The position numbers and the translations under genes were made by a program. 64,000 bases of DNA from an uncultured Gemmatimonadales bacterium (lineage in GTDB: Bacteria > Gemmatimonadota > Gemmatimonadetes > Longimicrobiales > RSA9): assembly GCA_963741945.1 (NCBI GenBank), contig CAVUKA010000003.1, positions 160,001 through 224,000 on the forward strand. The letters run 5' to 3'. Under the pieces are notes generated by a model. That model was not told the origin of the DNA, made no database searches, and worked only from the letters and a program-made list of their open reading frames with translations. Positions within the stretch are counted from its first letter, which is position 1. Each line of letters opens with the position of its first letter. Shown piece after piece: positions 1 through 64,000 of this stretch.

Positions 1-1332
1 GACCTCCCCGCAGTCGTCGCTGCGGCAGTACCAGACCGGGATCCGGTGTCCCCACCACAGCTGCCGGCTGATGCACCAGTCCCGGATGTTCTCCAGCCAG
101 TTCTCGTAGACCGTCTTCCAGTGCTCGGGCGTGAAGCGGATCGTCCCGTCCCGGCTCGCTGCCAGCGCCGGCACGGCCAGCGGCGCCATCTTCACGAACC
201 ACTGCTCGCTCAGCCGCGGCTCCACCACCGTGTCGCACCGGTAGCACCGGGGCACCGAGTGCGTGTACTCCTCCACACGCTCCAGCAGCCCCTGCTCCTC
301 CAGCTCCGCCACCACACGGTCCCGCGCCTCGAAACGGTCCAGCCCCACGAACTGCGCCGGCACCGCGTCGCTCATCCCGCCGGTTGGCGTGAGAACGTCG
401 ATCGCCGGGAGATCGTGGCGTCGCCCGATCTCGAAATCGTTCGGGTCGTGCGCTGGCGTCACTTTCACTGCGCCGCTGCCGAACTCCGGGTCGACCCAGT
501 CGTCGGCCACGATCGGGATCTCCCGCCCCGTGAGCGGGAGCATCACGCGCCGGCCCACCAGCGCGGCGAATCGCTCGTCCCCCGGGTGCACGGCCACGGC
601 CGTGTCCCCCAGCATGGTCTCCGGCCGCGTGGTCGCCACCACGAGGTAGGGGCGACCATCGGAGAGACGGGGCAGCCCGCCCGCCTCGCCGCTCCCGGAC
701 AGAGGGTAGCGCAGGTGGTACAGCCGACCGGCCGTCTCGTGCGGCTCCGCTTCCTCATTGCTCAGCGCCGTGAGACACCGGGGACACCAGTTGATGATGT
801 AGTTCCCGCGATAGATCAGCCCCTTCTCGTACAGGCGAACGAACACCTCCCGTACGGCGGCCGAAAGCCCGGGATCCAGCGTGAACCGCTCCCGACTCAG
901 GTCGAAGGAGCACCCGGTGGCTTCCAGCTGTCGGATGATCCGCGGCCGCGTCTGCCCCACCCAGTCCCACACCCTCGCCTCGAATGCGTCACGCCCCAGG
1001 TCCTGACGCGTCAGACCATCCTTCGCCAGCTGACGCTCCACCACGTTCTGCGTGGCGATGCCGGCGTGGTCGGTCCCCGGGATCCACAGCGCTTCGCGCC
1101 CCTTCATCCGCCGCCACCGGATCAGCAGGTCCTGCAGCGTGTTGTTCAGGCCGTGCCCCATGTGCAGCACGGCCGTCACGTTCGGCGGCGGGATGACGAT
1201 GACGTACGGCTCACGCTCGCCGCTCAGCACCGCTTCGGCGGACGCGCCGAAGTACCCCTTCGCGAGCCACTCCTGGTAGAGCGGCCCCTCGATCTCGGCC
1301 GGGTCGTAGGTCTTCGAAAGTGGTTCGGTCAT
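1..1332 (-). CDS. valS: Valine--tRNA ligase, 5' part (runs off the left edge)
   Basis: Manual minus-strand translation from ATG at 1332: [16 protein letters not shown]...[14 protein letters not shown] (HIGH-like)...[11 protein letters not shown]...[11 protein letters not shown]...[14 protein letters not shown]. Absent from the ORF track because there is no stop in the window. Confidence 0.97.
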
Positions 1333-1346
1333 AAGTTGTTTAGATT

Positions 1347-1384
1347 AAACGAAAAACGGCCCGGCCGCCACCGGCCGGACCGTT
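1347..1384 (-). terminator. Intrinsic terminator after the BON gene, just upstream of valS
   Basis: Minus strand AACGGTCCGGCCG-GTGG-CGGCCGGGCCGTT (13-bp stem, one G-U) followed by a T-rich run. Confidence 0.75.
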
Positions 1385-1407
1385 CCCGCTGTCGCCAGGA
1401 GAGTTGG

Positions 1408-2100
1408 TCAGGCGCCGTCCGGCGACTCCGGCTCGGTCGAGCGCTTCGGCGTGCTGTTCGGCCTCGGCGCCGGGTCGAGCCCCGCATCGCGAATCGCTTC
1501 CTCGTCACCCGGCTTCACGTCCGCGCTCTCCACTGCCTCATCGCCCGAGATCGGGTGCACGCGGGACTCGGGCTCATCGTCGATGTTCGCCACATCCAGC
1601 TCCCGCTCCAGGAGCCGCTGGCGGTCGCTCGGCCGGTCCGGGTCCGTGGCCGGCGACTGTCGGCGCCGCCCCATGCCCACGCCCATGCCGTAGTGGTGGG
1701 ACTCGCGCAGGTCCGGCGCGCCGTCGTTCCAGCGGTGGCGAGCCGAGTCTCGCCGACCTTCCTCCTCCGCGATCACCAGACGGTTCACCACCGTGTACAC
1801 ACCCGCCGTGGCCTGGGCCGCACCCATGGCCCGCTCCGCTTCCGCCCGTTCCGCCACTTCGCCGGTGAGCTCGATCACGCCCTCGGCGATGGCGTCCACC
1901 GTGATCCGGCGGCGCGACAGCTTCGGGTCGCGCTGCAGCGCGTCCATGACCTCCGCTGCCGTTCCGCGCGGGCGTGCCCGCCCCCGTCCCGCCTCGGGCG
2001 GCCTGACCCGGCGCCACCACACCCAGGCGCCCGTGGCCACCAGTCCTGCCGAGACTCCGATCACTGCCACGATCCGTTGCCTGCCGCGATCCGCTGCCAT
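1408..2100 (-). CDS. Membrane-anchored BON-domain protein
   Basis: N-terminal hydrophobic helix, then BON-like segment (ALQRDPKL...ITVD...GVIELTGEV...A...GVYTVVNRL) and an acidic low-complexity tail. SD AGGAGG upstream. Confidence 0.8.
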   Translation of the reverse strand: MAADRGRQRIVAVIGVSAGLVATGAWVWWRRVRPPEAGRGRARPRGTAAEVMDALQRDPKLSRRRITVDAIAEGVIELTGEVAERAEAERAMGAAQATAGVYTVVNRLVIAEEEGRRDSARHRWNDGAPDLRESHHYGMGVGMGRRRQSPATDPDRPSDRQRLLERELDVANIDDEPESRVHPISGDEAVESADVKPGDEEAIRDAGLDPAPRPNSTPKRSTEPESPDGA

Positions 2101-2146
2101 GCTTCGACCGCCTCCTGACTGTGGTGGGAAATCCGTCGGCTATGCG

Positions 2147-2162
2147 TGCAAGCCATGAGCCA
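2147..2162 (-). promoter_or_regulatory. Candidate sigma54 (-24/-12) promoter of the BON gene
   Basis: Minus strand TGGCTCATGGCTTGCA = GG-N10-GC, close to TGGCAC-N5-TTGCA, 46 nt upstream of the ATG. Confidence 0.55.
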
Positions 2163-2179
2163 GCGTGGCGGCCACCGGG

Positions 2180-2992
2180 TCAGCTGCCGCCGCTATCCCC
2201 GGACCCGCCGCCGTTCTCCGCCGCCTTCCGCTCGGCACGTTCCTTGTCCCGCCGCTCCCGGATCGCTTTCACCCGGTCCTTGAAGCTCTCCAGCACCGCG
2301 GCGCGATCCACCTGGTTCTCCAGCTCGATCCAGCGCGAGGCCTTCGGGTCGAACTCGTCGTCCGAAAGGATGAAGATGGGAAGCGGGAGCGTCATCTTGC
2401 CCAGGTGAAGCTGGCCGGGGCTGATCCCCCACTTTCCGCCGTTCTTGTCCTCCACGGTCCAGTCGTGGCTGCGGAGCGCCCGGTCCGTTGCCGCGAGCGC
2501 CGAGTCGTTCAACATCTCCACGGCGGCGCTCAGCCGGTCCTCCACTTCCGACAGTGTGGGCGCGTGCGGCACGAGCACCATCGGCTCGTAGAAACGGGGA
2601 TCGACCACACGTGGCGCCAGCCGGTCCGCGGCCGATTGAACGTCCGGTCTGCGCGCTTCCACGTCGCCGGCCGGAGGTGCGGGAGCCGACCGCGGCGCAG
2701 GCTCCGGCTCCGGAGCCACGGGGCGCGGCCGCGGGGGAATGGACGTGGCTTCCGTATTCGGCTCCACCACGGCGAGCTGCACCGCCCGCATTCCGTGCGG
2801 CGGCACCACCACCACGCTCCGGGGACGGACGGCCGGCGGCGGCTCCGGCGTGAGGAGATCGCTCACCCAGGCAATGGCGAGAACGTGCACCAGTACGGAT
2901 ACGATGAATCCCACCCGAAGCGCCCGGCGCTCCCGGCCCCGCCGCCGCGCCGACCCCGGTCGCGCTCCGTCGTGCCCGCTGATGCTCGCCAT
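2180..2992 (-). CDS. Hypothetical protein: N-terminal TM anchor, Pro-rich linker, unknown C-terminal domain
   Basis: SVLVHVLAI TM motif (TonB/TolA-like S-x3-H), PEPEPAP-rich linker, C-terminal DWT...GKWGISPG...HLG segment. Confidence 0.7.
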   Translation of the reverse strand: MASISGHDGARPGSARRRGRERRALRVGFIVSVLVHVLAIAWVSDLLTPEPPPAVRPRSVVVVPPHGMRAVQLAVVEPNTEATSIPPRPRPVAPEPEPAPRSAPAPPAGDVEARRPDVQSAADRLAPRVVDPRFYEPMVLVPHAPTLSEVEDRLSAAVEMLNDSALAATDRALRSHDWTVEDKNGGKWGISPGQLHLGKMTLPLPIFILSDDEFDPKASRWIELENQVDRAAVLESFKDRVKAIRERRDKERAERKAAENGGGSGDSGGS

Positions 2993-3060
2993 GTCCGGAG
3001 TTGATAACCCGCTCGGCGGCTTCAGGTCCTTGGGGACCAGGCCGCGCCCGGACCGCCGCG

Positions 3061-4221
3061 CTACAGCACCCGCCCGAGGCGCGCTGCCGCCTCTTCGAGG
3101 CGCGACTCACCCCTGGTCAGCGCGATCCGCAGGAACCCCTCACCCCCGGCGCCCAGCGCGGCGCCCGGCATGATCACGACGCCTTCCTCCTGCAGCGCGC
3201 GCATGGCGAACGCCTCCGACGGCTCGCCGCCGGGCACCGGCACCCAGAGGTACATGGTGGCCCGGGGAGGCTCCACGTCGAAGCCCGCCTTGCGCAGCGC
3301 CTTCACCGCCACGTCGCGCCGGCGCTGGAACGCCGCCACGTTCCCTGGCACGAAGTCCTCGTAGCTCTCGAGCGCAGCCCGCGCGCCCGCCTGCACGGCC
3401 ATGAAGTGGCCCGTGTCCACGAACGTCTTCACCCGCTGGAGCGCCGAAACGAGAGCGGCATCACCGGCGGCCCAGCCCACGCGCCACCCGGTCATGTTGT
3501 ACGTCTTGGAGAACGAGTGGAACTCGAGGGCCACTTCCGCCGCCCCATCGATCTCCAGGATGCTCGGCGGGCGGTAGCCGTCATACGCGATCTCGCTGTA
3601 GGCGTTGTCATAGCAGAGCACGGAGTCGTGCTCTCGACACCACGCCACGGCATCCTCCAGGTACGCGCGCGGCGCGGCCGCCGCCGTGGGATTGTTGGGA
3701 TAGTTGAGGTAGACGATCCGGGTCCGCCGCGCCACGTCCTCCGGAATGGTCTCGAACGGGATCAGGAATTCGTGCTCCGGGCGGAGCGGGACGAGGTACG
3801 GCTCGCCGCCGGCCAGCAGCGTGCCCCCGCGGTACGGCTGGTATCCGGGGTCCGGCACCACCGTCGCATCGCCGGGACCCACGAAGCCGAACGCCAGGTG
3901 CGCGATCCCCTCCTTCGAGCCGATCAGCGGCAGTACTTCGGCCATCGGATCCAGCGCCACCCCGAAGCGCCCCTCCATCCACACCGCGATCGCCTCGCGC
4001 AGCTCCACCAGCCCGAGCTGAAACCCGTACCGGTTCATCGGCACGTCGTCGATCGCCCGCTTCACTGCCGCCACGGCGGCGGCCGGAGGCGCCAGGTCGG
4101 CATCGCCGGCTCCGAGGTCGATCACGTCCACACCCCTCGCCCGCAGCTCCCGCCGGATGCGGGGAACCTCGGCCAGGGGGTACGCGGGGAAATCGTCGAA
4201 TCGTGCGTGTACCTTGGGCAT
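3061..4221 (-). CDS. PLP-dependent class I/II aminotransferase, LL-diaminopimelate aminotransferase-like
   Basis: GSKEGIAH, YLNYPNNPT, DNAYSE, EFHSFSKTYNMTGWRVG. Start set at ATG 4221 (MPKVHARF). Confidence 0.85.
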   Translation of the reverse strand: MPKVHARFDDFPAYPLAEVPRIRRELRARGVDVIDLGAGDADLAPPAAAVAAVKRAIDDVPMNRYGFQLGLVELREAIAVWMEGRFGVALDPMAEVLPLIGSKEGIAHLAFGFVGPGDATVVPDPGYQPYRGGTLLAGGEPYLVPLRPEHEFLIPFETIPEDVARRTRIVYLNYPNNPTAAAAPRAYLEDAVAWCREHDSVLCYDNAYSEIAYDGYRPPSILEIDGAAEVALEFHSFSKTYNMTGWRVGWAAGDAALVSALQRVKTFVDTGHFMAVQAGARAALESYEDFVPGNVAAFQRRRDVAVKALRKAGFDVEPPRATMYLWVPVPGGEPSEAFAMRALQEEGVVIMPGAALGAGGEGFLRIALTRGESRLEEAAARLGRVL

Positions 4222-4400
4222 CGCAGCGCGCTTGCATGGGTGAACGTCCCGGTCGCCGGCAATCGAATGCGACGGAGCATCGGGGGCAAGAGCGTCCGCC
4301 CGACCGACCTTGTGGCCCACCTCCGAAGCGCCCACATTTCCTGTCAGCCCCCCTCCGCGCGCTCCCGTGCGGCCGCCGTGGTCCTCGAACAGGGACGACC

Positions 4401-5678
4401 ATGCGATCTTCTGCCTTCCGCTCCGATGTTCTCGCGGCGCTCGCGCTACCGCCCCGCGTTCACCCCCTCCCCCCCGGCGCGCTGCTGGCCGTCGCGCTGG
4501 TCCTCGGCGCCTGCGGCTCCTCGCCACCGAACCAGGTCGCCACGCGCGACTCCGCCGGCGTCACCATCACGCGCTCCGAAACGCCGGTGTGGGCCCCCGG
4601 CGCCGAATGGCGCGTCGCGGCCACTCCGACCATGGTCACCGGCGGCCTCGCCGGACAGTCCAACTACGAGTTCACCAACGTCGTGGACGCGCGCAGACTG
4701 CCCGACGGCCACGTCCTGGCGACGCAGTGCAGTCCTCCGCAGGTGCGCCTCTACGGCCCCTCCGGCGAGTTCGTTCGCGCGTTCGGAGGGCTCGGCGTTG
4801 CGCCGGGCCGCTGCCAGTTCATCCTGCACAGCTGGCTCGCCGGCACGGACACCCTCCTCGTCTATGATCCGACCCTGGGCCGGGTGACCCGGTTCGGTCT
4901 CGGCGGCGAGCTCATCGGCGTCGATGACGTGGGCGCAGCCAGCGACGAGGGCGGGTTCGTGTGGGTGGACCGTTTCGCGGACGGATCGCTCCTGGGGCGG
5001 CCGAACAGCCCCCCACCTTCGGTCAACGGCCGCTCGCGCGCCAGCTTCGCCTACGTGCGCCGCGACCCCTCTACCGGGGCCATTGACACGCTGCTGACTG
5101 CCGCCGGGGCCGAGTACGTGGCCGAGGGCATCGGCACGCCGGAAGCACGGACCGAGCAGGTCCTGTTCAGCCCGTTCACCAGCGCCATCGCCCTCGACAG
5201 TACGATGCTGGTGGCTGATACGCGCGATTTCTGGATCGAGGAATGGACGCGGGACGGTCGCCTGCTGCGGCGGTTCGGCCGGGCGTACGAGCCGCGCTCC
5301 ATCGACCGGGACTTCATCCGCGCCTACACGCAGCAGCGCCTTGCCGCAGCCGGCTCGCGGGCGAGGGATGTGCGGGTCGAGCTCGCTCGCGCCGTGTTCG
5401 CCGACGCGTTCCCCGCCCATGAGGGCACGATCCTGGTCGACCCTTCCGGCAACGTGTGGGTGCTCGACTACCCCGGCGCGGCCGACCAGACGCGGGCGTG
5501 GAGCGTATTCGACCCCGACGGTCGCTGGCTCGGAGATGTCCAGCTCCCCAGGGAGTTGCGCGTGACCGATGTCGGGACGGACTACCTCCTGGGCGTCTGG
5601 CGCGACGCGGATGGCACGCAGACGGTTCGCGCCTATGCGCTGGACCGCTCACCCTCTCCGGTCGCGGCCGGAAGCTAG
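4401..5678 (+). CDS. Lipoprotein with 6-bladed beta-propeller-like domain
   Basis: Lipobox VLGAC, RDSAGVTI segment, FVRAFGG.G..PG, C-terminal WSVFDPDGRWLG. Confidence 0.75.
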   Translation: MRSSAFRSDVLAALALPPRVHPLPPGALLAVALVLGACGSSPPNQVATRDSAGVTITRSETPVWAPGAEWRVAATPTMVTGGLAGQSNYEFTNVVDARRLPDGHVLATQCSPPQVRLYGPSGEFVRAFGGLGVAPGRCQFILHSWLAGTDTLLVYDPTLGRVTRFGLGGELIGVDDVGAASDEGGFVWVDRFADGSLLGRPNSPPPSVNGRSRASFAYVRRDPSTGAIDTLLTAAGAEYVAEGIGTPEARTEQVLFSPFTSAIALDSTMLVADTRDFWIEEWTRDGRLLRRFGRAYEPRSIDRDFIRAYTQQRLAAAGSRARDVRVELARAVFADAFPAHEGTILVDPSGNVWVLDYPGAADQTRAWSVFDPDGRWLGDVQLPRELRVTDVGTDYLLGVWRDADGTQTVRAYALDRSPSPVAAGS

Positions 5679-5689
5679 CCAGCCGGCCC

Positions 5690-5721
5690 GGCGGTGCGTT
5701 CCCACCCGGAGACGCGCCGCC
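5690..5721. terminator. GC-rich hairpin between convergent genes
   Basis: GGCGGTGCGT...ACGCGCCGCC (10 bp, one G-U). No clear U tract. Confidence 0.35.
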
Positions 5722-5728
5722 AGGGGGG

Positions 5729-6370
5729 TTACGCGTCGGCGATGGCGCTGCCGACCTTCGACAGGACCCGCGCCCCGAGCTGCACCTCGACCACGACGTC
5801 CGACCCGGCCGGGAGCGGGCCGACCCCCGCCGGCGTCCCCGTGGCGATCAGGTCTCCCGGCTCGAGCGTCATGATGGCGCTGATGTAGCTGACCAAGTAC
5901 GGGATCCCGAAGGCCATCTGCCGGGCTGCGCCCCGCTGCCGCACCTCCCCGCCCACCCGGCACTCCACGACCAGCTCCCTCCAGTCCGCGACCTCCGCCG
6001 CCGGCGCCATGGCTCCCACCGGGCAGAACGTGTCGAAGCCCTTCGCCCTCGTCCACTGGCCGTCCACTTTCTGCAGGTCGCGGGCGGTCACGTCGTTAAG
6101 CGCGCAGTACCCCGCCACGTGATCCAGCGCGTCCCCCTCGCCCACGTTGCGACAGCGGCGCCCGATCACCACGCCGATCTCACCCTCGTGCTCCACCTGC
6201 GACGACTGCCGCGGCCGAACGATCGTCCCACCGTCCTCCAGCAGCGCCGATGACGGCTTCAGGAACAGAAGCGGCTTCTCGGGCACCGCGTTCCCGAGCT
6301 CGGCCGCGTGCTCAACGTAGTTGCGCCCGACGCAGACGATCTTGCTCGGGCGCGGCAGTCCCTCCGGCAT
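5729..6370 (-). CDS. Fumarylacetoacetate hydrolase family protein
   Basis: KIVCVGRNY..H, FLKP, EHEGEIGVVIG, NDVTARD, AKGFDTFCP, GDLIATGTPAGVG. Start ATG 6370 with SD GGAG; overlaps the dinG 3' end. Confidence 0.93.
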   Translation of the reverse strand: MPEGLPRPSKIVCVGRNYVEHAAELGNAVPEKPLLFLKPSSALLEDGGTIVRPRQSSQVEHEGEIGVVIGRRCRNVGEGDALDHVAGYCALNDVTARDLQKVDGQWTRAKGFDTFCPVGAMAPAAEVADWRELVVECRVGGEVRQRGAARQMAFGIPYLVSYISAIMTLEPGDLIATGTPAGVGPLPAGSDVVVEVQLGARVLSKVGSAIADA

Positions 6371-8867
6371 CCGTCTCCTCCCCCCGTTCCTCGTAGAACC
6401 GTTCCAGCTCCTCACGCAGGGCCGACCAGGAGCCCGTGCGCACCGGCGCCGGCGGCAGCGTATCGATAAAGTAGCGGCCGTACGACTTCTCCAGCACGCG
6501 CGCATCCAGCAGGACCACCGCGCCACGGTCGGTGGTGGAACGGATCAGACGTCCGAATCCCTGCTTCAGCCGCAGCGCCGCATGCGGGAGCATGTAGTCG
6601 AAGAACCCGCTCCCGCCTCCCTGCTCGATGCTCTCCATCCTCGCCGCCGTGAGCGGCTCCGTGGGGACCCTGAACGGGAGCTTTGCGATCACCAGTCCCC
6701 GCAGCGGGTCACCGGGAACGTCCACACCCTCCCAGAACGATGCGACGCCCAGCAGGATCCCGCGCCCGTTCTCGGCGAATCGGCGCACCAGCTCCGCCCG
6801 CGGGCCTTCACCCTGCACGAACAGCGGCCATCGTCCGTCCACCCCCCGCTCCCGCAGCACGCCGGCCACGTGCCGGAGCGAGCGGTAGCTGGTGAACAGC
6901 CCGAAGATCCCGCCATCGCTGAGCGCGGCCACGTCCTCGATCACCGCCGCCGTGGCATCGTCGTGGCCCCGCCCGGGCCGGGGCACGTCGGTGGGAACGG
7001 CCACGAGCGTCTGGGTGCCGAAGTCGAACGGGCTCGGGTAGGCAGCCTCCCGGACGCGCACGGCGCGGTCGAGCCCGAGCCGCGCGGTCACGAAGCCGAA
7101 TCCCGCGCGCGTGCTCAGCGTGGCCGACGTGAGGACCGCGGTGTCGACCGGCTCCCACAGCGCTTCCCGGAGGACATCCCCCAGCTCGATCGGTGCCGCG
7201 CACACCGCCACGTTCGGGCTCGCCTGCCCGACCCCGCCCCGCCGCTCCAGCCACCGCACCATGGCCACCGCCTCCTGACCGGGGACCAGCGCCAGCCGCA
7301 GACCGTCCGCCTGCGCCCGCACACGGGACGAGAGCGCGCTCAGCTCCACCAGCTGCTCTTCCAGCTTCTGCGTGGCGGCACGGTCCGTCAGCACCGCCTC
7401 CCGAATCCCGTCCAGCGCCCGCGCCACCCGGTCCAGCACCTTCAGCAGATCCTCAAGCGCCTCCCCCACGACATTCGCCCAGCCGTCATCCCGCTCGAAC
7501 CCGTCCGCGAGTCGAAGCACGCTGTCCGGGGACCGGGTCACTACCGATTCCAGCCGTGCAAAGAGGTCCGCCGCCCGCTGCTTCGCGTTCGCGACGTCCG
7601 GCCGGACCTGGCGCTCGATCCGCGCGATGCAATCCTTCCGGACACTGCCGTCCGCCAGCAGCTTCAGTCGCTCCTCGACACCACGGACCACGCCCTTGCC
7701 ACGCCGGTCGATCCGGTTCAGGAGACGGAAAAGACCGCGCTGCGAAACGGCCACCCCCAGATGGCTGGTGGCCGCGTCCTCGATGTTGTGCGCCTCATCC
7801 AGCACGACCCGGCGGTAGGCCGGCAGCACCGCGGGCGCCGTGTAGTTGCCCTGGACACGACGCACGGCCAGGTCACTGAACAGGAGATGGTGATTCACCA
7901 CCAGCACATCCGCCCCCGCGGCATCGCGCCGCGCACGCTGGTAGAAACAGCTCTCGAAGTGCGGGCACTTCGCCCGGAGACACACGTCCGCGTCGCTCTG
8001 CACCTCGTCCCACACTTCCGCTGATGGCTCGAACGGCAGGTCCTGCCGAGATCCGTCCTGCGTCCGCTCCAGCCATGTGGTCAGCGCCTCCAGCTCCCTC
8101 GCCTGCGCTCCTTCCAGCAGCGCGCCCGCCGTCTCCAGTGCCAGCTTCGCTCGCCGGATCGAGATGTAGTTCCCCCGCCCTTTCACCAGTGCGTAATGGA
8201 ACGGCACGTCCAGCACTTTTCGCAGAAACGGCAGGTCCTTCATTACCAACTGCTCCTGCAGGTTGATCGTGTTCGTGCTCACGACCGTGCGCTCGCGGTT
8301 CAGCACCGCCCATTTCACGGCGGGAATCAGGTACGCGATGCTCTTTCCCGTCCCCGTCCCGGCCTCCGCTACGAGAACGCCCCCCGCGTTGTACGCTTCG
8401 GCCACGGCCACGGCCATGTCACGTTGTGTCGGCCGATCCTCGTACCCGGCGTGCTCCCGGGCCACGGGGCCGCCTGGCGCCAGCGCAGAGGCCACGTCCT
8501 CTGCCTCGAGCAGCTCCAGCTCCCGCTGACGCGGCGGCTCCGATACTACGTAAAGCTCCTGCGCAGCATTGTCGCATATGGCCATGCCGAGGCCGCGCCC
8601 GTACAGCTCGGCTGCCACACCCAGGTCCGCGTCGCTCGGCTCCAGCTGCCCCGATGGGTGGTTGTGGATCACGAGGCTGCCCCGCTCCGCGTCCGCCACC
8701 GCGGCCAGAACCGCCGTCTTGTGACCTCGCGCCACGGCCCGCGGGCGCTTCACCGCACCGTTCTCACCCACCACCGCTACGAAGCACACTTCGTTGCCCC
8801 CCGCCTTCTCGATCTCGTGGCGGAGGGCGCCGGCTGCCGATTTGGTGAGATGAAGGATGCGTGGCAT
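6312..8867 (-). CDS. DinG/YoaA-family ATP-dependent helicase with N-terminal JAB/MPN domain
   Basis: Q motif (RPTQ), EAGTGTGKS, DEAH, TSATL, LFTSY, FWEGVDVPG, QGFGRLIR. N-terminal E...HNHPSG...PSDAD. Confidence 0.92.
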   Translation of the reverse strand: MPRILHLTKSAAGALRHEIEKAGGNEVCFVAVVGENGAVKRPRAVARGHKTAVLAAVADAERGSLVIHNHPSGQLEPSDADLGVAAELYGRGLGMAICDNAAQELYVVSEPPRQRELELLEAEDVASALAPGGPVAREHAGYEDRPTQRDMAVAVAEAYNAGGVLVAEAGTGTGKSIAYLIPAVKWAVLNRERTVVSTNTINLQEQLVMKDLPFLRKVLDVPFHYALVKGRGNYISIRRAKLALETAGALLEGAQARELEALTTWLERTQDGSRQDLPFEPSAEVWDEVQSDADVCLRAKCPHFESCFYQRARRDAAGADVLVVNHHLLFSDLAVRRVQGNYTAPAVLPAYRRVVLDEAHNIEDAATSHLGVAVSQRGLFRLLNRIDRRGKGVVRGVEERLKLLADGSVRKDCIARIERQVRPDVANAKQRAADLFARLESVVTRSPDSVLRLADGFERDDGWANVVGEALEDLLKVLDRVARALDGIREAVLTDRAATQKLEEQLVELSALSSRVRAQADGLRLALVPGQEAVAMVRWLERRGGVGQASPNVAVCAAPIELGDVLREALWEPVDTAVLTSATLSTRAGFGFVTARLGLDRAVRVREAAYPSPFDFGTQTLVAVPTDVPRPGRGHDDATAAVIEDVAALSDGGIFGLFTSYRSLRHVAGVLRERGVDGRWPLFVQGEGPRAELVRRFAENGRGILLGVASFWEGVDVPGDPLRGLVIAKLPFRVPTEPLTAARMESIEQGGGSGFFDYMLPHAALRLKQGFGRLIRSTTDRGAVVLLDARVLEKSYGRYFIDTLPPAPVRTGSWSALREELERFYEERGEETDAGGTAAPEQDRLRRAQLR

Positions 8868-8956
8868 GCGGCGCGGGGCGAAAGGAAACCGAAGACAGTC
8901 TAACGCTTCCAGCGCCGGAACGGGAGAGCGCCGCGAGCGGGCCCGATGTTCGAGGT

Positions 8957-8985
8957 TGTCCCGGCGAGGGCGCGGATGCTATCGT
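8957..8985 (+). promoter_or_regulatory. Candidate sigma70 promoter of the amidohydrolase operon
   Basis: TTGTCC-N18-TATCGT with extended -10 TG; coordinates approximate. Confidence 0.4.
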
Positions 8986-9048
8986 GCAGCTTCATCATAC
9001 CCTGGCCTCGCGCGCCCGCTCGCTCCCATTGACGGAGGATACGGACTG

Positions 9049-10353
9049 ATGATCCGCGTGCGCACTCTAGCTTTCCCCGCCGCTCTTTTCATCACCATCC
9101 TGGGCCGGCCGGGTGCCGCCCAGGCGCCCGGGCAGTCGTTGGACCGCGTCGTCGCCGGTAGAGTGGACGAGATCACTGCGATCCGCCACCGCATCCACCA
9201 GAACCCCGAGCTTTCCAATCGCGAGACGGAGACGGCCGCGCTGGTGGCCTCGGAGCTCAGGAAGCTCGACTTCGATGAAGTCCGGACTGGCATCGCTCAC
9301 ACGGGCGTGGTGGGAGTGCTGCGTGGAGGGAAGCCGGGCCCGGTATTGGCGATCAGGGCGGACATGGACGCGCTACCGGTGACCGAGACCAGTGCGCTGC
9401 CGTACGCGTCGAAAGTGCGAGCGGTCTTCGGTGACCAGCAAGTAGGCGTCATGCACGCCTGTGGTCACGACATTCATACATCGGTCGGCCTGGGGACGGC
9501 CGCGGTGCTTTCCGACATGAAAGCCGAGCTGCCCGGGACGGTGATCTTCGTCTTCCAGCCCGCGGAAGAGGGCGCGCCCGAAGGAGAGGAAGGCGGCGCA
9601 CCCCTGATGCTGAAGGAAGCCGTTTTCGGCGACATGCACCCGGAAGCGATGTTCGCGCTTCATAGCATGCCGGAGCTGGAGGTGGGCGAGCTGGCGTATA
9701 CGTCAGGCCCGGCCATGGCCGCCGCGGACACGTGGCGCGCGGTGATCCACGGCAGGCAGGCCCACGGCGCTCGGCCCTCCGAGTCCATCGACCCCATCGT
9801 CATGGCGTCCCAGGCCGTGCTCGCCCTGCAGACCATCCGCTCGCGCAGTATGCCCTCCATCGCCCCGGGTGTGGTCACCGTGGGGGTGCTTCGCGGCGGC
9901 GAGCGACACAACATCATCCCTGCCGAGGTCCGCCTCGAGGGCACGGTTCGAACATTCGATCCGACCGTCCAGGACATGGTCGAGCGGCGCATGCGCGAAA
10001 TTTTCGATGGGATCACCCGGGCGGGCGGGGGAAGCTTCGAGCTCACGTACGATCGGGGCGTGCCCGTCCTGGTGAACGATCCCGACCTCGCCGCCCGCTC
10101 GGCCGGGATTCTGGCCAGCACGTTCGGTGACGCGCACATGCACGTGGCCCCGCTCACTACGGCCGCCGAGGACTTCGCCTATTTCGCCCGCGAGATCCCT
10201 TCCTTCTATTTCCGGCTCGGGACCACACGGCCCGGCACCACGTCCGGCGGCCTGCACACGCCCACGTTCCTGGGCGATGATGCGGCCATCCCGGTGGGGA
10301 TCCGCGCCATGACGACCCTCGTCCTGCAGTACGCCCGGAGTCACCCGCGTTGA
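9049..10353 (+). CDS. M20D-family amidohydrolase with predicted signal peptide
   Basis: HQNPELS, RADMDALP, MHACGHD, FQPAEE, EDF, LH. SD GGAGG before ATG 9049; N-terminus ends ...GAA-Q. Confidence 0.9.
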   Translation: MIRVRTLAFPAALFITILGRPGAAQAPGQSLDRVVAGRVDEITAIRHRIHQNPELSNRETETAALVASELRKLDFDEVRTGIAHTGVVGVLRGGKPGPVLAIRADMDALPVTETSALPYASKVRAVFGDQQVGVMHACGHDIHTSVGLGTAAVLSDMKAELPGTVIFVFQPAEEGAPEGEEGGAPLMLKEAVFGDMHPEAMFALHSMPELEVGELAYTSGPAMAAADTWRAVIHGRQAHGARPSESIDPIVMASQAVLALQTIRSRSMPSIAPGVVTVGVLRGGERHNIIPAEVRLEGTVRTFDPTVQDMVERRMREIFDGITRAGGGSFELTYDRGVPVLVNDPDLAARSAGILASTFGDAHMHVAPLTTAAEDFAYFAREIPSFYFRLGTTRPGTTSGGLHTPTFLGDDAAIPVGIRAMTTLVLQYARSHPR

Positions 10354-11330
10354 GATACCTGGTCACGGGCGGCACGGGGTTCATCGGCCACCGCCTGGTC
10401 CGGCAGCTGCGCGCGGCCGGACACGAGGTCGTGGCACTGGTCCGCGACATGGAGCGCGCCGCCGACCTCCGCGCGCTCGGCGCGGACCTGGTCCGCGGCG
10501 ACATCACCGATCCCACCTCCCTCCCCGCTCCGATGGTCGGAGCGGACGGCGTGTTCCACCTGGCCGCCTGGTATCACCTGGGGGCTCGGGACAGCAGCGC
10601 CGCCTACCGGATCAACGTGGAGGGAACGCGCAATGTGCTCGATGCCGCCGGCGCGGCCGCCGTCCCCAAGGTGGTCTATACGAGCACCATCGCTGTCTTT
10701 GGAGACACGCACGGGCAGGTGGTGGACGAGGACTATCGGATGGAAGGCCCGTGGCTCAGCGAATACGACCGGACCAAGTGGCTCGCCCACTACCAGGTGG
10801 CGCTCCCCGCCGCCGAGGCCGGACTGCCCCTGGTCATCGTGCAGCCCGGGATCGTCTACGGCCCTGGTGACCACAGCCAGGTCGGGAGCGTGCTTCGGGA
10901 CTACCTGCGCCGCCGCCTTCCCGTGATCCCCCCCCAGGGTGGCTGCTGGAGCCACGTCGGGGACTCCGCGGCCGGCCACGTCCTGGCGATGGAGCGCGGT
11001 CGCCCCGGCCGCGCCTACGTCCTCGCGGGTCCGTGCATGATGTGGAAGGACGTGCTCTCGCTCGCCGAGGAGATCACCGGCATCCCCGCGCCCCGCATCA
11101 CGCTGCCGCCGTGGGCCGCGCGCGCGGCTTCCTGGGCCATGAAGCCAGTGGCGGCGATCGTCCCCGTGCCGGAGACGTATCATCCCGAAACGCTGCGCGT
11201 GGGCGCCGGCAGCACGTACTTCGCCGACGACACGCGGGCTCGCCGCGAGATCGGCTGGGCGCCCCGCCCCGTCCGCGATGGCCTTCGGACCACGCTCGAG
11301 CGCGAGCAGGCGGCGCTGGAAGGAACGTGA
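10350..11330 (+). CDS. NAD-dependent epimerase/dehydratase (extended SDR, dihydroflavonol reductase/HpnA-like)
   Basis: TGGTGFIG, FHLAA, YTST, YDRTK catalytic motif, YGPGD. TTG start overlaps the upstream stop. Confidence 0.9.
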   Translation: MRYLVTGGTGFIGHRLVRQLRAAGHEVVALVRDMERAADLRALGADLVRGDITDPTSLPAPMVGADGVFHLAAWYHLGARDSSAAYRINVEGTRNVLDAAGAAAVPKVVYTSTIAVFGDTHGQVVDEDYRMEGPWLSEYDRTKWLAHYQVALPAAEAGLPLVIVQPGIVYGPGDHSQVGSVLRDYLRRRLPVIPPQGGCWSHVGDSAAGHVLAMERGRPGRAYVLAGPCMMWKDVLSLAEEITGIPAPRITLPPWAARAASWAMKPVAAIVPVPETYHPETLRVGAGSTYFADDTRARREIGWAPRPVRDGLRTTLEREQAALEGT

Positions 11331-11411
11331 GGGCCCGTCGGGGCACGGCCGTTGCCCGCCGCTCGACCCTATGCTGGCGAACAGAACCGCGCCCGAACCA
11401 GGGAGACCTCC

Positions 11412-11924
11412 ATGCGCGCCCGTGAATCCGCGCCCATTCCGTTCCTGATGGCACTCACGTTGGTCCTCGGCGCCTGCGCCACTCTGGGCAATCTGATCCA
11501 GCCGCCCACGTTCAATGTGGCCGACCAGTCTCCATCGCAGCTGCGGCTCCTCGGCCCGTCCATCGAGCATCCGCTGGGCGGCGCGCAGCTCCGCGTCTGG
11601 GCGCGGGTGCGCAACCCCAACGCCGTGGGCTTCACGCTGACGCGACTGGTCGGGAACGTGGTCCTCGAGGACAGGCCGGCGGCCGATGTGGACCTCCCCA
11701 TGGGGCTGCCCCTCCAGGCCGTCAGTGACACCGTCATCCCGCTGGATCTGGCCATCAGCTTCGCCGACATTCCCAACCTCGCCCGGGAGATCGCGGCGGC
11801 CGTCACAGGGCAGCCCATCGCCTACGCGCTGCGCGGCACTGTCACCGTGGACGCCGGCCCGCTCGGTCAGCCGAGCTTCGGCCCCACCACTCTCCTCCAG
11901 GGCCACGTGACCGTGGTCCGCTGA
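11412..11924 (+). CDS. LEA type 2 / WHy-domain lipoprotein
   Basis: Lipobox VLGAC, VRNPN motif, Y.L.G.V C-terminal strands. SD GGAG before ATG 11412. Confidence 0.8.
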   Translation: MRARESAPIPFLMALTLVLGACATLGNLIQPPTFNVADQSPSQLRLLGPSIEHPLGGAQLRVWARVRNPNAVGFTLTRLVGNVVLEDRPAADVDLPMGLPLQAVSDTVIPLDLAISFADIPNLAREIAAAVTGQPIAYALRGTVTVDAGPLGQPSFGPTTLLQGHVTVVR

Positions 11925-11976
11925 TGCTCGGCGGCGAGGCCGAACAACGGGAGGAAGTACTTCGACTGCTGTACGG

Positions 11977-12807
11977 CTACTCCTTCAGGCGCTGCACGAT
12001 CTCGTATGCGCGGTTCCGTGGCACGCCGAGCCGACGCGCCACTTCCTGCGCCACCACGCTCGGCCTGCCCCCATCCTCCAGCATCGCACGCGCCAGTGCG
12101 GACGCCGCCTCCTCGTCCACCGCCGCCGCCACGGCAGTCCCGCCTTCGACCACCACCACCACCTCGCCGCGCACCCCCGACTCACGGTAGTGCGCCGCGA
12201 CTTCCGCCACCGGGCCCCGGATCTGCTCTTCGTGCACTTTCGTGAGCTCGCGGCCTACCATCACCCGCCGATCCGGACCCATCCGCTCCGCCAGCGCGTC
12301 CAGTAGCTTCACCAGCCGGGCCGGGCTCTCGTACAGCACTGCCGTGTGGCGCAGCACCGCCAGCTCATCCAGCCGCTCCGCCCGCTCCCGACCGCTGCGC
12401 GGCAGAAAGCCGTAGAACGTGAATGGCTCCGCCGGCAGCCCCGATACCACCAGCGCGGCGAGAACGGCTGATGCGCCGGGGACCGGCACCGCCTCATGCC
12501 CGCTTTCCGTCACGGCCGCCACAAGCCGGGAACCCGGATCCGAGATCAGCGGTGTCCCGGCGTCCGAGACGAGCGCGAGGTTCTCCCCGGCCGAAAGCCA
12601 TCCGAGCACCTGCCGCGCCCGGGCGGCTTCGTTGTGTTCGTGCAGTGAGACCAGCGGCGTATCGATCCCATGCTCCACGCACAGGATCCCGGTGTGGCGG
12701 GTGTCCTCCGCCAGGATCCGGTCCACGGACCGCAGGACGTCCAGTGCTCGCAGCGTCACATCGGCGAGGTGACCGATCGGTGTACTGACGATATAGAGGA
12801 TAGACAT
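11977..12807 (-). CDS. rsmI: 16S rRNA (cytidine1402-2'-O)-methyltransferase
   Basis: LYIVSTPIG, AEDTR, VSDAGTPLISDPG, YESP.R, RELTK.HE. Confidence 0.95.
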   Translation of the reverse strand: MSILYIVSTPIGHLADVTLRALDVLRSVDRILAEDTRHTGILCVEHGIDTPLVSLHEHNEAARARQVLGWLSAGENLALVSDAGTPLISDPGSRLVAAVTESGHEAVPVPGASAVLAALVVSGLPAEPFTFYGFLPRSGRERAERLDELAVLRHTAVLYESPARLVKLLDALAERMGPDRRVMVGRELTKVHEEQIRGPVAEVAAHYRESGVRGEVVVVVEGGTAVAAAVDEEAASALARAMLEDGGRPSVVAQEVARRLGVPRNRAYEIVQRLKE

Positions 12808-12911
12808 ATGTGTCTGGGGACCGCGGGTGCACCGGCTGCCATGAACGCGACCGGGGCAGGAGCCTCTGCTCCCGCCCCGCTCTTTCCCGCGACCTGCGCG
12901 CGCCTGGCGCG

Positions 12912-13250
<339 letters not shown>

Positions 13251-13391
13251 CCCGCTACCTCCATTCACGCCCGCCGCGCTCCCGCCACGGACGAGCCTCA
13301 TGTTCGCTCTCGTTTGCGTCAATGACCCGCAATATCCCGGCCGATCGTCGCGCGACCAGCCGGATCGCACGACTCCCGCTTCGGTGACTCG

Positions 13392-13832
13392 TCAGCCGCC
13401 GCCGGTGATCTGCTCCACGTCGATCTTCTCGATGATCCAGCCGCCGCTGGCCGTGCGGACCACCAGGTGGGGCACGGTCACGGTCCGTTCGCCTTTCCGG
13501 AGCTGGACCATCAGCTCGGTGGCGTCCTCCGATCGGCCGGGAACGGTGCGCCGCCCCCGGATGGAGAAGTCGTCGTGCCGCAGCAGGGAGGCGAGCAGAT
13601 ACATGCGTCGCTCGGCCTGCTCCCGCCCGTCCAGCTGGATGATGTTCTTCTGCGGCGTCCCGAACAGCTCCGCCATCGTCTTCAGGTCGTTGACGTTGGC
13701 GGCCTGGAGAAAACGCTCCACCACGAGCCCCGGACCGGGCGCTTCGGCCGCCGGCTGACCGGGCACCTTGCGCGCGCATGCGGCCACGGCGATCCCCAAC
13801 ACGACGATTCCGATCACCCGCATGCTTCGCAT
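13392..13832 (-). CDS. Hypothetical lipoprotein (NTF2-like features)
   Basis: Lipobox VAAC; VERFLQA...D...M..LF helix and C-terminal GGWII strand. Confidence 0.7.
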   Translation of the reverse strand: MRSMRVIGIVVLGIAVAACARKVPGQPAAEAPGPGLVVERFLQAANVNDLKTMAELFGTPQKNIIQLDGREQAERRMYLLASLLRHDDFSIRGRRTVPGRSEDATELMVQLRKGERTVTVPHLVVRTASGGWIIEKIDVEQITGGG

Positions 13833-13885
13833 CACTTCCCTTTCATTCCGGGGTTGCCGGAACGTGATCGCGGGACCGGACGGTG

Positions 13886-16510
13886 TCAAGCGACTCCGTC
13901 CTCGGCGCCCGGCGCGGGGCGGGACACGACGAACTCGAGGCGATCGCCCCCCGGCGCCACGTCCCCCCGAACCGTGGCGCCATCGGGGATGTCCTCCTCC
14001 AGGAGACGCAGCGCCAGCGGGTTCTGCACCAGCCGCTGCACGGCACGCTTCAGTGGACGCGCGCCGAACGCCGGATCGTACCCGTCCCTGGCCACCAGCG
14101 CCTTCGCGGCATCGCTGAGCTCCAGCGAGATGTGCCGCTCCGCCAGCAGCTGCTCCACGCGCCGGAGCTGGAGCTCGACGATGCGCGCCAGCTCCTCCTC
14201 GCCCAGTGGGCGGAAGACGATCACGTCGTCCACGCGGTTCAGGAACTCCGGCCGGAAATCCCGGCGCAGCTCGGCCATGACGTGCGCTTCGGTGCCACTC
14301 CAGTCCTCGCCCGAGTGCTCCAGGATGTAATGACTCCCCAGGTTCGAAGTCATGATCACGACCACGTTGCGGAAGTCCACCGTTCGACCCTGGCTGTCCG
14401 TCAGCCGCCCATCGTCCAGGATCTGGAGCAGCACGTTGAACACGTCCGGGTGCGCCTTCTCGATCTCGTCGAAAAGCACCACGCTGTACGGACGACGCCG
14501 CACCTGCTCCGTGAGCTGCCCCCCTTCCTCGTAGCCCACATAGCCGGGGGGCGCACCGATGAGCCGCGCCACGGCATGCTTCTCCATGTACTCGGACATG
14601 TCGATCCGGACCATGGCATCCTCGTCGTCGAACAGGAACTCCGCGAGCGCCCGGGCCGTTTCAGTCTTCCCCACCCCCGTGGGCCCGAGAAAGATGAAAC
14701 TGCCGATCGGGCGGTCCGGGTCCTGTAACCCTGCCCGGCTCCGCCGAACGGCGTCCGACACGGCCCGGAGCGCGGGCGCCTGGCCCACCACACGCGCGCC
14801 CAGGAGCGTCTCGAGCTGCCGTAGCCGCTGTCGCTCGGTCTCCATCATCCGGCTCACGGGGATCCCCGTCCAGCGCGATACCACCCCGGCGATGTCCTCC
14901 GCGTCCACCTCCTCCTTCAGGAACTGGTTCTCGGACTGCAGCGCCTCCAGCCGCGATTCCGCCTCGTCGAGCTCCCGCTGCGCCTGCGGGATCTCACCGT
15001 ACTGGATCTCGGCGGCCCGGCTCAGGTCGCCCGTGCGCGTGGCCCGCTCCGCTTCCACCCTGAGCTCGTCGATCCGCTCCTTCAGCGCCCGGATCCGCGC
15101 GATCCGGTCCTTCTCGCCCTGCCACTGCGCCTTCATGCCGCTCGCCTCCTCCCGCAGCTCGGCGAGCTCGTGCCCGATGGCTTCACGACGCTGGACCGCT
15201 TCGCGGTCCTCCTCCCGGCTCATCGCCTGCTTCTCGATCTCGAGCTGCGTGATCCGCCGCTCCACTTCATCGATCTCCTGCGGCAGACTGTCGATCTCGA
15301 TGCGCAGTCGGCTCGCCGCCTCGTCCACCAGGTCGATGGCCTTGTCCGGCAGGAATCGCCCCCCGATGTAGCGGTCGCTCAGCCGAGCCGCGGCGATCAG
15401 CGCGGCGTCCGTGATCCGGACGCCATGGTGCACTTCGTAGCGCTCGTTCAACCCCCGCAGGATGGCGATCGTGTCCTCCACGCTCGGCTCGCCCACGTAC
15501 ACCGGCTGGAACCGCCGCTCCAGCGCCGCGTCCTTTTCGATGTGCTTGCGGTACTCGTCCAGCGTGGTGGCCCCCACGACGTGGAGTTCGCCCCGGGCCA
15601 GCGGCGGCTTGATCATGTTGCCGGCGTCCACCGCTCCTTCCGCGCCGCCGGCACCCACCAGCGTATGGAGCTCATCGATGAAGACCACGAAGCGCCCTTC
15701 CGCTTCCGTCAGCTCCTTCAGCACCGCCTTGAACCGCTCCTCGAACTCGCCGCGGTACTTGGCACCGGCCACCATGGCGCTGATGTCCAGCTGCAGCAGC
15801 GCCTTCTCCTTCAGGCTCTCCGGGACATCCCCGCTCACCATCCGCTGGGCCAGTCCTTCCACGATCGCCGTCTTGCCGACGCCGGGCTCGCCGATGAGGA
15901 CGGGGTTGTTCTTCGTACGCCGGCTCAGCACCTGGATCACCCGGCGGATCTCTTCATCCCGACCGATCACCGGATCCAGTTTCCCCTGCCGCGCCAGTGC
16001 CGTCAGATCCCGGCTGAACCGCTCCAGCGCCCGGTACTTCTGCTCCGGCTCCTGGTCCGTCACGCGGTGCGGACCGCGAACGGACTCCAACGCTCGCCCG
16101 AGCGCCTCGTGTGTCGCACCCTCACCCTCCAGGAGCTCCTTCGCCGTGCTTCCCTTCTGCGCGGACAGCGCCAGCAGCAGGTGCTCGGTCGAGACATACT
16201 CGTCACCAAGAGTCCGGGCCTCCTCCTCCGAGCGGTCCAGAACCTGGTTCAGCTCACGGCTCACAGTGGGACGCACACTTCCGGTCTGTTTCGGAAGCCG
16301 CTCCAGCGCCCCCGCCAGCCGCTCGCGCGTCCGCGCCACGTTCAGTCCCACCTTGTGGAGGATCGGCACCACCACCGTCTCCTCCTGCTCCAACAGCGCG
16401 CTCAGCAGGTGAACGTCCTCCAGCGTCGGGTTTCCGCGACGCTGCGCGTCCGATGACGCCGCCTGGATCGCCTCTCCCGCCTTTATCGTCAGTCGATCTG
16501 AATTCAGCAT
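13886..16510 (-). CDS. clpB: ATP-dependent chaperone ClpB
   Basis: Two AAA+ modules ([16 protein letters not shown]), KYRGEFEER, long coiled-coil middle domain, [16 protein letters not shown]. Start ATG 16510. Confidence 0.97.
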
Positions 16511-16772
16511 TCCGTCCCCACTGAACCGCAAGGTGCGCCGGCGCGCGGACCGGATCCCCCGATGGCGCAGCGGCAGTTTCGCTTCTCTCTGCTCCGGTAC
16601 ACAACGCGTGCCGCCTGGCGCTGCCGATACGGCAGAGCCCTGGCGGCGCAGAGATGGCCCGAGCGCCGCCCCGTCGCCGACCGGTCGTGCCGGCTGTGCT
16701 GAAGCCGCCGCATCGGTATCTTGTCTCGGGCAGGTTTCGAGCGCACTGCGGTGGAGCCATGAGCGAGAAAGC

Positions 16773-17303
16773 GTGAGACGGCGAGTTCGAGGGAACCGGG
16801 CGCTTCCGACGGCTGGCTGGGCCGCGGGGCTGCTTTGCATCCTGGCAATGTCCGGTTGCCACGGCGGCGAAGCGGGGACGTCCGCCACCCGACTGGACCC
16901 ATCGGAGTTCGTGGACATCATGGTAGAGCTGCGCGCGGCCGAGCGTGCGCTCCAGCCATCCGACAGCACCGTCGCGACGTTCGAGGAGCGGAAGCAGGAG
17001 ATCCTGTCCCGGCACCACGTCACGGAAGCCGATGTGCGCCGGTTCATGGAAGTGCACGCGGGTGATCTTCAGCTGATGGCCGAGGTCTGGGACTCCATCA
17101 CGCAGCAGCTCCGGTATGCGCGGGGGGATTCCGCGGCTGTGGGCCCGCTGAGCGCACCGGCCCCCTCCGGCCGGACGCAGACCGGCCCACCGCCCCGGCC
17201 GGACAGTGTCTCCCCGGATTCCACCCCCGTATCGCCATCAGGCCAGGCGCGGCGCAGAACGGGCTCTGTACCGGCAGGACGGGTACGGACGTTGCACCAG
17301 TGA
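16773..17303 (+). CDS. Lipoprotein, DUF4296-like, with Pro-rich tail
   Basis: Arg-rich N-terminus plus lipobox MSGC; helical core (EFVDIMVEL...[10 protein letters not shown]...F...VWDSI). GTG start uncertain. Confidence 0.65.
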
Positions 17304-17346
17304 ACCTCTCGGGAAACGCAACGGAAGCGCGACCGAGGGAACCATC

Positions 17347-17559
17347 GTGCTGGAACACAAGGAAGGGAGCTGCACGGGAAACTGGCGCCTCACCGGCAGC
17401 GGTGAGAGCCGCATGATCGTATGCGACCGCTGCCGCGCGGAGTTCCACCCCACGCCGGAGAACCGGTTGGCGGCCATTGATGAGAACTACGCGGGCATCT
17501 ACCTCCGGCGCCTCACGGCGGAGGGAGGGACCCAGCGAGGCGACCGCGACGTGGCCTGA
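17347..17559 (+). CDS. Small 70-aa hypothetical protein, possible zinc ribbon
   Basis: GAGGGA SD then GTG; H-x4-C-x16-CDRC; GC-rich third codon positions. Confidence 0.6.
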   Translation: MLEHKEGSCTGNWRLTGSGESRMIVCDRCRAEFHPTPENRLAAIDENYAGIYLRRLTAEGGTQRGDRDVA

Positions 17560-17565
17560 CCGGCC

Positions 17566-19116
17566 TCACTCCCACTCGATCGTGGCCGGAGGCTTCGAAC
17601 TGACGTCGTAGGTCACCCGGTTCACGCCCGCCACCTCGTTGATGATGCGGTTCGAGATCCGTCCGAGCACGTCGGGAGGGAACGGGAACCAGTCCGCGGT
17701 CATGCCATCGCGGCTCGTCACCGCCCTGAGCGCGATGACGTGGTCATACGTCCGGTAGTCGCCCATCACTCCCACGCTCCGTACCGGCAGCAGCACCGCG
17801 AACGCCTGCCAGATGTCGTCATAGAGGTCGGCGGCCCGGATCTCCTCCAGGTAGACGGCGTCCGCCTCCCGCAGGACCGCGAGGCGCTCCCGCGTGATCT
17901 CGCCCAGGATCCGGACCGCCAGCCCCGGACCGGGGAAGGGATGCCGGCCCACCAGCTCCTCCGGCAACCCCAGCTCACGCCCCACGTTCCGCACTTCGTC
18001 CTTGAACAGCTCCCGCAGCGGCTCGATCAGCTCCAGGTTCATGTCCTTCGGCAGCCCGCCCACATTGTGGTGCGTCTTGATCACGGCCGACGGGCCCCGC
18101 ACGGACTGGGATTCGATGACATCCGGGTAGAGCGTCCCCTGAACCAGGTAGCGTGCGCTCCGACCCAGGTCTGCCGCCGCTCTCTCGAACACCCGGATGA
18201 AGCGCTCCCCGATCACCCGGCGCTTTGCCTCCGGGTCGGTCACACCGTCCAGTCGCCCCAGGAACTCGTCCGATGCGTCCACCACCTCCAGGCGGATGCC
18301 GAGGTGACGGCGGAACGTGCGCTCCACGCCATCCCGCTCCCCTTTCCGGAGCAGTCCCGTGTCCACGAAAATCGCCGTCAGCTGATCGCCGATCGCCCTG
18401 TGCACCAGCGCAGCCGCCACGGAGGAGTCCACCCCGCCGGAGAGACCGCAGATCACGGTCGCCGAGCCGACCTGCTCGCGGATGCCGTCCACGTGGGTGT
18501 CGATGAACGAACCCGGCGTCCAGGTCGGCTCGCAGTCGCAGATCCGGAACAGGAAGTTCGAGAGGATCTGGTCGCCGCGCGGCGTGTGTGCCACCTCCGG
18601 GTGGAACTGGACGCCATACAGCTGCCGCGACGCGGACCGGAACGCGGCCACCGGGAGCGACTCCGTGGTCCCCGTGGTCTCGTATCCTGAAGGCGGCTCG
18701 TCCACGTGATCCCCGTGGCTCATCCAGACCGTGATCCGCTCGTCGGGATCGAAGCCGTGGAACAGTCCCGTGCTCTCCAGGATCCGCATCTCGGCCCGGC
18801 CGTATTCCCGCCGCCCCGGCTGGACCCGGGCGCCGTGGGCCTGCGCCACGAGCTGCATCCCGTAGCAGATGCCGAGCACGGGCACCCCCAGCTCGAGCAG
18901 GCCGGGATCGAGGCTGGGACCGGCGCTGTCGTACACGGACGCGGGGCCGCCCGAGAGGATGATTCCGCGCGGACGCCAGTCCTTCACGTCGTTCAGCGAA
19001 AGCGTGGGCGGGTGAATCTCGCAGTATACGCGCTCCTCCCGGATCCGCCGGGCGATCAGCTGCGTGAACTGCGAGCCGTAGTCCAGGATCAGGATCCGGT
19101 TTTCGGTGCCATTCAT
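17566..19116 (-). CDS. guaA: GMP synthase (glutamine-hydrolysing)
   Basis: [42 protein letters not shown]. Confidence 0.98.
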
Positions 19117-20375
19117 TCGATCAGCAGGTTCTCCTCGCCTTGGATGAGGTCACGGTAGCTCTCTCGCTGCCGGATCAGCCGGGCCGCTCCGCCGTCCACC
19201 AGCACTTCCGCCGGCCGCGGACGCGCGTTGTACGTGGACGCCATGGAGAATCCGTACGCGCCCACGGTGTGGATCGCCAGCACCTCACCGGGCTCCGGCA
19301 CCGCCATGACGCGGTCCAGGGCGAGAAAGTCTCCAGACTCGCAGATCGGGCCCACCACGTCCACCCGCGCCTGCGGGCGCTCCGCCGCCCCGTCCACCCG
19401 CTGCACCCGGTGGAAGCTCGCGTAGTGGCTCGGCCGGAGCAGGTCGTTCATGCCGGCGTCCGTGATCACGAACGTCTTGCCGCCGCTCTGCTTAACGTAC
19501 AGCACCCGTGTCAGCAGCACCCCTGCGTGGCCGGTCACGTATCGCCCCGGCTCCAGGATCAGGCGCAGCTCACTCGTCGCGAGGTGAGGGACGATCCGAT
19601 CCGCGAACTCCGCCGGATCCGGGTCCTGCTCCTGGTCGTAGGCCACCCCGAATCCACCGCCGAGATCCAGCAGCTTCAGCCGGATGCCGTGGTGGGCCAG
19701 GTCGTCCACGAGATCCAGCAGGTGCAGCAGCGACTGACGGTATGGCTCCGGATCCAGGATCTGGCTGCCGATGTGGGCGTCGATCCCCACCGGATCGAGG
19801 CCGGGCAGCTCCGCCGCAATGCGGTAGAGTCGGCGGGCATCCTCGCTCGGGATCCCGAATTTCGTGCTGCGGTGACCCGTCCGCGTGTAGGCGTGCGGCG
19901 TCGGGCTCTCGATGTCCGGATTGATGCGCAGCGACACGGGCGCCGTACGGCCCATCGTCGCGGCCACGGAGGCCAGGAGATGCAGCTCCCCCTCGCTCTC
20001 CACGTTGAAGCACAGGATCCCGACGCCCAGCGCGGCCGCCAGCTCCGCTCGCGTCTTCCCTACCCCGCTGAACACGATGCGATCGGGCGGGATTCCCGCC
20101 CGCAGCGCACGCTGAAGCTCGCCACCGCTCACGATGTCCGCGCCGCATCCAGCCTGCCCCAGCAGCCGCAGGATCGACAGGTTTCCGTTCGCCTTCACGC
20201 TGTACGCGATCAGGCGGTCGAGCGGTCGGAACGCCGCGTCCAGCGCCGCCAGCCGATCGAGCATGCTCCTGCGGCTGTATACGTACAGCGGCGTTCCATG
20301 CTCCGCCGCCAGCTCGCCCAGCGGTACCTGCTCGCAATGGAGCCGGTGCTCGCGGAAAGTGAAGTTGCCGGGCAC
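19113..20375 (-). CDS. lysA: Diaminopimelate decarboxylase
   Basis: [32 protein letters not shown]. Confidence 0.96.
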
Positions 20376-20381
20376 CGCCCG

Positions 20382-21887
20382 TCAGTACGCGCGGGCCCAG
20401 ACTGCTTCGTGCTTCGCGTCACCGCCACATACCAGGCACCGCTCCGGAGGCGTCTCCGACCGGTACCGCTCCCCCGGCAGCACCCGGATCGTGGCCTTCG
20501 TCTCCTCCTTCACCTTCGCCTCGCACTCCTCCGACCCGCACCAGCCGCCGAAAAAGAAGCCGCCCTTCTCGTCGAGCAGCGACCTGAATTCGTCATAATC
20601 CGTCACGCGGTGCGACGCCGCTTCCATGCGCCCACGGGCGCGGTCCAGCAGCATCTGCTGGATCTCGTCCAGGAAAACGGGAATCCGCCGGATCCCTTCC
20701 TCTTCGCCGAGGAACTCCTTGCGGTCCGCCCCCTCCGCGAGCACGCGGGGCACCAGCACGAGCTGCTGCTTCGCCACGTCGCGTGGACCGATCTCCACGC
20801 GCAGCGGCACGCCCTTGCGCTCCCATTCGTAGTACTTCGCGCCAGGCGAAAGATGGTCGCGCAGGTCGATGTGCACACGCACGTCTCGCTCGCGCAGCGC
20901 GCCCGCGACCTGCTCCGACTTCGCCGTCACCAGCGTGCGCTGCTCGTCACTCTTCCAGATGGGCGTGATCACCACCTGGTACGGCGCCAGCCGAGGCGGC
21001 AGGACCACGCCGGCGTCGTCGCCGTGGGTCATCACCAGGCCACCCACGAGACGCGTGCTCACGCCCCAGGACGTGTTCCACGCGTACTCCCAGTCCCCAC
21101 TCTCCGCCTGGAACTTCAGGTCGAACTGCCGGGAGAAGTTCTGGCCCAGCATGTGGCTCGTCCCCGCCTGGAGCGCCTTGTTGTCCTGCATCAGCGCTTC
21201 CAGGCCGTAGGTGTAGTCCCCGCCCGGGAACTTCTCCGACTCGGTCTTCTTCCCCGTGATCACGGGCATGGCCATCCAGTCCTCCATGAAGGACCGGTAC
21301 ACGCCCAGGATGGTCTTCGCCTCTTGCTCGGCTTCCGAACGCGTGGCGTGCGCCGTGTGCCCTTCCTGCCACAGGAACTCGGCCGTCCGCAGGAAGAGCC
21401 GGGTCCGCATCTCCCACCGCACCACGTTCGCCCACTGGTTTATCAGGATCGGCAGGTCGCGATAGCTCTGCACCCAGCGCGAGTACGCGTCATAGATGAT
21501 CGTCTCCGACGTGGGGCGCACCACGAGCGGCTCTTCCAGCTTCGACTCGGGATCCGGGATCAGCCCGCCCTCCCCGTCGGAGATCAGCCGCGTGTGCGTG
21601 ACCAGCGCCATCTCCTTGGCGAAGCCCTCGACGTGCTTCGCCTCCCGCGCGATGTAGCTCAGGGGAATGAAGAGAGGGAAATACGCGTTCTGGTGCCCCG
21701 TCGCCTTGAACTTGTCGTCGAGGGCGCGCTGCATGTTCTCCCAAACTGCGTACCCCCACGGGCGGATCACCATGCTCCCGCGCACCGGGGAGTAGTCCGC
21801 CAGCTCTGCCCGGAGGACCACCTCGTTGTACCAGCTCGAGAAGTCTTCCGCCCTGGGCGTCAGCCCCTTTTCCTCAGCCATGGCCAT
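20382..21887 (-). CDS. proS: Proline--tRNA ligase, archaeal/eukaryote-like type
   Basis: FSSWY, RPTSET, VVRWE, EFLWQEGHT, QAGTSH.LGQNF, SWGVSTR, C-terminal ARAY. No INS editing domain. Start 21887 or 21881. Confidence 0.96.
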   Translation of the reverse strand: MAMAEEKGLTPRAEDFSSWYNEVVLRAELADYSPVRGSMVIRPWGYAVWENMQRALDDKFKATGHQNAYFPLFIPLSYIAREAKHVEGFAKEMALVTHTRLISDGEGGLIPDPESKLEEPLVVRPTSETIIYDAYSRWVQSYRDLPILINQWANVVRWEMRTRLFLRTAEFLWQEGHTAHATRSEAEQEAKTILGVYRSFMEDWMAMPVITGKKTESEKFPGGDYTYGLEALMQDNKALQAGTSHMLGQNFSRQFDLKFQAESGDWEYAWNTSWGVSTRLVGGLVMTHGDDAGVVLPPRLAPYQVVITPIWKSDEQRTLVTAKSEQVAGALRERDVRVHIDLRDHLSPGAKYYEWERKGVPLRVEIGPRDVAKQQLVLVPRVLAEGADRKEFLGEEEGIRRIPVFLDEIQQMLLDRARGRMEAASHRVTDYDEFRSLLDEKGGFFFGGWCGSEECEAKVKEETKATIRVLPGERYRSETPPERCLVCGGDAKHEAVWARAY

Positions 21888-21919
21888 CCGTCGTTTGATC
21901 CATTGTCCGATTCCCGCCC

Positions 21920-22171
21920 TCAGTCCGCTTCGTTCCCGTTCCGCCTGCGTCCGGGAAGCAGGTGCACGAGAGCCGGGACCAGCACCAGCAGCGCGCTCAG
22001 CGTCAGCCACGTGCGAAGGAACGGCATCCCTGCACCCATCAGGAACCAGGCGACGAGGGCACCACCTCCCAGCGCGGCTACGGCGACGCCACCCCAGATC
22101 GCGGCGAGAATCCAGTCGAGCCGGCGGAGAAGGCGTCGCCGGTCCCGATCGTGCTCCTCCCCGGGCCTCAT
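21920..22171 (-). CDS. Small two-TM membrane protein
   Basis: 83 aa, two hydrophobic segments with Arg-rich flanks; ATGA overlap with the hisS stop. Confidence 0.7.
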   Translation of the reverse strand: MRPGEEHDRDRRRLLRRLDWILAAIWGGVAVAALGGGALVAWFLMGAGMPFLRTWLTLSALLVLVPALVHLLPGRRRNGNEAD

Positions 22172-23442
22172 GCGCCCAGCTCGTCCAGCGCGACCTCCCG
22201 CTCTTCGCCGGTGGCCATCGAGCGTACGACGCCCACGCCCCGCTCCACTTCCGATGGGCCCAGCACGATCGTCTCGCGGGCGCCCCGCGTATCCGCGTCC
22301 TTGAACTGCTTCCCTACGCCCGTCTGCCGGAGCGTGTACGTCACCGAGTGCCCACGGGAGCGCAGCGCTCGCGCAAGGCGCCGCATGATCGGCCGCTCCT
22401 CCGCGGTGATCGTGACGATGCAGTAGTCCGGCCCGTCCACGGTATCCGGCAGGAGTCCGCGCTCGCGAAGGAGCTCCCCGAGCACGACATCGCCCATGCC
22501 GAAGCCCACGGCGGGCAGCGACAGGTCGCTCACCGCGGCGAGCAGGTCGTCGTAGCGCCCGCCCCCGCAGATGGCCCGCAGCTCGCCCTGCCGGTCGAAG
22601 ATCTCGAACACGGTCCCCGTGTAGTACGCCAGCCCTCGGACGATGGTGGGGTCGAACCGGACGTGCCCCGCCCAGCCGAGGTCGTCCAGCAGGCCGAAGT
22701 ACTCACGCAGGCGGGCGACATCGGCCGCGAGCGCTTCGTCGCCGGCGGAGAGGGCGGCCAGACCTTCCAGGTCGTGGCGGAGGACGTCGAGCACGCGCTC
22801 GGCCACGTCCGGCGCGAGCCCCACCGACTCCCGCATCCGGCGGCGAGTCTCCTGCTCGTCCTCCCGGCTCATCTTGTCGATGGCTGCGTACGCGGCGCCC
22901 AGGCGGTCGTGCGGCACGCCGGCGCCCGTGAGGACGCGCTCGAGCACGCGCCGGTCGTTGACACGCGCGACCACGTCCTCCGCCGTGAGCCCGAGCGCGG
23001 CGAGGGAGTCCAGGGCCACCGAGAGGACTTCCGCATCCGCGGCCACGTCCGCTTCACCGATGATGTCGGCATTCCACTGGAAGTGCTCGCGCAGCCGGCC
23101 ACGCTGCGTGCGCTCGTACCGGAACAGCTGCGGGATCGTGAACCATCGGATCGGCTTCGGCAGCGCGCGCCCGCGCTCGCCCACCATCCGGGCGAGGGTC
23201 GGGGTCATCTCGGGGCGGAGAGCCACCGCCCGACCACCCTTGTCCTCGAAGCTGTAGAGCTGATCGACGATCTCCTCGCCGCTCTTCTCGACGTACAGCT
23301 CCAATGGCTCGAGAGGCGGGCCGTCGTATTCCTCGAAGCCGTACTTCCGGGCCGTGGCCCGCCACGCCGAGACAATGTGGTGCCGGGCCGCGTAGTCGGC
23401 CGGGAAGAAATCGCGGAAACCTGGGAGACTCTGGAACGCCAT
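22168..23442 (-). CDS. hisS: Histidine--tRNA ligase
   Basis: LRPEMT, FRYER, GRLREH, VRGLAYYTG, GGGRYD, anticodon-binding domain. Confidence 0.97.
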   Translation of the reverse strand: MAFQSLPGFRDFFPADYAARHHIVSAWRATARKYGFEEYDGPPLEPLELYVEKSGEEIVDQLYSFEDKGGRAVALRPEMTPTLARMVGERGRALPKPIRWFTIPQLFRYERTQRGRLREHFQWNADIIGEADVAADAEVLSVALDSLAALGLTAEDVVARVNDRRVLERVLTGAGVPHDRLGAAYAAIDKMSREDEQETRRRMRESVGLAPDVAERVLDVLRHDLEGLAALSAGDEALAADVARLREYFGLLDDLGWAGHVRFDPTIVRGLAYYTGTVFEIFDRQGELRAICGGGRYDDLLAAVSDLSLPAVGFGMGDVVLGELLRERGLLPDTVDGPDYCIVTITAEERPIMRRLARALRSRGHSVTYTLRQTGVGKQFKDADTRGARETIVLGPSEVERGVGVVRSMATGEEREVALDELGA

Positions 23443-23451
23443 CGGGCGAAC

Positions 23452-24768
23452 CTATCCCGCGCCCGCCGGGCGCTGCAACCCCGCGTCGGGCACGAACGGC
23501 ACGATCCCCAACTCCCGCATGGCGTCTCCCACAGTGTGCACGGACCCGGTGCAGACCACCGTCCCCCTTCCGGCCGCGGCCGCGGCCGCCGCGAGCGCCG
23601 CCGCGAACGGGCGAACCACTTCCACGCCGGTGGGCGTCCCGAGGCGGCTCACCACGGCGGCCGGGTCCCAGCGACGCTCCGCTGGAGCGGACGGCGGCTC
23701 CACGAGGAGCGCCGTGTCCGCCAGTTCGAACAGCGGGGGAAGCATGCGGTCCCAGTCCTTGTCCCCCAGGATGCCCACGAGCGCCACGAGCGGCCGGGGC
23801 AGGTGCAGGTCCGAGAGCGCCGTGACGAGCGACTCCATTCCGGGCGCGTTGTGGGCCACATCGAACACCCACGTGGTGGCACCCACCCGTTCCACCTGCA
23901 GCCGGCCGGGCCAGCGGGTGGCGGCCACGCCCTCGATCAGCGCCTGCCGGTCGGGCCGCAGCCGCTCGGGCAGAAGCTCCAGCGCCCGAACGGCCACGGC
24001 CAGGTTGGTTGCCTGGTGACGGCCCGCCAGCGGGACGCGCAACGAGAGCTCGCCCCATGCCGTATCCACCACGGCCGTGGTCCCGCGCACGTCCACCTCC
24101 ACCGTCTTTGGCGTCACCCGGTGAAACGGGGCGCTCTCTTCCGCCGCACGCGCCTCCAGCACGGCCAGGACCTCCGGATCGATCTCGCCCGTCACGACGG
24201 CGACGCCGGGCTTGATGATCCCGGCCTTCTCACCGGCAATCGTGCGCGGGTCATCGCCCAGGTACTGCGCGTGATCCATGCCCACGTTCGTGATCACCGA
24301 AACCTCCGGAGTGATCACGTTCGTGGAATCCAGCCGCCCCCCCATCCCCACTTCCACTACGGCCACGTCCACGGACTGGCGCTGCAGGGCGAGGAACGCG
24401 ATCACTGTCGCGGCCTCGAAGAAGGAGGGCTCCTCCTCCTCGATGCGGGGCCAGAGCGCTTCCGCGGCCTCCAGCAGCGCCGCTCGCGAGATCGGACGGC
24501 CGTCCACCTGGATGCGCTCGCGGAAGTCCACCAGGTGCGGTGACGTGTACAGCCCCGTGCGCAGTCCCCGACGCCGCAGGACCGACGCCATGATCGCCGC
24601 GACCGAGCCCTTCCCGTTGGTGCCGCCGATATGGATGGAAGGATACGTCGTGTGCGGATCGCCGACGCTGGCGAGCATGCTTCGCGTCCGGTCCAGCCCC
24701 CATCGGATTCCACCCCGGAGGCGGGGGAACAGCGTCTCGAGAAGGACGCCGTACGAGAGCTCGGTCAA
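23452..24768 (-). CDS. folC: Folylpolyglutamate/dihydrofolate synthase
   Basis: [39 protein letters not shown]. Confidence 0.95.
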
Positions 24769-25634
24769 GCGGGTTCCGCCGCTTCGGACGGAGGCAATCC
24801 GAGCAGATGGCGAAGGTAGCCCGCCACCCGGCCCTTCATGGCGCGCCGGTCCACGATCGCGTCCACCATTCCGTGCTCCAGCAGGAATTCCGCGCGCTGG
24901 AACCCTTCCGGCAGCTCCTGCCGGATCGTCTGCTCGATCACGCGCGGTCCCGCGAAACCGATGAGGGCGCCCGGCTCCGCGAGGTTCACGTCCCCGAGCA
25001 TCGCGAACGAGGCCGTGACGCCGCCCGTGGTGGGATTGGTCATGATGGAGATGTACGGCAATCCCGCCTCGTGCAGTCGGGCCAGCGCGCCTGAGGTCTT
25101 GGCCATCTGCATGAGCGAGAGGATCCCCTCCATCATGCGGGCGCCGCCCGATGCGCTCACCACGATCAGCGGCTCCGCCTCCGCCCGAGCTCGCCGGGCC
25201 GCCCGCGTGATCTTCTCGCCCACGACCGAGCCCATGCTGCCGCCGATGAACGCGAAATCCATTACCGCGACATCGACGGGGATACCCTCGAGGCGGCCAT
25301 GGCCCGTGATCACCGCCTCATTCCGCCCCGTCTTCCGCTCCGCGCTCCGCAGCCGCTCCGGGTACCCTTTCAGGTCCCGAAATCCCAGCGGGTCACCGCT
25401 CCGCATCGCCTCGTCCGCCTCCGTGAACGTGCCCTCGTCCAGCAGAAGGTCCACGTAGTCGACCGCCTCGATTCGGTGGTGGTGACCGCACGCCGGACAC
25501 ACGAACAGATTCTGCGCCAGCCGGTTACGGTACAGGATCTCCCCGCACTCCGGGCACTTGTCGAAGACATCGCTCGGCAGCTCGCGCTTGTCCGCGGAAG
25601 TGAGCTTCTGCTTTTCCTTCCGGAACCAGGCCAT
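24765..25634 (-). CDS. accD: Acetyl-CoA carboxylase carboxyltransferase beta subunit
   Basis: C4 zinc finger CPEC...[30 protein letters not shown]. Start ATG 25634. Confidence 0.97.
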
Positions 25635-26881
25635 CAGTACATCCTCGCCTGCTCGGCTGCGATGCGCTGCGCCAGTCCCATGGCCAGGAAGCTCGCGAGC
25701 AGGAACGAGCCGCCATAGCTCAGGAACGGCAGCGGAATCCCCGTGACCGGCATCACGCCGATCGTCATGCCGACGTTCACGAGGATGTGGGCGAACCAGG
25801 CCCCGAAGATACCGAAGACCACAATCCCGGCAAAGGGGTCCGACACCCGCTCGGCGATCCGGGCCAGCCGCCAGAGCACCAGCCCGAATGCCAGCAGCAC
25901 CAGGCTCGTACCCACGAATCCCAGTTCCTCCCCGAGCACGCTGAATATGAAATCCGTGTGCTGTTCGGGGAGGAACGCCAGCCGCTTCTGTGTCCCGTGC
26001 AGGAACCCCTTTCCCAGGAGCCCACCGCTGCCGATCGCGACCCGTGACTGGATCACGTTCCACCCGGCCCCGCGTGGATCCACCATCGGGTCCAGGAACA
26101 CTTCGAGCCTGGCCTTCTGATACGGCTCCAGCGAATTCCAGAGCGGCACAGCTATGGTACCCGCGGCCAGGTTCGCGCCCGCCACCAGGATCCCCTCCCA
26201 CAGGTACACGCGATAGAAGTAGAGGAACGCGATCACCCCGATCATGTAGGCGCTGAAGATCCAGGTCTGAAACGCCAGGAAGAGCGCCACGAGCGGGCTG
26301 ATGAAGAGGAACAGGATCCCCACCGGCGTGCCCGCCCAGAACAGCGTCGCCAGCAGCACGGCGCCGAACACCATGGCCGTGCCCAGGTCCGGCTGAAGCA
26401 GCACGAGCCCCAGCGGCATGGCGACGATCAGCACCGGCTTCCACAGCGCGCTCAGTGAGCGCGGGGGCTCGCGCCACCCTCCCATCACCCGGGCCAGCAT
26501 CAGGATGGTGGCGAGATTGGCGAACTGCGCCGGCTGGATGCTGAGGCCGCCAAGTCGGAGCCAGCTCTTCACCCCCTGGGCCGTTCCTGCCCCCGTGCCG
26601 ATGAAGAGCGTCGCACCGAGGACGGCGAGACTGAGGAAATAGACCGGGACGGCCGCCCATTCGAACCACTTCACCTCGATCCGCATCACGATGACGACGG
26701 CCACCAGCGACACGGCGAGGAAGAGGAGCTGCCGCTTCCAGGCGTTGAGCACGGTAGGGTTCGGCACGTCCACCTGCCCGGCCGAGAAGATCATGGCCAC
26801 CCCGAGCAGCGCCAGCAGGAGGACCAGCAGGAACAGGGGAGGGTCCCCGAAGATGGCCCGGATGCGGTCGCCTATTGCCAT
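25634..26881 (-). CDS. rodA: Rod shape-determining SEDS glycosyltransferase RodA
   Basis: Multi-[32 protein letters not shown]; follows mrdA. Confidence 0.95.
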
Positions 26882-28722
26882 CGATCCGCCCAGGGTGCGT
26901 ACCGCCCCGATAGCCAGTGCTCGCGCAGCGTCTGTATCGTGTCCGTCGGCATTCCGTGCGCCTTCCGCAAGTAGTAGTCCGCCGCCTTGGCCGCGATCTG
27001 CGCCACGTCCGAGCCGTGGCGCCCACCCTCGATGATCACCGCCACCACCACCTCTGCCGGGGCGCCCGGCTCACCGCCGATCCCGACGAACCACCCGTGG
27101 TCCGCACCATGGGGGTTCTGCGCCGTGCCCGTCTTCCCCGCCCAGTCCCAGTACTCCAGCGCCGAGCCGTACGCCGTGCCGCCCTGATGGATCACCCGCC
27201 GCAGCCCCTCGCGCAGCCATGCCAGGTGCTCCGGCGACAGGTTCAGCCGCATGGAGTCCCCTGCCACGGACCGCGGCGAGTCCGCCACCACGTGCGGTGC
27301 CGGGGCCGCGCCCTTCGTGGCCAGTGCCGAATAGAACTGCGCCATCTTCAGCACCGTCTGGTCGTCGGCCCCCTGGCCGATGGCCAGGCTCAGGACTTCG
27401 GCCTCCGTCGGCGACCACCCGAAGCGACGCTCGTACCACCTCCGGTCGCCGGGGAAGTTGCCCGCCCGCTCCGCTGGCAGGTCCACCCCGCTGGGGCGGC
27501 TGAAGCCCAGCCGCGTGCCCTCCTCCAGCAGCCGGTCGAGGCCGATCTTCAGCCCCAGCTGATAGAAGTACACGTCACACGAGTGCTTGATCGCGTCGGT
27601 CAGGTTCAGGAGCCCGTGCCCGGAAGGCTCCCAGCAGCGAAAATAGCGATTGCCGTACCGCATCCCGCCGCGGCACGCCAGCGGCATTGTGGCCGCGGGA
27701 TCCACGATTCCGAGCTCGAGCCCGATGGCGGCCGTGGCCAGCTTCCAGGTCGACCCGGGCGGATAGAGGCCTGTCAGCGCGCGGTTCAGCAGGCGCTTGG
27801 TCGAGTCCTGGAGCAGGGCGTCCCAGTGCGACGGGGCGACATAGCCCACGAGCGTGTTGGGGTCGAACGATGGCGAGGAGTAGAGCGCAAGCACATCGCC
27901 CGTCCAGGGGTCCAGTGCTGCCAGCGCTCCGCGCAGCGTGTCCGGGACGATCCGTGCCACGAATTCCTGGAGGTCCATGTCCACGGTGAGCCGCAACGGG
28001 TGACCGGGCACGGGCGTGCGGTCATGCGGGGTGGGCAGGTCCCCGCGGATCCGCCCCAACGCGTCCACTTCCAGGTACCGGACCCCCGGTACGCCCGCGA
28101 GTCGCGCCTCATAGCTGCGCTCCACGCCCGTCTTGCCCACGGACTGACCTGACCGGTAGCCGGGGAAGAGGGAGTCGGCCAGCTCACGCTCGCTGATCTC
28201 GCCCACGTAGCCCACCAGGTGGGCGGCGGCTCGGCCGCCGGGGTAGCGTCGCTTCGGGCCCATCTCGATGAGGAGCTCCGGGAACGATGAATGGCGTTCC
28301 TCCAGCGCTGACACCTGGTCGAAGGACAGGTCCCCGGAGATGACCAGGGGCTGCTGCGGATGACGTCGCTGCCGGACCAGCAGGGTCTGGACGTCGGCGT
28401 CGCTGAGTCCGAGAAACGGCACGAGACGCTGGAGTGTGCTGCGCAGAGAGTCGGCGGGAGCGGGCAGCAGGGAAACCGTATAGCCGGGCAGGTTCTCGGC
28501 CACGAGCCGCCCATTCCGGTCCAGGATCGTGCCACGCGCCGCTGGCAGCGAGATCGGCCGCAGGCGGTTGCGATCCGACTGCATGGCGTACGCCGGATTG
28601 CGCACCACCTGGGCGTGGAAGAACGACAGGCCCAGGACGCCCAGAAGCAGCCACACCGCGGCCAGTGCGCCGCGAGCGCGACGGCGCCGCTCGTGGAAAT
28701 GGAAGGTTTGAAGGTCCGGCAC
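26872..28722 (-). CDS. mrdA: Penicillin-binding protein 2
   Basis: RG.I.DRNG, STWK (SxxK), SCD (SxD), KTG; mre operon context. Confidence 0.95.
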
Positions 28723-28746
28723 GCTGCTGCCTGTTGATCGCGAAGA

Positions 28747-29220
28747 CTACCGTCGCACCGAGCGGTACAGCATGACCGCGATCATGCCGGCGGCAGCCGA
28801 GTACAGGGACCAGAGCGGAGCCTCTACGAGCAGCGACGACACCGCGCCGCTCTGCCGGGCTCCCTCCGCCAGCAGATAGTATAGCGCATCGTGGAGCCAG
28901 CAGCCGAGGAAGAGGTAAAGGCCCAGGAAGAGCCCGGTTTCCCCCACGAACAGGTCGCGGGAGCGCGCGCCGAGGTAGCCCACCACGGTTTCCACCGCCG
29001 TGGCCGCGCCGAAGGCGACCACGGCCACCGCATCCTCCAGAAGACCGAAGAAGAAGCCGAGCGCCGCAGCGCCGGCGCCGGGAAGCTGACGGGCCCCGAG
29101 CAGGACGGCCACGGTGAGGAGGTCGGGAGCGCGCATCCCGAGCCCCAGGCTGAGGTGCAGAAAGAAGTGCAGCACGGCCAGGCCGGCCACCATCAGCCAG
29201 AACGGCCACCCGCCCTTCAC
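28747..29220 (-). CDS. mreD: Rod shape-determining protein MreD
   Basis: Hydrophobic 157 aa, PDLL, G...GLLED; between mreC and mrdA. Confidence 0.9.
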   Translation of the reverse strand: MKGGWPFWLMVAGLAVLHFFLHLSLGLGMRAPDLLTVAVLLGARQLPGAGAAALGFFFGLLEDAVAVVAFGAATAVETVVGYLGARSRDLFVGETGLFLGLYLFLGCWLHDALYYLLAEGARQSGAVSSLLVEAPLWSLYSAAAGMIAVMLYRSVRR

Positions 29221-30101
29221 GGCGTTCCTCCCCCGTTCTCCGCCGTGTCCGTGGGCGCGGCGCTCCAGAGACCGGAAAGGTCACCGCTGTCGAGAGCGTC
29301 GCCCAGACCCACCAGAACGTGGGTAACGGCCTCCGGCCGGACGGCCGGTTTCAGCAGGTAGCTCTTGCGCCACCCGGTGTCCGCCTCCTCGATCCCCAGC
29401 ACCGTTCCCAGGAGGATCCCCCGCGGATACACGCCGCCCCGGCCCGACGTGACGACCCGGGTCCCCGGCCGTACGTCCACGTGGAACGGCGCTCCCACCA
29501 ACGCCATTTCGTCTTCCTCCCGGTAGGCCCCGCGCCGCGATTCGACGATTCCGTACGCTTCGCCATCCGCCGTCATGGCGCTCGCCCGGAAGTCGGGGTG
29601 TGTCCAGTCGATCCCCTGCGACCAGCTCGGCCCCACTTCCTGCACAACCCCCAGCAACCCCGAGGACGCCACCACCGGGCTCCCCTTCACCACCCCGTCA
29701 TTCTTCCCCACGGCAAGCATGAATCCGCTCTCGCCCCCGGTCGTGCCCACGCGCACCACTTCCGCGGGGACGAAAGAGCGCGGCGCCCGCTCCCGCAGTC
29801 CCAGCAGTTGACGGAGATGGCGATTCTCCTCCGACAGCGTCGCCTGGGCCGTCACCACCACCAGCAGCGAGTCGCGCTGCGCCCGCAGCGCCGACACGTC
29901 CACCGAGCGCAGACCACTTTCAACGATCGCCGCCTGCGTCCAGATGAACGGGCGCAGCACTGTGCCCTGGATCCCCTGGCGCAAGACCGAACGGTAGGCC
30001 GGAGGGAGGAACATGAGGAAGAAGGCCAGCACGACGAGACCCGCGGCCGCGCCGAGCTGGCGCCAGCGTCCGCGAGGAGACCGATCGAAGTAGTCGACCA
30101 C
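29217..30101 (-). CDS. mreC: Rod shape-determining protein MreC
   Basis: TM plus coiled coil (EENRHLRQLL), G..DGV..G.PV, VVTSG.GG.YP.G. Confidence 0.93.
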   Translation of the reverse strand: MVDYFDRSPRGRWRQLGAAAGLVVLAFFLMFLPPAYRSVLRQGIQGTVLRPFIWTQAAIVESGLRSVDVSALRAQRDSLLVVVTAQATLSEENRHLRQLLGLRERAPRSFVPAEVVRVGTTGGESGFMLAVGKNDGVVKGSPVVASSGLLGVVQEVGPSWSQGIDWTHPDFRASAMTADGEAYGIVESRRGAYREEDEMALVGAPFHVDVRPGTRVVTSGRGGVYPRGILLGTVLGIEEADTGWRKSYLLKPAVRPEAVTHVLVGLGDALDSGDLSGLWSAAPTDTAENGGGTP

Positions 30102-30116
30102 GGCGCCGCGACCCGC

Positions 30117-31148
30117 TCAGGCCGCCAGGACGCTGCGGTAGCGCGGGAGGTCGTCCAGGATGCGCCCCGCTCCCCGCACCACGCACGTGAGCGGCTCCTC
30201 GTCCACATGGATCGGGAGGTTCGTCTCGTGTGCCAGCAGTTGATCGAGTCCGCGAATCAATGCGCCACCGCCGGTCATGATGATCCCGCGGTCCACGATG
30301 TCCGATGCGAGCTCGGGCGGCGTGATCTCCAGCGCGCGGCGGACGGCGTCCACCACCGCCTGGATCGGCTCCTGGATGCACTCCCGGATCTCCTGCGAAT
30401 GCACCCGCACCGTCTTGGGGATGCCGCTGACGAGGTCGCGTCCCTTCACTTCCATCTCACGCTCCTCGCCGCTGGTGAACGCGGAGCCGATCTGGATCTT
30501 GATCGCCTCCGCAGTCGGCTCGCCGATCAGCAGGTTGTAGTTCTTCCGCAGGAACGTGACGATGGCGCTGTCGATCTCGTCCCCACCCACCCGGATCGAT
30601 GTATCGCTCACGATGCCGTTGAGCGCGATTACTGCAATTTCCGTGGTCCCGCCCCCGATATCGATCACCATGTTGCCGGTGGGCGTGTCCACGGGGAGGC
30701 CGACGCCGATGGCCGCCGCCATCGGTTCCGCCACCATGTACACCTCCTTCGCGCCTGCCGCCGCGGCACTCGAGCGCACGGCGCGGCGCTCCAGCTCGGT
30801 GATCCCGGACGGCACGCCCACCACGACGCGCGGCTTTATTCGGAAGATCCGCTTGGACGTGACCTGCCGGAGGAAGTGCCGCAGCATCACTTCCGTGATG
30901 TCCACGTCGGCGATCACCCCATCCTTCAGGGGTCGGATCGCGATGATCCCTTCCGGCGTCCGGCCCAGCATCCGTTTCGCCTCGAGCCCGATGCCCTTGA
31001 TCCTGCTCGTGCCCCGTTCCACGGCCACGACGGACGGCTCGTTCAGGACGATCCCCTCGCCCTTCACGTAGATGAGCGTGTTCGCGGTCCCGAGATCTAC
31101 GGCGATGTCGTTGACCGGGATGAGCCCGGCGGTCAGCCAGCTAGGCAG
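30117..31148 (-). CDS. mreB: Actin-like MreB; apparent CTG start
   Basis: DLGTANT, EPMAAAIG, DIGGGTT, TGGGA. Start placed at CTG 8 nt after GGGGAG; no nearby in-frame ATG/GTG/TTG. Confidence 0.95.
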   Translation of the reverse strand: MPSWLTAGLIPVNDIAVDLGTANTLIYVKGEGIVLNEPSVVAVERGTSRIKGIGLEAKRMLGRTPEGIIAIRPLKDGVIADVDITEVMLRHFLRQVTSKRIFRIKPRVVVGVPSGITELERRAVRSSAAAAGAKEVYMVAEPMAAAIGVGLPVDTPTGNMVIDIGGGTTEIAVIALNGIVSDTSIRVGGDEIDSAIVTFLRKNYNLLIGEPTAEAIKIQIGSAFTSGEEREMEVKGRDLVSGIPKTVRVHSQEIRECIQEPIQAVVDAVRRALEITPPELASDIVDRGIIMTGGGALIRGLDQLLAHETNLPIHVDEEPLTCVVRGAGRILDDLPRYRSVLAA

Positions 31149-31231
31149 TGGATCGTCTCCCCACCGGCGCAGAGCCGGTCCCTTTAATGCACAATGGATG
31201 CGCCCCGAAAGGCCCCGGGGCGGACCGATGC

Positions 31232-31260
31232 AAACTAGGCGCAGTCCACTCCGACGGCAA
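31232..31260 (-). promoter_or_regulatory. Candidate sigma70 promoter of the mre operon
   Basis: Minus strand TTGCCG-N17-TAGTTT. Confidence 0.6.
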
Positions 31261-31279
31261 GCCGATGCTGGGCTTGATT

Positions 31280-31747
31280 TTACCGCCCCGTACTGCCGAA
31301 TCCGCCAGTCCCGCGCTCCGTCTCCGGGAGCTGCTGCACCTCTTCCCAGCCGATCTGGAGCACCCGGGCCAGGACCAGCTGCGCCACACGCTCTCCGTGC
31401 GCGATCTCCTGCGGTCCCGGATCGTGGTTGATCAGCGGGATCTGCACTTCCCCGCGGTAGTCGCTGTCGATCGTGCCCGGCGAGTTGATCAGGCCGATGC
31501 CACGCCGTATGGCGAGACCCGAGCGCGGCCTGACCTGTGCCTCCATCCCCGCCGGCAGTGCGATCGCCAGTCCCGTCGGCACCAGCACGCGCGCACCAGG
31601 CCCCAGCGTCACCGCGGGGCCCGCGTTGCGCAGGTCCACGGCCGCCGAGCCTGGCGTGGCGTACTCCGGCAGCGCCCAGTCCGCCGGATAGTGTGCCAGG
31701 CGCCGCACCCGGACCCGCGCGACCTCTCCCCGGAATTCGCTCTCCAC
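31280..31747 (-). CDS. dut: dUTP diphosphatase
   Basis: AAVDL, RPRSGL, GTIDSDYRGE, GERVAQ, RGTGGFGSTG. Start uncertain (GTG 31747 after GGAGG). Confidence 0.93.
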   Translation of the reverse strand: MESEFRGEVARVRVRRLAHYPADWALPEYATPGSAAVDLRNAGPAVTLGPGARVLVPTGLAIALPAGMEAQVRPRSGLAIRRGIGLINSPGTIDSDYRGEVQIPLINHDPGPQEIAHGERVAQLVLARVLQIGWEEVQQLPETERGTGGFGSTGR

Positions 31748-31892
31748 AGGTTTCGCGGCCTCCCTCCACAAACGACCGACGGCGCCCCGGAGCCCGCGTT
31801 CCGCCACGGTCTCCGGAGCGCCACCGCCCAGGACTACGGATCCGACCTCGTGCGTGTGTACCACCTCGACCACGAGGTGGAGGGCGTACTCG

Positions 31893-33005
31893 TCAGAGCA
31901 CGTCCTCCACCGCCGTGAAGTCGAGTCCGAACGCCTCCGCGACACCGGGATAGGTGACCTTCCCGCGCACGACGTTCAACCCGAGCGCCAGCGCGCGGTC
32001 CTCGCGGCACGCCTGCTCCCACCCCTTGCTCGCCAGCTTGAACGCGTACCGGAACGTGGCGTTCGTGAGCGCCAGGGTGGACGTGCGCGCCACACCGCCC
32101 GGCATGTTCGCCACGCCATAGTGGATCACGCCGTCGATCGTGTAGATCGGGTTCTCGTGCGTCGTGGGCTTGATGGTCTCCACGCAGCCGCCCTGGTCCA
32201 CGGCCACATCCACGATCACCGCGCCATCCTTCATCAGCTTCAGGTCCTCGCGCCGCACCAGGTGCGGGGCGCGGGCGCCGGGGAGCAGCACTGCGCCCAC
32301 GAGCAGGTCCGCGCGCTCCAGCCAGTTCAGGATGTTGTGCCGGTTGGAGTATATCATCTGGACGTTCGCCGGCATCACCTCGGAGAGGTAGCGGAGGCGG
32401 TTGAGCGAGACGTCCAGCATCACCACCAGCGCGCCCATTCCCGCGGCCATCCGCGCGGCGTTCGTGCCCACCACGCCACCACCCAGGATTACCACCGTGG
32501 CCGGCTCAACCCCCGGCACGCCTCCCAGCAGGACGCCCCGGCCGCCATGGAGCTTCTCCAGGTACTTCGCGCCCTCCTGCACGGCCATCCGGCCCGCCAC
32601 CTCGCTCATGGGTGTGAGCAGCGGCAGCTCGCCCGTGGGCAGCTGCACCGTCTCGTACGCGTTGGCGATGGCGCCCGAATCCATCACGGCGTGCGTGAGC
32701 TTCTCGTCCGCGGCGAAGTGGAAGTACGTGAACATCAGCTGCCCAGGCCGCATGCGCGGCCATTCCACCTCGATCGGCTCCTTCACCTTCATGATCATCT
32801 CGGCCCGCTGCCAGACCTCGTCGGCCGTTTCGACGATCTCGGCGCCCGTGGACACGTACTGCTCATCCGTGAACCCCGACCCCACTCCCGCGCCCTTCTC
32901 CACCAGAACCGTGTGACCCGCGTGCACGAACGCCTCCGAACCGGCCGGCACCAGCGCGATCCGGTTTTCGTTCGTCTTGATCTCCTTCGGAACCCCGATG
33001 ATCAT
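31893..33005 (-). CDS. ald: Alanine dehydrogenase
   Basis: GVPKEIK..E.R, KVKEP, PMSEVAGR, GGGVVG, VDQGGC, VANMPG. Confidence 0.97.
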   Translation of the reverse strand: MIIGVPKEIKTNENRIALVPAGSEAFVHAGHTVLVEKGAGVGSGFTDEQYVSTGAEIVETADEVWQRAEMIMKVKEPIEVEWPRMRPGQLMFTYFHFAADEKLTHAVMDSGAIANAYETVQLPTGELPLLTPMSEVAGRMAVQEGAKYLEKLHGGRGVLLGGVPGVEPATVVILGGGVVGTNAARMAAGMGALVVMLDVSLNRLRYLSEVMPANVQMIYSNRHNILNWLERADLLVGAVLLPGARAPHLVRREDLKLMKDGAVIVDVAVDQGGCVETIKPTTHENPIYTIDGVIHYGVANMPGGVARTSTLALTNATFRYAFKLASKGWEQACREDRALALGLNVVRGKVTYPGVAEAFGLDFTAVEDVL

Positions 33006-33021
33006 CGCCCTTTGCTCCTCG

Positions 33022-34260
33022 TTAATGGGCCGGGCCCAGCCGGACCGTCAGCCACTTCGCCGGGTCCAGGTGCTCGGCCGCGATCTCAGCCGTTTCAGCC
33101 TGCGTGACTGCATCAATGCGCGCCGTCAGCTCGTCCACAGTCCGCTGCGGCTCGCCGTTCAGCTCCTGCATGGCCAGGCGGTGCATACGGCCGCCGGGCG
33201 ACTCCATCCCCAGCACCATCTGCCCCTTCACCTGCCCCTTCGCATCCGCCAGCTCGGCGGGCGAGAGTCCGTCGCGGACCACCTCGCCCAGCTCCTGGCG
33301 AATCACCTCCACCGCCCGGTCCGCCCACTCGGGGCGCGTACCAACGTACACCCCCGCCGCGCCGCCGGCGCGGTAGAAGGACTGGAACGTGTAGACCGAG
33401 TAGGCAAGACCCAGCTCTTCTCGCACCCGCTGAAAGAGGCGTGAGCTCATGCCGCCACCGAGTGCGTTCGACAGGAGGATAAGCGCGAAGCGACGCGGAT
33501 CCGCATGGGGGACCGTCCGGCCGCCCATGACGATCTGCGCCTGCGCGCCCTCCCGCTCGATCCGCCGCTCTCCCGGCTCCAGTGGCGGCGGCGGCGCCAC
33601 GGGGGCGGCCCTCTGTCCGTTCGGCACGGCCTCGAACAGCCTCGCCGCGGCGTCCACCATGGCTGCGTGATCTACCGCCCCGGCGGCGGCCACGACCAGG
33701 TTCGGCCGGCGATAGCGCGCATCGTGCACCCGCCGGAGCATCTCCGCCGTCATCCCGCCTACCGTCTCGCGCGTCCCGAGGATGCTGTGGCCATACGGGT
33801 GATCCGCCCACAGGCCCTCGTTGTGGAGCTCGAAGACCAGGTCGTCCGGCGTGTCCTCCACCGTCGAGATCTCCTCCAGCACCACTTCCCGCTCCACCGC
33901 CAGGTCCTCCGGGCGCAGCGCGGGGGAGGCCACCATGTCCGCGAGAACGTCGAGCGCCACTTCCGCGTGCTCCGCCAGCACCCGGGCCTGGAAGCTGGTG
34001 TGCTCTCGCGACGTGTAGGCGTCCAGCGACCCGCCGAGCCGCTCCAGCACCAGCGCGATGTCCTTCGCGCTGCGGCGCCCGGTGCCCTTGAACACCATGT
34101 GCTCCAGCAGGTGCGCCGCTCCCAGCTCCGGCAGCGCCTCGTTCCCCGAGCCATACCGGACCCAAACGCCGACGGAGGCCGAGCGAACCCCTGACATCTG
34201 CTGCGTCAGGACGCTCAGGCCTCCGTCGAGTTCGCTCCGGTCGATGCGATCGTCGCTCAA
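33022..34260 (-). CDS. M16 (pitrilysin-like) zinc peptidase
   Basis: HLLEHMVFKGT inverted zinc motif, SSRLFQ.VRE..GLAY; usual position after pnp. Confidence 0.93.
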   Translation of the reverse strand: MSDDRIDRSELDGGLSVLTQQMSGVRSASVGVWVRYGSGNEALPELGAAHLLEHMVFKGTGRRSAKDIALVLERLGGSLDAYTSREHTSFQARVLAEHAEVALDVLADMVASPALRPEDLAVEREVVLEEISTVEDTPDDLVFELHNEGLWADHPYGHSILGTRETVGGMTAEMLRRVHDARYRRPNLVVAAAGAVDHAAMVDAAARLFEAVPNGQRAAPVAPPPPLEPGERRIEREGAQAQIVMGGRTVPHADPRRFALILLSNALGGGMSSRLFQRVREELGLAYSVYTFQSFYRAGGAAGVYVGTRPEWADRAVEVIRQELGEVVRDGLSPAELADAKGQVKGQMVLGMESPGGRMHRLAMQELNGEPQRTVDELTARIDAVTQAETAEIAAEHLDPAKWLTVRLGPAH

Positions 34261-34273
34261 CCGAACGCCCTCA

Positions 34274-36373
34274 TCACCCCTCGATCTCTTCCAGCGCGGC
34301 CTTCCGCGACAGGCGGAGCCGCCCCTTCTCGTCGATCGCCAGGAGCTTGACCTTCGTGACGTCCCCCACCTTCAGCACGTCCTCGGTCTTCTCCGTGCGC
34401 GCTTCCTGGAGCTCCGAAATGTGGCACAGGCCCTCCGTGCCCGGGGTGATCTCCACGAACGCGCCGAACGATGTGGTGGTCTTCACGACGCCCTCGTAGA
34501 TCCGCCCCACTTCGGGCTCCTCCACGATCGCCTCCACCATCTGCTTCGCCCGCTCGCCACCCTCACCGCCGGGGCTCGAGATCATGACCGTGCCATCATC
34601 GTTGATGTCGATCTTCGCACCCGTCTCCTCCTGGATCCCGCGGATCGTCTTCCCCTTCGGACCGATCACTTCGCCGATCTTCTCGGGGTTGATGTGGATC
34701 GTGATGATCCGCGGCGCGAACTCGCTCAGCTCGCCGCGACCCTCCTTGATCGCGCCGTCCATCACGTCCAGGATGTGCAGCCTCGCCTTCCGCGCTCGCT
34801 GCAGCGCCTCCTTCATGATGTCCACCGTGAGGCCCTCGATCTTGATGTCCATCTGGATCGAGGTCACACCCTCGCGCGTGCCCGCCACTTTGAAGTCCAT
34901 GTCCCCGAGCGCGTCCTCCACGCCCAGGATGTCCGTCAGCACCGCGACCTGGTCACCCTCCTTGATCAGGCCCATGGCGATCCCCGCCACCGCCGCCTTT
35001 ACGGGAACGCCCGCGTCCATCAGCGACAGGCTCGCCGAGCATACGGTGGCCATGGAGCTCGACCCGTTCGATTCCAGGATCTCGCTCACCACCCGGATCG
35101 TGTACGGGAAGTCCTCGTACGCCGGCAGCACCGGCTGGACGGCTCGCTCGGCCAGATGGCCGTGACCGATCTCCCGGCGGCTCGTGCCCCGGATCGGCTT
35201 CGCCTCACCCGTCGAGAACGGCGGGAAGTTGTAGTGCAGCATGAACGACTTCGACGTCTCCGCGGGCACGTCCACCGTGTCCACCCGCTGCTCGTCCGCG
35301 CTCGTTCCCAGCGTCACCACACCCAGCGACTGCGTCTGCCCGCGCGTGAACAGCGCGGAGCCGTGCACCCGCGGCAGCAGGCCCACCTCGGCCGTGATGT
35401 CGCGGACCTCGTCCAGGCCCCGGCCATCGATCCTCTTGCCCGTCTCCAGCACCTGCCGGCGCATGAGCTGCTTCTCCGTGGACCGGAGCTGCGCCTTGAT
35501 CGCCGCTTCGTGCTCCTCCTCGCCGAACTCGCCGCTGAGCTCCGCCAGGACGTCGTCACGGACCAGGCTCAGCGCCTCGTTCCGCGCGCTCTTGTCCTCC
35601 ACGTTCAGTGCCTCACGCACCCGCGCCAGCGCCACATCCTCCACGCGCGTCCGCAGGTCCTCCGGCACCTGCACGTCCGGCGACCACGCCATCTCCTCCG
35701 GCACGTCCAGTGTCGACAGGATCTCCTTCTGGATTCCGATCAGCTCCTTGATCCCCGCGTGCGCCGCCTCCAGCGCTTCCACCAGGTCCTCCTCCGGGAC
35801 CTCCAGCGTGCCGCCCTCCACCATCGTGATCGCGTTCTCCGTCCCGGCCACGATCAGGTCGACATCGCTGTACTCCAGCTGCTCGAACGTCGGATTCAGC
35901 ACCCACTGCCCGTTCAGCCGACCGATCCGGACCGACGCCACAGGCGTGCTGAACGGGATCTTCGACATGTTCAGCGACAGCGAGGCGCCGAGCATCGCCG
36001 GGACGTCGCCGTTGTTCTGCTGGTCCGCGCTGACCACGTAGATGACCAGCTGGGTCTCGTGCATGAAACCCTTCGGGAACAGCGGACGCAGCGGCCGGTC
36101 GATCAGCCGCGCCGTCAGGATCTCCGTGTCGCTCGGACGACCCTCCCGCTTGATGAACCCGCCCGGGTACTTCCCGGCCGCGTACATCTTCTCCCGGTAC
36201 TCCACGGTCATCGGGAAAAACGGCAGGTGCGTCGGGGAATCCTGCACGGTCGCCGCGCAGATCACCGTGGTCTCCCCGTACTGCACCAGCGCCGACCCGT
36301 GGGCCTGACGCGCCATCTTCCCCGTCTCGATCACCAGCTTCCTGCCGGCGAACTCCCGTTCCACTCTCTTCAT
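34274..36373 (-). CDS. pnp: Polyribonucleotide nucleotidyltransferase
   Basis: Two RNase PH domains, RREIGHG, SNGSSS, GDMDFKVAG, KH and S1 domains. Confidence 0.98.
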   Translation of the reverse strand: MKRVEREFAGRKLVIETGKMARQAHGSALVQYGETTVICAATVQDSPTHLPFFPMTVEYREKMYAAGKYPGGFIKREGRPSDTEILTARLIDRPLRPLFPKGFMHETQLVIYVVSADQQNNGDVPAMLGASLSLNMSKIPFSTPVASVRIGRLNGQWVLNPTFEQLEYSDVDLIVAGTENAITMVEGGTLEVPEEDLVEALEAAHAGIKELIGIQKEILSTLDVPEEMAWSPDVQVPEDLRTRVEDVALARVREALNVEDKSARNEALSLVRDDVLAELSGEFGEEEHEAAIKAQLRSTEKQLMRRQVLETGKRIDGRGLDEVRDITAEVGLLPRVHGSALFTRGQTQSLGVVTLGTSADEQRVDTVDVPAETSKSFMLHYNFPPFSTGEAKPIRGTSRREIGHGHLAERAVQPVLPAYEDFPYTIRVVSEILESNGSSSMATVCSASLSLMDAGVPVKAAVAGIAMGLIKEGDQVAVLTDILGVEDALGDMDFKVAGTREGVTSIQMDIKIEGLTVDIMKEALQRARKARLHILDVMDGAIKEGRGELSEFAPRIITIHINPEKIGEVIGPKGKTIRGIQEETGAKIDINDDGTVMISSPGGEGGERAKQMVEAIVEEPEVGRIYEGVVKTTTSFGAFVEITPGTEGLCHISELQEARTEKTEDVLKVGDVTKVKLLAIDEKGRLRLSRKAALEEIEG

Positions 36374-36458
36374 TCTCTGACTTGCCTTTCGCTTGCCGCA
36401 TTCCGCACCCGGCCGCCCCTCGGCGACCGGGCTGTCGATCGCGCCCTCCCCGCCGGTC

Positions 36459-36719
36459 CTAGTGCCGCAGGCCGAGGTCTTCGATCAGGTTTCTGTACTT
36501 GTCCACGTCCGTCCGCCGAAGGTAATCCAGCAGACGACGGCGCCGCCCGACCATCTTGAGCAGCCCTCGCCGGCTATGGTGATCCTTCTTGTGCTTTCGG
36601 AAATGATCGGTCAGGTCGTTGATGCGCGCCGTCAGGATCGCTACCTGGACGGGCGCGCTGCCACGGTCGGTGGGATGAATCTGGTACTTCGTGATGATGT
36701 CTTCTTTTTCGATCGCCAT
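36459..36719 (-). CDS. rpsO: 30S ribosomal protein S15
   Basis: [25 protein letters not shown]. Confidence 0.98.
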
Positions 36720-36787
36720 CGTCCCCTGCCTCTCCGAGAGTCTTACGCTGATCGGGAAGCGTGCTTCCTGATACCCACAGTCTTGTA
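36720..36787 (-). promoter_or_regulatory. Candidate structured rpsO (S15) leader
   Basis: Hairpin ATCAGGAAG-CACG-CTTCCCGAT, alternative ACGCT/AGCGT pairing, small CTCT/AGAG stem at the RBS; AT-rich -10-like patch just upstream. Confidence 0.5.
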
Positions 36788-36926
36788 AAATACTAAGAAC
36801 TCCCCAGCCCTGCCACCCCCGCGCGGCCGCTCATGCCTGCTCCCTTCGTGCGCTTCGACACTTCGCGCGCTTCGTGTCACGCCGTTGGCACTGCGGGCGC
36901 CCGCAAAGCCTCCTGCGCCCCCTCCC

Positions 36927-37862
36927 TCACCCGAGCCGCCGCTTCGCCTCCGCGCAATCCGCCTCGATGGCCTGGACCAGCTCACCGACGTTCGCGAAGC
37001 GGTGGATCTCGCGCAGCCAGGCCACGAACTCCACGCGCACCTCCTCGCCGTAGATATCGCTCTCGAAGTCGAACAGGTGCAGCTCGATCGACGGCGGGGC
37101 GCCGCGGAACATGGGCCTGGGGCCGAGGTGCAGCACGCCATTGAACGAGCCGCGCCGCAGCGTTGCGCGAACGGCGTAGACGCCCTCGTGGGGCAGGAGT
37201 TTGTCCCCGTTCGGCACGTGGATGTTGGCCGTGGGGAAACCGAGTGCGTGACCGCGGCCGTCGCCCCGGACCACGGGGCCGCGCAAGGAGTACGGGCGAC
37301 CGAGAGCGGCGGCGGCGTCCTCGACCCGCCCTTCCGCCACGGCAGCGCGGATCTTGGACGAGGAGACGGCGTCGCCCTCGTTGCGGAGCGCCTGGACGAC
37401 TTCGACGGTGAAACCCATCTCCTCGCCGATGCCCTGGAGGGTGTCGACGTCGCCGGAGCGTCCGCGTCCGAAGCCGTGATCATACCCGATGACGAGGTGC
37501 CGCATGCGGAGGCGGCCGATCAGGATCTCCCGCACGAACCGCTCGGGCGGATACCCCTGGAGCACTTTGGTGAAGGGGATGAAGACGGCGTAGTCCACGC
37601 CGGACTCCGCGAGGATCTCCGTCTTCTCGACGGGGGTCGTGAGCAGCCTGGGCGCGGATCCCGGCCGGACCACGCGCAGCGGGTGCGGGTGAAAGGTGAC
37701 GAGCACCGCCGGCAGGCCTTCCCGGCTCGCGCGCGCGCGCAAGTGCTCCAGCACCTGCCAGTGGCCGCGGTGGACGCCATCGAACGTCCCGACCGTCACG
37801 GCCGTCGCCCGATGATTGGGTGGGATCCCCGACGGGAGCGCCGGATCGATGGCGTAGTTCAC
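36927..37862 (-). CDS. ribF: Bifunctional riboflavin kinase/FAD synthetase
   Basis: GTFDGVHRGH, VSSSKIR, G..LGFPTAN, E.HLFDF. GTGA overlap with the truB stop. Confidence 0.96.
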   Translation of the reverse strand: MNYAIDPALPSGIPPNHRATAVTVGTFDGVHRGHWQVLEHLRARASREGLPAVLVTFHPHPLRVVRPGSAPRLLTTPVEKTEILAESGVDYAVFIPFTKVLQGYPPERFVREILIGRLRMRHLVIGYDHGFGRGRSGDVDTLQGIGEEMGFTVEVVQALRNEGDAVSSSKIRAAVAEGRVEDAAAALGRPYSLRGPVVRGDGRGHALGFPTANIHVPNGDKLLPHEGVYAVRATLRRGSFNGVLHLGPRPMFRGAPPSIELHLFDFESDIYGEEVRVEFVAWLREIHRFANVGELVQAIEADCAEAKRRLG

Positions 37863-38722
37863 GCGAAGACCTTCCGGGGCCGGACGGTCCGGCCGTCGCT
37901 TTCGCCCACGGCCACGAGGTCTTCGCCCGCAGCCAGTGCGACGAGGCCGCGTGGCGCCTGGTCGTCGGCGACGAGCGGCTGGCCGAGGCGAACCCTTCGC
38001 TCCTCCTCTCCGCTCAGCTGGATCGTCGGCCACCCGGCCAGGGCATCGAGCGGCGAGAGCAGCGCGTCCTGCACCAAACCGGCGTCCTCCAGCTGCGCCG
38101 TGGCGATGGCATGGTCCAGCCGGAACGGACCGACGCTCGTCCTTCGCAGCTCGGTGAGGTGGGCGCCCACACCCAGGGCGGCGCCAGCGTCGCGGGCGAT
38201 GGCCCGGACATAGGTGCCGCTGGAGCAGCGGAGCTGGAAACGGACCTCGTCGCCTTCGATGGCAATCACCGTGAGATCGTGGATGGTGATCTCCACCGGC
38301 TGCAGCCGGACTTCATCTCCGCGGCGCGCCAGCTCGTACGCTTTGCGGCCACCCACCTTCTTGGCGGAGAATGCCGGCGGTGTTTGCAGCCGGGTGCCCT
38401 GCTGCGCTTCGAACGCTCGCCGCACTGCGGCCGGATCGAGGGAGCGCCACGCGTCGGATGTCGCGACCACTTCGCCCGTGTGGTCGAGCGTGTCCGTGGC
38501 GACTCCGAGGCGTGCGGTGGCGTGGTACTCCTTCTCGAGTCCCGAGAGGTACTCCGCCAGTCGGGTGGCGGCGCCCAGGCAGAGGACGAGCAGGCCACTG
38601 GCGAACGGGTCCAGCGTCCCCGTGTGGCCGATGCGCCGCTCCCGCAGCGCGCGTCGCGCCATCGCCACTACGTCATGGGAAGTCGGACCCACCGGCTTGT
38701 CCACGGGGAGAACACCGATCAT
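37859..38722 (-). CDS. truB: tRNA pseudouridine(55) synthase
   Basis: DKP.G.TSHD, GHTGTLDP.ASG, SSGTYVR, LRR. Confidence 0.97.
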   Translation of the reverse strand: MIGVLPVDKPVGPTSHDVVAMARRALRERRIGHTGTLDPFASGLLVLCLGAATRLAEYLSGLEKEYHATARLGVATDTLDHTGEVVATSDAWRSLDPAAVRRAFEAQQGTRLQTPPAFSAKKVGGRKAYELARRGDEVRLQPVEITIHDLTVIAIEGDEVRFQLRCSSGTYVRAIARDAGAALGVGAHLTELRRTSVGPFRLDHAIATAQLEDAGLVQDALLSPLDALAGWPTIQLSGEEERRVRLGQPLVADDQAPRGLVALAAGEDLVAVGESDGRTVRPRKVFA

Positions 38723-39126
38723 CCTTCGTCGGCCTCTTCGGCAGAGCCGTTCTCACCCTCCTCCGGCGCCGGTTCCTCCTCGGGGCCCGGAGCTACTTCC
38801 GACAGCAGCGCCTCGATCCGGAGCGCGTGCTCCAGGCTGCGGTCCCGCTCGAACCGGAGCTCCGGGACGCGCCTCAGTTCGATCCTGCGTGCCAGCGCGC
38901 CGCGGATGAACGGAGTCGCGGCTTGCAGCCCTTCCATGCTCTCCTCGCGATCCTCCTCGTCGCCCAGGAGCTGCACGAAGGCGCGCGCCAGCGTCAGGTC
39001 GGGGGCGGTCACGACCCGCGTCACCGTCACGGCGCCGATGCGCGGATCCTTCACCTCGCCATGGAGGATCTCGGAAAGCTCCCGCTTCAGCTGCTCGTTG
39101 ATCCGTTCAATCTTGTGACTCGCCAT
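38719..39126 (-). CDS. rbfA: Ribosome-binding factor A
   Basis: KDPRI, PDL..A, RRVPELRF..D. Confidence 0.95.
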   Translation of the reverse strand: MASHKIERINEQLKRELSEILHGEVKDPRIGAVTVTRVVTAPDLTLARAFVQLLGDEEDREESMEGLQAATPFIRGALARRIELRRVPELRFERDRSLEHALRIEALLSEVAPGPEEEPAPEEGENGSAEEADEG

Positions 39127-39139
39127 ACCCGATGCATAC

Positions 39140-39166
39140 GGCGGCGGACGCCTGGCGCCCGCCGCC
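39140..39166 (-). other. Strong GC hairpin between DUF503 and rbfA
   Basis: GGCGGCGGGCGC-CAG-GCGTCCGCCGCC, 12 bp with one G-U, no U tract. Confidence 0.5.
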
Positions 39167-39448
39167 TCAGTAGAAGATGCGATACGTATCGATGATCCGC
39201 CCGGCCACTTCCGATTCCACGAGCCGGTCGGCGCGATCCAGGATCGACTCGGCGCGGCGCCGATCCGTGGCCACGGTGCACGCGGTGATCTCGGCCCTCT
39301 GCCAGAGATCCTGGTGACCCGTCTCGGCCACCGCGAGGTTCAACTTCGAGCGCAGGCGGTCCTTGAGGCTTTTCACCACGGACCGCTTCTCCTTCAGCGA
39401 CCGGGCCTCGAAGATCTGGAGATCCCACCCGATCACGCCGACAACCAC
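39167..39448 (-). CDS. DUF503 (YlxP-like) protein
   Basis: SLKEKRSVV, N.AVAE...QD.W; position between infB and rbfA. Confidence 0.92.
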   Translation of the reverse strand: MVVGVIGWDLQIFEARSLKEKRSVVKSLKDRLRSKLNLAVAETGHQDLWQRAEITACTVATDRRRAESILDRADRLVESEVAGRIIDTYRIFY

Positions 39449-39471
39449 GCTTCAGCGCTCCAGCCCCGGGC

Positions 39472-42273
39472 TCACGCCCCGCCCGTGCCGCTGGCCGTGC
39501 TGGCGAGGGTACGGGCGATCTCCTCCACGGTGAAGCACTCGATGACGTCTCCGACCTTGATGTCGTTGTAGCCGTCGATGCTCATGCCGCACTCGAACCC
39601 CTCGCGCACTTCACGAACATCATCCTTGAAGCGCTTGAGACTCCCCAGCTGCCCCTGGTAGACCTGGATCCCGTCGCGCACCAGCCGCACCGGCTCGCCC
39701 CGCCGGATCACGCCCTCCGTGACATAACAGCCCGCCACGGTCCCGGCCCGCGGGACACGGAACAGCTGCCGCACCTCCGCCGCGCCCAGCAGCTTCTCCC
39801 GCTCTTCGGGTGCGAGCATCCCTTCCAGCGCCGAGCGCACGTCCTCGATCGCCTCGTAGATGACGTCGTAGACGCGGACATCCACGTCCTCCTGCTCCGC
39901 CACCTGCCGGGCATCCGCGTCGGGGCGGACATGGAAGCCGATGATGATCGCGCCGGCCGTTGCAGCCAGCAGCGCGTCGGAGCGGTTGATCGCGCCCACG
40001 CCGCGATGGATCACGTCGACTTCCACCTCGTTCGTGCCCAGCTGTTCAATGGAGTCGGCCAGCGCCTGCACCGACCCATCCACGTCGCCCTTGATCACCA
40101 CGTTGAGCTGCGCGGTCTGACCCGCGGCCAGCAGCTGACTGATGTCGGTCAGCTTCACGCCGCGGCTCTTGATCCGCAGCTTCTTCTCGCGCTCCAGCCG
40201 CTGACGCGTCTGCGCGATCTCCGCCGCGCGCTCCGGCTCCATGACCATGAGCTTGTCGCCCGCCTGCGGCACGCCGTTGATCCCGAGCACCTGCGCCGGC
40301 ATTCCCGGGCCGACCTCGTCGACGTGGTTGCCCCGCTCGTCCAGCAGCGCGCGCACCCTGCCGCCGTGCAGCCCGCACACCAGGTCGTCGCCCACGTGGA
40401 GCGTTCCGTTGGTCACCAGCACGGTGGCTACGGGGCCCTTCCCGACATCCAGCTCGGCTTCGATGACGATCCCGTGAGCCTCACGGTCCGGGTTCGCCTT
40501 CAGCTCCAGCAGCTCGGCCTGGAGGAGCACCTTGTCCAGCAGCTCGTCGAGGCCCTGGCCCGTCTTCGCGCTCACCGGCTGGGCCAGCACGTCGCCGCCG
40601 AACTCCTCCACCACCACGCTGTGCTCGAGCAAGGCCTGCTTCACGCGATCCGGATTCGCTCCCGGCAGATCGATCTTGTTGATCGCCACGATCATGGGCA
40701 CGCCCGCGTTCCGCGCGTGGCTGATCGCTTCCACCGTCTGCGGCATCACGGCGTCGTCCGCGGCAACCACGAGGATGACCACGTCCGTCACGTCCGCGCC
40801 CCGCGCCCGCATCGCGGTGAACGCCGCGTGGCCCGGGGTGTCGAGGAAGCTGATCGACCGCCCGTCGTCGAGCGTGACGTGGTAGGCGCCGATGTGCTGC
40901 GTGATGCCACCGGACTCGCCCGCGATCACGTTCGTCTTGCGGATGTGGTCCAGCAACGAGGTCTTGCCGTGGTCCACGTGACCCATCACGGTCACCACCG
41001 GCGGGCGAGGCGCCAGGTCTTCCGGCCGATCCTCGACTTCCTCCTCGTCCAGCTCGCCCTCGTACTCCTCCTCGCGCACCGCCTGGAACCCGAACTCGTC
41101 CAGCAGCAGCTCGATCTGGTCGAAGTCCAGCCGCTGGTTGATGGTGACCATCATGCCGAGGTTCTTGAACGCGCTCGCGATGATCTGTGACGCGTTCTCG
41201 TCGATCAGCTCCGCCAGCTCCGCCACGGTCAGGAACTCGTTCACCCGGACGGTCTTCGCCTCCTCGGCCGCCACCCGCTGCCGCTCGGCCTCCTGCTGCT
41301 CCCGCTCCTCCGATCCGTGCCGCGAGCGACGGCGCTTGCTCCGGCCGCTGCTCCCGCCACCCTTGATCTCGGCCATCACGCGCTGCACGTTCTCCTGCAC
41401 CGCGCCCTGGTCCACCCGGGCCCGCCGCTTCTTCCGCTTGTCCTTCTTGCGTTGTCCGTCCGGAGTGTACCCCTCGGCCTGGATCCGGACCTTCCCACCG
41501 GGCCCCGCGCTCGCGGCCGGCGCCAGGCCGGGCAGCGATTCCGAAACCCGCTTCGGGCGACGCTTCGGCTTCTCCTTCGGCTCCTCCGCCTTCGGCTTCG
41601 CCTCTGCCGCTGCTTCCGCCGGCGCTTCTGCTTCCGCGACCGGGGCTTCCGTCTCTTCTTCCTGCTCCTCCGCGTCCCGCTCTTCGGCGGCTTCCGCAGC
41701 GGGCACTTCCACGACCTCTTCCTCGGCCTTCTTCGGGCGCACCGCAACCGGCTTCTTCCTGGCTGCCGGCGCCTTCGGCGCCTCCTCCTCCGCTGGCGCT
41801 TCCGCCTCCTCGGCCGTCGGCGCCTCCTCGGCCGCCGGCACCTCCTCGACCGTGGCTGCCTCCTCGGCCCCCACCTCGGGTGCCTCTGCTTCGGCCGCGG
41901 CCTCCTCGGGGGCGGCCTCGGCTTCCGCCGTCACCGGCTCCTCGGCGCCCTCGTCGGCGCCCTCCACGCCGCCCTCCACGGCCAGCTCGCCGGCTTCCGT
42001 CTCGACGCCCTCTTCTTCCGGCTCGTCGCTCTTCCGACGACGGCGACGCCGCCGCGTCGGGGCCTGCGCGTCTTCGATCGCCGCTTCGACCACCTCCACC
42101 GCATCGGAAGCACCCGCCCGCCTCTGCCGCTCGAAGCGAGCCCGTAGCTTCGCGATCACCGTGTCGTCCACGGTGGATGCCTCCGAGCGCACGGCCGCAC
42201 CCATCTCCCTCAGGAGCTGGATCAGGCTGTCCGCCGGAACGCCGAATTCCCTGGCTACCTCGTATACGCGCAT
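39472..42273 (-). CDS. infB: Translation initiation factor IF-2
   Basis: MRVYEVA N-domain, long Glu/Ala-rich linker, GHVDHGKT, DTPGH, NKID, SLKRFKDD. Start ATG 42273. Confidence 0.98.
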   Translation of the reverse strand: MRVYEVAREFGVPADSLIQLLREMGAAVRSEASTVDDTVIAKLRARFERQRRAGASDAVEVVEAAIEDAQAPTRRRRRRRKSDEPEEEGVETEAGELAVEGGVEGADEGAEEPVTAEAEAAPEEAAAEAEAPEVGAEEAATVEEVPAAEEAPTAEEAEAPAEEEAPKAPAARKKPVAVRPKKAEEEVVEVPAAEAAEERDAEEQEEETEAPVAEAEAPAEAAAEAKPKAEEPKEKPKRRPKRVSESLPGLAPAASAGPGGKVRIQAEGYTPDGQRKKDKRKKRRARVDQGAVQENVQRVMAEIKGGGSSGRSKRRRSRHGSEEREQQEAERQRVAAEEAKTVRVNEFLTVAELAELIDENASQIIASAFKNLGMMVTINQRLDFDQIELLLDEFGFQAVREEEYEGELDEEEVEDRPEDLAPRPPVVTVMGHVDHGKTSLLDHIRKTNVIAGESGGITQHIGAYHVTLDDGRSISFLDTPGHAAFTAMRARGADVTDVVILVVAADDAVMPQTVEAISHARNAGVPMIVAINKIDLPGANPDRVKQALLEHSVVVEEFGGDVLAQPVSAKTGQGLDELLDKVLLQAELLELKANPDREAHGIVIEAELDVGKGPVATVLVTNGTLHVGDDLVCGLHGGRVRALLDERGNHVDEVGPGMPAQVLGINGVPQAGDKLMVMEPERAAEIAQTRQRLEREKKLRIKSRGVKLTDISQLLAAGQTAQLNVVIKGDVDGSVQALADSIEQLGTNEVEVDVIHRGVGAINRSDALLAATAGAIIIGFHVRPDADARQVAEQEDVDVRVYDVIYEAIEDVRSALEGMLAPEEREKLLGAAEVRQLFRVPRAGTVAGCYVTEGVIRRGEPVRLVRDGIQVYQGQLGSLKRFKDDVREVREGFECGMSIDGYNDIKVGDVIECFTVEEIARTLASTASGTGGA

Positions 42274-42298
42274 GCTCTTCCTGCTACCTCCAGTTACA

Positions 42299-42604
42299 TC
42301 AATGCTGTTGCTCGCCACCGGCCAGCAACGCCTGGAGCCGCCTCGCGAATCCCGGCTCCCGAATACCCACTGCCGCCACGGGCGCTCGCCCCACCGCCGT
42401 GCCCAGAGCGGACTTCGTGTACCGCATTACGAACGCAACCCCACGCGCCTCGAGCGGCGGAACCAACTTGTCCCGCCCCGTGGCCGTGAGGTCGCTCGCC
42501 ACGAATGCGAATCGCAGCCGACCCCCGCGCAATGCTTCCCGTACCGCGGGCGTTCCCGCAGCCACCGCACCGGCCCGGGCCGCGAGGCCGAGCAGCTGCA
42601 GCAC
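42299..42604 (-). CDS. L7Ae/L30e-family (YlxQ-like) RNA-binding protein
   Basis: LLGLAARAG...G, A.D, LG.AVGR, GFA; between nusA and infB. Confidence 0.88.
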   Translation of the reverse strand: MLQLLGLAARAGAVAAGTPAVREALRGGRLRFAFVASDLTATGRDKLVPPLEARGVAFVMRYTKSALGTAVGRAPVAAVGIREPGFARRLQALLAGGEQQH

Positions 42605-42608
42605 GGGA

Positions 42609-44153
42609 TCAGGCGACGTGCTCGCGATCCTTCCCGTCCTCCGAAGCGCTCGACTCCTCGCCCCCGCCGTCCTCCTCCGCTTCGGACGGCTCCTCCTCGG
42701 GCGTTTCCCCCTCGTCCGCCTGCTCCACCGGCGCGTCCGCGCCGGCGGCCGACGCCTTCCCTCCGCCCACCTCGCTCACATCCACGCCCAGGATCTCCGC
42801 GGCCACCTGGCGCGCTTCCTCCATCTCTTCCGCCGACGGCCCGGACGCCTCCGTCGATGGCTCCTCGACGACGGTCAGCTCATCGATGATGCCGATGAGG
42901 CGATCCGCCGCTTCCTCGCTCACGCCTTTGGTGGCGAGGAAGTCTTCACGTTCGAGGTCGATGATATCGAAAAAAGTAGTATATCCGGCGCTCCCGAGCG
43001 CCGCCAGCGTCGCGGCGTCCAGCTCCAGCTCCGTGAGCGGGAAGTCGGAAACTTCGTACTCCTCCTCGCCGCCGCCGAACAGGGCCGCGTCGGCCCCGCG
43101 CTCGAGCCATTCGCGGCTGCCGTAGAGGTCCAGCTGCCAGCCGATGAGCTGGCTGGCCAGGCGGACGTTCTGACCGTTGCGACCGATGGCCAGCGACAGC
43201 TGGTCCTCGTCCACAATGGCGGTGATCACGCCACGATCCGAGTCGCTGAGGACCTTGGCCACGCGGGCGGGCGCCAGGGCCCGACGTGCGTAGACCTCCG
43301 GGTCCGGATGCCAGGGGACGATGTCGATGCGCTCGCCGCCCAGCTCGCTGACGACCGCCTGGACGCGCGAGCCCTTGAGGCCAACGCATGCGCCCACGGG
43401 GTCGATGGACTCGTCCCGTGAGGACACGGCCACCTTGGTTCGCCCTCCCACCTCGCGGGCCAGCCCCTTGACCTCGACGATGCCCTGATAGATCTCGGGC
43501 ACCTCGAGCCTGAAGAGGGCGGCCACGAAGCCCGGATCCGCCCGGGACAGGATCAGCCGCGGCCCCTTGGACGTCTCCTCCACCTTCTTCAGCACCGCGC
43601 GGATCGGCTCGCCCTGCCGAAACCGTTCACGCGGGTTCTGCTCCTTCCACGGGATGATGGCGTCGGCGTCGCGCGCCTCGTTGAGCATGACCACCAGCTT
43701 GCCGCGTTCCACCTGCTGCACCTCCCCGCTCAGGAGCTCGCCCTCGCGGTCCTCGAACTCGTTCCGGATCTTCTGCCGCTCGCCTTCGCGCACGCGCTGG
43801 ATGATCCGCTGCTTCGCCGCCATGACGGCGTTCCGGCCGAACTCCGCGAACGCGACGGGGATCTCCAGCACGTCACCCGGCTCGAACTCGGGATCGTCCC
43901 AGCGCGCCTCCTCCAGGGAGACCTCGCGGGAGGGATCCTCGATTTCGGCAACGACCTCCTTCAGCACCGTGATCTGGATGCCACCACCCTGCTCATCGAT
44001 GGTGATCTCGGCCTCGACGTTGGGGCCGAAGCGCTTCGCCAGCGCGGCCATGATGCCGTCGCGGATGAGGTCGCGCAGCTCGAGATCCGAGAGGTTTTTG
44101 TTGTTCGTCAACTCCCGGAACGCCGCAAGGACCTGCATGCCTTCGTTCGCCAT
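42609..44153 (-). CDS. nusA: Transcription factor NusA with acidic C-terminal tail
   Basis: FGR.....AKQ, S1 and KH domains, GACVG..GSR, AIGRNGQNVRLA. Confidence 0.97.
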   Translation of the reverse strand: MANEGMQVLAAFRELTNNKNLSDLELRDLIRDGIMAALAKRFGPNVEAEITIDEQGGGIQITVLKEVVAEIEDPSREVSLEEARWDDPEFEPGDVLEIPVAFAEFGRNAVMAAKQRIIQRVREGERQKIRNEFEDREGELLSGEVQQVERGKLVVMLNEARDADAIIPWKEQNPRERFRQGEPIRAVLKKVEETSKGPRLILSRADPGFVAALFRLEVPEIYQGIVEVKGLAREVGGRTKVAVSSRDESIDPVGACVGLKGSRVQAVVSELGGERIDIVPWHPDPEVYARRALAPARVAKVLSDSDRGVITAIVDEDQLSLAIGRNGQNVRLASQLIGWQLDLYGSREWLERGADAALFGGGEEEYEVSDFPLTELELDAATLAALGSAGYTTFFDIIDLEREDFLATKGVSEEAADRLIGIIDELTVVEEPSTEASGPSAEEMEEARQVAAEILGVDVSEVGGGKASAAGADAPVEQADEGETPEEEPSEAEEDGGGEESSASEDGKDREHVA

Positions 44154-44162
44154 TGATCTCCC

Positions 44163-44651
44163 CTACTCGTTCCACCGGAACACGAGGTGCGCCTTCGCGA
44201 TCTCGTCACGCGGCACCTCGACTTCCTCACCATCCGGGAGGCGCAGCCGTACGGCGTCTCCCTCGTCTCCTTCCACGAGCCCCAGCAGCTCGCCCTCCAG
44301 CCTCTTGCTTCGCCCCGCCAGTGGCGCGTACCCTCGCAGCGCCACTTCGTGCCCGGCGAAGCGGTCGAAATCCCGGCGACGCACCAGCGGCCGCTCCACT
44401 CCCGGCGACGACACCTCCAGCACGTAGGTGGCCGGCATGCCCTCGAGCTCGTCGAGATAGGCTTCCAGCGCCCGGCTGACCGTCGCGCAGTCCTCGAGCG
44501 AGATCCCGTGACCCGGCTCGGAGTCCGGCCGGTCCACGCGCAGCCGGAGCACCGGCCGGTTCCTGGACCCGGCTCGCTCCAGTTCCACCAGCTCGAAGCC
44601 CAGCGTTTCGGTGCGCCGCTCCAGTTCAGCTTGCAGTGACGACTCGCTCAT
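44163..44651 (-). CDS. rimP: Ribosome maturation factor RimP
   Basis: LEDCA.VSR, Y.LEVSSPG.ERPL. Confidence 0.96.
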   Translation of the reverse strand: MSESSLQAELERRTETLGFELVELERAGSRNRPVLRLRVDRPDSEPGHGISLEDCATVSRALEAYLDELEGMPATYVLEVSSPGVERPLVRRRDFDRFAGHEVALRGYAPLAGRSKRLEGELLGLVEGDEGDAVRLRLPDGEEVEVPRDEIAKAHLVFRWNE

Positions 44652-44659
44652 GGCGCTTC

Positions 44660-44689
44660 AATAAAAAAGTGGGGGTGTGCCCCCCACTT
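44660..44689 (-). terminator. rimP leader premature terminator (attenuator)
   Basis: Minus strand AAGTGGGGG-GCACA-CCCCCACTT-TTTTATT, ending 8 nt before the rimP ATG and downstream of a promoter. Confidence 0.8.
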
Positions 44690-44728
44690 CCATAGCGACG
44701 CCCGCCTCCGGGCATCGCGCACGTCTCG

Positions 44729-44757
44729 ATGATAAGCCAGCACCGGTCGAGAGGCAA
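44729..44757 (-). promoter_or_regulatory. Candidate sigma70 promoter of the rimP-nusA-infB operon
   Basis: Minus strand TTGCCT-N17-TATCAT. Confidence 0.65.
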
Positions 44758-44814
44758 CCCCGCTCCCTTGCGCCAGATGGCACGGGCGGCGGCGCCCGGG
44801 GCCGCATCAGCCGA

Positions 44815-45603
44815 TCACGGGCGGAGCGCCATCACCCCCATCTGACGGGCCGCGGACCCACCGCGGTGTGAAAAGAAGCCCCTGCCACAAAGCGTGCAGT
44901 GCTCCGAGACCGTCACCGATGCCGCGGGCACCCCGGCCTCCACGGCCTGTCCGACCTGGACAGCCCGGACATCCACCGGCCGCGCGCCGGTGGGCGCCTC
45001 CAGCCCCAGCGCGGTGTGGACTTCAGGCCCGACCTCGTAGCAGCGCCCGCAGATCGCGGGCCCCAGGTGGATCCGCAACGTGGCCGGGTCGGCACCCAGC
45101 GCCGAGATCCCGCGCCCGACGATCCCCGCCACGGTCCCCCTCCACCCGCCGTGCAGCAGGGCGATTCGCCGCCGGCCGGGGTCGAGGAGGAAGATGGGGA
45201 CGCAATCGGCGACGGAAACCGTGAGCAGGACGTCGGCACGCGAGGTCCGGTGGCCGTCGTAGCCATCCAGGACCAGGAGCCCGGGAACGGCATCGTCGCA
45301 ATGGAAGAGTTCCCGCCCGTGTACCTGTCGGCTGTGGACGGCCCCCGCGATCCCCACTGCTCGCCGGAGCGCGCGCCACCGCTCCAGTGTTTCTCCGACC
45401 GGACTCGCGCCGAAGAGGCCGAGGTCGAAATCGCCCTGCGGCCCTCGACCGGTGGTCCCCTGGAGCAGCCACGGGAACGCCTCGGACCACTCCGGGTTGC
45501 GATACAAGGGAACGGGGCCGCGAACGGCGCTCTCGCGAATGGTGCGCACCCCCGCCGGGAGCGCTGGCGTTGAGCTCTCGCGACCGCCGGCGCCGGCGCT
45601 CAC
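44815..45603 (-). CDS. pgeF: PgeF/YfiH-family (laccase-domain) protein
   Basis: QVHG, VADCVP, HGGWRG, GPAIC..CYEVG, FFSHR. Confidence 0.9.
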   Translation of the reverse strand: MSAGAGGRESSTPALPAGVRTIRESAVRGPVPLYRNPEWSEAFPWLLQGTTGRGPQGDFDLGLFGASPVGETLERWRALRRAVGIAGAVHSRQVHGRELFHCDDAVPGLLVLDGYDGHRTSRADVLLTVSVADCVPIFLLDPGRRRIALLHGGWRGTVAGIVGRGISALGADPATLRIHLGPAICGRCYEVGPEVHTALGLEAPTGARPVDVRAVQVGQAVEAGVPAASVTVSEHCTLCGRGFFSHRGGSAARQMGVMALRP

Positions 45604-45974
45604 CCCTCCGTGACCGGGATCTCCGTATCGGCGCTGCCACCGGTCGACTTGTGGTCGTGGTGGGCATGCGCGGCAGCTTCGTGCGCGTCCACGCGCACGC
45701 TCAACGCCTCCACTTCCGCGCGGAGCGCCTCGAACTCGCGGCGAGGCACCAGGTCCAGCCGGGTGCGAGCCTCCTCGAACGCAGTCTGGGCGCGGTCCAT
45801 GGTGGTGCGTACGGCTTCCTTCGCCCGGTCAGGCGTGATCTCCCCCCGATCCAGCATCTCCTGCACGGTCTCTTCCACGGCGTCCTTCAGGGCGCTCAGG
45901 ATACCGAGGCCCGCACGGATGCCCTCTCGCACGTCGTCCCCGAGATTGCCCTTCCGCTCTCGCTGCTCCGTCAT
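45600..45974 (-). CDS. Phasin-like amphipathic helical protein
   Basis: AGLG.L....D.....V.EM..RGEI...A, then L....REF..L...V..L coiled coil. Confidence 0.75.
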   Translation of the reverse strand: MTEQRERKGNLGDDVREGIRAGLGILSALKDAVEETVQEMLDRGEITPDRAKEAVRTTMDRAQTAFEEARTRLDLVPRREFEALRAEVEALSVRVDAHEAAAHAHHDHKSTGGSADTEIPVTEG

Positions 45975-45991
45975 TCCTGCCTCCCTCTGGT

Positions 45992-47281
45992 CTAGTCGCC
46001 CCGTGAGTCCTCGCGGCGGATCCTCGCGCCGAGGGCCCTAAGGCGCTCGTCAATGTTCTGATACCCGCGCTCGATCTGCTGGATGTTGAAGATATGGCTC
46101 TCGCCTTCCGCGCCCAGGGCCGCGATCAGGAGCGCCATCCCGGCGCGGATGTCGGGGCTGTCCACCACCCCGGCATACAGTCGCGACGGCCCCACTACGA
46201 CGGCGCGGTGGGGATCGCACAGGACCACGCGCGCACCCATGCCGATGATCTTGTCCGCGAAGAACATCCGGGACTCGAACATCTTCTCGTGGATCAGGAT
46301 CGTGCCCTGGCACTGCGTCGCCACCACGAGGGCGATGGACGTGAGGTCGGCCGGGAACGCGGGCCATGGGCCATCGTCGATCTTCGGAATGTGGCCACCC
46401 AGGTCCATCCGGATCTCCAGCGCCTGGTTCCCGGGCACGTGGAGGTCATCGCCGCGGGCCACGCACCGGATCCCGAGGCGCTCGAACGCCAGGAGCGTGG
46501 AGTCGAGGTGCTGCAGCGCCGCATTCTCGATGAGGATATCGCCGCGCGTCACCGCGGCCAGACCGATGAAGGAACCCACCTCGATGTGATCGCTGGCGAT
46601 CCGGAAGGTACCGCCGCCGAGCCGGTCGACACCTTCGATCTCCAGCACGTGGGTACCGATTCCGGACACCTTCCCGCCCAGGGTGTTGATCATGTGGCAC
46701 AGGTCCTGGACGTGGGGCTCGGCCGCGGCGTTCCGCAGCTTCGTTGTACCCTTCGCCAGCGACGCGGCCATGACGGCGTTCTCCGTGGCCGTCACGCTCG
46801 GCTCGTCCAGGAAGATATCCGCCCCCTTCAGGCCATCGGCCTCGAGATGATAGCCGCCGCGTGTCTCCACCCGCGCGCCGAGGCGCTGCAGGGCCAGGAA
46901 GTGCGTGTCTACACGGCGGCGCCCGATCACATCGCCGCCCGGCGGCGGCAGCAGCATGCTTCCGAGGCGCGCGAGCATGGGGCCGGCCAGGAGGATGGAC
47001 GCCCGGATCCGGGCGGCCAGCTCCCGCTCCACTTCGGCTATCCGGATATCCTTCGCGTGGATCCGGACCCGGCCCGGGCCCTGCCATTGCACGTCGCAGC
47101 CGAGCTGCTCGAGGAGCTCCAGCAGTGTGCGCACGTCGCGGATGTCCGGTACGTTCTCCAGCGTCACTGGCTGATCGCTCAGGAGGGTCGCGCAGATGAT
47201 CGGTAGAGCCGCGTTCTTGTTTCCCGCGGGCCGGATGCGCCCGTTCAGCGGGACGCCCCCGTCCACGATGTATTTCGGCAT
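45992..47281 (-). CDS. murA: UDP-N-acetylglucosamine 1-carboxyvinyltransferase (Asp at the catalytic-loop Cys position)
   Basis: [40 protein letters not shown]. Start ATG 47281. Confidence 0.96.
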
Positions 47282-47346
47282 GGGCTCTCGAGTGAGTGAG
47301 CGAGTTCCGGCCCTCGAGCCGGTGGACGCCGGTGCAGCGTGAAAAA

Positions 47347-47376
47347 AACATACCGGCGCGCTGGAAGAAGCGCCAA
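47347..47376 (-). promoter_or_regulatory. Candidate sigma70 promoter of murA
   Basis: Minus strand TTGGCG-N18-TATGTT. Confidence 0.5.
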
Positions 47377-47398
47377 GCGATCCGGAGCCCCGGCCCGC

Positions 47399-47428
47399 TT
47401 GACGCACCGCGCCCGGGCCGTCTAGCTT
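47399..47428 (+). promoter_or_regulatory. Candidate sigma70 promoter of the EIIA-PII-antiporter operon
   Basis: TTGACG-N18-TAGCTT, 26 nt before ATG 47455. Confidence 0.6.
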
Positions 47429-47454
47429 GCCGCCAACGATCCCCCCTACTGCGC

Positions 47455-47922
47455 ATGCGACTCAGCGACTATCTGGAACCCGACCTCATCCTGCTGGACC
47501 TCCACACCACGGGGGTTCCGGACACGCTGGCGGCGTTCGCCCATCGCCTCGAAGAGAGCGGTCGCGCCGGCGACGCGGACGCCGTCCGCGAGGCGCTGCA
47601 GGAGCGAGAGGAAAGTCACACGACGTCCCTCGGCAATGGCGTGGCGCTCCCGCATGCCACGGTCCCCGGTCTGACGCATCCGGTGATCCTCATCGGAGTC
47701 GCTCCGGAAGGCGTCCATTTCGGCCGCGACGAGGACGCCGCCGTGTGTCGGCTCTTCTTCGTCCTGCTCTCGCCCCTCGAGCAGGCGGGTACGCACATCA
47801 AGCTCCTGGCCCGCATCGTACGGCTGGTTCGACACCCGGAATTCGTGGACGAGATCATGGCCGCGGACAGCGGTGCGGCGTTGATCCAGCGCATCGAGCG
47901 CGTAGACGCGCTGCACGTCTGA
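47455..47922 (+). CDS. Stand-alone PTS EIIA (fructose/mannitol/Ntr-type) domain protein
   Basis: RE...[12 protein letters not shown] (phospho-His motif), [13 protein letters not shown]. Confidence 0.92.
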
Positions 47923-47928
47923 GGCGCC

Positions 47929-48282
47929 ATGCAGCTGCTCATCGCGGTCATCAATCAGGAAGAGCGCCTGGACGACATCCTGTCCGGCTTCCTCGAGATC
48001 GGGATCACGGGCGCCACCATCATCGACAGCGAAGGGATGGGGCACGTCCTCTCCCACGACATCCCGATCTTCGCCGGGCTCCAGACGCTGATCTCCCGCT
48101 CTCGTCCGCAGAACACCACCATATTCAGTGTCATCGACAGCGAGGAGAAGGCGGAAGGGGCCATTGCGTTGCTGCAGGACATCTGCGGCGACCTGAACAA
48201 CCCGGCCACGGGGATCGCGTTCACCATCCCGGTGAACCGGGTGGCGGGCCTCGCCCCGGAGCTGGGATCCGGCGACCTTTGA
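47929..48282 (+). CDS. Non-canonical PII-like protein
   Basis: 117 aa PII pattern: LLIAVI...L..I...GITGATII...G.G...TGIAFTIPV..V.G; no Tyr in the whole protein and no C-terminal RxR. Confidence 0.85.
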   Translation: MQLLIAVINQEERLDDILSGFLEIGITGATIIDSEGMGHVLSHDIPIFAGLQTLISRSRPQNTTIFSVIDSEEKAEGAIALLQDICGDLNNPATGIAFTIPVNRVAGLAPELGSGDL

Positions 48283-48298
48283 CACCGGCGGCCCGCGC

Positions 48299-49552
48299 AT
48301 GGCCGTGAGTCCCCTGGTCGGCGTCCTCATCCTGGTCCTTCTGGGGCTGCTCGGCGCGCGATTCGCCTTCGATCCGGCCCGCTCACCCCTCGGGCCGCGT
48401 CTGGTACTCGCTACCGGCTCCCACTTCGTGCTGGTGGGCGTGCTCCTCGGCCCCGTCCTCGGGCTCCTCACCTACGACGTGATCGGGCGCCTGGAGCCGT
48501 TCATGGCCCTTGGGCTCGGCTGGATCGGCCTCCTCTTCGGGCTCCAGCTGGACCGACGACAGCTCCGCCAGTTCCCGCCCGCCTTCCTCTTCTTCACCCT
48601 CCTGCAAGCGGCCATCGCCTTCGTTGTCTTCGCCGCAGTGGCACTGGTCGCCTTCCGCCTCACGGGACCCGAAGATCCCATGGGTCCGGCTGCCGTCATG
48701 GCTGCGGCGGCCACGGCCGCGGTTTCCACCCCGGCGGGCGTGGCGCTCATCAGTCGCACGTTCCGGGTCCAGGGCCCGGTGACCCGGCTTCTCTTCTACG
48801 TCGCCAGCCTCGACGCCATCGTGGGGATCGTGGCGCTGCAGCTCACGTACGCCGTGTTCCACCCGGCCGCCGCCGCCGTGGGGGGCTTCGGGTGGGGCGT
48901 GTGGATGGGCGTGGCGCTCGCCATCGGGATCATCTTCGGCGTCTTCTTCCTCTGGCTGAGCCGACCCAAACCGGAGCGCGACGAGCTGACGCTGTTCCTC
49001 CTGGGGCTCGTGATGTTCGAAGCCGGAGCCGCGCTCTACCTGGGTATCTCGCCCCTTTTCGTGTCCATGATCACCGGCATCGTGGTGGCCAACATGTCGC
49101 CCTCGCGGCGACGGGCGTTCTCCATCCTCCAGAACTGGGAAAGACCCGTGTACGTGGTGGTCCTGATCCTGGCCGGTGCCCTCATCAGCTTCGCCGACTG
49201 GGTGACCATCCCGCTGGCCGTGGGGTATGCCGTACTGCGGAGCATGGCCAAGTACGCGGCGGGCGCGTTGAGCGCCTATCTCGTCCCCCTCCGCTTCACC
49301 GTTCCCAGCCAGATCGGCGGAGGGCTGATCGCGCAGGGCGGGATCAGTCTGGCCATGGGACTCAGCGCCACCTTAACTTACGGTGCTGTTGCGGGATCGG
49401 CCGGGGTGGCCGTGCGCGTCGTCATCGGTGCCATCGTGCTGGGCGTGGCCGCAAGCGAGCTTGTGGCACCGTTCGTCACGCGTGACCTGCTGCGCCGCGC
49501 CGGTGAGATCACGCCCGGCCACGAAACCGCGCTGGCGAAAGAGGCCGAGTGA
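48299..49552 (+). CDS. Cation:proton antiporter-like membrane protein (CPA2-like)
   Basis: About 12-13 hydrophobic segments; LGWIG..FGLQL, STPA, ASLD, SPL, LR..AK, QGG.S.A motifs. Confidence 0.75.
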   Translation: MAVSPLVGVLILVLLGLLGARFAFDPARSPLGPRLVLATGSHFVLVGVLLGPVLGLLTYDVIGRLEPFMALGLGWIGLLFGLQLDRRQLRQFPPAFLFFTLLQAAIAFVVFAAVALVAFRLTGPEDPMGPAAVMAAAATAAVSTPAGVALISRTFRVQGPVTRLLFYVASLDAIVGIVALQLTYAVFHPAAAAVGGFGWGVWMGVALAIGIIFGVFFLWLSRPKPERDELTLFLLGLVMFEAGAALYLGISPLFVSMITGIVVANMSPSRRRAFSILQNWERPVYVVVLILAGALISFADWVTIPLAVGYAVLRSMAKYAAGALSAYLVPLRFTVPSQIGGGLIAQGGISLAMGLSATLTYGAVAGSAGVAVRVVIGAIVLGVAASELVAPFVTRDLLRRAGEITPGHETALAKEAE

Positions 49553-49580
49553 TGCCGCTCACCACAACCGGACCCTAGCC

Positions 49581-50117
49581 ATGCAATCCTGGATGCTCCT
49601 CGCTCAGGCCCAGCCCGAGCTGATCTCGCACCTCGACAGGATCATGTGGGCACAGCTCGTCATGGCGGGAGTGATGGCCATCAGCGCCATCGTCGTGGTG
49701 GCTGCGGGATTGGCCATCCTCCTGATGGTTCGGCGTGCCATGAAGAAGATCGAGGAGGCGAAGAACGAGATCCTCCCCCACGTGACGCCCGTACTGAGCC
49801 GGGCGTCCACCATCGCCGATGATGTCCGCCACATCACTGCCGGCCTGCGCACCGACGCCAATGACGTGAACGAGACGGTTCGCGACTTCGTCACGCGCAC
49901 GAGAGGTGCCGTGGACTCGCTGGAACAGCGGGTGCAGCGGTTCGGGCTGGTGCTCGAGGTGGTGCAGGAGCAGGCGGAGTCGCTGCTCATGGACGCCGCG
50001 GCGACGGCGCGGGGCGTGCATACGACGGCCCGGGCGTTGCGGGACGACAAGCCGTCCAGCCCACGGGTCGGCACCCGGCGGGTCGAACGTTCTCCCAGAA
50101 AGCGGGATTCGCAATGA
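49581..50117 (+). CDS. DUF948/YtxG-like membrane-anchored helical protein
   Basis: One TM segment followed by a long amphipathic helical region; precedes a YtxH-like gene. Confidence 0.7.
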   Translation: MQSWMLLAQAQPELISHLDRIMWAQLVMAGVMAISAIVVVAAGLAILLMVRRAMKKIEEAKNEILPHVTPVLSRASTIADDVRHITAGLRTDANDVNETVRDFVTRTRGAVDSLEQRVQRFGLVLEVVQEQAESLLMDAAATARGVHTTARALRDDKPSSPRVGTRRVERSPRKRDSQ

Positions 50118-50488
50118 AACCGGAAGAGACCACCGAGTACATCACGGCCTTCGTGATCGGGACGCTCGTGGGCGTGGGGGCCGCCCTCCTTTTCGCCCCC
50201 ACACCGCCCACGAAGCGGGAGAAGCTCCTGAAGGAGCTGGAGCCGTACCGCAAGAAGCTGCGCAAGACCCGCAGTCGAGCGAGGAAGCAGGTGGATCGCG
50301 GCACGGGCGCGGCCACGGACTGGACGGAGGACATGGTGGCTGCGGGTCGCGCGGTCGCGAAGGAGCTGCGCGAAGAGATCACCGAGATGGTGAAGGACGC
50401 GCGCGAAGAGATCGGGGAAACGGTGCAGGCGCAGTTGAAGTCGGCGCAGGAGTCCGTGCGTCGGGGCAGGAAGAGGGTCGGGGGCTGA
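50114..50488 (+). CDS. YtxH-domain protein
   Basis: F..G.LVG.GAALLFAP signature followed by a charged helix; ATGA overlap. Confidence 0.85.
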   Translation: MKPEETTEYITAFVIGTLVGVGAALLFAPTPPTKREKLLKELEPYRKKLRKTRSRARKQVDRGTGAATDWTEDMVAAGRAVAKELREEITEMVKDAREEIGETVQAQLKSAQESVRRGRKRVGG

Positions 50489-50495
50489 ACCTGCC

Positions 50496-51419
50496 TTGAG
50501 CTTCATCTGGACCCTGGCGGGGGCCGTGGTGTTTCTGCTCCTGTCGCCGGATCGGCTGTTCGCCTTCGGCCCCGCCACGCACATCTTCCTCGGCGAGCAC
50601 CTCCTGAGCTCACTCTACCTCCTGCCGAGCGCGCTCGCGGATCTGCTGCGGGCGTATCCGCTCAGCTTCCTCTACGGGAACGTCGCGGCGGACATCTCGT
50701 TCGCGAAGAAGTACGTCCCCGCGGGTCGACACTCCCACTATTGGCACGTGGGCGAGGAAATCCTCGCCGGAGCTGGCAATGACCGGCTGCGCGCGGCCGG
50801 GATGGGCTATCTCTGCCACCTGGCCGCGGACACGGTCGCGCACAACTTCTACGTGCCGCGACAGCTCATGCTGACCAGCTCCACCAAGGCGCTGGGCCAC
50901 TCCTACTGGGAGCATCGCCTCGACGTGGAGCTCGGCGAAGGGTACACCGGGCGAGCGAGGGAGGTGGTCGTGGACTACGACCACGCGGAAGCGGACCACC
51001 TCTTCGACAGCATCCTGAGCGGCACCATCTTCTCGTTCGAGACCAACCGCCGGATCTTCCGGGGCATGGTACGCTTTCAGGACAACGAGCGGTGGCAGAA
51101 CGTCTTCGGCCGCGTCCTCGAGCGTTCGCGCTGGGACCTCCGCAACGCCGACGTGGAGGAGAACCTTTCCCGCGCGTTCGATTCCATGGTCGACTACCTG
51201 CTGCGGCGCCGCGCCGCGTTCGCCGCCGCCCGCGACCCCATCGGCGATTTCAATCTGCACCTCTCCAAGAAAGTCCGGCGGCTGGCGCTCCGGGACGGCA
51301 GCGCCGCCGATTACGGCCGGATGCGCGCCATGGCCGACGACTTCTTCCCGCTCCCGGAGGATGCTCTCGAGTACTGGGCCCGACGCGGCCGCCCTGAACG
51401 CTCGAGCGCCGGGGGCTGA
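50496..51419 (+). CDS. Zinc-dependent phospholipase C / S1-P1-like family protein with signal peptide
   Basis: Signal ...LFA then FGPATH; F.YG...AD; HSH; GYLCHLAAD..AH; H..WE..LD. Confidence 0.8.
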   Translation: MSFIWTLAGAVVFLLLSPDRLFAFGPATHIFLGEHLLSSLYLLPSALADLLRAYPLSFLYGNVAADISFAKKYVPAGRHSHYWHVGEEILAGAGNDRLRAAGMGYLCHLAADTVAHNFYVPRQLMLTSSTKALGHSYWEHRLDVELGEGYTGRAREVVVDYDHAEADHLFDSILSGTIFSFETNRRIFRGMVRFQDNERWQNVFGRVLERSRWDLRNADVEENLSRAFDSMVDYLLRRRAAFAAARDPIGDFNLHLSKKVRRLALRDGSAADYGRMRAMADDFFPLPEDALEYWARRGRPERSSAGG

Positions 51420-51424
51420 AGAGG

Positions 51425-53239
51425 TCAGCGCGCTTTCGAGCCGAGCCAGTCGCGCCTGAACCGCCGGACCTCGGGCGCCACCTCCCGCCCGGCGGCTTCG
51501 AAGCTGACGACGACGAGCGTCGGGTCCGGAGCCAGCTCCAACTCCGCCGTCTTGCGCATGCCCCGCTGCTCGAACATCAGGAGAACGCGGTCGCCCGGGG
51601 CGTGGGCAGCCAGAACGGCTTCGACGTCCGAAGCTGCGTTCACGGCGTGACCATCGAGACTGAGGAGCAGATCCCCCGCGGCCACGCCAGCCTGGTAGAG
51701 CGGCGTTCCCCTGGTGATCGGCTGGATGACGCGGGCGCCGCGGCCGTCGATACGGAGCGTGGGGTGTCCGATCCACGCCCGCTCGGGCTGCTCGGGCCGG
51801 AGCAGCAACCCCGCGGGCAGCAGCAGCTGCGCGTAGTCCATGACACCCCCGCTCTCCACGTACTGCCGGAAGTAGGCGCCGGCGAACGCGGAGTCGCCGC
51901 TCACCTCGGCCAGTGTGCGCTGCAGGTCGTCGCGCGTGTACGGGATCCCGGGTTTGCCGAAGCGCGTCCACAGCGCGCGCATGTAGGCATCCAGCGAGCT
52001 GTCGAAGCGCTCGCGCAGCGTGAGGTCCAGGCCGAGCCCCAGCACTTCGCCCCACGTGTAGTAGGAGATGAACGCGTTCGCCGCATCCATCTCGTCGATG
52101 TGCACCGCCGCGTCCACGAACGGCGCCATTTGACTCATCTGCACGGGGGAATGCACCGCGCGAGCCGGTGAGTTGATGACGGCGTCCAGTGCGCCGCCGA
52201 GGCTGGCCGCGTACTCGTCCAGGGAAGTGAAGCCGGCACGCGTGCGGACGAGCCCGTCGTAGTAGCTCGTGAAGCCCTCGCCGAGCCACAGGTTTCCGGA
52301 CATGTCCGCGCGCTCAAAGTCGAACGGCTCGATGGCCCGGTCCCGGATCCGCTCCATGTTCCAGGCGTGGAAGAACTCGTGGGCCAGCGTGCCCAGGTTC
52401 GCCATGGCGGAGGTGGAGAGGGGCCGTGTGCTGGAGATCAGGGTGGAGTTCCGGTGCTCCATTCCGTCGCCGTGGACCCACGGCAGGTAATCGGCGATGA
52501 ACGTGTACGTTCCGTAGTCGAAGGCGGGCAGCTCCCCGAACACCGCCCGCTCCTCCGCCACCACCGTGCGGGCCATGGCCGCGAACCGGTCCGCTTCCGC
52601 CGCGGTCCCCAGGTGATGGAGCGCGAGGCGGAACGTTTCCCCGTCCTGCTTCCACTCCCGGATGTCGTGGTCCGAGAGCTCTGTCGGCGAGTCCATCAGG
52701 TACTGCAGGTCGGGCGCCTCGAACGTGTTCGGCTCGTCCGTGGGCCGGAGCTGCGTCGCGACTTTCCACCCGTGGATCGGGCGGAACCGTACGCGGATCG
52801 GGGACGCGTGCTCGCCCCGAATGAACATGAACGCGGCGGGCATGTTGAAATGGGCGTGCGTGGAGTCCACACCGAGGTAGGTTCCGTCCGCGTGGTCACC
52901 GAAGACCGTATAGGTGAGTGCCATGGTGCCGTCGTGCCCCGATACGCGCCACTCGGAGGGCGTGATCCGCCGGATCGGCAACGTGTCCCCCGTCGCTCCC
53001 AGAGCCACGAGGTCGAAGACGTTCTTCGCGAAATCATGGATGGCGTAGCGGCCGGGCGAGCTGCGCGGCATGACCACGTTCACCGGTGTCCCGACCTCGA
53101 GATCGTGCACGGTCATGGTGATCCGGACCAGGTGGTGCGTCGCGTCCGGGAACGACACGTCATACTCCACCGGCGTCTGAGCCGCCGCCCGACCGGCCGC
53201 GACCCCCAGGCCCAGCACGACCATCAGCACTCGCTTCAT
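51425..53239 (-). CDS. Secreted M61 (glycyl aminopeptidase) family metallopeptidase with PDZ domain
   Basis: Signal peptide AAA-Q, PGRY, DSP.E, GMEHRNS, HEFFHAWN..RIR, LWLGEGFTSYY, C-terminal PDZ. Confidence 0.93.
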   Translation of the reverse strand: MKRVLMVVLGLGVAAGRAAAQTPVEYDVSFPDATHHLVRITMTVHDLEVGTPVNVVMPRSSPGRYAIHDFAKNVFDLVALGATGDTLPIRRITPSEWRVSGHDGTMALTYTVFGDHADGTYLGVDSTHAHFNMPAAFMFIRGEHASPIRVRFRPIHGWKVATQLRPTDEPNTFEAPDLQYLMDSPTELSDHDIREWKQDGETFRLALHHLGTAAEADRFAAMARTVVAEERAVFGELPAFDYGTYTFIADYLPWVHGDGMEHRNSTLISSTRPLSTSAMANLGTLAHEFFHAWNMERIRDRAIEPFDFERADMSGNLWLGEGFTSYYDGLVRTRAGFTSLDEYAASLGGALDAVINSPARAVHSPVQMSQMAPFVDAAVHIDEMDAANAFISYYTWGEVLGLGLDLTLRERFDSSLDAYMRALWTRFGKPGIPYTRDDLQRTLAEVSGDSAFAGAYFRQYVESGGVMDYAQLLLPAGLLLRPEQPERAWIGHPTLRIDGRGARVIQPITRGTPLYQAGVAAGDLLLSLDGHAVNAASDVEAVLAAHAPGDRVLLMFEQRGMRKTAELELAPDPTLVVVSFEAAGREVAPEVRRFRRDWLGSKAR

Positions 53240-54672
53240 CGATCCGTTCCTTTCGCACTGATCCCGCGCAACAGCTCGGCTGCGCGCTTCGGGTCGGCTT
53301 TCCCCTTCGAATGCGCCATCACGTATCCCATGAAGAACCCCACCAGCTGGATCTCCCCCGCTTCGAGCCGGGCCGCCTCCCGCGGATGTTCAGCGAGCGA
53401 CTCGGCCACCCACTGCGCCAGCTGTCGCTGGTCCGTCACCTGCGCCAGCCCTCGCTCGGCGATGATCTCGGGCGCCGTGCGCCCTGTTTCCGCCATCCGG
53501 CCGAAGACCACCCGCGCCATCGTGCTCGACACCGTCCCGTCGCCCACCAGCGATACCAGCTCTCCCAGCCGCGACGCCGGGATCGGGAAGTCGGTGATCG
53601 TGCCCCCGTTCTCGTTCAGCCATCCCAGCACGCCCGTCATCACCCAGTTGCTCGCCGCCTTGGCATCTCCGGCCACTACCGCCACCGCCTCGAAGTAGTC
53701 GGCCACGGCCGGGCTGGCCGTCAGAACTCCGGCGTCGTACCCGGGAAGTCCGTAGGCCCTCTCGAATCGCGCCTCGCGGGCGTCCGGGAGCTCGGGCAGC
53801 GATTCACGGATGGCCGTCACCTCGTCCGCGTCCACGCGCAGCGGAGGCAGGTCGGGGTCGGGGAAATACCGGTAGTCTCTGGAGGACTCCTTGGACCGCA
53901 TGGGACGCGCTTCCCCCGTCTCCCCATCCCACAGCAGCGTCTCGTGAACCACCCGCCTCCCTGCGTCGAGGATCGCGGCCTGCCGCCCGGCTTCGAACTC
54001 CAGCGCCCGCTCCACGGCCGCGAACGAGTTCATGTTCTTCACTTCCGTATGCGTGCCCAGGTCGCGGGTGCCCGCGCTGCGCAGCGACAGGTTGGCGTCC
54101 ACGCGCAGGCTCCCCTTCTCCATGTCGCAGTCGCTCACTTCCACGTACTGCAGCAGCCGCTTCAGCCGCGTCAGGAACAGCCGCGCTTGCGCGGGACCGG
54201 CCAGGTCCGGCTCCGTGACGATCTCGATCAGCGGAACGCCGGCCCGGTTCAGGTCGACGGCCGTGCGCCCGGGAAGGCGGTCGTGGAGTGATCTTCCCGC
54301 GTCCTCCTCCAGGTGAATCCGGCGGATGCGCACCTTCTCCCCGCCCGCGCGAAGCCAGCCGCCGGTAGCCAGCGGCCGATCGTACTGCGTGATCTGATAG
54401 CCCTTCGGCAGGTCGGGGTAGAAGTAGTTCTTGCGCGCGAACACGCTGTCTTCGTGAACATCGCACCCCAACGCCACGGCCGCGCGGACGGCGAGCTCGA
54501 CCGCCTTCCCGTTCGCCACGGGGAGCGCCCCCGGCAGACCGAGGCAGACCGGACAGACGCGGGTGTTCGGCTCACCACCGAACTGCGCGAGGTCGCCGCA
54601 GAACATCTTGGTCCGCGTGGCCAGCTGGACGTGGATCTCCAGGCCGATCACCGGATCGTAGGCGGCGCTCAC
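53236..54672 (-). CDS. gatB: Asp/Glu-tRNA amidotransferase subunit B
   Basis: IGLEIHVQL, RKNYFYPD, HLEEDAG, NRAGVPLIEIV, YRYFPDPDL. GTG start overlaps the gatA stop. Confidence 0.97.
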   Translation of the reverse strand: MSAAYDPVIGLEIHVQLATRTKMFCGDLAQFGGEPNTRVCPVCLGLPGALPVANGKAVELAVRAAVALGCDVHEDSVFARKNYFYPDLPKGYQITQYDRPLATGGWLRAGGEKVRIRRIHLEEDAGRSLHDRLPGRTAVDLNRAGVPLIEIVTEPDLAGPAQARLFLTRLKRLLQYVEVSDCDMEKGSLRVDANLSLRSAGTRDLGTHTEVKNMNSFAAVERALEFEAGRQAAILDAGRRVVHETLLWDGETGEARPMRSKESSRDYRYFPDPDLPPLRVDADEVTAIRESLPELPDAREARFERAYGLPGYDAGVLTASPAVADYFEAVAVVAGDAKAASNWVMTGVLGWLNENGGTITDFPIPASRLGELVSLVGDGTVSSTMARVVFGRMAETGRTAPEIIAERGLAQVTDQRQLAQWVAESLAEHPREAARLEAGEIQLVGFFMGYVMAHSKGKADPKRAAELLRGISAKGTDR

Positions 54673-56084
54673 CGTCCTCCCTCCCCCAGCGCGCGCTCCA
54701 GCGCGCGCGCCACTCTCACCATGACCGGCTCCCCCCACCGCGGCGCGAGGATCTGCCCGCCCACCGGCAGCCCATCGACCCGGCCGATCGGCACGGACAT
54801 GCCGGGGATCATGGCCAGGTTCGCGGTCACCGTGAAGATGTCCGACAGGTACATGGCGTACGGGTCATCCGCCCGCTCGCCGAGCCGGAACGCCGGCGAC
54901 GGTGTGGTGGGCGTGAAGATCACGTCCACGCCCGACGCGAACGCTGCCTCGAAGTCCAGGGTGATGCGGCCGCGGACGCGCTGAGCCCGCGCGTAATACC
55001 GGTCGTGGTACCCGGCGGAAAGCGCGAACGTCCCCAGCATGATGCGCCGCTTCACTTCCGCACCGAATCCCGCTTCTCGCGTGGCGGCGTACACCTCCCG
55101 GGTCGACCGTGCCGGCGAGCGGAGCCCGAAGCGGATGCCATCGAACCGGGCCAGGTTGCTGGAGGCTTCGGCTGGCGCCAGGACGTAGTATGCGGGGATC
55201 GCGTATCGGGTGTGCGGCAGCGAGATGCGGCGCACGTCCGCGCCGGCGTCCGCAAGCGCATCCAGCGCGGTGGCGCAGCGCTCGCGGACGCCCGCGTCCA
55301 GTTCATCCGGGAAGTACTCGTCCGGCACACCCACGACGAGGCCGCGCACCCCACGGTCCAGCCGCCCCAGAAGGTCGGGCGCCGGCCGGTCGTCGCACGT
55401 GGAGTCCAGTGGGTCACGCCCCGCGACCACTTCCAGGAGCAGCGCCGCATCCTCCACCGTGCGGCCGAACGTGCCCACCTGGTCCATGGACGACGCGAAC
55501 GCCACCAGACCGTACCGACTCACCCGACCGTAGCCGGGCTTGATCCCCACGACACCGCAGAAGGCAGCCGGCTGGCGCACGGAGCCGCCCGTCTCGGAGC
55601 CCAGCGCCATCGGGACGATCCCGGCCGCGACTGCGGCCGCGGAGCCGCCGGAAGATCCGCCCGGCACGCGCGCGCGATCGTGCGGGTTGCGCGTGGGGCC
55701 GAACGCGGAGTGCTCCGTGGACGAGCCCATGGCGAATTCATCCATGTTCGTCTTGCCCGCAACCAGCGCCCCCGCTGCGCGCAGGCGGCGGACCACGGTT
55801 GCGTCGAAGGGCGATCGGTAGCCCTCGAGCATGCGCGAGGCGCAGGTAGTGGGGTGGTCCAGCGTCGCAAGGTTGTCCTTCACCCCGACCGGTACCCCGG
55901 CCAGGCGAGGAGCCCCCCGGCCCTCATCGCGCCCTCGCGCCAGCTCTTCCTCCAGTGCCACGGCACGCGCTCGGAGCGCTCGCGCGTCGTGGCTGAGGAA
56001 GGCGTGCAGCGCACCATCCTTCTCCGCGATGGCCGAGGACACACCCGCCGCCACGTCCACGGGCGACACGTGGCCCGCCGCCAC
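54669..56084 (-). CDS. gatA: Asp/Glu-tRNA amidotransferase subunit A
   Basis: KDN, GKTNMDEFAMGSS, GGSSGGS, GSETGGSVRQPA, SSNLARFDG. Start uncertain (GTG 56084, or up to 56129). Confidence 0.95.
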   Translation of the reverse strand: MAAGHVSPVDVAAGVSSAIAEKDGALHAFLSHDARALRARAVALEEELARGRDEGRGAPRLAGVPVGVKDNLATLDHPTTCASRMLEGYRSPFDATVVRRLRAAGALVAGKTNMDEFAMGSSTEHSAFGPTRNPHDRARVPGGSSGGSAAAVAAGIVPMALGSETGGSVRQPAAFCGVVGIKPGYGRVSRYGLVAFASSMDQVGTFGRTVEDAALLLEVVAGRDPLDSTCDDRPAPDLLGRLDRGVRGLVVGVPDEYFPDELDAGVRERCATALDALADAGADVRRISLPHTRYAIPAYYVLAPAEASSNLARFDGIRFGLRSPARSTREVYAATREAGFGAEVKRRIMLGTFALSAGYHDRYYARAQRVRGRITLDFEAAFASGVDVIFTPTTPSPAFRLGERADDPYAMYLSDIFTVTANLAMIPGMSVPIGRVDGLPVGGQILAPRWGEPVMVRVARALERALGEGGR

Positions 56085-56125
56085 TGCGGCGGCCAGCTCC
56101 GCGCCGTCCGGCCCCGGCCCGGCGA

Positions 56126-56464
56126 CTACGGGGCCACCTCCTCGTCGTCCGCCGCCTCTCCCTGGTGCGATGCCAGCCGAGGCACGGTGAAGAAGCCGTC
56201 CTCCCATCCGGGAGCGAAGTCCGCGGGGTCGATCGCGAGCGGCTCGCCGGCCGGGGAGTCCGGGCGCAGCGGGGCGTACGCGCGCACCTGCCCACCCGAT
56301 CCGTCGACCGCTGGCGGTGCGCTTCCGTGCTCAGCCTCTGCGAGCGCGTCGACGTGAGCCAGGATCCCGTTGAGATCCGCCGTCATACGGTCGACGTCCG
56401 CATCGCCCAGGCGCAACCGCGCCAGACTGGACACGTGCCGCACGTCCTCCCGCGTCACACCCAT
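56126..56464 (-). CDS. gatC: Asp/Glu-tRNA amidotransferase subunit C
   Basis: DVRHV..LARL, LR.D, FF.VPR; upstream of gatA. Confidence 0.92.
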   Translation of the reverse strand: MGVTREDVRHVSSLARLRLGDADVDRMTADLNGILAHVDALAEAEHGSAPPAVDGSGGQVRAYAPLRPDSPAGEPLAIDPADFAPGWEDGFFTVPRLASHQGEAADDEEVAP

Positions 56465-58753
56465 TCAGAAGTCCTTCTGCAGGTTGGCATAGCGCACCAC
56501 CACCTTCTTTCGGCCAATGTCCTCGAACTCGATCACCGCTTTCAGGTCGCGGCCGAAGCCGGAGAGCTCACGGATCGTCCCGCGCCCGAACTGCGGGTGC
56601 CGCACCACCTCGCCCTTGATGAAGCGGGGCGCGTCCTGGCTTTCGCTGTAGTCGATGACGTAGCCGTCGTCGCCGAAGCTCTCGTCCCGCTCGCGATCGC
56701 GTCCGGCCGTCCGGCGACCGAACCCGGCGGAGCGCCGGCTCTGCCAGCCGGAGTATGCGCGTTCCTGCCGCTCCACCTGGGGCGTCTGCCGCCGATCTAC
56801 CAGCGCCTCCGGCAGTGGCTGGAGAAAGCTCGACGGGATGCAGCTCTGGGTTTCGCCCATGCGCCTGCGCGTCCGGGCATGGGTGAGACACACCGCGCAT
56901 TTCGCCCGCGTGATGCCCACGTAGAAGAGGCGACGCTCTTCCTCCAGCTCCGAGGGCTCGTCGTACGCGCGCGCCAGCGGGAAGAGTCCGTCCTCCAGGC
57001 CACTGATGAACACCACCGGGAACTCCAGCCCCTTGGCGGTGTGGAGCGTCATGAGCGTTGCCGCGTTCGCGGTCGGATCATGCCGATCCACGTCCGTGAT
57101 CAGCGATACTTCCTGGAGAAAGAGGTCCAGCGCGCTCGCCCCCTCAGGGAGCTCGTCCAGCTCGCGCAGCGACGGCAGCCGATCATCGAACTCGTACGCG
57201 CCCGCGATCAGCTCGCGTACGTTGTCCGCCCGGTCTTCCCCGTCGGGCCCCTCCTCCGCCAGCGCGGTGAAGATCCCGACATCGGCCACGATGTGCTCCA
57301 CCAGCGCACCGGCGCCCTGCGACGCAGTGCGGTCGCGGAAGCTGTCGATCGCCGCCGCGAAGCGCTCCAGCGACGCCGCGGCCGCCGCCGTCAGGGTCCC
57401 GATGGTGCCCGCGGTCCTCGCGGCTTCCAGCTGCGACACGCCCCGGCCGGCCGCCCACTCCCGCAGCCGCTCCTGGTTCACCGCACCGATTCCGCGCCTT
57501 GGGTAGTTGACCACGCGGTCGAACGCCTGCCCGTCCAGCGGATTGGAAACCAGCCGCAGGTAGGCGAGCACGTCCATGATCTCGCGCCTCTCGTAGAAGC
57601 GGGTGCCGCCCACGATGCGGTAGGGCAGGCTGCGCTCGACCAGCGCCCGCTCCAGCTCACGCGACTGCGCATTCGTCCGGTAGAGCAGCGCGAAGTCCCG
57701 GGGCGACCGCTCTCCGCTCGACGACATCCGGACCTCGATCTCCGACGCGATCCAGTCCGCCTCGTCCCGCTCGTCCGCCGCCTCCACCAGCGTGAGCCGC
57801 TCCCCTTCATCCGCGTCCGTCCGCAGTGTCTTCCCCTTGCGCCGCACGTTCTCCGCGATCACCGCGTTGGCTGCATCCAGGATCCGTTGCGTGGAGCGGT
57901 AGTTGCGCTCCAGCCGGATGACACGCGTGCCCGGGAACTGCGCCTCGAAATCCAGGATGTTGCTGACATCCGCGCCCCGCCAGCCGTAGATGGACTGATC
58001 GTCGTCGCCCACCACCATCAGGTTTGTGGGCTCGGCCGCCCGGCGCGCCAGCATCTCCACCAGGACGTACTGCGCGTGGTTCGTGTCCTGGTACTCGTCC
58101 ACCAGGACGAAATGAAAGCGCTCGCGATAGCGCTCCAACAGGTCCGGCTCCCCGCGGAGCAGCTCCACCGGCTTGACCAGGAGGTCGTCGAAGTCGAACG
58201 CGTTCTGCTCCTTCAGCGCCGCCTGGTAGGCCGGGTACACGGCCGCCACCACGCGAGAGAAGGCATCGGAGGCGAGCGCAGCGAAGTCCGTGGGGTCGAT
58301 GAGCCGGTTCTTCGCGTCCGAGACCGACGCGCGCACCGCTTTGGGGTGCCACTTCTTCTGTGGAATGCTCAGCCGATCCATGGTCCGCTTCACTTCTGCC
58401 AGCGACGCGTCCGCATCGTAGATCGTGAAGTTGGCGGACCAGCCCAGAATGGAGGCGTGGCGGCGCAGAAGACGGGCGCCGACGGAGTGGAACGTGCCGA
58501 TCCACATCCCCGCCGGCTCCCGCGCCAGGAGGTGCCGCACGCGCTCGCGCATCTCGGCCGCCGCCTTGTTCGTGAATGTGACGGCCAGGATCGAGCGCGC
58601 GTCCACGCCATGCTCCTGGATCAGGTGCGCCACGCGCGTGGTGAGCACCCGCGTTTTCCCGGACCCGGCCCCGGCCAGCACCAGGAGCGGCCCCTCGAAA
58701 TGCTCGACAGCCGCGCGCTGTTCCGGATTCAGAGACTCGAGCCAGGCCCTCAT
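56465..58753 (-). CDS. pcrA: UvrD/PcrA superfamily I DNA helicase
   Basis: AGAGSGKT, TFTNKAA, DEYQDTN, GDDDQSIY, NYRS, H.AKGLEF, EERRLFYVGITRA, C-terminal Tudor-like HP.FG.G. Confidence 0.95.
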   Translation of the reverse strand: MRAWLESLNPEQRAAVEHFEGPLLVLAGAGSGKTRVLTTRVAHLIQEHGVDARSILAVTFTNKAAAEMRERVRHLLAREPAGMWIGTFHSVGARLLRRHASILGWSANFTIYDADASLAEVKRTMDRLSIPQKKWHPKAVRASVSDAKNRLIDPTDFAALASDAFSRVVAAVYPAYQAALKEQNAFDFDDLLVKPVELLRGEPDLLERYRERFHFVLVDEYQDTNHAQYVLVEMLARRAAEPTNLMVVGDDDQSIYGWRGADVSNILDFEAQFPGTRVIRLERNYRSTQRILDAANAVIAENVRRKGKTLRTDADEGERLTLVEAADERDEADWIASEIEVRMSSSGERSPRDFALLYRTNAQSRELERALVERSLPYRIVGGTRFYERREIMDVLAYLRLVSNPLDGQAFDRVVNYPRRGIGAVNQERLREWAAGRGVSQLEAARTAGTIGTLTAAAAASLERFAAAIDSFRDRTASQGAGALVEHIVADVGIFTALAEEGPDGEDRADNVRELIAGAYEFDDRLPSLRELDELPEGASALDLFLQEVSLITDVDRHDPTANAATLMTLHTAKGLEFPVVFISGLEDGLFPLARAYDEPSELEEERRLFYVGITRAKCAVCLTHARTRRRMGETQSCIPSSFLQPLPEALVDRRQTPQVERQERAYSGWQSRRSAGFGRRTAGRDRERDESFGDDGYVIDYSESQDAPRFIKGEVVRHPQFGRGTIRELSGFGRDLKAVIEFEDIGRKKVVVRYANLQKDF

Positions 58754-58757
58754 CGGG

Positions 58758-59957
58758 TCACCCCCGCGGACGGCGACGCCACCCGCTCACCACGGGAATG
58801 CGGATCTCGAACCGCGCCCCTCCCGTCAGGCGCTCTCCGGCCCGGATCCGACCCGAATGGACGTCTTCCACGATCCGGCGCGCCAGCGACAGCCCGACGC
58901 CCCAGCCGCCCGGCTTGGTCGTGATCCCCGGCTCGAAGAGGCGATCGCGCACGCGCGAATCCACCCCCGGCCCGTCGTCCGCCACGAGGAAACGCACCCC
59001 GCCCTGGTAGCGGGACGCGCTCAGCCGGATCTTCCCGCCCCTGCCCGCCAGCGCGTCCAGCGAGTTCTTCACACAGTTCTCCAGCGCCCATACCAGCAAC
59101 ACCCGGTTCGCCTCCAGATCCGGGAGCCCGGGGGAAACACGCACCCTGAGCTCCACTCCCGGCTTCTCTTTCGGCAATCGCGGCCGGAGGTACTGCTCCA
59201 GCTCTTGCATCACGGATTCCGGTCGTACGGGCGAGAGCGCCGGTGGCTTTCCGATGAGCTCGAAGCGCCTGGAGACCCGCTCGAGTCGGTCCACGTCCGC
59301 CCCAAGCTCCCGTGCCAGCCGCCCATCCGTCACCAGCTGGGCTCGCTCCCCCGCCGGCAGCTGGAGCACTTCGTGCCACCCCTTCAGTGACGTGAGTGGC
59401 GTACCCATCTGATGCGCCAGCTCCCGGGCCATGGCGCTCCACATCCGCTCCCGCTCCGTGCGCAACGCACCGCGGACCACGACATACCCCACGAACAGCA
59501 GCAGCACCGCCCCGGCCACCTGGAGCGTTGCCGCCCACCGCAGCCGGTTGATGATCTCCGGACTGCCGAAATGCATCGAGCCGCGACCCACTTCCACGAT
59601 CGGCGGGTTCCGCGCGTCGAGCGTCTTCACGTATTCCAGCACACGCGCCCGGTCCGCCGGGTCGCCGAGATCCGCTTCGAACGGCAGATTGGCGGCCGCG
59701 TACGGCACGCCATCGGCGTTCACCGCCACGATGGGAACGCCCAGGTGGGTCAGCTCGCTCTGCAGGTCGGTGAGCGCGCGAAGCTCGGCACCCGGGTCGT
59801 CCGACAGGAGCCCCTGCTGGACCAGGGCATACATCCGCTTGTGGACTTCCGCTTCGACGCGGAACTCCCGCACCAGCTGCTCCGTGTAGAGCAGGTAGGA
59901 CCCGAGCACGGCGATCGCGAGCAGCGCAACGCCGGCCGGCCAGTGGCGGGCGGTCAT
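58758..59957 (-). CDS. Two-TM sensor histidine kinase
   Basis: H-box ELAHQMGTPL, N-box ENCVKNSLDA, DDGPG, F-box, GWGVGL. Confidence 0.93.
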   Translation of the reverse strand: MTARHWPAGVALLAIAVLGSYLLYTEQLVREFRVEAEVHKRMYALVQQGLLSDDPGAELRALTDLQSELTHLGVPIVAVNADGVPYAAANLPFEADLGDPADRARVLEYVKTLDARNPPIVEVGRGSMHFGSPEIINRLRWAATLQVAGAVLLLFVGYVVVRGALRTERERMWSAMARELAHQMGTPLTSLKGWHEVLQLPAGERAQLVTDGRLARELGADVDRLERVSRRFELIGKPPALSPVRPESVMQELEQYLRPRLPKEKPGVELRVRVSPGLPDLEANRVLLVWALENCVKNSLDALAGRGGKIRLSASRYQGGVRFLVADDGPGVDSRVRDRLFEPGITTKPGGWGVGLSLARRIVEDVHSGRIRAGERLTGGARFEIRIPVVSGWRRRPRG

Positions 59958-59972
59958 GGGAACCCCCGTGGA

Positions 59973-61250
59973 TCACGCGATCCGGTCGGTGCCGACGTAC
60001 TCGACCAGGACCTCGGGTACCTTCAGGCTGCCATCCGGCTGCTGATAGGTTTCAAGCAGTGCCACCATGGTGCGGGCGACGCCGAGCCCCGAGCCGTTCA
60101 GCGTGTGCACGTATTCCGGCTTCCCGCCCGGCGCCGGCCGGTAACGGATATCCGCTCGACGCGCCTGGTAGTCCGTATATGTGGAGCAGCTGGAGACTTC
60201 CAGCCACCGCTCGACGCCCGGAGACCACGCTTCCAGATCGTACGTCTTCGCGTTCGAGAAACCGAGGTCTCCCCCGGCCAGGAGCAGCACGCGATAGCGC
60301 AGCCCCAGCGCACGCAGGACCGACTCCGCGTGACCGGTCAGCTCCTCGAGCGCGGCCGGACTGTCCTCGGGCCGCTCGAAACGCATCATTTCCACCTTGT
60401 CGAACTGGTGGAGACGCAGCAACCCCCGCGTGTCCTTGCCCGCGGCACCCGCTTCGCGCCGGAAGCACGGGGTGTACGCGGCGTACCGGATCGGCAGCTG
60501 CGCCGCCCCGAGGATCTCGCCGGCGTGCATGTTGGTCAGCGGCAGCTCCGCGGTGGGCACCAGGTAGAGGTCGTCGCGCTCGGAATGGTACATGTCCTCG
60601 GCGAACTTCGGCAGGTGCCCGGTCCCCGTGGCGGCCGCCGCGTTCACCAGGAGCGGCGGCCACACTTCGGTGTATCCGTGCTCGCGCGTGTGAAGGTCCA
60701 CCATGAAATTGATGAGCGCGCGCTCCAGCCGCGCCCCCATGCCGGTGTAGAGCGGGAAACCGCTCCCCGCGATCTTCGCTCCACGGGCCAGATCGAGCAG
60801 CCCCAGCGATTCCCCCACGTCCCAGTGCGCGCGGCGCGCGAACGGCTCCGGCTCCTCACCCCACTCACGGAGCACGACATTCGCCGGCTCGCCGCCGGCG
60901 GGGACCTCCGGGTCCGGCGTGTTCGGGATCTCCAGCAGCACCGCGTTGAGCTCGTCGTCTATCGTGGCGAGGCGCTCCTCGCGCGCCGACAGCCGCTCGC
61001 CGAGCTCCCGCATCTCCAGAATGACGGACTGGGCTTCCTCGTGCCGCCCCTCCCGCTTGAGGTCCCCCACGCGCGGTGAAACCTCGTTCCGACGCGCGCG
61101 CATCGCGTCCACTTCCGCGACGAGCGCCCGCCGCTCCTCATCCAGCGACAACGCCCGGTCGACGCTCTCGGACAATGCCGGGTTCCCGCGCACGGCCAGC
61201 CGCTCCCGCACTGCCTCCGGCTCGTCCCGCAATCGCTTGATGTCGAGCAT
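59973..61250 (-). CDS. serS: Serine--tRNA ligase
   Basis: MLDIK, coiled-coil arm, PTAE, FRREAG, HQFDKVE, EVSSCS, TLNGSG. Start ATG 61250. Confidence 0.98.
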   Translation of the reverse strand: MLDIKRLRDEPEAVRERLAVRGNPALSESVDRALSLDEERRALVAEVDAMRARRNEVSPRVGDLKREGRHEEAQSVILEMRELGERLSAREERLATIDDELNAVLLEIPNTPDPEVPAGGEPANVVLREWGEEPEPFARRAHWDVGESLGLLDLARGAKIAGSGFPLYTGMGARLERALINFMVDLHTREHGYTEVWPPLLVNAAAATGTGHLPKFAEDMYHSERDDLYLVPTAELPLTNMHAGEILGAAQLPIRYAAYTPCFRREAGAAGKDTRGLLRLHQFDKVEMMRFERPEDSPAALEELTGHAESVLRALGLRYRVLLLAGGDLGFSNAKTYDLEAWSPGVERWLEVSSCSTYTDYQARRADIRYRPAPGGKPEYVHTLNGSGLGVARTMVALLETYQQPDGSLKVPEVLVEYVGTDRIA

Positions 61251-61261
61251 CTGGCCGCCGG

Positions 61262-61831
61262 CTACCCGTTGTTCGATGGGAGCAGGTCGCGGCGGTTGCA
61301 GAACGTGTTCGCCGCCACCCTCAGCTCCACTTCGCCCGTCGTCGCAATGTTCAGGACCTGGAACTTGCCGTAGTGGTTGCAGCCGGCGCGATCTCGCCGC
61401 GACTTGACCGCGTACAGCCAGCCCGTCCGGAGTGGCACGGCGGAATCCGTGACGTAGCCGTCCCTGGGCGCGAGCACCAGATCGTCCCAGCTGGTCCCGC
61501 TCGAGTCGACCGCGATCCCGGGTGCGATGTCGAAGTTCTGGAACATCCCCGAGGGGAGCGCCACGAAGGCGCCATCCAGCTCGCTCACCGCCATGTCGAA
61601 GCCGCGGGGGTCCAGCCGGGCCGTGGACTCCACGACGACGGCGGAGTACGAGATGAAGTCGTACGCCGAGGGGCGATCCAGCAGCTCGGGTCGCGCCAGC
61701 GAGTACAGCGACACCGTGTCCTCCGGGACCAGCCAGGTGTCCTGGTAGCCGTTGCACCCGTCCAGCGGGAGAATGGCGACGGCGCAAACGAGCGCCAGCG
61801 CCCCGATCATTACATTCCGTTCGTGCGTCAT
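61262..61831 (-). CDS. Hypothetical lipoprotein (beta-rich)
   Basis: Hydrophobic signal plus LDGC; GC-rich third codon positions; 11 nt before the serS start. Confidence 0.75.
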   Translation of the reverse strand: MTHERNVMIGALALVCAVAILPLDGCNGYQDTWLVPEDTVSLYSLARPELLDRPSAYDFISYSAVVVESTARLDPRGFDMAVSELDGAFVALPSGMFQNFDIAPGIAVDSSGTSWDDLVLAPRDGYVTDSAVPLRTGWLYAVKSRRDRAGCNHYGKFQVLNIATTGEVELRVAANTFCNRRDLLPSNNG

Positions 61832-61841
61832 AGGCGGGCGA

Positions 61842-61871
61842 AGGGTAAGGTTCGGACGATACCGATGTCAA
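61842..61871 (-). promoter_or_regulatory. Candidate sigma70 promoter of the lipoprotein-serS operon
   Basis: Minus strand TTGACA-N18-TACCCT, 10 nt before the ATG. Confidence 0.55.
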
Positions 61872-61894
61872 GCTGCCATGCGGGTTTCCCGCGC

Positions 61895-61923
61895 TTGACA
61901 CGAGGCGGAGCCTGGTCCATGTT
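61895..61923 (+). promoter_or_regulatory. Candidate sigma70 promoter of the receiver/nucleotidyltransferase operon
   Basis: TTGACA-N17-CATGTT. Confidence 0.5.
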
Positions 61924-62020
61924 TCCGCCTCCGTACCCGCCGCGCCACGTGAGGGTCCGGAGCGTCGCCGGCACGAATCTCGCACTCGTCGCACCGGCAC
62001 GTCCACCCCTCGAGGCGCCC

Positions 62021-62413
<393 letters not shown>

Positions 62414-63454
62414 TCGTTTGTGGGCCGTGGTCCTGGCCGGGGGCGTGGGCGCCCGGTTCTGGCCGGTTTCCACCCCATCGCGACCCAAGCAGCTCCTGCC
62501 CCTCGCGGGACCGGAGCCCCTCATCCGTGAGACCATCCGGCGCATCCAGCCGCTGGTTCCCCTCGAGCGCGTCCGGATCCTGGCCGGCAACGACCTCCGC
62601 GGGCCGATCCGCGATGCCGTGGACGGCCTCGATGACGAAAACTTCTTCCTCGAGCCGCAGCCCCGGGGCACCGGTCCGGTCCTCCTCTGGGCCGCCCACC
62701 GCATCGCTGCCGAGGACCCGGACGCCATCATGGTTTCGCTCCACGCGGACCATGCGATACGCCCCGAGCCCGCGTTCCGCGAGCGCGTGGCCGCGGCGGC
62801 GGCGGCGGCCGACCGCCACGACCGGCTCTTCACCGTGGGCGTCCAGCCTACCCGCCCCGAGACCGGGTACGGCTACATCCGCCCGGGCCGGGCGCTGGAT
62901 GACGCGGGCTCGTTCGCGGTGGACGCGTTCGTGGAGAAGCCGAACGCCGAGACCGCGCGCTCGTACCTGACCTCCGGCGATTACCTCTGGAACAGCGGGA
63001 TCTTCATCTGGCGCGTTTCCCGTCTTCTCGCGGAGGCCCGGGAGGTGGCCCCCGAGCTCGCGGACCTGCTCCCGCTCCTCGACACCGGGGACGTGGACGA
63101 GTTCTTCGCCGTGGCGCCCCGCATTTCCGTGGACGAGGCACTTCTGGAGCGGTCGGATCGCGTCGGTGTCGTGGCGGCGACATTCGAATGGGACGACGTG
63201 GGCACGTGGGATGCCGTCGCCCGGACGCGCGAGCTCGACCAGGACCGCAACGCGGTCGTGGGCTCCGCCCGGCTCCTGGAGTCCAGCCGCTGCGTGGTCT
63301 GGAACGAAACGGACCAGCCGGTGGTGGTCTTCGGCGCGTCCGACATGGTCGTCGTCACCGTCGACGGCGTCACACTGGTCCTCCCCCGCAGCCGCGCTTC
63401 CGACCTGAAGCAGCTGCTGGATGCGATTCCCGCCGACATCCGGGACAGCCGACC

Positions 63455-64000
63455 GTGAGCCAGACCGCGCTCGTTCTCTTCGATGACGCCGTCGCCCGCG
63501 ACTGGCTCCCGTTCACCCTGACCCGTCCGGCGGGCGAGCTGCTCTTCGGGACGCTCACGCTCCGGGGACGCGCGGAGCGGACGCTGGGCCTCGCGTGCGC
63601 GGGGCACATCGCCGCCCCGCACCTCGCAGCCTACGATGAGCCCTGGGCACCTCCCGTGCTGCAGCCGTCCGCTGTGGGCACCGGAAAGGGCGCGATCTTC
63701 CTGAGCTCGCGCTTCGCCCTGGAGCGCGCCTCCATTCCGCACCACGCTGCACTGCTCACCGTTTCGGGCCGAGTGGCCGGCGTCCGGCTCCTTCCCGGCG
63801 GCGCCGTCCCGGAAACGCGGTTCTTCGACCGGCCGGATGACTTCGCTCCCGACCTGCCCCGCCACGAGATTCAGGGCCGCTGGCTCGATTCTCCCTGGCA
63901 CCTGATGACCGGGAACGCCGAGCGGGTGGGCGCCGATCTCGCCACCGCATCGCCCTCCGATCTTCCTCCCCACGTTCACAACCTTGGAGGTGGCGTGGTC
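63455..64000 (+). CDS. GlmU-related putative sugar nucleotidyltransferase, 5' part (runs off the right edge)
   Basis: Manual translation from GTG overlapping the manC stop: MSQTALVLFDD..ARDWLPFTLTRPAGELLFGTLTL...PWHLMTGN. Confidence 0.75.
   Translation, partial: MSQTALVLFDDAVARDWLPFTLTRPAGELLFGTLTLRGRAERTLGLACAGHIAAPHLAAYDEPWAPPVLQPSAVGTGKGAIFLSSRFALERASIPHHAALLTVSGRVAGVRLLPGGAVPETRFFDRPDDFAPDLPRHEIQGRWLDSPWHLMTGNAERVGADLATASPSDLPPHVHNLGGGVV

Follow-up and report, generated by a model that had tools for sequence, protein, structure and literature searches.

Three genes lie side by side on the plus strand at positions 47455–49552 of the window, the whole 64,000-nucleotide stretch of DNA analyzed here. 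They encode a stand-alone EIIA protein of the PTS (Fru/Mtl/Ntr class; 47455–47922, 155 aa), a PII-like signaling protein (47929–48282, 117 aa), and a divergent CPA-fold membrane protein without a cytoplasmic domain (48299–49552, 417 aa), which we call DA-type. The ORF map and translations bear out a preliminary description of this DNA, in which the genes were co-oriented with successive gaps of 6 and 16 nt. The Pfam searches that it proposed place all 3 proteins above cut-off: PTS_EIIA_2 (PF00359) at 93.6 bits over residues 6–148 (cut-off 27), P-II (PF00543) at 29.8 bits (cut-off 25), and Na_H_Exchanger (PF00999) at 43 bits (cut-off 26.2).

The presumed promoter region is a 173-nt intergenic stretch (47282–47454) between the EIIA gene and a divergent murA gene on the minus strand (likely start 'MPKYIV'; Pfam EPSP_synthase, 229.7 bits). 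One promoter-like site had been reported ahead of the genes; a consensus scan finds no sigma-70-like site in the 173 nt, and its sole match falls within the EIIA gene. No credible RNA family is present in positions 47100–49800 (Rfam, E ≤ 1). As claimed earlier, EIIB, EIIC, and AmtB are missing from the surroundings, here the nine flanking genes (Pfam), and a search of the entire 96.7%-complete genome gave no AmtB (PF00909) match. In orthologous loci, the gaps between the PII-like and CPA genes run from −4 to 66 nt among those listed, with one broken gene at 415 nt, and 4-nt stop/start overlaps are frequent. That the 3 genes constitute one operon is probable in our judgment, which is passed jointly on the whole of the explanation favored below.

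The EIIA protein and its phosphorelay

The claim of a stand-alone EIIA with an intact ALPH phospho-His holds. The putative phospho-acceptor, His67 (codon at 47653–47655, plus strand), sits in 'GVALPHA', and a His occupies the same column in 92 of 93 PII-linked EIIAs (54/55 from Gemmatimonadota, the window included, and 38/38 from other phyla). Orthologues are 153–156 aa long and have the start Met in common. The protein scores below the PtsN equivalog cut-off (NCBIfam TIGR01419, 48.1 vs. 138.7 bits); 2 further paralogues come closer, at 81.6 and 72.4 bits, yet they too fall below it.

The relay required to charge EIIA (EI and HPr) is encoded in the genome. HPr is recognized by PF00381 at 106 bits, and its cluster also holds an EI-like ORF of 595 aa, an HprK-like ORF, and Man-type EII ORFs, all recognized by reading translations.

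The PII-like protein

The predicted structure (pLDDT 89.9) has the PII fold. All Foldseek matches listed (ranks 1–47) belong to the PII family (GlnB/GlnK/GlnZ and TT1020; E about 5e-6, TM 0.6–0.79), and PstA is not among them. The best PDB sequence match has an E-value of 0.0024, and the score against the GlnB equivalog NF008111 (NCBIfam) is 15.5 bits, below the cut-off of 202. Judged by its sequence, the protein is a distant PII subfamily, of which we count 795 clusters at 50% identity (E ≤ 0.001).

The preliminary description noted that Tyr and RxR were missing, correctly in both cases. The translation contains no Tyr, and 'RGAEY' of 2gw8 aligns with 'AGLQT' (HMMER), leaving no counterpart of the T-loop modification sites, which we take to be Tyr51 (uridylylation/adenylylation) or Ser49 (phosphorylation). 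Alignment to solved PII proteins (aligned stretch 'PATGIAFTIPVNRVAGL') places neither the GDGK B-loop nor the C-terminal RxR; the canonical nucleotide motifs are presumably the B-loop 'GDGKIF' and this same RxR. The link of canonical PII to amtB or glnA is likewise missing, PF00909 being absent from the genome. PII-like proteins of the SbtB type adjoin sbtA and carry a C-terminal Cys-containing redox extension; here, the neighbor is a PF00999 protein, there is a single Cys, and the C-terminal redox motif is missing.

The T-loop region (residues 35–61; 48031–48111, plus strand) has a family-conserved core, 'GMG...L....PIF': among 53 diverse members, conservation is 91% for G36, 81% for M37, 92% for P46, and 87% for F48. 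It is modeled as two short helices (block pLDDT 86 and 76).

The protein is the only PF00543 match in its own genome. Two broader ideas on its distribution were rejected. It is not universally conserved in the phylum, where its occurrence is patchy: only 19 of 81 sampled genomes, the unpublished G053 included, have a match (E ≤ 1e-10). Nor do Gemmatimonadota lack canonical PII: many sampled genomes match at 80–99 bits, and in the sample, again with G053, the absence is confined to the window's genome and its near kin.

The CPA-fold membrane protein

The third protein had been described as an antiporter without a cytoplasmic RCK/KTN domain. The model (pLDDT 90.3) agrees: the 417 residues are helical throughout, the helices extending as far as residue 400 and leaving a tail of only some 17 aa, so that the KTN/RCK domain is missing. 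Two other PF00999 paralogues of the genome have Rossmann-like tails. The NhaA fold, whose absence would have told against the preliminary description, is present in its NhaA/NapA-type form: Foldseek returns PaNhaP (4cza, E 2e-9), then SOS1, NHA2, NapA, MjNhaP1, and KefC, with TMq 0.56–0.73 among the matches listed. No PDB match is found by sequence or by profile, and the PF00999 score is the weakest of the genome's 8 paralogues.

All 37 of 37 orthologues share D172 and K318. The codons of Asp172–Ala173 (48812–48817, plus strand) belong to 'SLDA' in the equivalent of TM5, which occupies the position of the ND/DD motif. MAFFT and hhalign both pair D172 with the first Asp, and A173 with the second, of 'DD' in other-phylum PII-linked CPAs, a register that may be off by one residue. 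The protein thus has an acidic residue at motif position 6 (D172) and, where Lys or Arg is expected at position 8, K318, which aligns with the conserved 'GK' of DD-type CPAs and, from motif and spacing, would be the equivalent of EcNhaA K300. At motif position 7, barring the same one-residue error, stands Ala173. This position (D164 of EcNhaA) is ion-coordinating and is Asp in 94% of 6537 CPAs, according to PMC6181914. Because two alignments put Ala173 at this ion-binding site, ion exchange by the membrane protein is not assured, and its earlier assignment as a K+ or Na+/H+ exchanger is doubtful, although the fold stands. We flag an unannotated CPA subfamily without the canonical ion-binding Asp, one that is often missed by Pfam.

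Right after the last helix, the cytoplasmic C-terminal tail carries 'RRAGE' (49493–49507, plus strand), with the general form [KR][AS]GE. G402 and E403 are invariant in the 37 orthologues, and the motif recurs in other-phylum PII-linked CPAs and in 3 of the genome's 8 PF00999 paralogues.

Recurrence of the gene neighborhood

Of 80 related Gemmatimonadota loci, 55 have all of the EIIA, PII-like, and CPA genes. Loci with a CPA gene include EIIA in 55/59 cases vs. 6/21 for those without one, and the PII-like gene is accompanied by neither EIIA nor CPA in 15/80, a count in which contig ends cut some loci. Sequence identity among related loci is 69–92% for the PII-like protein vs. 37–66% for EIIA and 39–69% for the CPA protein.

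Farther afield, 78 distant PII-like loci of other phyla were analyzed, L149 having been dropped (no ORF), and setting aside 3 duplicates of contigs from the first set left 75. Counting same-strand genes within two positions, 25 have EIIA and a CPA gene, with each of the three gene orders represented; 14 have only the CPA gene; 11 have only EIIA; and 19 have neither EIIA nor an antiporter gene. The other 6 lie in Mrp/Mnh operons, 5 with EIIA next to the PII-like gene and 1 with MnhG only. Antiporter genes are thus linked in 45/75 loci, in many phyla and shuffled orders, and the linked architectures comprise DD-type CPA2, DA- plus KD-type CPA, and Mrp. Outside Gemmatimonadota, the operon occurs in metagenome-assembled genomes (MAGs) labeled WOR-3, Latescibacterota, Zixibacteria, Omnitrophota, Aminicenantes, Calditrichota, KSB1, Clostridia, Spirochaetes, and Planctomycetia, and in one MAG labeled archaeon. 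Co-occurrence, on which the preliminary description had staked its reading, is therefore wide, in several gene orders and in Mrp operons as well.

In lone-PII-like genomes, the CPA-subfamily profile has no match at E ≤ 0.001 (5/5), and the positive control matched in 5/5. Because the PII-like gene persists without the other two genes, the antiporter cannot be its sole partner. Other recurrent neighborhoods of the PII-like gene include UPF0047/TamB and a Ser/Thr kinase with HisRS.

A KD-type CPA gene follows the operon in none of the 80 related loci, although the genome encodes KD-type paralogues elsewhere (G000 C1:736842–737954 and C3:826512–827648). Homologues of the membrane protein do stand in tandem with a KD-type CPA in L107, L131, L144, L150, and L151; the L107 homologue lacks the acidic residue ('VTS'), and that of L131 has Arg at the D172 column.

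Comparison with known systems

According to 2 reports, PtsN in its unphosphorylated form binds to the CPA1 K+/H+ antiporter YcgO and inhibits it (PMC11808508; bioRxiv 10.64898/2026.08.14.744764). As described there, this E. coli system shares with the window a stand-alone EIIA of the PTS_EIIA_2 family, and it controls an antiporter post-translationally through the His-phosphorylation state; the window's EIIA retains the His, and its genome has the relay. YcgO, however, has RCK and CorC cytoplasmic domains, the docking site of PtsN, whereas the window's membrane protein has none. Moreover, the E. coli partners are encoded apart from each other and work without a PII protein, and the score of the window's EIIA does not reach the PtsN equivalog cut-off.

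AmtB and SbtA are gated by PII proteins through T-loop insertion or locking (review, PMC10710835). As in GlnK–AmtB and SbtB–SbtA, the gene of a small PII-fold protein here adjoins that of a secondary transporter, and the T-loop has a conserved core. Unlike in those pairs, the candidate targets are CPA or Mrp antiporters, which are non-trimeric; the PII-like protein has neither a Tyr51/Ser49-type site nor GDGK/RxR; an EIIA gene is added; and the genome is without AmtB. In Azospirillum, GlnZ is reported to have co-captured TrkA and a putative EIIA-Ntr, an interaction that pull-down in the same study did not confirm (PMC7646526). Canonical PII proteins (GlnB/GlnK/GlnZ) share the fold, and the co-capture hints that PII and EIIA-Ntr signals can meet on a K+ transport regulator; the window's protein, in contrast, is of a distant subfamily (best PDB E-value 0.0024; GlnB equivalog 15.5 vs. 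202 bits).

The c-di-AMP receptors PstA/DarA likewise have a PII-like fold tied to ion homeostasis signaling, c-di-AMP itself controls K+ and cation/proton transport, and a DAC-domain cyclase gene is encoded in the window's genome, but the listed Foldseek matches of the window's protein (ranks 1–47) are PII-family and not PstA. With the CPA2 proteins NapA, NhaA, and KefC, the membrane protein shares the fold, the Lys at the TM10 position (K318), and the Asp at motif position 6 (D172); unlike them, it has Ala at motif position 7, lacks an RCK domain, and has no sequence match to solved CPAs. Literature searches found no description of a three-part EIIA/PII-like/antiporter arrangement.

A candidate regulatory module and its alternatives

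Co-occurrence, fold, and the phosphorelay support a functional coupling of EIIA, the PII-like protein, and cation/proton antiporters. We favor, as the probable explanation, that EIIA and the PII-like protein form a dedicated module regulating such antiporters; binding, the ligand, the direction of control, and the ion are inferred. In this model, the dedicated EIIA paralogue, through phospho-His67, and a trimeric PII-like sensor would act as paired cytoplasmic regulators of a cation/proton-antiporter-type protein. EIIA would report the phosphorylation state of the EI/HPr relay and the PII-like protein some small-molecule signal, and the two would jointly control the neighboring CPA-fold protein post-translationally, most likely by binding its cytoplasmic face or tail. 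Two unlinked CPA paralogues of the genome with the same C-terminal [KR][AS]GE tail are probable further targets.

A complex prediction was among the tests proposed for this locus, and it was run on 3 copies of the PII-like protein with EIIA, the only partner scored. The ipSAE is 0.48 (best of 3 controls, 0.01), in a range, at or below 0.60, that holds only 7 of 80 solved complexes together with both mismatches that passed; the ipSAE mark itself is reached by 58 of those 80 complexes and by 2 of 110 mismatched pairs. Agreement between runs covers at least 81% of contacts; partner pLDDT is at least 85. The prediction lends weak support to binding of EIIA to the PII-like protein. Of the earlier proposal that PTS and nucleotide signals converge on one exchanger, genomic coupling and the presence of the phosphorelay are upheld, and the contact between the 2 regulators is only weakly so by modeling; that the regulators stand in for an RCK domain, as also proposed there, is inference.

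Several other readings were weighed against the regulatory module. Chance adjacency of three unrelated neighbors is extremely improbable, because the triplet recurs in 55/80 related loci and in other phyla; the pair accompanies antiporter genes in various phyla and gene orders, and stop/start codons overlap in many loci. A weightier but still unlikely reading makes the PII-like protein a general signal transducer that acts primarily on other targets, merely co-transcribed with EIIA and the membrane protein and exerting no direct gating. It would fit a sole PF00543 protein in a genome without AmtB, one that stands alone in 15/80 and 19/75 loci, persists in 5/5 genomes without the CPA subfamily, is far better conserved (69–92%) than EIIA (37–66%) or the CPA protein (39–69%), and has other recurrent contexts (UPF0047/TamB; Ser/Thr kinase with HisRS). 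Accidental co-transcription is, however, an unlikely source of antiporter linkage in 45/75 distant loci, with differing architectures and shuffled orders.

The membrane protein itself may be a degenerate CPA-fold non-exchanger, serving as an anchor, sensor, or partner subunit (e.g., of a KD-type heterodimer), or it may carry another substrate; we regard this as rather improbable. A173 stands at a position that is near-universally Asp (PMC6181914), other-phylum homologues have no acidic residue there (L107, L131), 5 loci show the tandem with a KD-type CPA, and the PF00999 score is the weakest of 8 paralogues, with no PDB sequence match. Yet D172 and K318 are invariant in 37/37 orthologues, as expected of a working TM5–TM10 pair, a KD-type gene follows in none of the 80 related loci, and a one-residue register error would restore an 'LD' motif. 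Such a motif would resemble the Q-D motif that we take KefC to have.

Within the favored regulatory module, a more specific version is tentative and, on balance, we would not expect it to hold: the PII subfamily and its dedicated EIIA would act as a two-input switch on DD-type CPA2, on 'DA-type' CPA, either alone or alongside a 'KD-type' partner, and on Mrp, with the [KR][AS]GE tail as the docking site. CPA proteins form dimers whereas PII proteins form trimers, an oligomer mismatch that counts against antiporter gating. The known PII-gated transporters are trimers, according to a 2023 review (PMC10710835).

PII and the PTS-Ntr EIIA are among the most widespread metabolic signaling devices of bacteria, and each separately controls ion or nutrient transport. 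The conserved operon provides a concrete, testable system coupling carbon/energy state with ion or pH homeostasis, pointing to an undescribed mode of ion-balance control, and it challenges the view that a transporter has to be a trimer to be gated by PII. Were the two-input switch true, it would extend PII control to non-trimeric transporters, and it would be the first case of PTS and PII signaling being physically hard-wired to each other.

Longer forms of the PII-like protein

Longer PII-like forms account for 7 matches, three of which were read. P0275 and P0276 were rejected as fusions, since they resemble gene calls with a frameshift or read-through, and P0277, in which a PII-like N-terminus is joined to an ABC ATPase, was rejected as a convincing fusion. 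Taken as leads only are P0169, the one EIIA–PII fusion found, a singleton on a 1396-bp contig for which a locus search of genome contigs gave no relatives, and P0254, a singleton fusion of PII with PilZ.

Gene organization

Three co-oriented genes on the plus strand make up the module: an EIIA gene (47455-47922; Pfam PTS_EIIA_2, 93.6 bits), a PII-like gene (47929-48282; P-II, 29.8 bits, slightly above the cut-off of 25), and a gene for a membrane protein of the cation/proton antiporter (CPA) superfamily (48299-49552; Na_H_Exchanger, 43 bits). The spacers are 6 and 16 nt. None of the three proteins has an NCBIfam equivalog: the EIIA scores 48.1 bits against the PtsN model (cut-off 138.7), the PII-like protein scores 15.5 bits against the GlnB model (cut-off 202), and the membrane protein matches nothing. 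Upstream lie nusA, rimP, genes for a Cu-oxidase_4 protein and a phasin-like protein, and a divergent murA-type gene (EPSP_synthase family; 45992-47281, minus strand); downstream are DUF948-like, YtxH-like, Zn-phospholipase-C-like, and M61 peptidase genes. No EIIB, EIIC, or AmtB gene occurs among the flanking genes. The preliminary description is confirmed in all respects but one: the promoter-like site it placed before the module is unconfirmed, as a consensus scan of the 173-nt spacer upstream of EIIA found no sigma-70-like site. The window (C3:160001-224000) has a G+C content of about 69%, its genome (G000; 4.09 Mb) is 96.7% complete, and its closest relatives are Longimicrobiales/Gemmatimonadota MAGs.

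Linkage within and beyond the phylum

We examined two sets of loci. The first comprised 80 related loci whose PII-like protein is 69-92% identical to that of the window, with gene presence scored by tblastn of the window proteins (E<=1e-5) and counts uncorrected for contig ends. All three genes are present in 55 loci, EIIA and PII-like genes in 6, PII-like and CPA genes in 4, and the PII-like gene alone in 15; EIIA thus accompanies 55 of 59 loci with a CPA gene vs 6 of 21 without. Listed gaps between PII-like and CPA genes in orthologous loci span -4 to 66 nt, apart from 415 nt at one broken gene, and a 4-nt stop/start overlap is found in many.

The second set came from a search seeded with distant PII-like members, which returned 80 loci with MAG labels including WOR-3, Latescibacterota, Zixibacteria, Nitrospirota, Omnitrophota, Aminicenantes, Calditrichota, KSB1, Spirochaetes, Planctomycetia, Clostridia, Glassbacteria, and one archaeon. 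In 78 of 79 new loci (L149, without an ORF, was dropped) we annotated the same-strand neighbors of the PII-like gene, two to either side. Unannotated neighbors were re-scored with a custom profile for the CPA subfamily of the window's protein, and removal of 3 loci duplicating first-set contigs left 75. EIIA, CPA, and PII-like genes occur together in 25 of these, in all three gene orders; CPA and PII-like genes in 14; EIIA and PII-like genes among Mrp/Mnh multisubunit antiporter genes (MbhE, MnhB, MnhC, MnhE) in 5; PII-like and MnhG genes in 1; and EIIA and PII-like genes only in 11. The remaining 19 have neither EIIA nor antiporter gene beside the PII-like gene. Mrp/Mnh-embedded genes (L110, L115, L165, L118, L142, L133) are flanked by MbhE-like and MnhB/MnhC genes or placed immediately ahead of MnhE.

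The EIIA/PII-like pair thus accompanies cation/proton antiporters whose architectures are unrelated, and this association argues most strongly for a regulatory module. The preliminary proposal, that the pair regulates the adjacent antiporter, was to be refuted if the genes failed to co-occur in other genomes; the triplet recurs in both sets. This reading is tempered by the patchy distribution of the PII-like gene, the rarity of fusions, and the weak complex prediction described below. The PII-like gene also exists alone, which tempers it too: the CPA-subfamily profile matched nothing in 5 of 5 lone-PII-like genomes and matched all 5 positive-control genomes (E ~1e-160).

The EIIA and the phosphorelay

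His67 of the EIIA sits within GVALPHA, and a histidine occupies this column in 92 of 93 EIIAs adjoining a PII-like gene (54 of 55 from Gemmatimonadota, 38 of 38 from other phyla). The genome encodes HPr, with EI, HprK, and Man-type EII genes, identified from translations, in the same cluster, and it carries three PTS_EIIA_2 genes besides that of the module. Given the conserved histidine, the encoded relay, and these other genes, the module EIIA is an extra, divergent paralogue, plausibly open to phosphorylation. One of the three, outside the window on another contig (C8:95625-96506), encodes a 293-aa fusion of PTS_EIIA_2 with two CBS domains, a fourth EIIA paralogue with a possible nucleotide-sensing module; judged from translations, it directly follows succinyl-CoA-synthetase-like genes and precedes an ndk-like gene.

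The PII-like protein

The PII-like protein is confidently modeled (pLDDT 89.9), and the Foldseek matches listed (ranks 1-47) are all PII-family proteins (GlnB/GlnK/GlnZ, TT1020; E ~5e-6, TM 0.6-0.79). Its sequence is only distantly related to those of solved structures (best PDB E-value, 0.0024). Canonical PII proteins carry a GDGK B-loop and an RxR C-terminus; both are missing in the alignment to the best PDB match. The B-loop is Gly-rich and non-canonical, the T-loop has a conserved core (GMG...PIF), and the protein contains no Tyr. PF00543 has no other match in the genome, and no canonical PII was found there; AmtB (PF00909) was likewise not found in this 96.7%-complete genome, and 14 of 14 control genomes have it.

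The family is large: an exhaustive search recovered 795 clusters of relatives (50% identity) with E<=0.001 and 296 with E<=1e-10. Within the phylum it is patchy, occurring in 19 of 81 sampled genomes at E<=1e-10 (the unpublished G053 included). Many of the sampled genomes have an ordinary PII (PF00543, 80-99 bits), and 55 of the 81, G053 again included, have any PF00543 match. Three Zixibacteria-like loci (L099, L100, L102) have, right after the PII-like gene, a second P-II gene of canonical appearance (PF00543, 71-75 bits).

The membrane protein

The membrane protein is confidently modeled as all-helical (pLDDT 90.3), ending in a ~17-residue tail. Foldseek retrieves PaNhaP (E 2e-9), SOS1, NHA2, NapA, MjNhaP1, and KefC, and neither the sequence nor its 37-sequence profile matches any PDB sequence. 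Among 8 PF00999 genes in the genome, it scores weakest. D172 and K318 are invariant across 37 orthologues. In comparison with DD-type CPAs adjoining PII-like genes in other phyla (hhalign probability 99.95%, E 6.8e-38), MAFFT and hhalign agree that D172 aligns with the first Asp and A173 with the second. On the CPA motif of eight positions described by Masrati et al., the second position of this pair corresponds to EcNhaA D164, an ion-coordinating site that holds Asp in 94% of 6537 CPAs, and an acidic position 6 with Lys at position 8 denotes the electrogenic type (PMC6181914). Set on this motif, the D172/A173 alignment and K318 indicate a putative D6-A7-K8 protein, which we term DA-type.

Outside Gemmatimonadota, homologues of this subfamily mostly fall below Pfam detection at 1e-4, yet score 107-250 bits with our profile of the window's subfamily (hhalign E 1.8e-45 for the L131 homologue), and some have no acidic residue whatever at the D172 and A173 columns. 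In five loci (L107, L131, L144, L150, L151), a DA-type or wholly degenerate CPA and a KD-type CPA, named for the KD at these columns, are encoded in tandem after the PII-like gene, and these tandems may form heteromeric CPA pairs. None of the 80 related loci has a KD-type gene downstream of the module; the window's genome has two KD-type paralogues unlinked to it (C1:736842-737954 and C3:826512-827648).

After the last helix lies a cytoplasmic tail motif, [KR][AS]GE (RRAGE in the window), whose G402 and E403 are invariant in 37 orthologues. It is common to PII-linked CPAs across phyla, and only 3 of the 8 PF00999 paralogues in the genome carry it: the DA-type and the two KD-types. We regard the tail as a candidate docking site.

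A proposed model for dual control of an antiporter

Most likely, the EIIA and the PII-like protein would bind the antiporter and set its activity. HPr~P would charge the EIIA at His67, the PII-like trimer would bind an effector, and the two proteins, singly or complexed, would engage the antiporter at its cytoplasmic face. Known systems offer analogies. Alongside the observed families, folds, His conservation, relay, and cross-phylum linkage, we infer the binding, the ligand, the sign of regulation, and the transported ion. YcgO is inhibited by unphosphorylated PtsN (PMC11808508; bioRxiv 10.64898/2026.08.14.744764), likewise an EIIA acting on a cation/proton antiporter; AmtB is locked by GlnK and SbtA by SbtB (PMC10710835), likewise PII-type proteins setting transporter activity. 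Affinity capture with GlnZ retrieved TrkA and a putative EIIA-Ntr, which pull-down did not confirm (PMC7646526); this capture hints that PII and EIIA-Ntr systems can converge on cation transport. A DAC-domain gene makes c-di-AMP signaling available in this genome; nothing links it to the PII-like protein.

Structure prediction weakly suggests that EIIA binds the PII-like trimer. Three PII-like chains with EIIA gave an ipSAE of 0.48 (best of 3 controls, 0.01), with runs agreeing in at least 81% of contacts and partner pLDDT of at least 85. In calibration, the tool's mark was reached by 58 of 80 solved complexes and 2 of 110 mismatched pairs; values <=0.60 comprised just 7 of the 80 solved complexes, plus both mismatches that passed.

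We found no description of this arrangement in the full-text literature open without subscription. The table of PII-regulated transporters in a 2023 review holds only AmtB, Amt1, NrtABCD, UrtABCDE, and SbtA, and the review describes PII regulation as apparently restricted to trimeric transporters (PMC10710835). The interest of the module is real, but hinges on experiments.

Fusions and lineage-specific neighbors

Fusions are rare: one EIIA-PII (P0169) and one PII-PilZ (P0254), both singletons on short contigs. Of 7 longer PII-like matches among close relatives, three were read; one is joined to an ABC ATPase, and the other two resemble gene-call artefacts.

A murA-type gene also lies near the module in L087, L088, L089, and L091 (labelled WOR-3, Bacteroidales, or unclassified), on the same strand and 1-2 genes downstream. 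After the PII-like gene, L087, L088, L090, and L091 encode a 423-428-aa protein that is unannotated and has no Pfam match. Six loci, mostly labelled Calditrichota (L108, L111, L132, L134, L141, L157; L141 begins at the PII-like gene), encode a PEGA-domain Ser/Thr protein kinase after the EIIA/PII-like pair and have no antiporter within 2 genes; histidyl-tRNA synthetase follows the kinase in L108, L132, and L157, the three loci with a second downstream gene scanned. Five others (L127, L136, L138, L139, L147; three labelled Clostridia) have the order EIIA, CPA, PII-like, then genes encoding one large HEAT-repeat protein and one HD_5 (HD-GYP-like) protein. Together with the PII-like/PilZ fusion, these HD_5 neighbors hint at a c-di-GMP connection in some lineages.
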